Source: the human T2T-CHM13v2.0 reference genome, Homo sapiens. From it: a stretch of 64,000 bases of DNA. Positions within the stretch are counted from its first letter, which is position 1. The number at the start of each line of letters is the position of its first letter. Shown here piece by piece: positions 1 through 64,000 of the stretch. The notes under the pieces are model-generated. The model worked only from the letters and a program-made list of their open reading frames with translations. It was not told where the DNA came from and searched no databases. The position numbers were made by a program, and so were the translations under genes. The DNA lies in assembly GCF_009914755.1 (NCBI RefSeq), contig NC_060933.1; one strand, given 5' to 3'.

Positions 1-1047
1 GGCCCATGCATTTCTTATTCCTGAAAGACTGTTTGTCTGTTAACAGGTATGAATTTGCAAGCACAGGTTCTGGTGTGCAGAAAATATCAACTTCTTCTGC
101 TTTAACCAATCAATAGAAATCCAATTTCTGTCACTTGCTATGGAATTCAGCATCAGAAATTGTTCTAATGGAGATACCCATGAAAGTGTGCACTAAACCC
201 AGGATCTTAGCACCAAAGCACAAAGCTCCTCAGGCTGCACTGCTCTCAGCTGCTACCACTGCAACACTCAATGCAATCCTGCATGGTCCTCTCAGCTCTG
301 TGCCTGCTTCTATCTCTGGGGACAGAAAGAATGTCAACAAAGATGATATCTCTTCCCTTGGGCACAACATTGTCATTTATTCTAAGGTCTTTGCCTCTTT
401 AGGCCATGGGTACTGAACACTGCACAGCAAAACCAGGCTTTCTACCTCAGCAAAGTATAAAGAAATTATCATATTCTCTCCCTTCAGTCTCATTTTCTGT
501 CTCTCCCTGCCTCTATTTCTTTCTCTTTGACTCAGGTCTTGTCAGGGACACTTGCATAACCTTCCGCTTGTCATCAGGCATTTACAAACAATTCCAAGTG
601 CTGCTTTAAGTACCTCCTGTGTACAGCCCTTCAAAGATGGACTAGACAGGCAAAAACCACCAAGACCCAGAGAGTCTGCTCAAAATGAGCTAGGCAAATG
701 CAGATGTGACAGAATTGTAAGATACAATGAGACCAAGCTAGGATAACTCAAGAAATTATACTAACACACATGCCAATCACTAACCTTTTCGGCCTTTCCT
801 TTTCTCTGGTTTTCCAATATTATTTTCATAAACAAACACCAATCATTTTCCTACGACACTTCAAAGTATCTCTCTGAAGTTCTCCACATCTCATTACCTG
901 TGGATCCCACTGTAGATAAGCTTCCCTCTGACACTCTGGTCCTGTCAGATGCCACAATGGTCCCCAGTGCCCAAATCCAGTGGTGACTCTTGGCTCTTGT
1001 TCTCCTTTACTCCTCTTTCATATTTCATCCTGTGTTACTATGATTGG

Positions 1048-1474
1048 TGTATTAGTCAATTCTCACATTACTATAAGGAAGTATCTGAGACTGGGTAATT
1101 TATAAAGAAAAGAGTTTTAATTGACTCATGGTTCTGCAGGCTGTACAGGAAGCATGATGCTGGCATCTGCTCAACTACTGGGAAGTCCTCAAGAAACTTC
1201 CACTCATGGCAGAAGGTGAAGCAGGAGCAGAACTTCACATGGCTAGAGAAGAAGCAAGAAAGAGAGGGAGGGGGGACTACACACATTTAAAACACCAGAT
1301 CTCATGAAAACTCACTCACTATCACAAGGACAGTACCAAGAGGGGATAGTACTAAACCATTCATGAGAAATTCACCCCCATGATCAAGTCACCTCCCACC
1401 AGGCCCCACCTCCAACACTGGGGATTACAATTCGACTTGAGATTTGGTGGGGGACATAGATCCAAACCATAACA
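1048..1474 (-). mobile_element. MaLR solo LTR (MSTA/MSTB-like)
   Basis: TGTATTAGTC...CCAAACCATAACA termini; 5-bp TSD ATTGG. Confidence 0.85.
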
Positions 1475-1619
1475 ATTGGAGTATACAGTACAAAAAGTTA
1501 TAATATTATGTAATATGCAGGGATAAATAAGCAACAGATGCAATTGAATTACTCCTAAAAATCTCCCTGTAGGGTCTTTGGGGAATAGCTAGGTGATGTT
1601 TCCTGTATTTTTTTTTAGC

Positions 1620-1880
1620 ACACTAGAAGCCATTGGGAATCTTTACAAATGCAGAGGGCTGGTTCAACCGCCAGTCATAATGACTTCATTGCCTCAGCGT
1701 GCGGCATAGCAGGTGGAGTTCTTAGAGATCGCCAGGAGATTCCAATGTGCTGCTATGTTGGAGAACCACTGGGCTGGGGTAAGGATGCAGGTTGCAGTGG
1801 GGGCCAGGAAAAACTGGCTGATCTGAGAATGATCAGGTGTCATTTTAAGGAAGAGATTCCAGGGTATAGGTGATTGGACT
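1620..1880. mobile_element. Ancient L2-like fragment
   Basis: Degenerate L2 3'-region motifs (GAAGCCATTGG..., ...GGTGATTGGA). Confidence 0.4.
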
Positions 1881-2999
1881 TTACTATAAAGTTAGTTTTC
1901 TCTAAGCAGGAGAAGTACAAGCTGTGTCATTCCTAAATCATGTGGAAACACAGCAGTCTTATTGTGAATGCACGGAAGATATGCAGGGAAGACGGTTAAC
2001 AAACTACTGGAAAAGGCATTTGAAGTCCTACATATATTTACATACAGGCAGATCTGAATATTTCCCCCTTTCTCTTGGGTAGAAAGCATGCAAGAACTGG
2101 AATAGGTACCTTCTTTGGTTTAATACTGGAACTAAAGAGTATGAAAAAGAACTAAAAAAGTGATTTGGTGGTGAGAAAGAAATAGGAATGATTACCTCAG
2201 GTTACACCACAAGCAACTTTAAAGCCCTATTGCCCTGGACTTTTGCCTAATACAGACCCTCCACTTTCCTCTTGATCACCTTTTCTCCAACTCACAATTC
2301 TCTGTGACTTCCTCTTTTACCCACAGCAACTACTTCAGTTCCTCTCTTCAAAGAGGTGAATCATCCTAGGATGGGTCCTCCTGTGGCATACCTAACCTCA
2401 TCCCTATGTATCACAGAATTATTAATCATACAGGCTTTGCCTTTTTTTAGTTCTACTAATAAGAGCACTTAGTACACTTTTCACTCTGTAGCCAGGTTCT
2501 ATGGTTCCACCATCTTCCTACCCATCAGCCCCAGAAGCTGCAAATATCTCATGATCAAGTGCAATTTCTTTTAATTAACATGTGTTGAGCAGCTATCCCA
2601 CAGTCAGCTCACAGGAGCTCACTGTCTAGTGTAAGAAGCTGATAAGTAACAGGGGAATAAGTGCTATGAGATCAGAAGAGCATAATTGAGAACATAATGA
2701 ACCCATAGGGAATGGGGTCCTCTTCATTGCCATCATGGGAAGAAGGAAACCTAGAGGAAGCAACATAAGGGAAGAAAGTTTGCATAACCAAAGACAACAG
2801 GAAATCTTTTAAAATACTGATGCCTGGTTCCCACACTTGGACACACTGATTAATTTTTGCAGCATTCCAGTTGATTCCATAGCAGTTGATTCCAATATGC
2901 TACAAATTTGTAATACCAGTGGGATGGGTAAGGGCCCAGGTTTGAAATGGGAGCCATGGATGACTGGCTGATCTAAGAGGTCAGTCATATTACTGAGAA

Positions 3000-12902
<9,903 letters not shown>

Positions 12903-13084
12903 ATATCCCACTGATAAAAGCATCAGATCTCATGAGACTTATTCAATATCATGAGAACAGTATGGGGGAAACTGCCCCAATAATTCAAATTATCTCCCAC
13001 TGAATCCCTCCCATAATATGTGGGAATTGTGGGAGTACAAGTCAAGATGAGATTTGAGTGGGGACACAGAGCCAAACCATATCA
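12903..13084 (-). mobile_element. THE1 LTR half
   Basis: ...GGGACACAGAGCCAAACCATATCA terminus; the other half is deleted at the L1PA junction. Confidence 0.85.
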
Positions 13085-14272
13085 AGCTGGTACTGTGACC
13101 TGGAGGACTGTCAGGTGAGAGTTCCTACTCATGACTAGTTCTGTACTTTCTATTGGTTGCCCTCAAGCTACTGACCAATTGGAATCACTGCTCACAGGGC
13201 CCTACTTGATATCTCATTGGCTGCCCACACTTAATCCTCACTCTGCTATTGCTGGTACCCAAAAGTTTGGACTTTTCCCTGTGACTTGCTGTTATTGAAA
13301 GGATGTCACCTGGAATCTGATCAGAGGGAGGGAAAATTGCAGAAACAGCAAACAGCCTTACCTGAGAGGCTCTTGGTGCCCTTTTCACCTGGCAGCCAGG
13401 GTGATCGGGTAGGGAGAATGGAGAAACTCAGAGGAGGTGATACTATCCTAAGACCCCACAGGAGGAAAGGTGTTCTGCACTGTTTTGATATTTCATTATA
13501 TTAAGGAAATGCTGTCCTTTTCAACTATAAAACCCGTTATAATTTTCTGACTCTACTTGGCATTAGTATTTTTTTTTCACAAATACCTCTCCCAACTTTT
13601 TACTTTTGAGTCAGGGTCTCACTCTCTCACCTAGACTTGAGTGCAGTGGCATGATCATTCCTCACTACAGCCCCAAACTCTGGGCTCAAGCAATCCTCCT
13701 GCCTCAGCTTCCCAAGTAGCTGGGACTACAAGCATGTGCCACCACACCCAGCTAGTTTAAAAATTTTTTTTTGTTGAGATGGGGTCTTGCTATGTTGCCC
13801 AGGCTGGGCTGGTCTCAAGCTCCTGGCCTCAAATGATCCTTCCACCTAGGACTCCCAAAGTGTTGGGATTACAGGAATGAGCCACTGTGCGTGGCTACCA
13901 CTTTTTTGACCTTACAGAATTCCTGTGAGCCTCCATCCACAAAAATATGGAAGCCTTAAATATTTTGGTTGAATTCATTCCTAATTTGCTACAAGGTATG
14001 AATGCAACATTTTCTGACAGAGAGTCATTACTGAAGGACCTACAACATTCAAGGGACTTGCTATCATTTCTTCTTCCTTTTGGTTTAGTTTCCTGTACAG
14101 TAAATTATGTATGAAAAATTAAGAATAAATTATATGATAGATAATAGTAATTATTTATTTGTTATGTAATCATTCTTTGCAATCTCTATTATACCTTTGC
14201 TGATGTCCAAGTCAGTCACCATGGGATATTAGAACCATGCAAAATCAGACTTAGTGTTTGCATTTTCATATG
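13085..14272 (+). pseudogene. Unprocessed relaxin/INSL4-like pseudogene (exon-1 3' end, intron with AluJ, exon 2, 3'UTR)
   Basis: Exon-1 relic LVL*PGGLS with donor CAG|GTGAGAG at 13114/13115. Intron 13165-13480 aligns to INSL4 intron 28820-29150. Acceptor TTACAG| at 13917. Exon 2 reads EFL*ASIHKNMEALNILVEFIPNLLQGMNATFSDRESLLKDLQHS, with an 18-nt exact match GAATTCATTCCTAATTTG (13971-13988 = 30796-30813). 14200-14272 aligns to INSL4 3'UTR 31028-31100. Confidence 0.88.
13597..13896 (-). mobile_element. AluJ
   Basis: Diverged antisense Alu with J-type CTCAAGCAATCCTCC; sits in the pseudogene pyrimidine tract. Confidence 0.85.
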
Positions 14273-15444
14273 TCCGTAAGAAACAGTCTTCCCAAAACTT
14301 TGTGTCAACAGTTAATCCTTTTTGCTAAAGAAGTTGTTCTGTCTTTTTATTAATGATATGAAGATATCAATAGTTTTTAAATCATATTTACTTTAAATTA
14401 ATCATAAAGTTTTTTTAATTACATTAACAAATATAATAACTTTATCCTGCCTAACTCCAGGTGCATAAAGACAACAAAACTGTTTTATGTACTTTGTCAA
14501 TTTAAATCATGTGAAAATAAAACCTCAAACCTTGCAATTTTCTGCTTGTGTCAGAGTGGACATACTTTGTATTATGGACATATTATTCGGAAACAACCAG
14601 AATATTTCCCAAATCTATTTTATTTGGAGTCTCATACCCAAATAAATTTGATTGTTGTTTAAAATAGTGGCCTTTTATGCTTCTAAGAGATCCAAGTCTG
14701 TATTGTTATATCAGAAAATCATTAGTCTTAAATGATTGCTTCTGTGTGTAACAGTCATAAATTAATAAGTGTATTCTCTGATGTGTAAGAAATAGCCTAC
14801 TTCTTTTTAATAAATGAAAGAAATTGAACTCTTCCACTGGGTGAAAAATTAATCTACAGACTTTTTTTTTAATGTTTTCCCTATTGAGTTGTGTCATGAA
14901 CCCTGGGTCTTAGTACCAACGCATCCAATATCTCAGGGCCCACCATGTTCAATGGCTCCTGCCTCAACACTCTCAGTGCTAATCTGAATGGACCCCTCTC
15001 TCAGTGATTTTCTCTCTGCATGGGTGCAAGAAAACTTTGTCCAAAGTTGCTGTCTCTATCCTGGGGTCCTACACATCTCCAACTCAAAGGTCTTCAACTC
15101 TCCATGGCTCTACCACTGAGCAGTGTACAGCAGAAACCAGGACTTGAACTAGATATAGATAAGAAATATTAATCTGTTTATATAATCTCTCACCTCCTTT
15201 CTTTGTCTTATATCTTGTGAGAGACCATTGCACAACATTTGGCTGAACAAGAATTTACAAATCATGGTAACTGTACCTTTAAGACTCCTTTTGACTTCCC
15301 TGTGATAGTTCACTCATTTGTCCTACTGGTTGGTGCATATGTCAAGGTTGCAACTTTTCCATTTCTTGATGGATGTATAGGCAACAAAAGCAATTAAAAT
15401 ACTCTCAATATATTGCAACAGGGTCTTTGGGCTGTGGATTGGAT

Positions 15445-15625
15445 TGGTTTCTCAACTTTTCAGCACACTAGATAAAACAGGGGGTCTTTCAAAATATTGG
15501 TGACCAGCTCTGATACCAAGATATACTGATTTGATTGTTTCAAACAGGCAACATAGGCACTGGGAGTTTTACTTAAAACTTCCCCAGGGAATGAAATGTG
15601 CAGTAGGAACGGAAAATGACTGAGC
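15445..15625. mobile_element. MER5-like hAT DNA transposon relic
   Basis: GGTTTCTCAAC start and a degenerate MER5 body. Confidence 0.45.
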
Positions 15626-15734
15626 AAGATTAGTGACTAGTTTGAGTAGGAGAAGATAGACCATTGGCTGAGCTAAAGTCATGCTATTGAGGAAGGAGAG
15701 TTCAGATTAAAGAGGATAGTGTTATTATTCTTTC

Positions 15735-16207
15735 TGTGAACAAATGTGAACCTGAAAGAGCCAATCTTTCAAGATGTATCCCAAGTGGCTAATTGAGCCT
15801 AAATTTTAAAAGAGCTAAGCAGTCATTTTCTGAATAGAGGTCCCACACATATGGCTACTTCTTTAAAAAACTGCACTTTTTCAACTTCGAAAGACTATCA
15901 GACCTCACCTCAACCAACAAATCAGAGTTCAGCTACCCCAACCAATAGGGGCTCAGCTGTGTCAACCAATCAGAACTCAACTATTTTGACTAATTAGAAG
16001 TAAGCACATTTGAATCCTTCATTTGCATAAACACACTTGATTGGAAATCTCAATGGGAACTTTTGCTATAAAACCCCAACCCTCTCTTTGTTCTCTGGAA
16101 TCACCTTTCATTTTACACGGGAGGCTGAGTCTTCCCAGTATGCAATTTATTTATTAGAATAAAGTATCTTTTCTCCAAATTCCTTTGCCAGACAACTTTT
16201 GTTTACA
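15735..16207 (+). mobile_element. Solo ERV LTR (LTR47/MER72-like, family uncertain)
   Basis: TGTGAACAAA...TTTGTTTACA inverted termini, TTTC TSD, CCAAT boxes, TATAAAA at 16067, AATAAA at 16158. Confidence 0.75.
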
Positions 16208-16219
16208 TTTCTTATAATT

Positions 16220-18690
16220 CTGAACTCAAAACCCAGAGAGTTATTTAACAAATGGTGTTACATCCATATTATGAATAGTTGTCAGCAAGAAGAAGCAACT
16301 AAGTATTAATGCACCAGTCAACTAAGGAGAATCACCACAGTTGTAGGCTGAGTGAAAATAGCCAGTCCTAAAAGGTTACATTCTGTATGACTGCATGATA
16401 AAATATCTTGAAAAGACATAATTATAGAACGGGAGAACCATTTTACTATGGGTTAAGGCCAGTGGGGTAAAAAGTGGGAGGGAGGAGTGTGCGATTATGA
16501 GAACTTTTGTGGTATTGGAATCGTTTTATGTTTTGATAATATCATGTCAATATTCTGGTTCTGATATTGTAATATAGTTTTTCAAGATGTTGCCATTGAA
16601 GAAAAGTGGATACAATGTAGACAGAATATCTCTCCACTATTTCAGATCTTCACATGTGTGATGCTACATTATCTCAAAATTTAAAAATTAATTTCAAAAA
16701 TTTATCAAAGTCCTATGTGTAATAGGTATTGGGTGTGGGATGGTTGATGTTGGAAACACATAAAAAAGTAGCTATTCTAGAAAATATGAGGAAGTAGGAA
16801 TGAATTTGATTAAGATATGTAAAAGATAAGGAGATTCACCCAAGAATATATAATAGAAGTGCTACTAAAGTATGCCTAAAACTACCATGAGAAACTGATA
16901 CATCAGCTTAATTTATTTTGCATATATAAATGCACAGTGACTATGACTCTAAATGAGGACAAAAACAAAGAACAAGGCAATAATGTTTGCTTCAACCACT
17001 TGTATTTTGCATAGTAGTGGAAGACTTAGCCAGACAAATCAGGTGAGGAAAAAAGGCATGAAAATTGAAAAGGAAGAAATACGTATTCTCTCTTTGCAGA
17101 TGATATAATTACATATGTTGAAAAACTGAAAGATCTAAAAACAGCTAATAGAACTAATGAACAATTTCCATTAAATGACAGGATACAAATTCAACATGCA
17201 AACATTGGTTTCCAATGAACATAAAAAATGAAATTATGGAAAAAACTCCATCTTCAATAGCATCAAAAACAATAAAGTATTTTGTCATATATTTAGAAAA
17301 ATATTGCTGAATGATATTAAAGAAAACATAAATGTTGGGAATAGGCCTCCCAAAATCTGGCCATAAGCTGGCCCCAAAACTGGCCATAAACAAAATATTT
17401 GCAGCACTGTGACATGTTCATGATGGCCATAATGCCCACACTGGAAGTTTGTGGGTTTACTGGAATGAGGGCAAGGAATACCTTGCCCATCCAGGGCGGA
17501 AAACCGCTTAAAGGTGTTCTTAAACCACAAACAATAGCATGAACAATCTGTGCCTTAAGGACATGTTCCTGCTGCAGATAACTAGCCCAACCCATCCCTT
17601 TATTTCGGCCCATCCCTTTGTTTCCCATAAGGGATACTTTTAGTTAATCTAAAATCTATAGAAACAATGCTAATGACTGGCTTGCGGTAAATCTCTGTTC
17701 AGGGCTCTCAGCTCTGAAGGCTGTGAGACCCCTGATTTCCCACTTCACACTTCTGTATTTCTGTGTGTGTGTCTTTAATTCCTCTAGCGTCACTGGGTTA
17801 GGGTCTCCCCGACCGAACTGGTCTTGGCACATAAATAAATGGAAACACCTGTCTTATTCATAGGTTTCCTGGATTAGTAGACTTAACATTGTTAAGATGT
17901 CAATACTACCCAAAAGGGGTCCACAGGCTTGCTATTATCTCTATCTAAATCCCAAAGGTAGTTTTTCTTTTCTTTTTTTCTTTTCTTTTCCTTTGCAGAA
18001 ATAGAAAAAAACCTTCCTAATATTCATATGGAATCTCAAGAATTCCCAAATAACCAAAACTGTCTTTTAAAAAGAACAAAATTGGAGACTCACACTTTCT
18101 GATTTTAAAACTTTCTACAAAGCTACAGTCATCAAAAGATTATGGTGTTGATATAGAAGACTCATATGGACCAATGGAATTGAATAGAGAGAACAGAAAC
18201 AAATCTGATATTTTGTTAAGTGACATTTGACAAAAGTACCAAGGCAATTTCCATGGGGAAAGAACAGTCTTTTCAACAAGTGATGCTGGAAAAACTGGAT
18301 AGCCACATGAAAAAGAAGAACTTGAATCATCACCTCACACCATATAGAATATTTAACCCAAAATATATGAAACACAAAATATAAGAAATAAGCATAATGT
18401 TTTAGAAAAATCCATAGGGGAAATTTTCTTGACATTGGAAATTGTCAAGAAAAAATTTGTCAAGAAAAAATTGGAAATTGTCAAGAAAAAAATTTTCTTG
18501 ATGTTGGATTTTGTAAAGATTTTGCAGATATCATGCCAAAATAACCCCATAAATATTCAACTTCATTGAAAACTTTTGTGCATAAAAGAACACTAACAGA
18601 GTGAAATAAAAACACAAAATTAGAAGAAATGATAGCAAATCATGTGCCAGATAAGGATTAAATATCCAGAACACATAAAATAGAAAACAA
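16220..18690 (+). mobile_element. Old L1M fragments (interrupted by MER9)
   Basis: Degenerate L1 3'UTR and ORF2-like sequence. Confidence 0.65.
17333..17829 (+). mobile_element. MER9 solo LTR (HERV-K HML-3)
   Basis: TGTTGGGAATAGGCC...CTGGCCATAA repeats...GGCA; 6-bp TSD CATAAA. Confidence 0.9.
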
Positions 18691-19164
18691 TTTTTAGAAA
18701 ACATTTTTGCATGTTATGTAGAGACACCTAGGAATTCATTTTTAAATAATCAATTACATTGTAGAACAGAATTACATATGGACTATTCTCCAAATTTTGT
18801 CAACCCATAAAAATGCCTTCAAAACATCACTTTTGAGAAGCCTCTCCCAGATACTATGTCTTGGTGAAAACTCATCTAAATCACTGACTCTGACATTCCT
18901 GTAGCCCTAGACAGTTATTATTAGAAGAGTTACACATGCTCAATGTTTGATAAATGATGAGCGGGCCATCCTCAAATTTATGAGGACCATAGATAATTTT
19001 TTATTGGGAACAAAAATAATTTATTAATTTATTTCAAGTAAGCCCTCCAGCTTATATGAGTAAAGCAGATCTGGTCTGAATAAACTCCCTTCTTAAAGAA
19101 AACAGACTTATAAACAAGAAGTCCTATTTGGATATAAAATTTTTCTATACTTTGAGAGTCATCT

Positions 19165-22100
19165 GATGAGCCCATTGCCCCACAACTTTGCTGACTTGTT
19201 TAAAACTTTAAAATGTGATGAGGTAGCTACCATCTCTGTGGTTCCATATCAACTGTTCCAGCCTGCTGGCTGTGAAGAGTGCAGATGGCCCAGAAGAGTA
19301 GCTGTCCCCACCCCTACCACCCCATGGTGCAGTGCAACTAACTTTCCAGATCATGGCCAGACTACTTCTCTAACTGGGTCCTGACCCACTCCTCCTCTCT
19401 AGGCAGGTCTTTGGTTCTGTGGACAGAGACTTGATCTCTCCCTAGAAGGGAGCTCCTGGAGTGAGAGGCAGCCCCCATTTCTATGGTTCCATAAACTCAG
19501 TCATTCCAGCCTGAGCTGTTCAACCCTGCCAGCTGTGAAGAATACAGGTGGTCCAGATGAAGAAGCCACCCCAACCCCACAATACACCTGCTCTACCAAG
19601 AAACAGCCAGACAGCTTCATTAGAAGGGTTCCTGATTCTGTCCCACATGTCTGGGTGAGATCTCCCATTGAGGGTCGCCAGCCATCTCCTGCAGGTGCAT
19701 ATATGCCAACAGCAGGTCAGTGCCCCCTAGAATGGAGGTGCCAGAGGGTAGAGTTGGTTCCCATCTTTGCTGTTTCACGGCCTTCACTGGTGATACCTCC
19801 AGAGGTGGGAGAGGCAGGAGACTGGGGTCTGAAGTGGACCCCTAGAAAACCAAAGCAGTCCTACAGTAGAATGGCTTGACTGTTAAAAGAAAAACAAAGA
19901 ACAACAAGAACAACATTAACAGAAATGACCCCACAAAAACCCCTTTCAAAGCTCAGCAACCTTAATGATCTAAGGTAGTTAAGCCCACAAAGATGAGAAA
20001 GAATAAATGCAAAAATACCGAAAAGTCAAAAAGGCAGAGTGCCTCTTCTCCTTCAAATGACTGCAACACTTCTGCAGCAAGGGCACAGAACTGGGTTGAG
20101 GCTGAGATGGCTGAATTGACAGAAATAGGCATCAGAAGGTGGGTAATAATGAACCTCACTGAATTAAAGAAGCATGTTGTAACCCAATGCAAAGAAGCTA
20201 AGAATCAGGATAAAACAATACAGGAGCCGATAGCCAGAAAAGCAAATTTAGAGAGGAACATAACTGACCTGATGAAGCTGAAAAATGCAACATGAGAAAC
20301 TCACAATTCAATCATAAGTATCAATAGCAGAACAAACCAAGCAGAGGAAAGACTCTCAGAGCTGGAAGACTATCTTTCTGAAATAAAACAGGCAGACAAG
20401 AATAGAGGAAAAAAGAATTTTTTTAAAAATAACAAAATATCCAAGAATTATGGGATTATGTAAAGAGACCAAATCTATGAATGACGGGGGTACATGAAAG
20501 AGACAAGAAGAATGGAACCAAGTTGGAAAACATACTTCAGGATATCATTCAAGAGAACTTCCCCAACCTAGCAAGACAGGCCAACATTCAAATTCAGGAA
20601 ATGCAGACAACCCCAGTAAAATATCCCATGGGAAGATCAACCTTAAGACACATAATCCTCAGATTCTCCAAGGTCGAAATGAGAGAAAAAATGTTAAGGG
20701 CAGCTAGACATAAAGGCCAGGTCACCTGCAAAGGAAAACCCATCAGAGTAACAGTGAACCACTCAGCAGAAACCCTACAAACCAGAAGAGATTGGGAGCC
20801 AGTATTCAACATACTTAAAGAAAAGAAATTCCAACCCAGAATTTTATATGGAGGAAACAACAATAACAACATTACCAGCCACTACAAAACACATTGAAGT
20901 ACACAGACCAGTGACACTATGAAGCCCACACAAATAAGTCTGCAAAATAACCAGCCAGCATCAGGACAAGATCAAATTCACACATAACAATACTAACCTT
21001 AAATGTAGATAGGCTAAATGCCCTAATTAAAAGATACAGAATGGCATACTGGATAAAGAGCAAAACACCCATTGCTATGCTGTCTTCAAAAGACTCATCT
21101 CCATGCAAAGACACAATAAGCTCAAAATAAAGGGATGGAGGAAAATTTACCAAGCAAATCTATAACAGAAAAAAGCAAGGATTTCAATCCTAGTTTCTGA
21201 CCAAACAGACTTTAAACCAACAAAGATCAAAATAGAAAAACAAGGGCATTACATAATGGTAAAGGGTTCAATTCAAAAAGAAGAGCTAACTATCCTGAAT
21301 ACATATGCACCCAACACAGAGCACCCAGATTCATAAAGCAAGTTCTTAGAGATGTACAATGAGACTTAGACTCCCACACAATAATAGTAGGAGACTTTAA
21401 CACCCGTCTGTCAGTATTAGACAGATCATCGAGACAAAGTTAACAGATATTCAGGACCTGAACTCAGCTCTGGATCAAGTGGACCTGATAGATATGTACA
21501 GAACCCTCCACCCCAAAACATTCTCATTGACACACAACACTTACTCTAAAGTTGATCACATAATTGAAAGTAAAATATTCCTCAGCAAATGGAATAGAAA
21601 TAAAGTCATAAGTCTCTTAGACCACAACACAATCAAATTAAAACTCAAGATTAAGAAACTCACTCAAAAGCACACAACCACATGGAAATTGAACCACCTG
21701 CTCCTGAATGACTCTTGAGTAAATAATAAAATTGAGGCAGAAATCAAGTTGTTTGAAACTAATGAGAACAGAGACAACATACAAGAATCCCTGGGATGCA
21801 GCCAAAGCAGTCTTAAGAGAGAAATTTATAGCAATAAATGCACACATCAAAAAACTAGAAAGATCTCAAGTTAACAACCTTACATCTCAACTAAAAGAAC
21901 GAGAGAACCAAGAACAAACAAATCCCAAAGCTAGCAGAGGAACAGAACAACCAAGATCAGAGTCAAACTGAAGGAGATAGAGACATGAAAAACCCTTAAA
22001 AAAATCAAAAAATTCAGGAGCTGGTTTCCTGAAAAAAAAATTAACAAAATAGATATATTGCTAGCTAGACTAATAAGAAAAGAGAGAAGAATCAAATAAA

Positions 22101-24965
22101 CACAATCAGAAATGATAAGGGATATCACTACTGACCTCAAAGAAATACAATCAACTATCAGAGAATACTATAAACACCTCTATGCACATAAACTAGAACA
22201 TCTAGAAGAAATGGATAATTTCCTGGACACATACACCCTCCCAAAAGTAAACCAGGAAGACACTGAATCCCTGAATAGTCCAAAAATGTGTTCAGTAATA
22301 AATACTCTACCAACCGAATAAAGCCCAGGACCAGAAGAATTCAGAGCTGAAGTCTACCAGAGGTACAAAGAAGAGCTGGTACCATTTCTACTGAAACTAT
22401 TCCAAAAAAATTGAGGAGGAGGGACTCCTCCATAACTCATTCTATGTGGCCAGAATCATCCTGATACCAAAACCTGGCAAAGATACAACAACAACAACAA
22501 AAAGAAAACTTCGAGCCATATCCTTGATGCACAATGATGCAAAAATCCTCAATAAAATACTGGTAAACCAAATCTAGCAGCCCATCAACAAGCTTATCCA
22601 CCATGATCAAGTTGGCTTCATCCCTGGGATGCAAGGTTGGTTCAACATACACAAATCAATAGATGTGATTTATCACATAAACATAACTAAAGACAAAAAC
22701 TACATGATTATCTCAAGACATGCAGAAAAGGCCTTTGATAAAATTCAACATCCCTTCATGTTAAAAACTCTCAATAAACTAGGTATTGAAGGAAAATACC
22801 TCAAAATAATAAGAGCCATTTATGACAAACCCACAGCCAATATCATACAGAATGGGCAAAAGCTGGAAGCATTCCCCTTGAAAACCAGCACAAGACAAGG
22901 ATACCCTCTCTCACCACTCCTATTCAACATAGTATTTGAAGCCCTGGCCAGGGCAATTAAGCAAGAGGAAGAAATGAAGGGTATTCAAATAGGAAGAAAG
23001 GAAGTCAAATTATCTTTGTTTGCAGATGACATGATTCTATATCTAGAAAACCCCATAGTCTCAACCCCAAAGCTTCTTAAGCTGATAAGCAATTTTAGCA
23101 AAGTCTTAGGATATAAAATTAATGTGCAAAAATTGCTAGCATTCCTGTACACAACAGACAAGGAGAGAGCCAAATCACGAATGAACTCCCACTCATGATT
23201 GCCACGAAAATAATAAAATACCTAGGAACACAGTTAACAAGGGAAGTTGAAGACTTCTTCAAGGAGAACTACAGACCACTGCTCAAAGGAATCACAGAAG
23301 ATACAAACCAGTGGAGAAACATTCCTCGCTCACGGATAGGAAGAATCAATAACACAAAAATGGCCACACTGCCCAAAGCAATTTATAGATTCAATGCTAT
23401 TCCCATTAAACTACCTTTGACATTCTCCACAGAATTAGAAAATACTATTTTAAAATTCATATGGAACCAAAAAAGAGCCCAAATAGCCAAGACAACCCTA
23501 AGCAAAAAGAATAAAGCTGAAGGCATCATGCTACCCAATTTAAACTATACTACATAGCTACAGTAACCAAGACAGCATGGTATTGGAACAAGAACAGACA
23601 CATAGACCAATGGAACAGAATAGAGAAGTCAGAAATAAGACCATACACCTAGAGCCATCTGATCTTTGACAAACCTAACAAAAACAAGCAATGGGGAAAG
23701 GATTCCCTATTTAATAAATGGTGCTGGGAGAACTGGCTAGCCATATACAGAAAATTAAAACTGGACAGACCCCTTCCTTACACAATATAAAAAAATTAAC
23801 TTAAGGTGGATTAAAGACTTAAATGTAAAATCCAAAACTATAAAAACCCTAGAAGAAAATCTAGGCAATATTATTCAGGACATAGGCATGGGCAAAGATT
23901 TCATGAGAAATATACCATTGGCAATTGCAACAAAAGTAGAAGTTGACAAATGGGATATAATTAAACTAAAGAGCCTCTGCACAGCAAAAGAAACTATCAT
24001 CAGAGTGAACAGACAACCTACTAAATGGGAGAAAACTTTTGCAATCTGTCCATCTGACAAAGGTCTAGTATCCAGAATCTACAAGGAACTTAAACAAATG
24101 TACTAGAAAAAAACAAACAACCCCATTAAAGAGTGAGCAAAGGACATGAACAGACACTTCTCAAAAGAAGACATTCATGGGGCCACAAAACAATTGGAAA
24201 AAAGCTCTACATCACTAATCATTAGATAAATGCAAATCAAAATTACAATGAGATACAATCTCATGCCAGTCAGAATGGCAATTTACTACAAAGTCAAGAA
24301 ACAACAGATGCTGGCAAGGTTGCAGATAAATAGGAATGCTTTTACACTTTGGTGGGAATGTAAATTAGTTGAACCATTAAGGAAGGTGGTGTGGCAATTC
24401 CTCAAAGATCTAGAACCAGAAACACTATTTTACCCAGAAATTCCATTAGTGGATATACACCCAAAGGAATATAAATCATTCTATTACAAAGATACATGCA
24501 CGCTTATGTTCACTGCAGTACTATTCACAATAGCAGAGGCATGGAATCAACTGAAATGCCCATCAATGATAGACTGGATATAGAAAATGTGGTACATATA
24601 CCATGGAATACTATGCATAAAAGGGAATGAGATCATGTCCTTTGCAGGGACATGGATGGAGTTGGAAACCGTTCTCCTCAGCAAACTAACACAGGAACAG
24701 AAAACCAAACACTGCATTTTCTCACTTATAAGTGGGAGCTGAATGATGAGAACACATGGACACATGGTGGGGAACAACACACTCTGGGCAACTGTGGGGG
24801 TGGTGGGGCAAGGGAGAGCATCTGGAAGAATGACTAATGGATGCTGGGCTTAACACCTGGGTGATGAGATGATCTGCGCAGTAAACCACCATGGCACACA
24901 TTTACCTATGTAATGAACCTGCACATCCTGCACATGTACCCCTGAACTTAAAGTTGAAAAAAAAA
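19165..24965 (+). mobile_element. Near full-length older L1PA (about PA8-PA13), inactive
   Basis: 5'UTR, ORF1 pieces (19993.., 20481..), fragmented ORF2 incl. RT ([10 protein letters not shown]), 3'UTR and A tail. Confidence 0.92.
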
Positions 24966-25136
24966 GGAATAGGAAATAAATAATAAAATGTGATTTAAAA
25001 ACCCTTTTCACAAACTACAACACACATAGTATACAAAAGTTGATCATAAAGGTATACAATTTTGTGCATGAACATGTGTTACCAATATGTTCTCCCTGAA
25101 ACTGTTGAATTCTTCTGCTCTTTTCTTGCCTTTTTT

Positions 25137-25138
<2 letters not shown>

Positions 25139-25188
<50 letters not shown>
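25139..25188. repeat. (TG)25 microsatellite
   Basis: Perfect dinucleotide run. Confidence 0.97.
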
Positions 25189-25189
<1 letters not shown>

Positions 25190-25966
25190 CCTCCAGCTCC
25201 AGACTCTAGAGACAGTAATTGTAGTTTCAAATTAAGTATTCAGATAACTGGTAACAATTAATCAATCACCCATGGGAGTTCAAAGAAAGAAATTCATGGA
25301 AAGATACAATGTGATTTCTCCCAAGTATAAAAAAAACCTCCATGGGTGCTCTCCCAAGACTTAACAGTCAACCCTATAGGATGCCTGTGTTTCTCATCCT
25401 TCTCAGGATCAATGGAGGGCAGATGTAAGTACATACCTTTGAAGAAAGTTCCTTGTAAACTTCAAACATTGTTATACAAGCCTAAAGTGATGTTATTGGA
25501 ATTTTAATAGTGTTCACAGGACCTGGTTTAAACATCACTAGTCGTCTTTCTCTAATGAACAACTGATCCATCCACTCATCAAAATACTATGGATAGATAC
25601 ACAAGACAATATAGAAATCAATACAATATATTTTAATGTTTGGAAGAAAAAATACAAATAAATACGGAGTAAGTTAGGAGAAATATTAAATGTGGGAGTT
25701 GAGTCAGGCTGGTGGGAAAAATTTAAAGATAGTTATAAGAAAAAGATGCAAACCTTCTTGGAAGGCTGGAGGTGTTGCATAAGCTCCAGTAATAGATCAG
25801 GCTGGAGGCAGCCTAATCCTTACCTTGAGTTAATAGCTTAGGGCACAGATACAAAGGAATGTATAGTAGTTTATCTAAATAGCTTGTTTACACATGTGGT
25901 CTTAAGACCAACCTTTGATCAACCGCAGGTGCATAATTGCTCTCTACTCGGGAGGGTGGCAATGTC

Positions 25967-27636
25967 TACACTCTATTGGGCTCATATCTTAGATCCACTT
26001 TTCTTTTGCCCTGTCACTTGGGTATACAACCCCTTCCCAGCCTTTAATAACGTGACTGCTTAGCTAGGAGGGATAGATTTACCCCCAGTGGGGTTCCTCA
26101 ATAATGGCACACATTGGACTAAGGTGCCAGATAACACTACAGATCACTCTACTATCCTCCCATTGTGTGTAAATTATAAATGTTCTAACCCTTAGTGTGC
26201 ACCTACTGAAACACAATTATGGCTACATCATGGCAAAAGAAGTGCCTTAACAGTCTTAGCTGCAGGTAGCCTCAAAACGGAAATCAAGTCTGCTTTCCCA
26301 AACATTCCTTCCTGTGCTAAAGAACAAAGCCGGAAAAATAACGGATTCCACTTTAGCTGGGAGATCTGTCATGGGGAATAAGCTCATAGCCTCCAGTTAG
26401 GCAATTATAACATCCTAGACTGGAGCCCCTGTGGCCATTTGTAGGGCAGCCTTACTGATATCCTCATCCATCATGGCATCGATCACAGTTTCATAGCCTC
26501 GTCCCATTCCCTTATGATTTGGGCCGATGGGAGGATAGGATATCCCAGACCCCGAGTAAAGTTGATGCCTCCCCAAGACACTTTATGTTGCCTGGGACAT
26601 CTTAGCACCTCCCTTGACACCTGGCATGGGACATATCATAATTACAGTAACAACTATACTATAACCTTTATTCATAATCACACTGATCAGTCCCTAATTT
26701 GCAACTCCATCCATATGTTTTCCTTATGGGAACTAATATTTCTATTACAACCCAAAATTCCATGTTTGTGACCCGGGTGCAAGGACAGGCTTTGTTTGCC
26801 TCATGTACCACTAATTACAATATATCTAATTTAAATACTACTAGTGTCATGGTATTAAGGAGACAATCTGAGGCATTCCTACCCGTCAATTTGACACACT
26901 ATTGGCAAGGTTCCTCTTCCTTTGCCACCTTAGAATGTGCCCTATCCCAGGTCAGACCCAAAAGATTTATAGGCACACTTATAACCTTTATAGTCTCAGC
27001 CATAGTCATCCTAGCAACTGCTAGTGTGGCTATAGCATCTACTACCGAATCAGTGCAAACAGCTGCTTTTGTAGACAATTTGGCCAGAAATGTGTCTAAT
27101 GAACTTCTCTTACAGCAGGGTATAGATCAAGAGATTCTTGCACGTCTGCAAGCCCTCGAGGCTGCCTTGGAATTTGTGGGGGAGCGACAAGATGCCCTAG
27201 CATTCTGATAGCAATTAAACTGTGACTGGGAGCATAAACATATCTGTGTCACATTTTTACCTTGGAATCAATCAATACATAGTTGGGATGAGGTGAAACA
27301 ACACCTCTGGGGAAACTTTCATGACAATTTAACAGCAGACGTAAAGCAACTTAAAACTAAAATTTTAGAATCCCTTCACATGATAGATCTACATACTCAA
27401 CAAACAGCCATATGGAAAGGTGTGCAAGATCATTTCTCCTGGTTATACCCCCGATCCTGGGGGTCACACTTTGACTGGAAAGGAATGTTACTAATTATAC
27501 TCATGATTGTCTTACGTTATTTGCTAATTCTATGATGCAAAGCCGGAATAAAAGCAAAACCTAACAAACCTGTTGCTGCACACATCTGTACTCTTAAGTC
27601 AACAGAACCCGATGCAAAGAACAGAAAGGGGGGAGA
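25967..27636 (+). pseudogene. HERV-K-like env pseudogene (SU part + TM)
   Basis: TLYWAHILDP SU motif, furin-like RPKR, fusion peptide FIGTLITFIVSAIVILATASVA, heptad repeat, CDWEHKHIC loop and hydrophobic anchor. Frameshifts in SU; stops at 27206-27211 and 27533. Confidence 0.88.
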
Positions 27637-28130
27637 TGTGAGAGTTCAGTCAGGCTGGTGGGAAAATTTTTTCAGATAGTTATAAGAAAAAGACGCAAAC
27701 CTTTTTGAAACGCCGGAGGGGTTTGTATAAGCTCCAGTAATAGATCAGGCTGAAGGCAGCCTAATCCTTACCTTGAGTTAATAGCTTAAGGCACAGATAC
27801 AAATGAATGTAGTTTATCTAGTTTGTTTACTCATGTGGTCCTAAGACTAATCTTTGATCAACCGCGGGTGCATAATTGCTCTCTACTCGGGAGGTTGGCA
27901 ATGTCAATTACCTTCTAGTGGTGTTTACTCAAGACCTTCGTCATTTAATCTATGCTGAATAAATGTGAGCTTTGCTGGCTGATCGGGGCCACGGCTGCAA
28001 CTCTTTACAGCACCCTCCTTGGTGTCTGTAGGTGGCCCGGACCCTCAGCTGGACTGACAGGCAAACTATCTGTGTCAGTGTATGTTATTCATCCGTCGTT
28101 GGGTCAGGGTCTGTGGGACAGACCCCCGCA
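27637..28130 (+). promoter_or_regulatory. 3' LTR, reported placental regulatory element of INSL4
   Basis: Complete ~494-bp LTR (AATAAA 27958-27963) ending 482 bp before the INSL4 ATG. ERV-LTR control of placental INSL4 expression is prior knowledge. Confidence 0.8.
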
Positions 28131-28409
28131 ATTAAAAGCTTATATGCCAAATGTTAACTAAGATAATTTCTAGCCAATGAGCTTACAGGTCAGTTCTATT
28201 TTTATTTCATCTAAGCAAAGGACATTAAAAATTACCATTATTTTAGTAAGCATAAAAATAGTATTACAGGAGGAAAGTTAAGAAAAAGAAGTAGAACAAC
28301 CAAATTCAAAACAAGCAAAGTGCAGCAGCACATTGGGAGCAAAGAGGGATATGAGAGTGTGGGTAGGGCAAGTAGGGAGACTAAATAAGAACTGAGGGAG
28401 AAAGTTCCT

Positions 28410-28612
28410 TGTAGGTGGGTGGGAAAGGGGTGGAACTGACACCATTGACGCAAAAGCTGAGTAATAGCCCTAAGCAAATAAATGCCTGATGAAGGCATGC
28501 AGAAAGCAGTCTGGAGCCCAGAAGGGACACACCAGCACAGTCTGGTAGGCTACAGCAGCAAGTCTCTAAAGAAAGGCTGAGAACACCCAGAACAGGAGAG
28601 TTCAGGTCCAGG
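28410..28612 (+). promoter_or_regulatory. INSL4 proximal promoter and 5'UTR
   Basis: GT/GC-box tract 28414-28433, TGACGCAA (CRE|C/EBP-like) 28446-28453, TGAGTAA 28458-28464, TATA-like AAATAAAT 28476-28483, about 30 nt before a likely TSS near 28508. Confidence 0.6.
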
Positions 28613-28808
28613 ATGGCCAGCCTGTTCCGGTCCTATCTGCCAGCAATCTGGCTGCTGCTGAGCCAACTCCTTAGAGAAAGCCTAGCAGCAGAGCTGAGGG
28701 GATGTGGTCCCCGATTTGGAAAACACTTGCTGTCATATTGCCCCATGCCTGAGAAGACATTCACCACCACCCCAGGAGGGTGGCTGCTGGAATCTGGACG
28801 TCCCAAAG
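28613..28808 (+). CDS. INSL4: INSL4 coding exon 1 (signal peptide + B chain + start of C peptide)
   Basis: ATG at 28613; [43 protein letters not shown]...SGRPK matches placentin/EPIL. Phase-1 donor AAG|GTGAGA at 28808/28809. Confidence 0.98.
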
Positions 28809-30286
28809 GTGAGAGCCCTGGACTACCAAACAATCAGAATGAGGCCTGAAAAAACAGGCTCCAGATCTCATTGACTGCCTGTAGTCAACTCAGACTCTAC
28901 TGTGGCTAGTGCCTACAAGTTTGTGGTTTTTCATTGTAATGTGCTTTTATTAAAAGGGTCTCACCAGAAATCTCATGGGAAGTTGGGGGTAGAGGAGAAG
29001 CTGCAGGAAAAACAGAAGAACAGCCTCACCTTGGAGGCTCTTGGTGCCTTTCCCACCTGGCAGCCAGAGATACAGGGTGGAGAAAACAGGGAATCCTCAG
29101 AGAAGGTGACTATTCTCAAACACCAGCAGGAGGTGAGGTGTACTCCCAGACCCCCAGGAAAGCTGGGCAGGCCAGAAAACAGGTGTGATTGCAATGAGAT
29201 GCCTGGGCCAGGCATCTTCAATTAAGAAGAAAGGGGACAAACAGTGAGGTGATGAGCTGATTATCATTTCTGTTTATGCACCTATTGGCCTAGGGGCAGC
29301 ACACTGAGACCTCTGTTAGGTTCCTGGAATGTGAGATAAAGGGGGCTTAGATTTAATAACTCTCATCCTTTGTCATTAAGCTGGGCAGTGGTCTATGTCA
29401 CCAAAAACGTCCTCTTACAAAAAAGTTTTTTTTAATGCACACCAACAGAGCACCTTGCCTCCCATTTCTTTGAATCTACTCTTGTAGTGTGTTGAGAGAG
29501 ATGAGATGAAGAGAAAGAAAGTGGCCTGGATGACTAGAGGGGAAATTGAAGGGGACCAGAGACAAGGGAATTTCACTGTTCAGACCATCATAGCTGATTT
29601 GATTAGTGTTTTCAACATTTGAGACTGCAAAGCATTTTCTTTAAAAGCAAGATTTCAGAATTGAGGAAAGTTCAATACCAGGATAGTTTTCAAACTTTAC
29701 CAAGTAACAAGGTATTCATAAAGATAAATTGCCAGCTAAGTTAAAACTAGCAGGGGCAGTTTCGAAAAGAGATAGAGGCTACTATATTCTGTCTAATAGG
29801 TCGTATTAAGTTCTGAAAAGCTAAGTTAAATTACTAAACATTGTTTTACATTTAATACAAATGACACAGGTTTTGAACCAGCAATGTGTGACTCCAGAAC
29901 TGCTTCTTGTAACCCATATGCATACACTTCATTAAATCATTAAATGACTCTGTTTAAAGTTATCGTGCACAGTGAATGCACTTGGATTTTGTGTGATTTA
30001 TATAACGATTTCAAAGTTATTTCCTTTTTTTACATTATTAGTCAGAGCTTGTTTCATTTTACTATAAAATAAGGGAAGAATACCACAAAGTCCAAACAAT
30101 TTCTAATGCAAACTAAGGAAGAGCATGCTGTACTATAATTTCTATTTAAATTTCACTTTTTTTCAGTAAATAAGTGAAAATCCTCATTTAAATACTTTGA
30201 CAAATATAGATAAATTTAACAAGAAAAATGGAAAGTATTCATGGATAACAAATGTTAACATTTGGTGTCGACACATATAGATGTAT

Positions 30287-30319
30287 GTTGCTTCTCAGCC
30301 TTTTAGCTAAGATCCACTG
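30287..30319 (+). pseudogene. 3'-truncated U2 snRNA retrocopy in the INSL4 intron
   Basis: GTTGCTTCTCAGCCTTTTAGCTAAGATCCACTG vs U2 5' end ATCGCTTCTCGGCCTTTTGGCTAAGATCAAGTG; 12-bp TSD ATATAGATGTAT (30275-30286 / 30320-30331). Confidence 0.85.
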
Positions 30320-30742
30320 ATATAGATGTATAGATTTATGTGGATCAGATTTGAATATCTGAATCTTTCTATTAGAATAACTTGTGATTATAAAAAAAAT
30401 TCCCTATTGCTATCCAGTACATAATGCATTGAGGTTATCAATCAAAACAGTGTCAGGGAGAGTCAAAAGTGGTATGGTATAGGCATTTAGAGGGTCATTA
30501 GAAGAGTGCATAGAGGGGACAGGATGAGGAGTTAGCATATCCTTAATATTGTAGTATCTTAAAGTGCCCTACTCTAAGTAAGCTAAGTTGTTGAAATGTT
30601 AGGATACTTGCTGATTCTCTCTGGTGTTTAATTACATGGAGGCAATGGGTACATTGTGGTCTAGGCAAATTGTATAATTTTTCTGATCCTCTTTCACATG
30701 AATGTTTTTCCTCACCTTTCATTCCTCTCTTTTACTTCACAG

Positions 30743-30966
30743 AAATGGTGTCAACCTCCAACAACAAAGATGGACAAGCCTTAGGTACGACATCAGAATT
30801 CATTCCTAATTTGTCACCAGAGCTGAAGAAACCACTGTCTGAAGGGCAGCCATCATTGAAGAAAATAATACTTTCCCGCAAAAAGAGAAGTGGACGTCAC
30901 AGATTTGATCCATTCTGTTGTGAAGTAATTTGTGACGATGGAACTTCAGTTAAATTATGTACATAG
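30743..30966 (+). CDS. INSL4: INSL4 coding exon 2 (C peptide, RKKR cleavage site, A chain [15 protein letters not shown])
   Basis: Pyrimidine tract plus CAG| at 30742; G|AA rebuilds Glu; 196+224=420 nt = 139 aa + TAG. Insulin-family CC-x3-C-x8-C A chain. Confidence 0.98.
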
Positions 30967-31037
30967 TAGAGTAATCATGGACTGGACATCTCATCCATTC
31001 TCATATGTATTCTCAATGACAAATTCACTGATGCCCA

Positions 31038-31043
31038 ATTAAA
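31038..31043 (+). terminator. INSL4 polyadenylation signal (ATTAAA)
   Basis: ATTAAA ~70 nt after the stop codon, followed by T/G-rich sequence. Confidence 0.65.
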
Positions 31044-33019
31044 TGATTGCTGTTTATTAGAACATGAGAATCATTATTAGTATTCACATGTTTCACTTGC
31101 TCTGTACTAATATAGTCTCTCCAAATGGAGGAAGTTAGATAGATGGAATAAGTTCTAGTAGTTGATAGTACAATGGGGAAATTATACTTAACAATAATTC
31201 ACTGTATATTCCAAAATAGCTAGAAGAGAATTGTAATGATTCCAACACAAAAAAGATGAATGTTAGTTTGGATGCATATCCCAATTACCCTGATTTGATC
31301 ATTACACATTATATACACGTATCAAAATATCACATGTACTACAAAAATGTGTATAACTGTAATATGTGAACTACAAACTTACTGGAAATAAATTTTTAAA
31401 GTTTTACACACATAAACACATACGTTCACACACACTCACTCAAGTCTCTTCATTTTTCCTCTTTTCACACTAGAAGAAATGTAAGAGATAAAGGATCTAA
31501 CCATCTCTAACATCAGCTCATAGTACGGAGGAAAAGCAGTGAAGGAATGAACTGGTGGGAGAGGTATTAGGCATGTTCACCCTAGGGTAAACCCAGAGAC
31601 CTCCCTAGAACTTTGCCCAATGCATATCCTCCACCTGCCTCTCAGCACGCTGCCTTTAGACCTTCAATCATTCTATAAACTCCTCTTTTGTCCCTGGCAT
31701 TACTCCACATCCCCTCATCAAAGTGGTGAATTGGCACAAATACTGGCATTCCTCTGGCTACACATACCTCCTCCCTATGTGTCTCTAAATCCTAAATCAA
31801 AGAGTACATTTTATACTCTGTCAGTGAGGTTCTACTAGTTGTGTTTGTTTGTTTGCAGGCTAACTGAAGCTGCTACTACCTCATTATCAGGTCCTATAAA
31901 CTTAATTCAAGTGGCATGATTTGAGTAGCCCCCTGTGCCTGCCCATAAAGTGCTCTGAATCTAGTGTGGGACATGGAGAAGCAAAGGATAATAAGTGCAA
32001 TGATACTTGTAGGTCATCATAGAGACTGTAATGATCCACAGGAATCAGGGTCGTGTTTAATGCCAACATGTGAAAGAATAAATATACAGGGAACAGTGTA
32101 GGTAAGAGGAGAGAGCAAAATTTCCCTAAGGAAACTGATGGCTGATCTGCATCTTGAAAGACATCTAAGCAGAAGAGAGTGCAAAAAGGGACAAGTAGAA
32201 GCCCAGGAAAATGCACAAAGGCCTGGAAGCATAGCATGTGTGGAAACAGCCAGAGTCAGCAGGGCAGGAGGTGGTGTGGAGAAAAGGAATTGTCAAGATC
32301 TGGTTGGAATGGAGACAGGAGAGAGGATCTCAAACGATTCCACACAATGCAGCTATGGGGTTTAGGCTGCATCCTGGAGTAAGGAAGAACTGCTCATGAT
32401 CTTGATACATCTCTCATAAAGAACTTTTTCCTACCAATACTCTATTGAAGATGAAGAGGGATCATGGGAGTCATAGGGCAGAACTCATAGATTATACTGT
32501 ACAGTCTGAACTGTACCACCTGGTTTGCCTAGACTCCTCTAGATTGTTCTTTGAGAACAAAGGGGAGAAGCGCATAAGGTGTATTTCTTGACAGTAGTGT
32601 CGATCAATAAAATATCAATATTTTGGGTCTCTACGTTATTCATGATCAATGATTGAGTTTACTCTATGTGTCTATCAGTTTTCTAGGACTTTAGGATTCA
32701 GGAGAGAAAAAATAATAATTATGCTTTCATGGAGCTTCTACCTGGTTACTTGACTGACTCTGAACCTTCTCTTGGCACATGCATTCTATACATAATTCTA
32801 TTCTTTTAGTAAAAATAGAGGTATGAAAAGAGGATAATAGAGAAAGCTCCATAATTTTATCTGGTGTCTATCATTTCAATCTCTTAACCAGGAAATACCC
32901 AAAGACTGCTTCCAGGAGGATTTTTAGGAGATGGAAATATCTCTCACTCTTTGTCCCACTGCTTATAAACCTGCATGACACCCTAAAGTGACAGCAGGAC
33001 AGGCACCTAGAGTGGTTCC

Positions 33020-33816
33020 AAGGATGTATGAAGTCCTTCAGCTGCTTTAAGAAAGTACACAAACTGGTGGCTTAAGGCAATTGAAATACATTTTCTCCCA
33101 GTTCTGGAGGTTAGACATAGAAAGATGATGCACTTTCCGTAACAGGTACAGTATAATCCTCACTGGCTTCTGGTGGTTTGCTGTCAATCTTTGGCATTCC
33201 TTGGCTTGCAGGTGCCAATCTTCAGCCTCCACACTGTCCATACATGGTGTGCTCTCCGTTTCTGTGTGCACATTGTTTTCTTATGAGTACACTAGACATT
33301 TTGATTTAAAGGTCCACTCAGGCTATGATGACTTCATCTTAACTAATTATATCTGCAACAATTATTTTTATAAGCATATTCTGAAGGATTATTATCTTAG
33401 TCCATTTTCTGTTGCTAATAACAGAACACCTGAAATTGGGTAATTTATAAAGAAAATAAATTTATTTCTTACAATTAAGGAGTGTAGGAAGTGCCAGAGC
33501 CTGTCCTGGCATCTCATGAAGACTTTCTTTCTGATGGGAAATCTCTACTGGGTCTTGATGTGTTGCAGAGTATCACACAGCAAAAGTCCAGAGCATGCTA
33601 ACATACTTGCTTAGGTCCCCCTTCCTCTTTTTATATAAGCTACCATTTCACTCCTCTGATAATCCACCAATCCTTTAATTCATGAAAGGGTTAATCCCCT
33701 CATGAGAGCAGAGCTTTCATGACCCAATCACTACTTAAAGGCTCCAACTTTAATTCTGCCAAAATGGAGAGTAAGCTTCCAACACATGAAATTGTGGGAC
33801 ACATTCAAACCATGGC
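33020..33816 (-). mobile_element. Nested MaLR LTRs (MLT1-like + MST/MLT1A-like)
   Basis: MLT1 motifs (AAACTGGTGGCTTAA, GACTTCATCTTAACTAATTA), then ATCTTAGTCCATTTT...CAAACCATGGCA. Confidence 0.7.
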
Positions 33817-36413
33817 AAATGTTGGTTATGACTACAGTATGTCTTTTATGGGTCCTAGCTGAACCAAAGATACCTGAGGGAACACAGCAATTTACCTCTC
33901 CATTCTCTCTCTACAAGTTATTTAGAAATAAACCATTCCTCAGAGGACACAGAACACAAATATTTCTTCTAGTAAATATAAAATGGTACAGTGAAAATGG
34001 AAAAGCATTTGATAGTTTTTTTAAAAAAAACTAAATATGAAAATACTTTATAACCCAAAACTTTCACTACTAGATCTTTACCAAATATTCACACAAAATT
34101 ATTTATATGAATGTCCATAACAATGTTGGATTTTTTGTTAACACTTGGGCATTATGGAATGTCCATCATTATGTCTATAACATAACTATGAATGCTTCTT
34201 TATAGTAATGAAACACTGGAAACACCCCAATGCCCTTCATATATGAAGATTTAACAAAGTCTGGTATATCCATATCATAGAACACTACTCATCTATTAAA
34301 ATGAGCCAATTATTAATACACAAAACAACCTGGACAAATTTCAAGAAAACTAGGCTAAGTATAAATCATCGGTCACAAAAAGTAACATTTTGTGATTCCT
34401 TTTTATAAAATGTTCTTGAACAAAATTATAGAAAATAGGAATAATTTTTCAAGGTGAAGGCCAGGGAGTGGGGCACGAGTGGGTAGTAGGTGTGACTATA
34501 AGGATTGCTTGAGGTGCTGAAATAGATTTATATCATGCTTCTATCATGGCCAATATTCTGGTTTTGACATGGTACCATTGTTTGAAAAGATATAGTCATT
34601 GAGGACAACTGGGTAAAATGCATTCAGAATCTCTGTAAATTATTCCTTACAGGACATATATGACCCTACAATAATCACAAAATTAAAACTCTGGAAACAA
34701 CAAGAAAACAAACAAGCTAGTTCAAAAATGGGAAAATAACTTGAATATATATCTTGCATAAGAAGATACACAAATGACTTACAAGCACCTGAAAAGATGC
34801 TCAATATTATTAATCATTAAGGAAATGCACACAAAAACCACAATTAGGTATCATTTCACATTCATTAGGATGGTCACTATAAAAAGAACACAAAAACATA
34901 ATAGAAAACAACAAGTGTTTGCACATACATGTAGAAATTGGAAATCTTGTGCACTGTTGTTGGGAATGTAAAATGGTACAGCCATTGTGAAAACAGTATG
35001 GTAGTTCTTCAAAATAGAAAATGGAATTATGATATAAGCAGTAATTCCATTTTCAGCTATATATCCCAAAGTATTGAAAGCAGGGCCTCAACTAGATGTT
35101 TATAGACTCACGTTCAGAGCAGCATTATTCATATTACCTAAAAGGTGAAAGAAATACATGTATCCATTAATGCGTGAATGCATACACACAATTTGACATA
35201 TACATACAATGAAATGCTTTTGGTCTTGGAAAGAAATTCAGATACATGCTACAACATGGATGAACCATGAGGTTTTTATGCATACTTAAATATGCTAGTC
35301 ACAGAAGAATGAATATTATATTATTTCACATATATAAGATACGTAGAATACTAATATTTACAGAGACAGAGCATGGAATGGTGTTTTCCAAAACAAGGAG
35401 GGAAAAGTGAATAGGGATTCATTGTTCAATGGGTATATAGTTTCAGTTTTGCTAAAAGAAAAACAATATGAATGTAGTTAATACCCCTGAACTGGACATT
35501 TAACAGTGGTTTAGATGGTAAATTTTATGTTACATGTTTCCAATGTATTCACAACTTAAAAACTCATCAACATAGATGAAATTGGAGGACATTATTTGAA
35601 ATGAAATAATCCAGTCACAGAAAGAAAAATACCGCTTAAACTCACTTATAAGTGAGATCTAAAAAACTCAAACTTACAGAAGGAGAAAGTAGAATACTGG
35701 TTAGCACATTATTCAGTGGAAAGAGGAATTTGGAAGATGTTGGTCAAAGAATACAAAATTTCAGATAGAAGAATGATGTTCAAGAGACTTACTGTACAAC
35801 AAGGTAACTAAAGTTAATAAAGTATTGCATATTTGAAATTTGCTAAGAGAGTAGATTTTAAGTGTTCTCACGACAAAAAAACTATGTAAGATAAACCATA
35901 TGGTAATTAGCTCAATTCAGTCATTCCACAATGTATACCTCTTTTAAAATATCATCTTACAATTTTTATTTTTCAATTTAAAAATTTAGAGAATGATGTC
36001 AGCAAGATGGTAGACTAGGAAGCTCCAACTCTTGTTCTCCTACAGAAACATAAGAAAACACCCAGAAACTCTGGAAATAACCTTATAGAAGTTCCAGAAA
36101 ATAGTCAAAGACTTACAGCAACCAAATAAATTGTCACTCAAGAAGAAACCAGTTTCAAGATGGTAGAACAATTTTGCAATAATTTCCTGCCCTTCCCACA
36201 CCACTGGTGCAGCAATAATCTTGGTCTGGAAGTGATGGCAGCCCAGTTGTTAGTTTCCTCTCCCAAAGCGAAGGGAGCAGAGTAAACCTCATTTTCAAAT
36301 TCTTGTGTAGAGTTGAAGGCTATCTGAATGACAGGACTGTGTTTCCCCTAGCTTGGATTTTAGGCAGAAAAATCAGTGAGCACTGGTCATAAAACATGTG
36401 GGGAGAGCACAGG

Positions 36414-36464
<51 letters not shown>
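36414..36464. repeat. (CA)~25 microsatellite
   Basis: Perfect run. Confidence 0.95.
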
Positions 36465-36466
<2 letters not shown>

Positions 36467-36871
36467 CTGTCTGGGCAAGAATTACAGATGGATACATGCA
36501 ATAGGCCATTTAAAGACCAAGGAGAAGAGGTACAAAACTCTGTGGGTAATTAAGGCATTCAAATGCAGCTGTGTAAACTGGGGAATGGAGAAAATAACAC
36601 AAATGCCCAGGCATCACACATGCTCAGACAAGATCTCAGAAGGCTTTAAATTTTCACTTGGCCTGGTCACTAGGGTATGTATAAGTAAGCTCCATATCAA
36701 ATCAATCTACAAAGACTAGGATAGGTGGCTGTTTATTCAAATGTCCCATTTTTAATAAAAAATCAAAAGTTATACAAAGACACTGGAAATATGACACATC
36801 CAAATGTACAAAGGAATTGGACGAATACCACCCCTGAAGAAGCTTAGTCATCAGATTCACTACTAAAAGTC

Positions 36872-40657
<3,786 letters not shown>

Positions 40658-43496
40658 ATTCTATGAAGTCATCATTAATGTCACACCAACCTCAGACAAA
40701 AACTGTTAAGAAAAACAAACTACAGATCAATATCTGTTATTAATACTGACATAAAAACTAATATTCAAACAAGAGCACATTGAATTTAGTAGCATTTTAA
40801 GGCTATTATATATCAGGTTATGTAGAATTTATTCCTGAAAGCATGAAGGTTCAACATGAAAAAAAAATCAATATAAGATACCACATGTGTAAAATTAAGG
40901 GAAATAACTACCTGATTGACTTCATTTACAAAAAAATGGCAAAACCAACAGCCTTTCATAAAAAAATTCAATAATGTACAAACCAAATAAAATTTCTTCA
41001 ACATGACAAAAGCATGAAAAACACACAGCCAACATCAAACTCAATAGTAAAATACTGAAATCTTTTCCTGTACATTAAAGGAGACCGGAATATTCATTTT
41101 TCCCTTCTATTCAATAGTTTTGGAAGTCTTAGACAGAGTAATAAGTTTGAAGAAATTATAAAAATGATAAATATTAAAAAAGGAAAAGTAAAATATTTTG
41201 GTTGCAGAAGACATGATCTTACATGCAGAAAATCTTAAATATTCAATGCAAAAAAAGTTAGTGTAATAAATGAACTCAGCAAAGATGCATAATACAAAAA
41301 TCAACATGAAAAAATTAGTTACAGGTCATAGGCTGCTGGTCAGCCCCTCCAATCTCAAACTACAGGTCTGCTCCAGAACATGGCCAGCCCTACAGCTCCG
41401 GCTGGAAGGCCAGTCCACAAAGATTTGGAATCCAGTTATGTCTAGACTCTAGAACAGCCCCAGTGCTGCTAAGGCCCCAGGTGTTAGGCTTGCCCCAGGC
41501 TGCAGACCAGCAACTACAGATTTCAGATCTAGGCCAGCACCCATCATCCAAGGCACCAGTCTTTGCTCAGTTCCAGGCCCATTCCAGGTTCCAGACTGGT
41601 CTCCACAGACACAAGCTCCAGAGAAACCAAGATCCAAGTCAACCTCAGTGGATTCTAGTGCTGGGTCAACCATCACAGACTCAGCTACAGAACCAACCCT
41701 GCAGACACAATCTCCAGGCAGATACCCATGTTCTCATTATTCAGGCTTGTCCACAGACTCAAGTTCTAGGCCTGCCCATTCACTGACTCAAGCATCAAGT
41801 CAGCCCACATGCAGACTCCTGCTACAAGTATGCCCATGGACCTCCTCAGATGGCCTGCCCAGAAACTCTGGATGGGCTGATTGATGAAGGGTTTTTCCTG
41901 CCAAATCCAATCTGTAAAGATGGGAGGAGGTGCTTACTTCTTCACATGTACACGCACCAACTAAAGGTCAGAAGGATCATGACTGATTAGGAAAATATGA
42001 TACTACCAAAGGAACAAAATAAACCACCAGTAACCTACCCTATAGAAAGGGCTACCTATGAACTGCCTGAAAAAGTTTTCAAAACAGTCATCTTAAAGAA
42101 GCTCAATGAGATAAAAGAGAATACAGATAGATGACTGATCAAAATCAGGAAAACAATACATTAACTAAATGAGAAATTCCACAAAGATATAGGAACCATA
42201 GAAAGGTGCCAAACAGAATGCTGCTGCTGAAGAACACAAGACTAATGTGAAAAACTTCATAGAGAACTTTAACAGCAGACTTGATAAAGTAGAAGAAATA
42301 ATGAGTGAGCTCAAAGATAGGTCATTTGAAATTACACAATAAGAGCAAAAAGAAAAAAGAAAGGAAAAAGGTGATGAAAATCTATGAGACATATGGAACA
42401 CCATCAAATAAAAAAACAAAATATAAATTATGAGAGTCCTAGAAGGAGCAGAGAAAGAGAAAGGAGCACAAAACCTACTTAGAGATTTGAGGACAGAAAA
42501 CTTCCCTAATCTGGAAAGAGCCATTAACATTCAGATCCACTTAGTCCAGAGAACCCAAGATAGATCAAATATAAATAGATGTCCACTGAGATACACAAAA
42601 AAGAAAATTCTCAAAAGTCAAGAAGAAAGAGAGGATTTTCAAAGTGGCAAGAGAAAAACAATTGATCATATACAAGGTAACCCCCATTAGTTTAGCAGAT
42701 TTCTTGGCAGAAAGCTTGCAGGCCAAGAGAGAGTGGGATGATATATTCAAAGTGGTGAAAGAAAGAACAGTCAACCAAGGATACTATATCAGGCAAGCCA
42801 GTCCTTGAGAAACAAAGGCAAGATAAAGATTGTGCCAGACAAACAATGCTGTGAGAATTCATCACCACTAGATATGCTTTACAAAAAATGCTAAAGGGAT
42901 TTCTACAACTTGTAGCAAAAGTACTCTAACTATGGACATGAAAACATATTGTAAAGGAAAGAATGTAGTCAAATTCAAAATACTCTAATACTATAATAGT
43001 ATTGCATAAGTTTTTAGACTCTAATATAAAAGTTAAAAGTCAAGACTGTTAAAAATTTCAGTAGTTACAATAATAGTTAATGCATACAAGATATATAAAA
43101 GATGTAAATTGTGGCATTAATAGCATAAAATAGGTAGCAGGGGAAGAGAAAGTAAAGAGTAGAATTTTTGCATGCAGTTGAAGTTAAGTTGTATTCAGCT
43201 TAAAATAGATTACTGCAACTATAAGATAGTGTATACAAGCTATAAGCCTCATGGTGAAAAAAAAAACGTGTAGTAGGAACACAAGAGACAAAGAGAAAGG
43301 AATAAAAGCATACAACTACAAAAATTTCATCAAATCACACAGGAAGACAGCAGGAGAAGAACTGAAAAACAGAACGGCAAAACTTTCAGAAAGCAATGAA
43401 CAAATTGGTAATAGTAAGTTCTTACCTATCAATAATTACTTTTAATGTAAACACATTAAATTCTTCAATAAAAAGTTACAGAGTGGCCGAATGAAA

Positions 43497-44507
43497 TTTT
43501 TAAAGTTATACTTTAAGTTCTGTGATACATGTGAAGAACGTGTAGGTTTGTTACATAGGTATACACGTGCCATGGTGGTTTGCTGCACCCATCAACCCGT
43601 CATCTACATTAGGTGTTTCTCCTAATGCTATCCCTCCCCTAGCCCCCGAACCCCCGACAGCCCCTGGTGTGTGATGTTCCCCTCCTCGTGTCCAGGTATT
43701 CTCATTGTTCAGCTACCACTTATGAGTGAGAACATGCGGTGTTTGGTTTTCTTTTCCTGTGTTAGTTTGCTGAGAATGATGGTTTCCAGCTTCATCCATG
43801 TCCCTGCAAAGGACATGAACTCATCCTTTTTTATGGCTGCATAGTATTCCATGGTGTCTATGTGCCACAGTTTCTTAATCCAGTCTATCATTGATGGGCA
43901 TTTGGACTGGTTCCAAGTCTTTGCTATTGTGAAGAGTACTGCAATAAACATACATGTGCATGTGTCTTTATAGTAGCATGATTTATAATCCTTTGGGTAT
44001 ATACCCCGTAATGGGATTGCTGGGTCAAATGGTATTTCTGGTTCTAGATCCTTGAGGAATAGCCACACTGTCTTCCACAATGGTTGAACTTATTTACACT
44101 CCCACCAACAGTGTAAAAGCATTCCTATTTCTCCACATCCTCTCCAGCATCTGTTGTTTCCTGTCTTTTTAATGACCGCCATTCTAACTGGCGTGAGATG
44201 GTATCTCATTGCAGTTTTGATTTGCATTTCTCTAACGACCAGTGATGATGAGGTTTTTTTCATATGTTTGTTGGCCGCATAAATGTCTTCTTTTGAAAAC
44301 TATCTGTTCATATGCTTCACCCACTTTTTGATGAGGTTGTTTGCTTTTTTCTTGTAAATTTGTTTAAGTTCTTTGTAGATTCTGGATATTAGACCTTTGT
44401 CAGATGGATAGATTGCAAAAGTTTTCTCCCATTCTGTAGGTTGCCTGTTCACTCTGATGATAGTTTCGTTTGCTCTGTAGAAGCTCTTTAGTTTAATTAG
44501 ATCCCAT
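43497..44507 (-). mobile_element. 5'-truncated L1PA
   Basis: Antisense 3'UTR and ORF2 C-terminus (43709..44080). Confidence 0.9.
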
Positions 44508-44699
44508 AAAAATTAGGACCCAACTCTACGCTGCCTACAAGAGACTCCCTTTATCTTTAGTGACACACATTGGCTGAAAATGAAGAGATAGTAAATGATA
44601 TTTCATGGAAATGGTAACCAAAAAAGAACAGGGGTGGCTACACTTACATCAGACAAAACGTACCCTAAGTCAACAACGGTCATAATTTAAAAATCATGA

Positions 44700-47600
44700 G
44701 ATGTGAGGACAGAAGATGGCATATAGGAGGCAGGACTAGCTTGCTCCTCCTACTTGGATTGACAGAATAGTGTGTGGAGACTCACATTATAAACTTTTGA
44801 TTTAAAAACTACTGCAGGAACACACCAGAAAGCCAAGAGAATCCACAGATGCTTTGAAGGAACTGGATCACACCTGCAGGATCACACCAAAAAACTGTGA
44901 GTCTGCTTGCTTTCTCAGTGGGGAGGCTGGTGGTCTGGGTCAAGTTCTCAGCCCTGGTCACCGGCTGCCTGGAAACAGACTAGGTGCTGTTGTGCAGGTG
45001 GGGTGGGGGGTGGCACAGTGGGAGTGAGACTGGCCTTTAGGACTGTGGGTTGCATGGGAGCAAGGTGAGACCTGTGACTGCCAGCTTTCTCCCATCTTCC
45101 TAGTGATACATATGGCTCAGCAGAGGCAGCCATAATTCCAATTCCCCTGGGAATAGAACTCCATTGCACTGGAAACCATAACTCCATCTCCTACAGCAGC
45201 CGCAGCATGCCCCACCCAATGAGAGACTGAGCTCAGACACATCCATCCTTGCTCCCACCTGGTGGTCTTTCTTTATCCACCCTGGTAGCCAAAGACAAAG
45301 GTCATAATCTCTTGGGAGCTCTATGGCCCTGCCCACTACCTGAGAAACCTAAATACTTAACTAGGTGTCCCTAGGGCAAGTTTGCATCCTCCCTGTAGGA
45401 TTGCAGCTGATGTGCTCTTGAAAGCACCACCTCTCGGCTGGAGGCAACCAACACAAACCAGCCCACTAAACAAAAACACAACCAACGACCAACACAGATT
45501 CCACTTCACTCCCCTGCTACCTCTACCAGAGTAGGTGATGGTATCCACAGCTGCAAAGACCTGAAAATGGATCACATCACAGGACTCTTTGCAGACATTC
45601 CCCAGTACCAGCCCAGGCCCAGTAGCTCCACTGGGTGGCTATAGACCCAGAAGAACAAAAACAATCACCACAGTTCAGCTCTCAAGAAACCCCATTCCTA
45701 GGGGAAGGGGGAGAACACCACATCAAGGGAGAAGCCTGTGGGATAAAAGAATCTGAACAGCAGCCTTCGAATCTCAGATCTTCCCTCTGACATAATCTGT
45801 CCAAATGAGAGGAACCAGATAAACATTTCTGGTAACATGGCAAAACGAGGTTCTTTAAAACCCCCAAAGGATTATCCCAGCTAACCAACCCAAGACAAAA
45901 TCTCTGACTTGCCAGAAAAAGAATTCAGAAGGTCGATTATTAAGCTAATCAAGGAGCCACCAGAGAAAGGTGAAGCCCACCTTAAAGAAATCAAAAACAT
46001 AATACAGGATATGAAAGGAAATTTCTTCACTGAAATAGAGGGCATAAATAATAAATAATCACAACTTCTGGAAATCAAAGACACACTTAAAGAAATGCAA
46101 AATGCACTGGAAAGTCTCAGCAATAGAACCAAATGAACAGAAGAAAGAACCTCAGAGCCTGAAGACAAGGCCTTTGAATGATCCCAATCTGTCAAAGACA
46201 AAGAAAACAATTTAAAAAATGAATAAAGTCTCCAAGAAGTCTGGGATTATGTTAAACACCCAAACCTAAGAATAATTGGTGTTCCTGAGGAAGAAGAGAA
46301 ATCTAAAAGTTTGGGAAACATATTTGAGGGAATAATCAAGGAAAACTTTCCTGGCCTTGCTAGAGATCTAGACATCCAAATACAAGAAGCTCGAAGAATA
46401 CCTGAAAAATTCTTCCCCAAAAGATCATTGCCTAGGCACATAGTCATCAGGTTATCTAAAGTCCAGATGAAGGAAAGAATCTTAAGAGCTGTGAGGAAAA
46501 GCATCAGGTAACCTGTAAAGGAAAACTTATCAGATTAACAGCAGGTTTCTCAGCAGAAACCGTACAAGTTAATGGGATTGGGGTCCTAAACTTTAGCCTC
46601 CTTAAAACAATTATCAGTCAAGAATTTTGTACCCAGCATAACTAAGCTTCATACATGAAGGAAAGATACAGTCTTTTCCAGACAAGCATATGCTGACATA
46701 ATTGACCACTATCAAGCCAGCACTACAAGAATTGCTAAAAGGAGATCTAAATCTTGAAACAAATCCTTGAAATACACCAAAATGAACATCTTTAAAGCAA
46801 AAGACCTCTACAAGGAAAACTACAACACACTGCTGAAAGAAATCATAGATGACACAACAAATGGAAACACATCCCATGCTCATGGGTGGGTAGAATCAGT
46901 ATTGTGAAAATGACCATACTGCCAAAAGCAATCTACAAATTTAATGCAATCCCAATCAAAATACCACCATCATTCTTCACAGAACTAGAAAATACAAATC
47001 TAAAATTCATATAGAACCAAAAAAGAGCCTGCATAGCCAAAGCAAAACTAAGCAAAAAGAACAAATCTGGAGGCATCACATTACCTGACTTTAAAGTATA
47101 CTATAAGGCCATAGTCACAAAAACAGGATGGTACTGGTATAAAAATAGGCACATAGACCAATGGAACTGGATAGAGAACCCAGAAATAAAGCCAAATACT
47201 TACAGGCAACTGATCTTCAACAAAGCAAACAAAAACATAAAGAGGGGAAAAGACACCTTATTCAATCAATGGTGCTGGGATAATTGACAAGCCACATGTA
47301 GATGAATGAAACTGGATTCTCATCTCTCACCTTATACAAAAATCAACTCAAGATGGATCAAAGACTGAAATCTATGACCTGAAACCATAAAGATTCTAGA
47401 AGATAACATTGGAAAAACTCTTCTATTCATTGGCTTAGGCAAAGATTTCGTAACCAAGAACCTGAAAGCTAATGCAACAAAGACAATAATAAATAAATAG
47501 GACTTAATTAAACTAAAAAGCTTCTGCACAGCAAAAGAAATATTCAGTACAATTAACAGACAACTCACAGAGTGGGAGAAAATCTTCACAATCTATACAA

Positions 47601-48119
47601 AGGACTAATATCCAGAATCTACAAGGAACTCAAACAAATCAACAAGAAAAAACAAAAAACAAAAAACAATCCCATCAAAAGTGGGCTAAGGGTATGAATA
47701 GACAGTTCTCAAAAGAAGATATCCAAATGGCCAACAAGCATATGGAAAAATGCTCAACATCACTATCAGGGAAATGCATATCGAGACCACAATGCAAACC
47801 ATCTCACTTCTGCAAGAATGGCCATAATAAAAAACATCAAAAAATAATAGAGTTGGCATGGACGCAGTGAAAAGGTAATACTTTTACACTGTTGGAGGGA
47901 ATGTAAACTAGTACAGCGACTATGGAAAACAGCGTGGAGATTCCTTAAAGAACTTAAAGTAGATCTACCCCTTGATCCAGCAATCCCTCTACTAAATATC
48001 TACCCAGAGGAAAAGAAGTCATTACATGAAAAAATACTTGCACGCACATGTTTATAGTGCATAGGTATAGTGCATAGGTAAAAATATGGAACCAGCCCTA
48101 ATGCCCCAAAGAAAATGTG

Positions 48120-48161
<42 letters not shown>

Positions 48162-48522
48162 TATAGAATACTATTCAGCCATAAAAAGAATAAAATAATG
48201 GCATTCACAGCAACCTGAATAGAAATGGAGACTATTATTCTAAGTGAAGTAACTCAGGAATGGAAAACCAAGCCATAGTTCTCACTTATATGTGGGAGCT
48301 AAGCTATGAGGACGCAAAGGCATAAGAATGACATATTGGGCTTTGGAGACAGGGAAAAAAGTGGGGGTGGCAAGATATAAGACTACACGTTGGGTACAGT
48401 GTATGCTGCTCGGGTGATGGGTGCACCAAAATTTCAGAAATCACCACTAAAGAACTTATTCATGTAACCAAACACCACCTGTTCCCCAAAACCCTATTGA
48501 AATAAAAAATTTAAAAATTAAA
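44700..48522 (+). mobile_element. L1PB-like element with large internal ORF2 deletion
   Basis: 5'UTR (AAGATGGC start), ORF1, abrupt join to late ORF2 near 46798, 3'UTR and A-rich tail; degenerate TSD (TAAAAATCAT/AAAAAGTCAT). Confidence 0.85.
48122..48157. repeat. (CA)n microsatellite inside L1PB
   Basis: Direct observation. Confidence 0.9.
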
Positions 48523-49560
48523 AAGTCATTATATAATGATTAAAGGGTCATTTCATCAAGAGGACATAACAATTGTAAAAATAAATGCACTCAACATCAG
48601 AGCAACTAAATATATAAAATAAATACTAACAGACCTTAAGAGAGAAATAGACAGCAATACAATAACAATAAGTGACTTTAATAGTCCATTTTAAACAATG
48701 GATAGATTACCCAGACACAAAATCCATAAGGAAACAGTACACTTGAATAATATAGACCAAATGGACCTACAGATATATACAGATCTTCCCATCCAACAAC
48801 AGAAGAATACACATTTTTTTCAACACACACAGAATTCTCCAAGACAGATTGTATGTGAGGTAAAAAACCCAAGTGTTATCTAATTCAATAAGATCAAAAT
48901 TCATACTAATTATTTTTTTCCAACCACATTGGTATGAAATTAGAAATCATAGGATGAATTTCAGAATATTCACAAATATGTAGAAATTAAACAACATGCT
49001 CCTGAAGAAAAATGGACCACAGGAGAAATTAAAAGAAAAATTTTAAAATATCCTGAAACAAATGATTATGGACATACAACCTAACAAAATTATGGAATGC
49101 AGCTAAAGCAATCTTAAGAGGGAATTTTATAGCAATAAACACCATAAGAAGAATATGGATCACAAATAAACAACCTAGTCTTTACATTTCAAGTAACCAG
49201 AACTCAATAATATGAGGAAAACTGAAAAATTCACAAATATGTGGAAATTAAACAACATCTTCCCAAACAACCATTAGGTCATGCAAGAAATCAAAAGAGA
49301 AACAGAAAGTTAACTTGTGACAATTAAAAATAGAAACACAACATACCAAAACTTATGGGATGTAGCAAACACATATCTAAAGAAAAGTTTTTGGCATAGG
49401 CCTAAGTCAAAAAAGAATGATACTAAAAAACAATGAAACTTTACTTCTGAAGAAACTAGAAAAAGAGGAACATAGAGAGTAGAAAGAAAAAGTGTGAAAG
49501 ATCATAACAGAAATAAATAAAATAAAGCTAGGACAATAGAAAAGATCAATAAAATAAATA

Positions 49561-54797
<5,237 letters not shown>

Positions 54798-57700
54798 GAT
54801 AAGATAAACTTAACTGCTTAACTAAGCAGACTCTTCATTAATCCCCTACAGCTGAACTTCTATAATACCCAATATTTTTGCCATAGGCTGTAAGTGCAGC
54901 AGCTGCATGTATACTTTTCCGCTTAGCCATTTCTATCATTTAGCATAACTTTCACAAGAGAATTTAAAGTCTGCTGTGTAACTATTGCCTTTGCAGTAGA
55001 ATCCGTTATAGAACCTATTATGAGGGATACGTCTCTAATCATTGCCTCTTTTATTCGAAACCACAGAAAAAAGACCTAACAAATGATGCCCTTCTATTAT
55101 AGAAGAGTGAAGGCCTCCTGGCAATGTTCTCTTTAACTCATGATGCGGGTTAAGAAAAGTGAATCAATGTTCTGTTTCTGACTAATTATGAGGCAACATA
55201 TATACCATTACAATTTCTCACCTATACTGGGCCTTCATATTTTACATATACATGGTTATCCATGTGTAAGGCTAGCTGAAAAATCCTTCACAAATAAAAG
55301 TATACCTTGTGAGTGTATACAACAGATCCCCTTTTCATTTCTATTGTTCATAGAGGCATAAAGAAGAAAAATATTCAAAGACATGAGTCTCCTGATAGTA
55401 GAAGTCTTGACCTGTGATCTTGGGAAAAGCTGTTCACATCAAGGATGCCATCTTCTTCTGGGGAGAGACTTCCCTGTTTAGCTTTACCTTAAGTGTTCCA
55501 ATGAGTGTATAGTTCCAAGAGTGTGGAGGAACCCTTCTCAGTTGTGAGATTATGAACCCAAAGTTCAAGTTTCCAAAGTTTTGCTGTAGTGTGGATGGCA
55601 AGGACACTCTTTCTCTGATGTTTTCAGAAGATCCAGTCTTTGGGTTGTGAAGATTGTGAAAGGGTTGATTGTCCTCAGGGAACCATAAAAAGCTTTCTTT
55701 ACAGGGTGAAAATACACTGTGTCATAATAACTTAGTATTATAATATCAGCCCTCTTGCATAGGAGAGCAATTATACATCCAGAAAGCTTGCATTGAAAAT
55801 AACAATTAAATGAAATCCCTTTATAAAATGTGTAAGCGGCCCATCAGGTGACCAAATGTACCCAAAGCTTTGATTGTTTTCCCAGGAATATGGGACCAAA
55901 CATTGGTTATAAACTATTTTAGCGATTTATAAGTCACCACACCAATATATTCAATTTGGATCACTTTATCTTTTCCATGATGCGTCATGGTGTTGTGGGA
56001 AGTCAGGGACCCTGAATGGAGAGGGACCGGCTGAAGCCATGGCAGAAGAACATAAATTGTGAAGATTTCATGGACATTTATTAGTTCCCCAAATTAATAG
56101 TTTTATAATTTCTTATGCCTGCCTTTACTGCAATCTCTGAACATAAATTGTGAAGATTTCATGGACATTTATCACTTCCCCAATCAATATTCTTGTGATT
56201 TCCTATGCCTGTCTTTACTTTAATCTCTTAATCCTGTCATCTTCGTAAGCTGAGGATGTATGTCACCTCAGGACCCTGTGATGATTGCACTAACTGCACA
56301 AATTGTTTAAACAATATGAAATCTGGGCACCTTGAAAAAAGAACAGGATAACAGCGATGTTCAGGGAACAAGGGAGATAACCATTAGGTCTGGCTGCCTG
56401 AGATCCGGGCAGAACAGAGCCATATTTCTCTTCTTTCAAAAGCAAATAGGAGAAATATCACTGAATTCTTTTTCTCAGCAAGGAACAGCCCTGAGAAAGA
56501 GAATGCTGTCCTAGGCAGAGGTCTCTGAAATGGCCGCTCTGGGAACATCTGTCTTTCACAGTTGCAGATAAGGGATGAAATAAGCACTGGTCTCCCGTAG
56601 CGCTCCCAGGCCTATTAGGAAGAAGAAATTCCCACCTAATAAATTTTGGTCAGACCAGTTGTCTGCTCTCAAACACTGTCTCCTGATAAGATGTTATCAA
56701 TGACAACGCATGCCTGAAACTTCATTAGCAATTTTAATTTCACCCTGGTCCTGTGATCTCGCCCTGCCTCCATTTGCCTTGTAATATTTTATTACCTTGT
56801 GAAGCATGTGATCTCGTGACCCACACCGTGTTCGTACACTCCCTCCCCTTTTGAAAACCACTAATAAAAACTTGCTGGTTTTGCGGCTTGGGGGGCATCA
56901 CAGACCTGCTGACATGTGATGTCTCCCCCGGCCACCCAGGTTTAAAATTTCTCTCTTTTGTACTCTTTCCCTTTATTTCTCAGACTGGCTGACACTTAGG
57001 GAAAATAGAAAAGGATCCACGTTGAATTATCAGGGGTGGGTTCCCCTGATATCATGGAATACAGAACTATTAATAACAAAAGCTTTAAGGACTCAAGAAG
57101 TACAGGGTGGCTATCCTGGTTCTCCATGAGAGCATGCTGAATTAACATTAGACTTATATCCTCTTGAATACCAGTTGTTTCTTTAAATTAGGTACATAGC
57201 ATTCATAACAGTTGGGTTATCATAGGTAATTTGACTTAGACCATGGAGTTCATTCAAATTGTATATCTAAACAATTTCAGTATCAGCTGATTTAGCACAT
57301 AAATATGGCAACGTATTTTCTAGATATTTAATTAATTTTTGTTCCTACTTGGGTTAGCAGTTTTATAACACAGTCAGTCTTTTCATTAAAATTCCAGGAA
57401 TTCTTACCCATTTCAAATGATATGATTCTGAAGTTATTAGAAACCTGTATTCAAGAGTGCTTTTTAGGGTACTTTCCATCCTTTCATAAACCTCCTAAAA
57501 GACATCATATTCTAGGATTTTGGATGTTCGTGAAGTTTTTAGAAACTGCATCAGCAGTAAGCAAATAACAGTGGAAATGACTTTAAGTAGTTATAGTTAA
57601 AAACACAAGGAAATTTGGTTATTTCTGTGGTCTACAATAACTCAATAACCATAATTATGATTGACAGCATATACTCAGACATATTGGAATTTTACAAATC

Positions 57701-60700
57701 CCATACAATTTTGGAACATCCATTAACATCATTCACTAAAATATATCAGGAAGAAGATTAAAATATTTTTACGATGCTTCCCATGTAACTAAACATGTCA
57801 AATAATTCTGTTTACGTCTCTTTTGGATGCTTCAGGGGCCCTCTGTAGCATGTCCAAGTTAGAGGTCAGAAAAGATAATTTTGAAGCTGAAATTTGATTT
57901 TGGGAAGCCTATCAAATATGTTAAAGGTTTAAAACACTTGACATTATGAAACAGAATTCCAAGTTACCATAGTCATTCATTTAGCAAAAATGATGACTCA
58001 AAAATTTTTTAAAGGGCAAAAACCTTTACTCAGTGATAGAGGGAAGACTTAGATTTCCAAACAATCTGTCTCTTGTCTTTCCCTTCTTTTTTTCAGTAGT
58101 TTATTCAAAAGGCAAACAAAAATATTTCATTATCTTTTAATATTACATGAATATCTTGTTCCAGAGAAAAAGCCAAATTTCACCCTTGTATTAGTGTACT
58201 ATTAATGTCAATCCCAATTTTTAATAAACCTTATTGACAAATCTTTCTGATCTTAATCCGTTTGACCATAAGGTGAGATTCTCATAAACCTTTTATAACC
58301 TTTTACAAATCTTTGTTAAAGAGCAAATCAATGCTTTAAGAAACTGGTTTGTGCTTTTATTTCAATGTTCACCTTACGGAAAACCCAGAAAATACTCCTT
58401 TAAATTTAGTCAATATATTCACACACATAATTATTTTTTTAAAGATTAGTTTTTCACAGACCTTCCACAACTTACTTAAACCTTCAGCTTTACCCTAGCT
58501 TAAAACAATCCTTTAACTTTCTAAACTTAGGCGAGAAATCCACAGTCCCATGCCTTCTTATAAACTTTTACCAAAAACACATTTCACATTCTTTACTTTG
58601 CATGTAAAACTGTTTCTATTTCCCAAAGATTACTTTAGTCACGTGAACTAAAAGGCATTACACTTTTAACTTTTCTGACAAAGTATTTGATTTAAGCTCT
58701 TATTATTATTAAACTAATTAATAAAAGCTCTTTTGTATAAAAGCATTACACACACAACACATGTATAACTACACAGAGAGAAGATCCAGTAGTTGTAAGA
58801 TTTTTCATTTGCCAGTTTTTAAGTTCTTTTAAATTGGATTACTGGGTTTAGTCTAGAGGCCTTGGAAGAACAGGGCCAGGAAAGCATGCATTTTCTAGGG
58901 CCTAACAGAATAAGCAGGCACAGCTGGAAGGCAAAACAGATCCCCAAAATTAAGGGTCCCATTTTTATATCAGATGTTGCTTCCCCCACCTCCAAAAAGA
59001 AAAACAGAGCCTTAGATTTTGAGGGGGTCTATCCGTTTCCAATTCCTGGGGTTCGTGAGGAAAACAGGATTTTTTTCCAAAATGGGGTCTCTGGCACCTC
59101 CTCTTTTCCCCAAGGAGTTCCAGGCTGCTAGAGCTTGAGTATCCACTTTTAATTAAGCTGACTTTTAACTATAGTGTTCTTTTTAAAAAGTCCTTTTAAA
59201 TCTTTTGTTATCCAACCTTGGCTAGGCCAAATGGCCAATATTTGCTCAGAGAAAGGAAAATTGAAGATGGCTCATGGAGGGGAGGAGAATCAACAAATGG
59301 TGTAAAGGTCACACAGGTATCAAATCAGAAAGTACTCATTCCCTAAGCTGGGACTTGAACCCTGAACCCAGGAAACCATTGTGAAAAGAGAAAGCATGGC
59401 CACATGGTTACGAGGTTGAACTCCCAAGGACATGACTGACCAGTTTGCTGGGCTGTCTTGAAGAGCAGGCTTATGGGGTCCTAGGCATGCATTTTACCTC
59501 ATGGTACCCCTCTTTACGACAGAACAATACAGAAAGACATACAAAGCACACCAGATTCACTACAGCTTAAGACCAGCCTCAGAATTCTTTTCTATATTAA
59601 TCAAAATTTAGAGGAGATAAACAGTGACTTCTACCATTCAATTAACCAGTTTGCACAGACAGAGACAGAGGCCAGAGTCTGACTGGTAAGAAATTATTAC
59701 CCTTTTGCTGTCATGCCAGGCTTCTGGGTTCCCTTTCCCTGAGTGGCTCTTGTGACCCTGCTTGCCACACTATAGCCCTGGGGGCCAAGTTGCATCATAA
59801 AGAAAAATCATCTTTTTCGTTTTGTTTTGTTTTGTTTTGAGGAATCACAGGCAAAGCCCTGTCAGTTTTGCAAGTTACCACCCAAGGGGTTGCAAGGGGT
59901 AACCCAATGAACATTTTTCATTCTGGCCAGAGCAAAATACACGTGACAAAACATAGACCTTAGCCACTCTGCTTAGCACTCAGTATTGAACTTGCAAGGC
60001 TCAAACTTGCCCCGGGTTGGGCCCCGTCATCTTTAATCCATTTTTAGCCATGAGGGACCTTACTCACGGGAGGGCCTCTAACCCAATCCCATCCTTTACT
60101 CTGGTAAAATATACCTCATTACGTATCCAAAGTCAGCCAATTGGTGCTGCGGTCTATTTCCTTTGGATTAGGACAGTAATTAAGCTGAAAGATTAGCAGA
60201 CTTAATTTTGGGGATCCCTCATTTTCAAATGCACTTCAGTGTGTTGTGTTTTATTTAGAACATTCTGCTATAAGTTACCTTTAGTAAGATTTTGCTGTTT
60301 CTGTAAGATTTCGCTGCTGCTGTGCCAAACACGTAAGCCGAAGGAACTCAGTTTTTCAGAAATTAAGGATCCCATTTTTACCTAAAATATTGGCTTTGTT
60401 CTCAGGTTTCCTTGATTAACTTAGCCAACAATTTTTTTTCCCTACCTAAGCATGCAAGAAAAATGAAACAAAGGGGGTAGAACACAAAAATTCCTGTGAA
60501 TTTTTAAAAGCCAAATTTTACACCTCTACTATATTATCATTTGCTACCAGTTTCTTTCTGACCCAGTCAGATGTTAAGAGGCCTCTAACTGGATCCAAGG
60601 CAATTAATTCCCATATCAAATCCATTCCTGGACCCAGTCCAGTTTCTGTTGTGACTTCCAAACCCAGTTTGGAGCAGAAATTTGCTCAGAGAAACTCAGA

Positions 60701-61301
60701 GGGCTCAAAACACAAATCTGTGAAGCTCTGAAATCCAAGAGAGAACTTACTCATGATCCCCAGCTGCTCTGAGATCAGTGGACACAAGTGGGTCCTGAAG
60801 GTACCTTCCTCGTTCACTCAGCACTCCTGAGGGTTGTTAGAAGCTCTACTCCGGACCTCACTTCTGACACCTTCTGGTAAAAGAAAAACTTCAGCTGAAT
60901 TAAATTTAAAGGAGTAACTGAGCAATGAATAACTCACAAATTGGGCAGCTCTCAGAGTCGCAGCAGATTTAGAGAGACTCCAGGGGTGCCTTATGGTGAA
61001 AAAAATTTATACACAAAAATAGTAAAGTGACATACAGAAATCAAAAGTGAGGTACAGAAACAGCTGGATGGGTTACAGCTTGGCATTTGCCTTATTTGAA
61101 CACAGTTGGAACACTCAGCAGTGTATGACTGGTTGAAGTATGGCTGCTGGGACTGGCCAAGACTCAGCGATTGTTACAGGCACACACTCCTAAGTTAGGT
61201 TTTCAATCTTGCCTGCGTATTAAGTTAGGTAATAACTTACTCAAATACAGAAGTACAGAGTCCTTCTCAGACCATCAAACTAAATATAGTTTGCTTTTAC
61301 A
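54798..61301 (-). mobile_element. MER57-like (MER4-group ERV1) provirus: 5' LTR, PBS, non-coding internal region; 3' LTR lost
   Basis: LTR 60875-61301 (reverse complement TGTAAAAGCAAACT...GAGAAGGACTC); adjacent tRNA-Leu-type PBS (reverse complement AGGTGTCAGAAGTG) ~60855-60872. Confidence 0.75.
55991..57051 (+). mobile_element. MER11 solo LTR (HERV-K HML-8)
   Basis: TGTTGTGGGAAGTCAGGGACC start, internal direct repeat, ~1.06 kb; 6-bp TSD TCATGG. Confidence 0.92.
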
Positions 61302-64000
61302 ATGCTCTGGTGTTGGGTGCATACATATTTAGGTTGGTTACATCCCCTTGTTGAATTGACTCCTCTATCATTATATAATTACTTTCTTTGTCTTCTTTTT
61401 TATTTTTTTTACCATTTTGATATAAAATCTGCTTTATCTAATGTAAGTATAACTACTCCTGCTTGCTTTTGGTTTCTGTTTGTGTGAAGTATCTTTTACC
61501 ACTCCTTTACCTTTCACCTGTAAGTGTCTTTACCACTAAGGTCAGTTTCTTGTAAGGAGAATATAGTTGTTTCATGTCTTTAAATCCATTTAGCCAATCT
61601 GTATCTTTTAATTTATTTATATTAATTTATTTACAAATATTATTTACATTTAATTTATTTACATTCAAGGTTAATATTGGTATTTGAGGTTTTATTCCTT
61701 CATAATGTTAATTGTTATCTAATTGTTTTGTAGATTTTTTTTCCTTTTCCCCTTCCTATCTGTTTGTAGTTTAGTGGAGTTCTTTCATGTTACCATTTGA
61801 TTTCTTTCTCTTCCTCCTTTGTGTAATTGTTTTGTAAGACCTATGAGTTTTTACTTTTATGTGTTTTATGATGGTGAATAATGAACTTTCATTTCTATGT
61901 TTAGAACTCCTTTGAGCATTTCTGGTCTGGTGGTGAATTCCATCAGTGTTTGCTTATCTGGAAAATACTTTATTTCTTCTTCATTTATGAAGCTTATTTA
62001 GGCAGGACATAAAATTCATAATTGACATGTTTTTCTTTAAGCACTAGGAAAATCCTGATCTCTTCTGGCTTGTAAGGTTTCTGCTAAGAAGTCCACTGTT
62101 AGTTTCATGGGGTTTTCTTTTTAGGTGACTAGATGTTTTTTTCTCACTGATTTTAGAATTTTTTTCTTCATATTGACTTTAGACAGTCTGATGAATATAT
62201 GTCATAAAGTCTATCTTGCAATGTGTATTTTTCTGGTGTTCTTTTGGCCTCTTGTACCTGGATGTCTAAATCTTTTGCTAGACTAGGCAAGTGTTTGTCA
62301 ATTATTTTCCTAAACAGGTTTTCTAAACATTTTGCTTTATCTTCTCCTTCAGGCATACCAACGATTGGTAGGTTTGGTCACTTCATGTAGTCTCATTGAT
62401 TGATTTTCTCATTTCTTTTTATTGGTTTTCAGATTTCTTTTGGATCTCACTGAGATTCTTTAAAAATAAGTTTTGCATTATTTACCTGGCATTTTGAATA
62501 TTCCATTTTGGTTAGGATTCATTGCTAGATAATTATTCATTGCTAGATAATTCATTGCTAGATAATTTGGTTAGGATTCATTGCTAGATAATTCCTTTGA
62601 GGGTGTCAAGATACTCTGCTTTTTCATATTTCCAGTATTATTACACTGATTTCTTCACATCTAGAGAAACCGTTGCTTCTTCTTATATTTGAACTTACTT
62701 TCATTAAAGTAGGGCTTTTTTTTCACTTGAGTATGTGACTATGATGTTCATTAAGTAGTGTCATTTGGCTTTGCTTCTGGGCCTGTCTAGTGGTAAAGAC
62801 TGTATGATTTACTTGCTTATAGACAGCTTTAGTGTGGTGACCTTCTCAAATGCTGGTTGTAATAGTGATGTACTGAGCAGGTGAGCAGGTGAGCAGCCTC
62901 CTGGGTAGCCAGGGTAGCATGAGTGATGGTATTAGCAGAGGTTGCAAGACGCTCATCTCCTTCCCAAGCACTATGCATTTATGTCAGCAGATGTTGTAAT
63001 GAGCCCTTTGGGTCAACCTCTGGGCCAATAGATGGCACTTGCTGGTGAAAGCCAGCTGCTGTGGCAGCAGTAGGGTTTACACTTGACCTTTGTTAACTAG
63101 GAGAAGCATGTGGGTGTCCTGGGGGATGGAATGGGCTGTGGAACTCTCAGTGGTCTGCACTCTGCTTCTGAGGTAGGGAGGGCAAAGCTTGTTGAGGTGG
63201 GCCAGGTAAGTCCACACTCAGGCCCCCTAGAGGCAGGCATAAGCACTGGTCCCAAAGGGGTTTGTGGGGCAGTCCTCAGGCCTCCAGAGAAGCGCCCAGC
63301 AAGGAATGGAGCAATCACTGCTGTGCCAAAGACATAGGAAGGAGGTGCAGCTCCACCTGAACAGCCTAGAAAGTGGCAGTGTTCTCAAGCTTCAGGCCCA
63401 GCAGGTCTCATTTGCTCAGGGCTTGACCTCAGCAGTAAGTCTGGACAGTTAACCAAGTTAGATGCAGTTTGCTTTCAGTCAGCAAAACTACTGTCCCAGG
63501 CCATAAAACTCACTGCCTGGGCTAATACTATATCCCCTAGGCAAATCTCACTCTGCTCTGGTCCCATTAAGGGGTGGGGAGTTTGCCCAACTGGAGTCCG
63601 TGCAGCTGGGGCCCATGCCACACCTGTTCTCAGTTCTGGCTATAGGGGACCCTCCCCTGCTCTAGACCAAATTGCCAAATCCCCTCCTGAGACTCTCCAA
63701 ACCAGTGACTGTTGACCCTGCCAGCTGGAAGGTTCTTGTGAATCCCTGTATGAGCTATGTTCAGGAATGGCCTCCTATTGGTGTGCATATCTGTGGGAGA
63801 ACCTGAAGAGCACACCACAGGGCAATTCCTTCTCACAGTCTCCCAACTGCTCCCAAAGTCATATCCAGGGCCTGGTAGGGTCAAGGACCTCTCTCATGGC
63901 CTGGATTTCCTGGCTTCTCAGTGAAAATGGGTATCAAGGACATACTGTCTCCCCATAGCATGCACTGGGGATTCACTCATAGTTTTCTACTGGACCCCAC
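61302..64000 (-). mobile_element. Older L1, 5' part (ORF2 start, ORF1, 5'UTR)
   Basis: ORF1-like peptide 62168..62356 (LENLFRKII...LAKDLDIQVQEA); GC-richer 5'UTR at the right end. Confidence 0.8.

What the first reader, a model, noticed from the sequence alone, without database searches (positions are those of the whole stretch)
30..1585. Window start is a paralog of the ghost gene's 3' flank, predicting another relaxin-like copy just left of position 1
30-620 aligns to ~14740-15290 (e.g. AACCCAGGATCTTAGCACCAAAGCA vs AACCCTGGGTCTTAGTACCAACGCA). 1530-1585 aligns to 15380-15432 (GCAACAGATGCAATTGAATTACTC...AGGGTCTTTGGG). In the other copy this block starts ~0.5 kb after the 3'UTR relic, so a further exon 2 is predicted within about 1 kb upstream of the window unless interrupted.
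Basis: partly seen in the sequence, partly recalled or inferred. Interest (0 to 1): 0.7.

Follow-up and report, generated by a model that had tools for sequence, protein, structure and literature searches.

The report
Tail of a dead INSL4 sister
The start of the window is the non-coding tail of a broken copy of the placental hormone gene INSL4 that lacks its coding second exon; it is one of several dead relaxin-family copies on human chromosome 9 missing from the RefSeq table, likely left by old tandem duplications and an inversion, and likely without function.

Summary
The alignment is real: 15-630 matches 14722-15301 at 63.8% (score 11391, shuffle maximum 2113), and 1521-1785 matches 15371-15636 at 61.9%. 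It is not a common repeat (2 genome-wide candidates, against 9584 for a control LTR).

The prediction half holds. A relaxin-like relic (B) lies at -2047..-1199: 0.7 kb of intron (79% to INSL4) fused straight to 3'UTR. A gap of about 482 bp covers the splice acceptor and all coding sequence of exon 2. B is a sister of INSL4, not of the ghost: its flank is 79% to a complete dead two-exon copy (A) on the minus strand at -9744..-6839, and 64% to the ghost.

Between INSL6 and RLN2 I count five gene-body relics and two flank-only relics. All 40 strong unit matches are plus-strand inside -2050..65867 and minus-strand outside. An old inversion of about 70 kb would explain this and INSL4's reversed orientation; that step is inferred.

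Verdict: neutral debris of relaxin-family gene turnover. Two key papers on INSL4 pseudogenes could not be read and may already describe some copies.

The parts
1..810 (+). The rest of B lies just outside the window on the left: proximal flank -1199..0, 3'UTR remnant -1310..-1199, intron remnant -2047..-1311 (see full report, paragraphs 3 and 10)
   Evidence: 63.8% to ghost flank 14722-15301; 78.9% over 729 columns to copy A flank; genome search gives only itself and A
1048..1475 (.). High-copy LTR inserted in B's flank (MaLR, MST/THE1 type; label recalled, from no call)
   Evidence: 9584 candidates genome-wide, best non-self matches 81-84%
1490..1880 (+). Its part after about 1600 is weakly palindromic and recurs at 2788-3047, so it is probably an old DNA-transposon relic (MER5-like; label recalled) shared by the copies
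   Evidence: 62.9% to ghost 15360-15720 and 63.7% to C'; profile hits at 2788-3022 (E 6e-23) and on its own minus strand (E 0.007)
1796..2778 (+). Further downstream spacer Y of relic B
   Evidence: 69.6% to RLN2-upstream 107640-106785, 64.3% to INSL4-downstream 31376-32115; genome search gives only itself and the RLN2-upstream copy
7005..11992 (+). F: duplicate of INSL4's downstream flank with no gene body in front of it
   Evidence: 86-87% in three blocks, 79% in a fourth
13084..14300 (+). Ghost gene C: end of exon 1, start of intron, exon 2 remnant 13898-14054, UTR remnant
   Evidence: exon-2 probes score 4454 and 4409 vs shuffle max 1582 and 1713
14719..15719 (+). Ghost's 3' flank, the in-window match of the finding
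28508..32393 (+). INSL4, the only intact gene of the lineage. Its homology to the other copies stops at about 31128 and it has no copy of the flank X
   Evidence: annotation given with the finding

Best explanation
Window 1-1880 is the non-coding 3' flank of relic B, an INSL4-lineage relaxin-family gene copy whose remains at -2047..-1199 are intron joined directly to 3'UTR without any coding exon 2; it likely arose by tandem duplication, likely lost the exon by a deletion of about 482 bp, and likely evolves without function. How it likely came about (steps inferred): (1) very old tandem duplications of a unit '5' flank - exon 1 - intron - exon 2 - flank X - spacer' gave the RLN, INSL4 and ghost lineages (K2P about 0.43-0.53), which is why 30-620 matches the ghost flank at 64%; (2) later block duplications (K2P 0.22-0.30) gave three INSL4-lineage copies (A, B, INSL4) and at least two ghost-lineage copies (C, C'/D); (3) deletions removed B's exon 2, INSL4's own flank X and parts of the ghost; (4) an inversion from about -2047 to about 66-69 kb would have turned B, C, INSL4 and D onto the plus strand and cut off B's 5' half. 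Only INSL4 kept an open frame. Shown: the homologies, strands, lesions and lineage split. Inferred: order of events, the inversion, lack of function.
For: Collinear homology over more than 4 kb of intron, UTR and flank. Four genome-wide searches with these blocks or with INSL4 exon 2 DNA, and one with B's upstream relic, return matches only at this locus, against 9584 candidates for the control LTR. Tree of the X2 block: (A,B) vs (C,C') 100/100; UTR block (A,B) 96/98; mid-intron (A, B, INSL4) vs RLN 100/100. The A-B distance is similar in flank (0.22, 0.25) and intron (0.28), as expected without selection. The 82-codon ORF at 168-416 is stopped after 18 codons in A (read). Strand pattern: of 49 profile rows, the 40 with E under 1e-5 are all plus inside -2050..65867 (17) and minus outside (23); by gene unit 4 plus and 5 minus. 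Two 3' halves sit back to back at the left switch and two 5' halves face each other at the right switch.
Against: A clean two-break inversion predicts E+B and D+C' as split genes. E is mostly not of B's lineage: its 5' flank is 0.42-0.45 from A and INSL4 over 425-511 columns, though 0.30 from INSL4 over one 243-column piece, and its place in the tree is open. D is 0.09 from C while C' is 0.30 from C, so a later duplication or conversion must be added. About 3.2 kb between D and E matches no unit part. Three of the nine weak profile rows left out (E 0.0016-0.083) go against the strand pattern. The profiles were built from the same copies. No repeat library, no expression or chromatin data and no other species were available. 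The genome DNA search missed the 64% ghost match, so an ancient low-identity repeat inside the block is not excluded.
Confidence: 0.88

Rival explanations
1. Same relics, no inversion: the INSL4 and ghost lineages arose in reversed orientation by an inverted duplication, and the block C'+A is a later inverted duplicate; the half genes at both switches are independent truncations.
For: E does not group with B. C'+A mirrors C+INSL4 at a fairly even distance (0.27-0.32), as one inverted block copy would give.
Against: Needs at least two orientation changes and four separate truncations that happen to leave 3' halves at one switch and 5' halves at the other. A's flank is closest to B's flank (0.25), which lies outside the C+INSL4 block.
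Confidence: 0.35
2. The match is a shared ancient interspersed repeat inserted separately in two places.
For: The block after about 1600 is palindromic and recurs at 2788-3047. No repeat library was available. The genome search is insensitive near 64%.
Against: 30-620 has 2 candidates genome-wide against 9584 for a real LTR. All four copies sit at the same place behind a relaxin UTR or its lost position, collinear over kilobases.
Confidence: 0.04
3. The flank was kept because it carries a regulatory element (for example an enhancer for INSL4, INSL6 or JAK2).
For: It survives in four copies, and the core around 190-260 aligns with few gaps.
Against: A-B distance in this block (0.25) is like that of the intron (0.28) and the proximal flank (0.22). 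INSL4 lacks it, and the profile finds no significant copy at RLN1 or RLN2 (E 0.1, 0.35).
Confidence: 0.07

Closest known systems
INSL4 (placentin), NM_002195.2
   Same: B's intron is 79% and its UTR 83% identical to INSL4; copy A has the same two-exon layout at 76%.
   Different: B has no exon 1 and no coding exon 2. A has lost its start codon and carries stops. Both keep flank X, which INSL4 lacks. A lacks the 2.44-kb retroviral insertion in INSL4's promoter.
INSL4 pseudogenes of the relaxin family locus B (Arroyo et al. 2012, PubMed 22961112 and 22405815; only titles seen, in reference lists)
   Same: Dead duplicated INSL4-like copies at this locus. PMC3971578 states that the locus has a history of small-scale duplication and differential retention, defines pseudogenes by lesions or lack of exons, and lists the human interval Chr9:5,185,668-5,339,873 as examined.
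   Different: I could not see whether human copies A, B, C, D or E are named there (papers not held). PMC3971578 has 0 occurrences of 'inversion'.
RLN1 / RLN2 tandem pair
   Same: Same repeating unit; B's proximal flank aligns to both at 65-66%.
   Different: Both RLN genes are annotated as coding and lie on the minus strand; their duplication is younger (flanks 0.08-0.10).

Membership tests
Duplicated (unprocessed) pseudogene of the relaxin/insulin-like family, locus B | High similarity to a functional paralog at collinear positions | tested here: met
   B vs INSL4 79% intron, 83% UTR; A vs INSL4 76% over 2708 columns
Duplicated (unprocessed) pseudogene of the relaxin/insulin-like family, locus B | Inactivating mutations or lack of exons (definition in PMC3971578) | tested here: met
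   B lacks exon 1 and coding exon 2; A has lost ATG and has stops in both exons
Duplicated (unprocessed) pseudogene of the relaxin/insulin-like family, locus B | Intron and flanks retained (genomic copy, not a retrocopy) | tested here: met
   0.7 kb intron and more than 3 kb flank in B
Duplicated (unprocessed) pseudogene of the relaxin/insulin-like family, locus B | Located in the INSL6-INSL4-RLN2-RLN1 cluster | tested here: met
   annotation given with the finding
Duplicated (unprocessed) pseudogene of the relaxin/insulin-like family, locus B | No functional transcript or peptide | not testable with these tools
   no expression data; lack of an open frame only
Functional RLN/INSL gene | Two exons with an intact open reading frame (signal, B, C, A chains) | tested here: not met
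   B: no coding sequence; A, C, D: broken frames
INSL4 lineage (as against the ghost lineage) | Groups with INSL4 or A to the exclusion of C, C' and RLN | tested here: met
   three trees, 96/98 to 100/100; order among A, B and INSL4 unresolved
Interspersed repeat | Many dispersed copies in the genome | tested here: not met
   2 candidates for 30-620 vs 9584 for the control; search insensitive near 64%
Interspersed repeat | Match to a Dfam/RepBase consensus | not testable with these tools
   no repeat library held

The most novel reading that the evidence does not exclude
The INSL6-RLN2 interval hides a three-lineage array of at least seven dead relaxin-family units missing from the RefSeq table, and one inversion of about 70 kb, with its left break 2 kb left of this window, flipped INSL4 against its neighbours and beheaded two sister genes. 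Copy A preserves INSL4's promoter region as it was before the retroviral insertion, a built-in control for how INSL4 became placental.
Probability: 0.4. Interest if true: 0.5.

Novelty: new member of a known kind. Interest (0 to 1): 0.3.

Why it matters
The block itself is likely inert. Its value is as a marker. It leads to an INSL4-like pseudogene (A) and a relic (B) that the RefSeq table given here does not list, raises the count of relaxin-family units at 9p24, and offers a testable account of why INSL4 points the other way from INSL6, RLN2 and RLN1. Copy A gives a same-genome comparison for the LTR-driven placental promoter of INSL4 (Bieche 2003, seen only as cited in PMC3649676). No effect on health or on current gene function is shown.

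Tried and rejected
Hidden exon 2 near position 1: rejected; 0 of 8 probe comparisons beat shuffles and the exon-2 profile has no hit there. Coding role for the block: nine chance-sized ORFs overlap 1-1900 and two overlap the upstream relic; the longest is not kept in A. B as a twin of the ghost: rejected by distances and trees. E as B's missing 5' half: mostly unsupported. Intron remains between D and E: best scores 1729-2196 against shuffle maxima 1858-2280, one of four slightly above its maximum (2054 vs 1884, n=30), not confirmed by the intron profile. Pfam scan of A's A-chain stretch and of INSL4 exon 2 found nothing, the positive control included, so it says nothing. No genome-wide profile search was run; the profiles covered the fetched 197 kb only. 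Literature: eight searches showed no paper describing these human relics or an inversion. Three likely papers were not held, so absence from print is not shown.

Full report
Coordinates are window positions; values under 1 or over 64000 lie outside (chromosome position = window position + 5,208,000). Repeat family names (MaLR, L1, MER5) are recalled and come from no call.

1. Observation. A sensitive local alignment confirms both blocks: 15-630 vs 14722-15301, 367 of 575 columns, score 11391 against 100 local shuffles (max 2113); 1521-1785 vs 15371-15636, 161 of 260 columns, 5223 against 1653. Between them lie a stretch shared only with copy A (to 810) and a high-copy LTR at 1048-1475.

2. Repeat or paralog. 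A genome-wide search with 30-620 gave 2 candidates: itself and a minus-strand match 11 kb to the left, 82% over 320 bp. The ghost flank gave only itself and a second minus-strand copy at -2939..-2048. 1500-2800 gave only itself and a piece upstream of RLN2. The control LTR gave 9584 candidates. The search missed the 64% ghost match, so it cannot exclude a very old repeat. The part of the second block after about 1600 is weakly palindromic and recurs at 2788-3047; it is probably an old transposon relic that was copied along with the unit.

3. What lies upstream. Going left from position 1: flank to -1199; a 3'UTR remnant at -1310..-1199 (83% to INSL4 31019-31128); then, with no exon between, intron sequence at -2047..-1311 (79.1% to INSL4 over 704 columns). 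The join skips about 482 bp of INSL4-equivalent sequence (30538-31018: 205 bp of intron end with the acceptor, the 224 coding bases of exon 2, 52 bp of UTR), with one shared base. Two exon-2 probes on four targets covering -2999..3000 scored 1108-1525; 0 of 8 beat their shuffle maximum, and 2 of 2 found the ghost's exon 2 (4454, 4409). So the predicted copy (B) exists and the predicted coding exon does not.

4. Further left the strand switches abruptly at -2047/-2048. On the minus strand follow a ghost-type flank (C'), a 5' flank, and a complete two-exon copy A at -6839..-9744, 76.3% to INSL4 over 2708 columns. A has lost its ATG, has a stop in exon 1, a changed donor site and two stops in exon 2, and keeps the A-chain cysteine spacing. 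A's own flank (-10880..-11618) is the closest relative of window 1-810 (78.9%). The gene table given with the finding lists nothing between INSL6 and INSL4.

5. Lineages. K2P distances: A, B and INSL4 differ by 0.22-0.28 in mid-intron, UTR-flank and 5' flank blocks; C and C' by 0.30; the two groups by 0.43-0.53; RLN1/2 from either by 0.35-0.54. RLN1/RLN2 flanks differ by 0.08-0.10 and are dated to 29.6-44.2 million years in PMC3971578. The 0.25 split is therefore clearly older, and the 0.5 split is compatible with that paper's statement that INSL4 derives from a duplication in the placental ancestor. I give no finer dates.

6. The strand pattern. Seven block profiles run over the 197 kb held gave 49 rows. 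The 40 with E under 1e-5 are plus inside -2050..65867 (17 rows; units B, C, INSL4, D) and minus outside (23 rows; A, C', E, RLN2, RLN1). Nine weaker rows were left out; three of them go against the pattern. The profiles were built from these copies, so only strand and place are read from them. At the left switch two 3' halves sit back to back; at the right switch two 5' halves face each other: D (65114-65867, plus) and E (69043-71466, minus). One inversion of a head-to-tail array would give this picture. Against a clean inversion: E is 0.42-0.45 from A and INSL4 over most of its 5' flank (0.30 in one 243-column piece), D is 0.09 from C while C' is 0.30, and 3.2 kb between D and E is unassigned. 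Extra deletions and a later duplication or conversion are needed. The duplicate F (7005-11992, 0.14-0.15 from INSL4's downstream flank in three of four blocks) and a 1471-bp tract without a mismatch between RLN1 and RLN2 show that such events occur here. I put the inversion at about 0.55.

7. Mechanism. Shown: homology, strands, lesions, lineage split. Inferred: tandem duplication, deletion of B's exon 2 with minimal microhomology, inversion, neutral decay. The A-B distance is alike in intron and flank, and the longest ORF of the block is not shared with A, so I see no sign of selection on the block; regulatory use was not testable.

8. Literature. PMC3971578: parts 1-3 of 5 of the text, term passages and Supplementary Table S1 read. 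It defines pseudogenes at this locus by lesions or lack of exons and lists the human interval Chr9:5,185,668-5,339,873 as examined; the parts read do not list human relics, and the text has 0 occurrences of 'inversion'. PMC551602: passages only, 0 occurrences of 'pseudogene'. PMC3649676: one passage on INSL4's LTR promoter. PMC4987104: reference list only. The two Arroyo 2012 papers and a third paper were not held; their figures and supplements may already name copy A or others. Eight searches showed no description of these relics.

9. Verdict. Observation confirmed; interpretation partly supported. A new member of a known kind (duplicated relaxin-family pseudogene relic), likely inert. Interest 0.3; the inversion and array map would reach about 0.5 if confirmed across species and not in print.

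10. Parts outside the window. B proximal flank -1199..0, plus (B vs A 80.9% over 1175 columns with the UTR). B 3'UTR remnant -1310..-1199, plus. B intron remnant -2047..-1311, plus. C' flank -2945..-2048, minus (75.5% to the ghost flank, 64.8% to B's). Copy A -9744..-6839, minus. A's flank -11618..-9745, minus. D 65114-65867, plus (91.9% over 223 columns to ghost 13084-13312, 68.4% to RLN2). E 69043-71466, minus.

Noticed in passing
window 100111-101581 (L007) vs the matching stretch of RLN1, about 135280-136750 (L009): RLN2 and RLN1 have no mismatch over 1471 bp (3' part of exon 1 and the first 1.35 kb of the intron), against about 6-12% mismatches on both sides. Looks like a very recent gene conversion; an allele or assembly effect of this genome is not excluded. 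PMC3971578 mentions only a small exon-1 tract in chimps and bonobos.
   Followed up: partly
window 25690-28130: The retroviral insertion in INSL4's promoter has two LTR pieces 91% alike over 281 columns and the same 6 bases on both sides; copy A runs through this site without the insertion (-6844/-6839).
   Followed up: partly
window 7005-11992: Duplicate of INSL4's downstream flank (31133-36753 and 41446-42007), 86-87% in three of four blocks, with no gene in front: trace of a further lost INSL4 copy.
   Followed up: partly
window 31128-32513: INSL4's 3'UTR homology ends at about 31128; a repeat fragment follows, then spacer that is 0.50 from B's spacer, so INSL4's downstream flank seems to come from another unit.
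   Followed up: partly
window 13084-13312 vs 65642-65865: Ghost 5' piece and D are 92% alike, much closer than other ghost-lineage pairs; the ghost may be a hybrid.
   Followed up: partly
window -7310..-7520 (L003, minus): Copy A's exon 1 keeps a stretch resembling the start of the RLN2 B chain that INSL4 has shortened.
   Followed up: no
window 55991-57051 vs -22871..-21800: A 1-kb match (69-86%) to a stretch inside the INSL6 span, with a short tandem repeat at 56048-56231; probably a medium-copy repeat.
   Followed up: no

What the first reader, a model, noticed from the sequence alone, without database searches (positions are those of the whole stretch)
13085..14272. Hidden relaxin/INSL4-like ghost gene 15 kb upstream of INSL4
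Seen in sequence: every part of a two-exon relaxin-family gene is present in the right order and phase. These are an exon-1 tail aligned without gaps to INSL4 (LVL*PGGLS vs WLLESGRPK), the same G|GTGAGAG donor, ~300 bp of intron homology, a TATAATTTTCTGA pre-acceptor motif, an AG acceptor, an exon 2 with EFIPNL, CAGTAAATTATGTA (cf. INSL4 CAGTTAAATTATGTA, 'KLC') and 3'UTR homology. In-frame TGA stops at 13096 and 13926 hide it from ORF finders. Inference: an extra, dead member of the INSL6-INSL4-RLN cluster. INSL4-like pseudogenes have been reported in comparative work, so whether this copy is new needs checking.
Basis: partly seen in the sequence, partly recalled or inferred. Interest (0 to 1): 0.85.

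Follow-up and report, generated by a model that had tools for sequence, protein, structure and literature searches.

The report
Dead relaxin/INSL4-type gene relic upstream of INSL4
This stretch is the decayed, headless remains of an old extra copy of a relaxin/INSL4-type hormone gene, one of several unlisted relics in the human chromosome 9 relaxin cluster; it makes no hormone and matters only for the family's history.

Summary
Window 13085-~14470 (+) lines up, in order, with INSL4, RLN1 and RLN2. The matching parts are the last 30 nt of exon 1, the GTGAGAG donor, about 360 nt of 5' intron, the pre-acceptor tract with AG, a full-length INSL4-sized exon 2, and the 3'UTR/flank.

Genome-wide, the sequence matches only inside the chr9 relaxin cluster, so it is not a dispersed repeat.

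It is dead:
- no promoter, start codon, signal peptide or B chain
- exon 1 cut at 13084 by a dispersed LTR-type repeat
- two in-frame TGAs
- the RKKR processing site lost
- 3 of 4 A-chain cysteine codons lost
- about 1.5 kb of intron missing and an Alu inserted

It is about as far from INSL4 (K80 0.54) as from RLN1/2 (0.56-0.58), and INSL4-RLN is 0.49-0.52. So it is an old separate lineage, not a recent INSL4 copy.

Four more relics absent from the supplied gene table lie just outside the window. One is 89% identical to this one and supplies the missing promoter and exon 1.

It is an ordinary unprocessed pseudogene relic of modest evolutionary interest. I could not check whether it is already in print.

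The parts
12906..13084 (-). Fragment of a dispersed LTR-type repeat. From recalled consensus it is the 5' end of a THE1/MaLR LTR on the minus strand. It forms the 5' boundary of the relic and replaces the rest of exon 1.
   Evidence: the genome search gave 3670 first-look candidates, of which 40 were scored. The 39 non-self copies are on many chromosomes at 88-91% identity, and most end at query base 179 (= 13084). The family name is recalled and comes from no tool.
13085..13114 (+). Last 30 nt of exon 1 (C-peptide start), with in-frame TGA at 13096-98.
   Evidence: aligns without gaps to the exon-1 ends of INSL4, RLN1/2, ghost D and ghost B. Ghost B is identical in 34 of 36 columns and has GGA where this copy has TGA.
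13115..13476 (+). GT donor (GTGAGAG) and the 5' block of the intron.
   Evidence: 70.6% to the INSL4 intron (E 1.6e-29) and 69% to the RLN1 and RLN2 introns. 13116-13200 aligns to RLN1/2, ghost B and ghost D but is absent from INSL4.
13477..13589 (+). Rest of the intron. It has a short stretch that aligned to no paralogue, then the pre-acceptor block (from about 13536, with TATAATTTTCTGA at 13540). About 1.5 kb present in INSL4 (29145-30660) is missing here.
   Evidence: nothing in 13477-13535 matches INSL4. The pre-acceptor block aligns with INSL4 30665-30742, ghost D and RLN1/2.
13590..13896 (-). Alu-type insertion in the polypyrimidine tract before the acceptor.
   Evidence: NCBI masks 13672-13896 (hub table); 13597-13890 matches several other copies in the locus at 70-73%. 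The Alu name and orientation rest on recalled consensus.
13897..13917 (+). End of the intron: pyrimidine tract and AG acceptor (13916-17).
   Evidence: aligns with the acceptors of INSL4, ghost D and RLN1/2.
13918..14140 (+). Exon 2 coding equivalent (C peptide and A chain), the same length as in INSL4. Lesions:
- TGA at 13926-28
- RKKR site replaced by R-D-L-L codons (14052-14063)
- A-chain Cys codons TGT changed to TCC (14091-93) and TAT (14106-08 and about 14133-35), with one TGT kept (14094-96)
- in-frame TGA at 14112-14
- a small indel
- INSL4 stop equivalent at 14138-40
   Evidence: Global alignment to INSL4 exon 2 gives 145 of 240 identical. The second half beats 500 of 500 shuffles. 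The 126-nt shorter form relative to RLN1/2 is shared with INSL4 and ghost D.
14141..14470 (+). 3'UTR and downstream flank relic.
   Evidence: 14175-14443 matches the ghost D 3' flank at 67% over 279 columns; multiple alignment with the 3' ends of INSL4, ghost D, ghost E and RLN1/2, including the column of the RLN AATAAA signal.
28508..32393 (+). INSL4, the living paralogue in the window, used as comparator.
   Evidence: Hub annotation; the translation gives an intact 139-aa precursor.

Best explanation
Window 13085-~14470 (+) is an unprocessed, 5'-truncated pseudogene relic of a relaxin/INSL4-type gene. It was born by tandem duplication inside relaxin family locus B on chr9p24 and has long been dead.

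Shown:
- It keeps the family's gene layout: end of exon 1, phase-1 GT...AG intron, exon 2, 3'UTR.
- It exists only in this cluster.
- It has no promoter, start codon, signal peptide or B chain.
- It carries stops, a lost processing site and lost cysteine codons, so it cannot encode a hormone.

Inferred:
- Its lineage split from INSL4 and RLN about when they split from each other. The literature places that split in the placental ancestor.
- Part of it was duplicated later, giving 'ghost B' at chr9:5273229-5273865. Ghost B is 88-89% identical over about 230-250 aligned bases and keeps the promoter and exon 1.
- Copy A then lost its 5' end at a junction with an LTR-type repeat and a 3'-truncated L1.
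- It also lost about 1.5 kb of intron and gained an Alu.

Its most likely present role is none; it is neutral DNA.
For: - Collinear homology to INSL4: intron 70.6%, E 1.6e-29; exon 2 66.7%.
- Homology to RLN1 and RLN2: intron 69%; exon 2 70-72%.
- Seven-way intron and five-way exon/UTR alignments with shared donor and acceptor.
- Restricted to the cluster: 5 of 5 genome matches for 13085-13560, and 1 of 1 (self) for 13897-14300.
- The 5' boundary is a dispersed repeat: 3670 candidates.
- No INSL4 exon-1 or B-chain match elsewhere in the window: after the exon-2 hit at E 0.014, the best other tblastn hit has E 0.63.
- Lesions are read directly from the sequence. The longest stop-to-stop frame over exon 2 is 61 aa.
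- K80 distances: A-INSL4 0.535±0.038; A-RLN1/2 0.56-0.58; INSL4-RLN 0.49-0.52; A-B 0.137±0.025; RLN1-RLN2 0.071±0.009.
- ML tree: A+B 100% support on a long stem, otherwise star-like.
- The age of the INSL4-RLN split (placental ancestor) and of the RLN1/RLN2 split (29.6-44.2 Ma) come from PMC3971578 (Introduction and abstract).
Against: - No other species could be examined, so the ages rest on paralogue distances in one genome. Alignment error inflates old distances, and gene conversion deflates RLN1-RLN2: the two are 100% identical across the aligned 5' intron blocks and exon-1 tail.
- The placement of the lineage is unresolved: AU p is 0.62 versus 0.43 for the two main topologies.
- No outgroup could be aligned. 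INSL6 exon 2 shows no alignable C-peptide motif.
- The exon-1 tail is not significant on its own (20 of 36 identical to INSL4).
- Whether the LTR inserted into exon 1, or a deletion joined them, is not shown.
- No expression or conservation data were available, so a non-coding role is not excluded.
Confidence: 0.88

Rival explanations
1. A young, primate-specific duplicate of INSL4 itself that decayed quickly.
For: It lies 14 kb upstream of INSL4 on the same strand. It shares the INSL4-sized exon 2 and the EFIPNL codons.
Against: - Identity to INSL4 is only 62-71% even in intron. RLN1/RLN2, duplicated 29.6-44.2 Ma according to PMC3971578, are 92-93% identical.
- The relic keeps intron sequence (13116-13200) that INSL4 lacks but RLN1/2 and ghost D have.
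- Closer INSL4 relatives exist: ghost D and E, at 72-75%.
Confidence: 0.03
2. It is an RLN-derived relic (a dead relaxin copy), not an INSL4-type one.
For: - In the intron core it is slightly nearer to RLN1/2 (105 of 157, 66%) than to INSL4 (98 of 158, 62%).
- Blastn identity over the first part of exon 2 is 70-72% to RLN against 66.7% to INSL4.
- Its partner ghost B matches the RLN2 promoter and exon 1 at 70.9%.
Against: - It shares with INSL4 and ghost D the exon 2 that is 126 nt shorter than in RLN1/2.
- The distal intron is nearer to INSL4 (101 of 142, 71%) than to RLN (95 of 142, 66%).
- Overall K80 is 0.535 to INSL4 against 0.56-0.58 to RLN, within error.
- The polarity of the length difference is unknown without an outgroup.
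Confidence: 0.15
3. The relic has been reused as non-coding functional DNA, either an enhancer or alternative promoter in the old 5' intron block, or part of a non-coding transcript.
For: A few short islands in the 5' intron block are 0.83-0.88 identical across five old lineages, against 0.63 overall. One contains a CCAAT-type motif (CATTGGCTG) that is intact in A, ghost C and RLN1/2.
Against: Such islands are expected from alignment anchoring. The same motif is mutated in INSL4, ghost B and ghost D. Overall divergence equals that expected for neutral DNA of this age. No expression, chromatin or cross-species data were available.
Confidence: 0.07
4. Chance similarity or a dispersed repeat.
For: The relic is flanked and interrupted by repeats (LTR, L1, Alu).
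Against: E-values are 1.6e-29 locally and 1e-20 to 1e-24 genome-wide. Four blocks are collinear. All genome matches lie inside the cluster.
Confidence: 0.01

Closest known systems
INSL4 (placentin), window 28508-32393
   Same: Same strand and same two-exon, phase-1 layout with the same GTGAGAG donor. Exon 2 is the same length (gapless alignment, 145 of 240 identical). EFIPNL codons and the 3'UTR are homologous.
   Different: Only 62-71% identical. The relic has no promoter, start codon, signal peptide or B chain, and it carries stops and lost Cys codons. It keeps about 85 nt of 5' intron that INSL4 has lost, and lacks about 1.5 kb of mid-intron that INSL4 has.
RLN1 and RLN2 (chr9:5340-5345 kb and 5305-5310 kb, minus strand)
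   Same: Homologous exon-1 end, donor, 5' intron (69% over 324 columns), the first about 120 nt of exon 2 (70-72%) and the 3' flank.
   Different: RLN exon 2 is 126 nt longer. RLN1/2 are intact and hit Pfam PF00049, while the relic does not. They lie on the opposite strand.
Ghost B, an unlisted relic at chr9:5273229-5273865 (window-equivalent 65229-65865, +)
   Same: Nearest relative. It is 89% identical to 13084-13312 over 229-230 columns, and the two group with 100% support.
   Different: It is the complementary piece. It has the promoter with TATA box, the 5'UTR and a whole exon 1 (start codon ATG changed to AAG, several stops), and then only about 190 nt of intron. It ends at a 16-nt direct duplication. 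It has no exon 2.
Ghost D, an unlisted full-length INSL4-like pseudogene at about chr9:5198105-5201055 (minus strand), with the partial copy ghost E at chr9:5205958-5207061 (+)
   Same: A dead member of the same cluster with the short exon 2.
   Different: Ghost D is complete from promoter to 3' flank and clearly nearer to INSL4: 72% over a 2003-column alignment and K80 0.42. Ghost A is 0.61 from D.
INSL4 pseudogenes of non-catarrhine placentals (Arroyo, Hoffmann, Good and Opazo 2012, J Mol Evol)
   Same: The same kind of object: decayed RFLB paralogues used to infer the ancestral gene set.
   Different: Those are reported as orthologues of INSL4 in other species. I know that paper only from its title and from how PMC3971578 cites it; it is not held. 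Whether it or the 2012 Mol Phylogenet Evol paper lists the human relics is unknown.

Membership tests
Functional insulin/relaxin-superfamily prohormone gene | Start codon, signal peptide and B chain with two cysteines in exon 1 | tested here: not met
   Only 30 nt of exon 1 remain. tblastn with INSL4 finds no exon-1 match in the window outside INSL4 itself. blastn with ghost B exon 1 finds none upstream of 13084.
Functional insulin/relaxin-superfamily prohormone gene | A chain with four cysteines (CC...C...C) and a basic processing site before it | tested here: not met
   Under the alignments, 1 of 4 Cys codons is kept (TGT 14094-96). The RKKR site reads R-D-L-L.
Functional insulin/relaxin-superfamily prohormone gene | Open reading frame across both exons | tested here: not met
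   In-frame TGAs at 13096, 13926 and 14112.
Functional insulin/relaxin-superfamily prohormone gene | Match to Pfam Insulin (PF00049) | tested here: inconclusive
   The relic's exon-2 translation gets no hit, but neither does the INSL4 exon-2 control. The genome scan finds RLN1/2, three other chromosome loci and a weak INSL6 hit, but neither INSL4 nor any relic.
Unprocessed (duplicated) pseudogene of relaxin family locus B | Collinear homology of exon, intron and UTR to family members, with the intron retained at the same phase-1 position | tested here: met
Unprocessed (duplicated) pseudogene of relaxin family locus B | Lies inside the cluster and nowhere else in the genome | tested here: met
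   It sits between INSL6 and INSL4 according to the hub table.
Unprocessed (duplicated) pseudogene of relaxin family locus B | Disabling lesions | tested here: met
   5' truncation at a repeat, stops, lost Cys codons and an indel.
Processed (retrotransposed) pseudogene | No intron, a poly(A) tail, and a dispersed location | tested here: not met
   The intron is retained with donor and acceptor, and the relic lies in the parental cluster.
INSL4 clade specifically | Groups with INSL4 to the exclusion of RLN in a rooted tree | tested here: inconclusive
   The tree is unrooted and star-like. AU p is 0.62 for D+INSL4, 0.43 for A+INSL4 and 0.043 for A+D. INSL6 could not be aligned as an outgroup.
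INSL4 clade specifically | Short C peptide (exon 2 126 nt shorter than in RLN) | tested here: met
   The polarity of the change is unknown.

The most novel reading that the evidence does not exclude
The A/B pair, and perhaps the small fragment C, are the last traces of one or two old relaxin-family paralogues with no living human counterpart. If so, the locus B array of the placental ancestor held more genes than RLN, INSL4 and INSL6. Intact orthologues might then still exist as unrecognised relaxin-like hormones in some mammals.
Probability: 0.3. Interest if true: 0.55.

Novelty: new member of a known kind. Interest (0 to 1): 0.33.

Why it matters
The relaxin cluster on 9p24 is a textbook case of birth-and-death evolution. 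The inferred ancestral gene set has already been revised once using pseudogenes.

Five relics missing from the supplied RefSeq table are A, B, C, D and E. At least one lineage among them (A/B) is as far from INSL4 as from RLN. This would add data to that reconstruction and show where to look for intact orthologues in other mammals.

For human biology the relic is almost certainly inert. It should not be scored as a hidden gene.

Tried and rejected
- Missing exon 1. tblastn with INSL4 over the whole window found nothing upstream of 13084. blastn with ghost B's promoter and exon 1 over 201 kb of the locus also found nothing.
- Pfam on the exon-2 translation. No hit, but the INSL4 control also failed, so the test has no power.
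- PF00049 scan of the genome. It detects no relic, and it does not detect INSL4 either.
- INSL6 as an outgroup. Its exon 2 shows no alignable C-peptide motif, and its intron gave no blastn match. The tree therefore stays unrooted.
- Topology test. It does not resolve A's position.
- Conserved islands in the intron. They are not convincing beyond alignment anchoring.
Not available, so I used stretches instead.
- Earlier findings. Closed.
- Large protein-database searches were not run. The relic scores only 26.6 bits against INSL4, far below what is significant among billions of proteins.
- Literature. Eight searches found no held paper describing human locus-B relics. Four look-ups of the three key papers failed because they are not held.
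- No mammalian genome other than this one can be reached with these tools, so no orthologue search was possible.

Full report
**What is there.** I read 12800-14600 and the INSL4 gene and compared them with blastn. Two collinear plus-strand matches stand out.
- 13211-13476 matches the INSL4 intron at 28865-29144: 70.6% over 282 columns, E 1.6e-29.
- 13905-14036 matches the start of INSL4 exon 2 at 30730-30861: 66.7% over 132 ungapped columns, E 1.2e-5.

tblastn with the INSL4 precursor (139 aa, translated from the window) finds the exon-2 relic at 13917-14102: 32% over 62 residues, E 0.014. It finds nothing resembling exon 1 anywhere else in the window; the next hit has E 0.63.

The longest stop-to-stop frame over exon 2 is 61 aa.

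**Not a repeat, not chance.** A search of the whole genome with 13085-13560 returned 5 matches, all in chr9:5.22-5.35 Mb:
- the sequence itself
- a copy at 5273643-5273865 (89%)
- the INSL4 intron (71%)
- the RLN2 intron (69%)
- the RLN1 intron (69%)

The exon 2/3'UTR part (13897-14300) returned only itself. By contrast, 12906-13084 is a dispersed repeat, with 3670 first-look candidates. The 39 scored non-self copies are 88-91% identical, and most end at 13084. From recalled consensus this is the start of a THE1/MaLR LTR on the minus strand.

So the relic begins where a repeat ends. Upstream of that repeat lies a 3'-truncated L1 piece (11990-12905, masked by NCBI; 92% to another L1 in the locus). 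This junction looks like a deletion rather than a clean insertion, but that is inferred and not shown.

**Anatomy.** I fetched 137 kb around the window and aligned the relic with INSL4, RLN1, RLN2 and the other relics described below.
- Exon-1 tail, donor and 5' intron align across seven sequences. 13116-13200 aligns with RLN1/2, ghost B and ghost D but is missing in INSL4.
- After 13476 about 1.5 kb found in INSL4 is absent. The pre-acceptor block (from about 13536, including TATAATTTTCTGA) resumes and is split by an Alu-type insertion at about 13590-13896.
- Exon 2 aligns to INSL4 exon 2 over its whole length almost without gaps, 145 of 240 identical. The second half scores -8 against a shuffle mean of -30.1 (sd 5.6), and 0 of 500 shuffles reach it.
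- An alignment that allows long gaps shows that the relic, INSL4 and ghost D share an exon 2 that is 126 nt shorter than in RLN1/2. In this alignment the A chains line up.
- Read this way, RKKR has become R-D-L-L, three of four A-chain TGT codons are TCC or TAT, and there is an in-frame TGA at 14112. The INSL4 stop corresponds to 14138-40.
- 3'UTR and flank homology runs to about 14443-14470.

**Other relics in the cluster.** These lie outside the window. The chromosome coordinate is 5208000 plus the window coordinate.

| Relic | Location | Strand | What it holds |
|---|---|---|---|
| Ghost B | 5273229-5273865 | + | Promoter with TATA box, 5'UTR, a whole decayed exon 1 (ATG changed to AAG, stops), and about 190 nt of intron. 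89% identical to 13084-13312. Ends at a 16-nt direct duplication. |
| Ghost C | 5277112-5277286 | - | A 175-nt piece of the 5' intron. 74% to ghost A, 72% to RLN. |
| Ghost D | about 5198105-5201055 | - | A full-length INSL4-like pseudogene, 72% over a 2003-column alignment. Start codon, donor and frame are all broken. |
| Ghost E | 5205958-5207061 | + | INSL4-type mid-intron plus 3'UTR, 73-83%. |

Searching the 201 kb with the INSL4, RLN2 and ghost D genes found no further copies. The gene table supplied with the finding lists none of these relics. A, INSL4 and B lie on the plus strand. D, INSL6, C, RLN2 and RLN1 lie on the minus strand.

**Relationships and age.** The table gives K80 distances on a concatenated alignment of 1150 columns.

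| Pair | K80 distance |
|---|---|
| A-INSL4 | 0.535±0.038 |
| A-RLN1/2 | 0.56-0.58 |
| A-D | 0.61 |
| A-C | 0.49±0.06 |
| INSL4-RLN | 0.49-0.52 |
| D-INSL4 | 0.42 |
| D-E | 0.32 |
| A-B | 0.137±0.025 |
| RLN1-RLN2 | 0.071±0.009 |

The ML tree joins A+B (100%) on a long stem and gives ((D,E),INSL4) 80-88% support; otherwise it is star-like. AU tests keep both D+INSL4 (p 0.62) and A+INSL4 (p 0.43), and marginally reject A+D (p 0.043).

PMC3971578 (abstract, Introduction and Results part 1 read) states that INSL4 arose by duplication in the placental ancestor. It dates RLN1/RLN2 to 29.6-44.2 Ma.

On that scale the A/B lineage is about as old as the INSL4-RLN split. The A-B duplication falls somewhere within primate history, roughly 30-85 Ma depending on the calibration used. 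That range is my own rough inference. RLN1 and RLN2 are 100% identical across the aligned 5' intron blocks, so gene conversion makes them a poor clock.

INSL6 could not serve as an outgroup. This means neither the root nor the polarity of the 126-nt length difference is known.

**How it works.** It does not work as a gene. It is a non-processed pseudogene relic, the product of tandem duplication followed by decay. The decay steps were truncation at a repeat junction, an internal deletion and an Alu insertion. A reused non-coding role cannot be excluded, but nothing seen here points to one.

**Known or new.** No held paper describes relics in the human cluster; eight searches found none. Wilkinson et al. 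2005 (PMC551602, passages only) state that searches of the human genome found no novel relaxin-like peptides. That statement concerns coding genes.

The papers most likely to mention such relics are not held. They are Arroyo et al. 2012 in J Mol Evol, Arroyo et al. 2012 in Mol Phylogenet Evol, and Park et al. 2008 in Genome Res. The methods of PMC3971578 mention indexing pseudogenes with a 'ps' suffix, and its Table S1 is a PDF I could not read. Prior description therefore remains possible, above all for the full-length ghost D.

**Verdict.** This is an ordinary kind of object, an unprocessed pseudogene relic. It has modest value for the history of the relaxin family.

Noticed in passing
outside the window: chr9:5198105-5201055 (window-equivalent -9895..-6945), minus strand; loci L019/L020: A full-length INSL4-like pseudogene ('ghost D') lies between INSL6 and the window. 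It is 72% identical to INSL4 over a 2003-column alignment spanning most of the intron, exon 2 and the 3'UTR. The start codon is ATA, the donor is GC, and exon 2 has an in-frame TAG. It is not in the supplied gene table.
   Followed up: partly
outside the window: chr9:5205958-5207061 (window-equivalent -2042..-939), plus strand; locus L020: A partial INSL4-type relic ('ghost E') holds mid-intron (73% to INSL4 29767-30517) joined to the 3'UTR/flank (80-83%). Exon 2 is missing. It is nearest to ghost D (K80 0.32).
   Followed up: partly
outside the window: L006 1229-1865 (chr9:5273229-5273865), plus strand: 'Ghost B' holds a promoter, TATA box and complete decayed exon 1 of the same lineage as the finding, 89% identical over the shared 229 bases. 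It ends at a 16-nt direct duplication (ATTGAAAGGATTTCAC twice). A and B are overlapping, complementary pieces in the same orientation 52 kb apart, with INSL4 between them. How that arrangement arose is unexplained.
   Followed up: partly
outside the window: L006 5112-5286 (chr9:5277112-5277286), minus strand: 'Ghost C' is a 175-nt piece of relaxin-family 5' intron next to another LTR-type repeat (L006 4665-5023). It is 60-67% identical to all other lineages in the multiple alignment.
   Followed up: partly
window 25690-25966 and 27636-27905: Two direct repeats, 88% identical and about 1.9 kb apart, lie just upstream of INSL4. The second overlaps the RefSeq 'mobile_genetic_element/promoter' feature (27785-28130). 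They could be two copies of one repeat, or the two LTRs of one element.
   Followed up: no
window 31133-32986 versus 7005-8837, and 33677-33990 versus 8848-9203: Most of the INSL4 3'UTR is a repeat (L1-like by recalled sequence), 85% identical to another copy in the window.
   Followed up: no
L008 and L009 (RLN2 and RLN1 5' introns): RLN1 and RLN2 are 100% identical across the aligned exon-1 tail and 5' intron blocks, against 92% over the whole 5.4-kb genes. This looks like a gene-conversion tract.
   Followed up: no
window 13195-13206 and the aligned columns in the paralogues: A CCAAT-type motif (CATTGGCTG) is intact in ghost A, ghost C and RLN1/2 but mutated in INSL4, ghost B and ghost D. 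It is one of the best-conserved 12-mers of the intron alignment (0.83 against 0.63 overall).
   Followed up: partly
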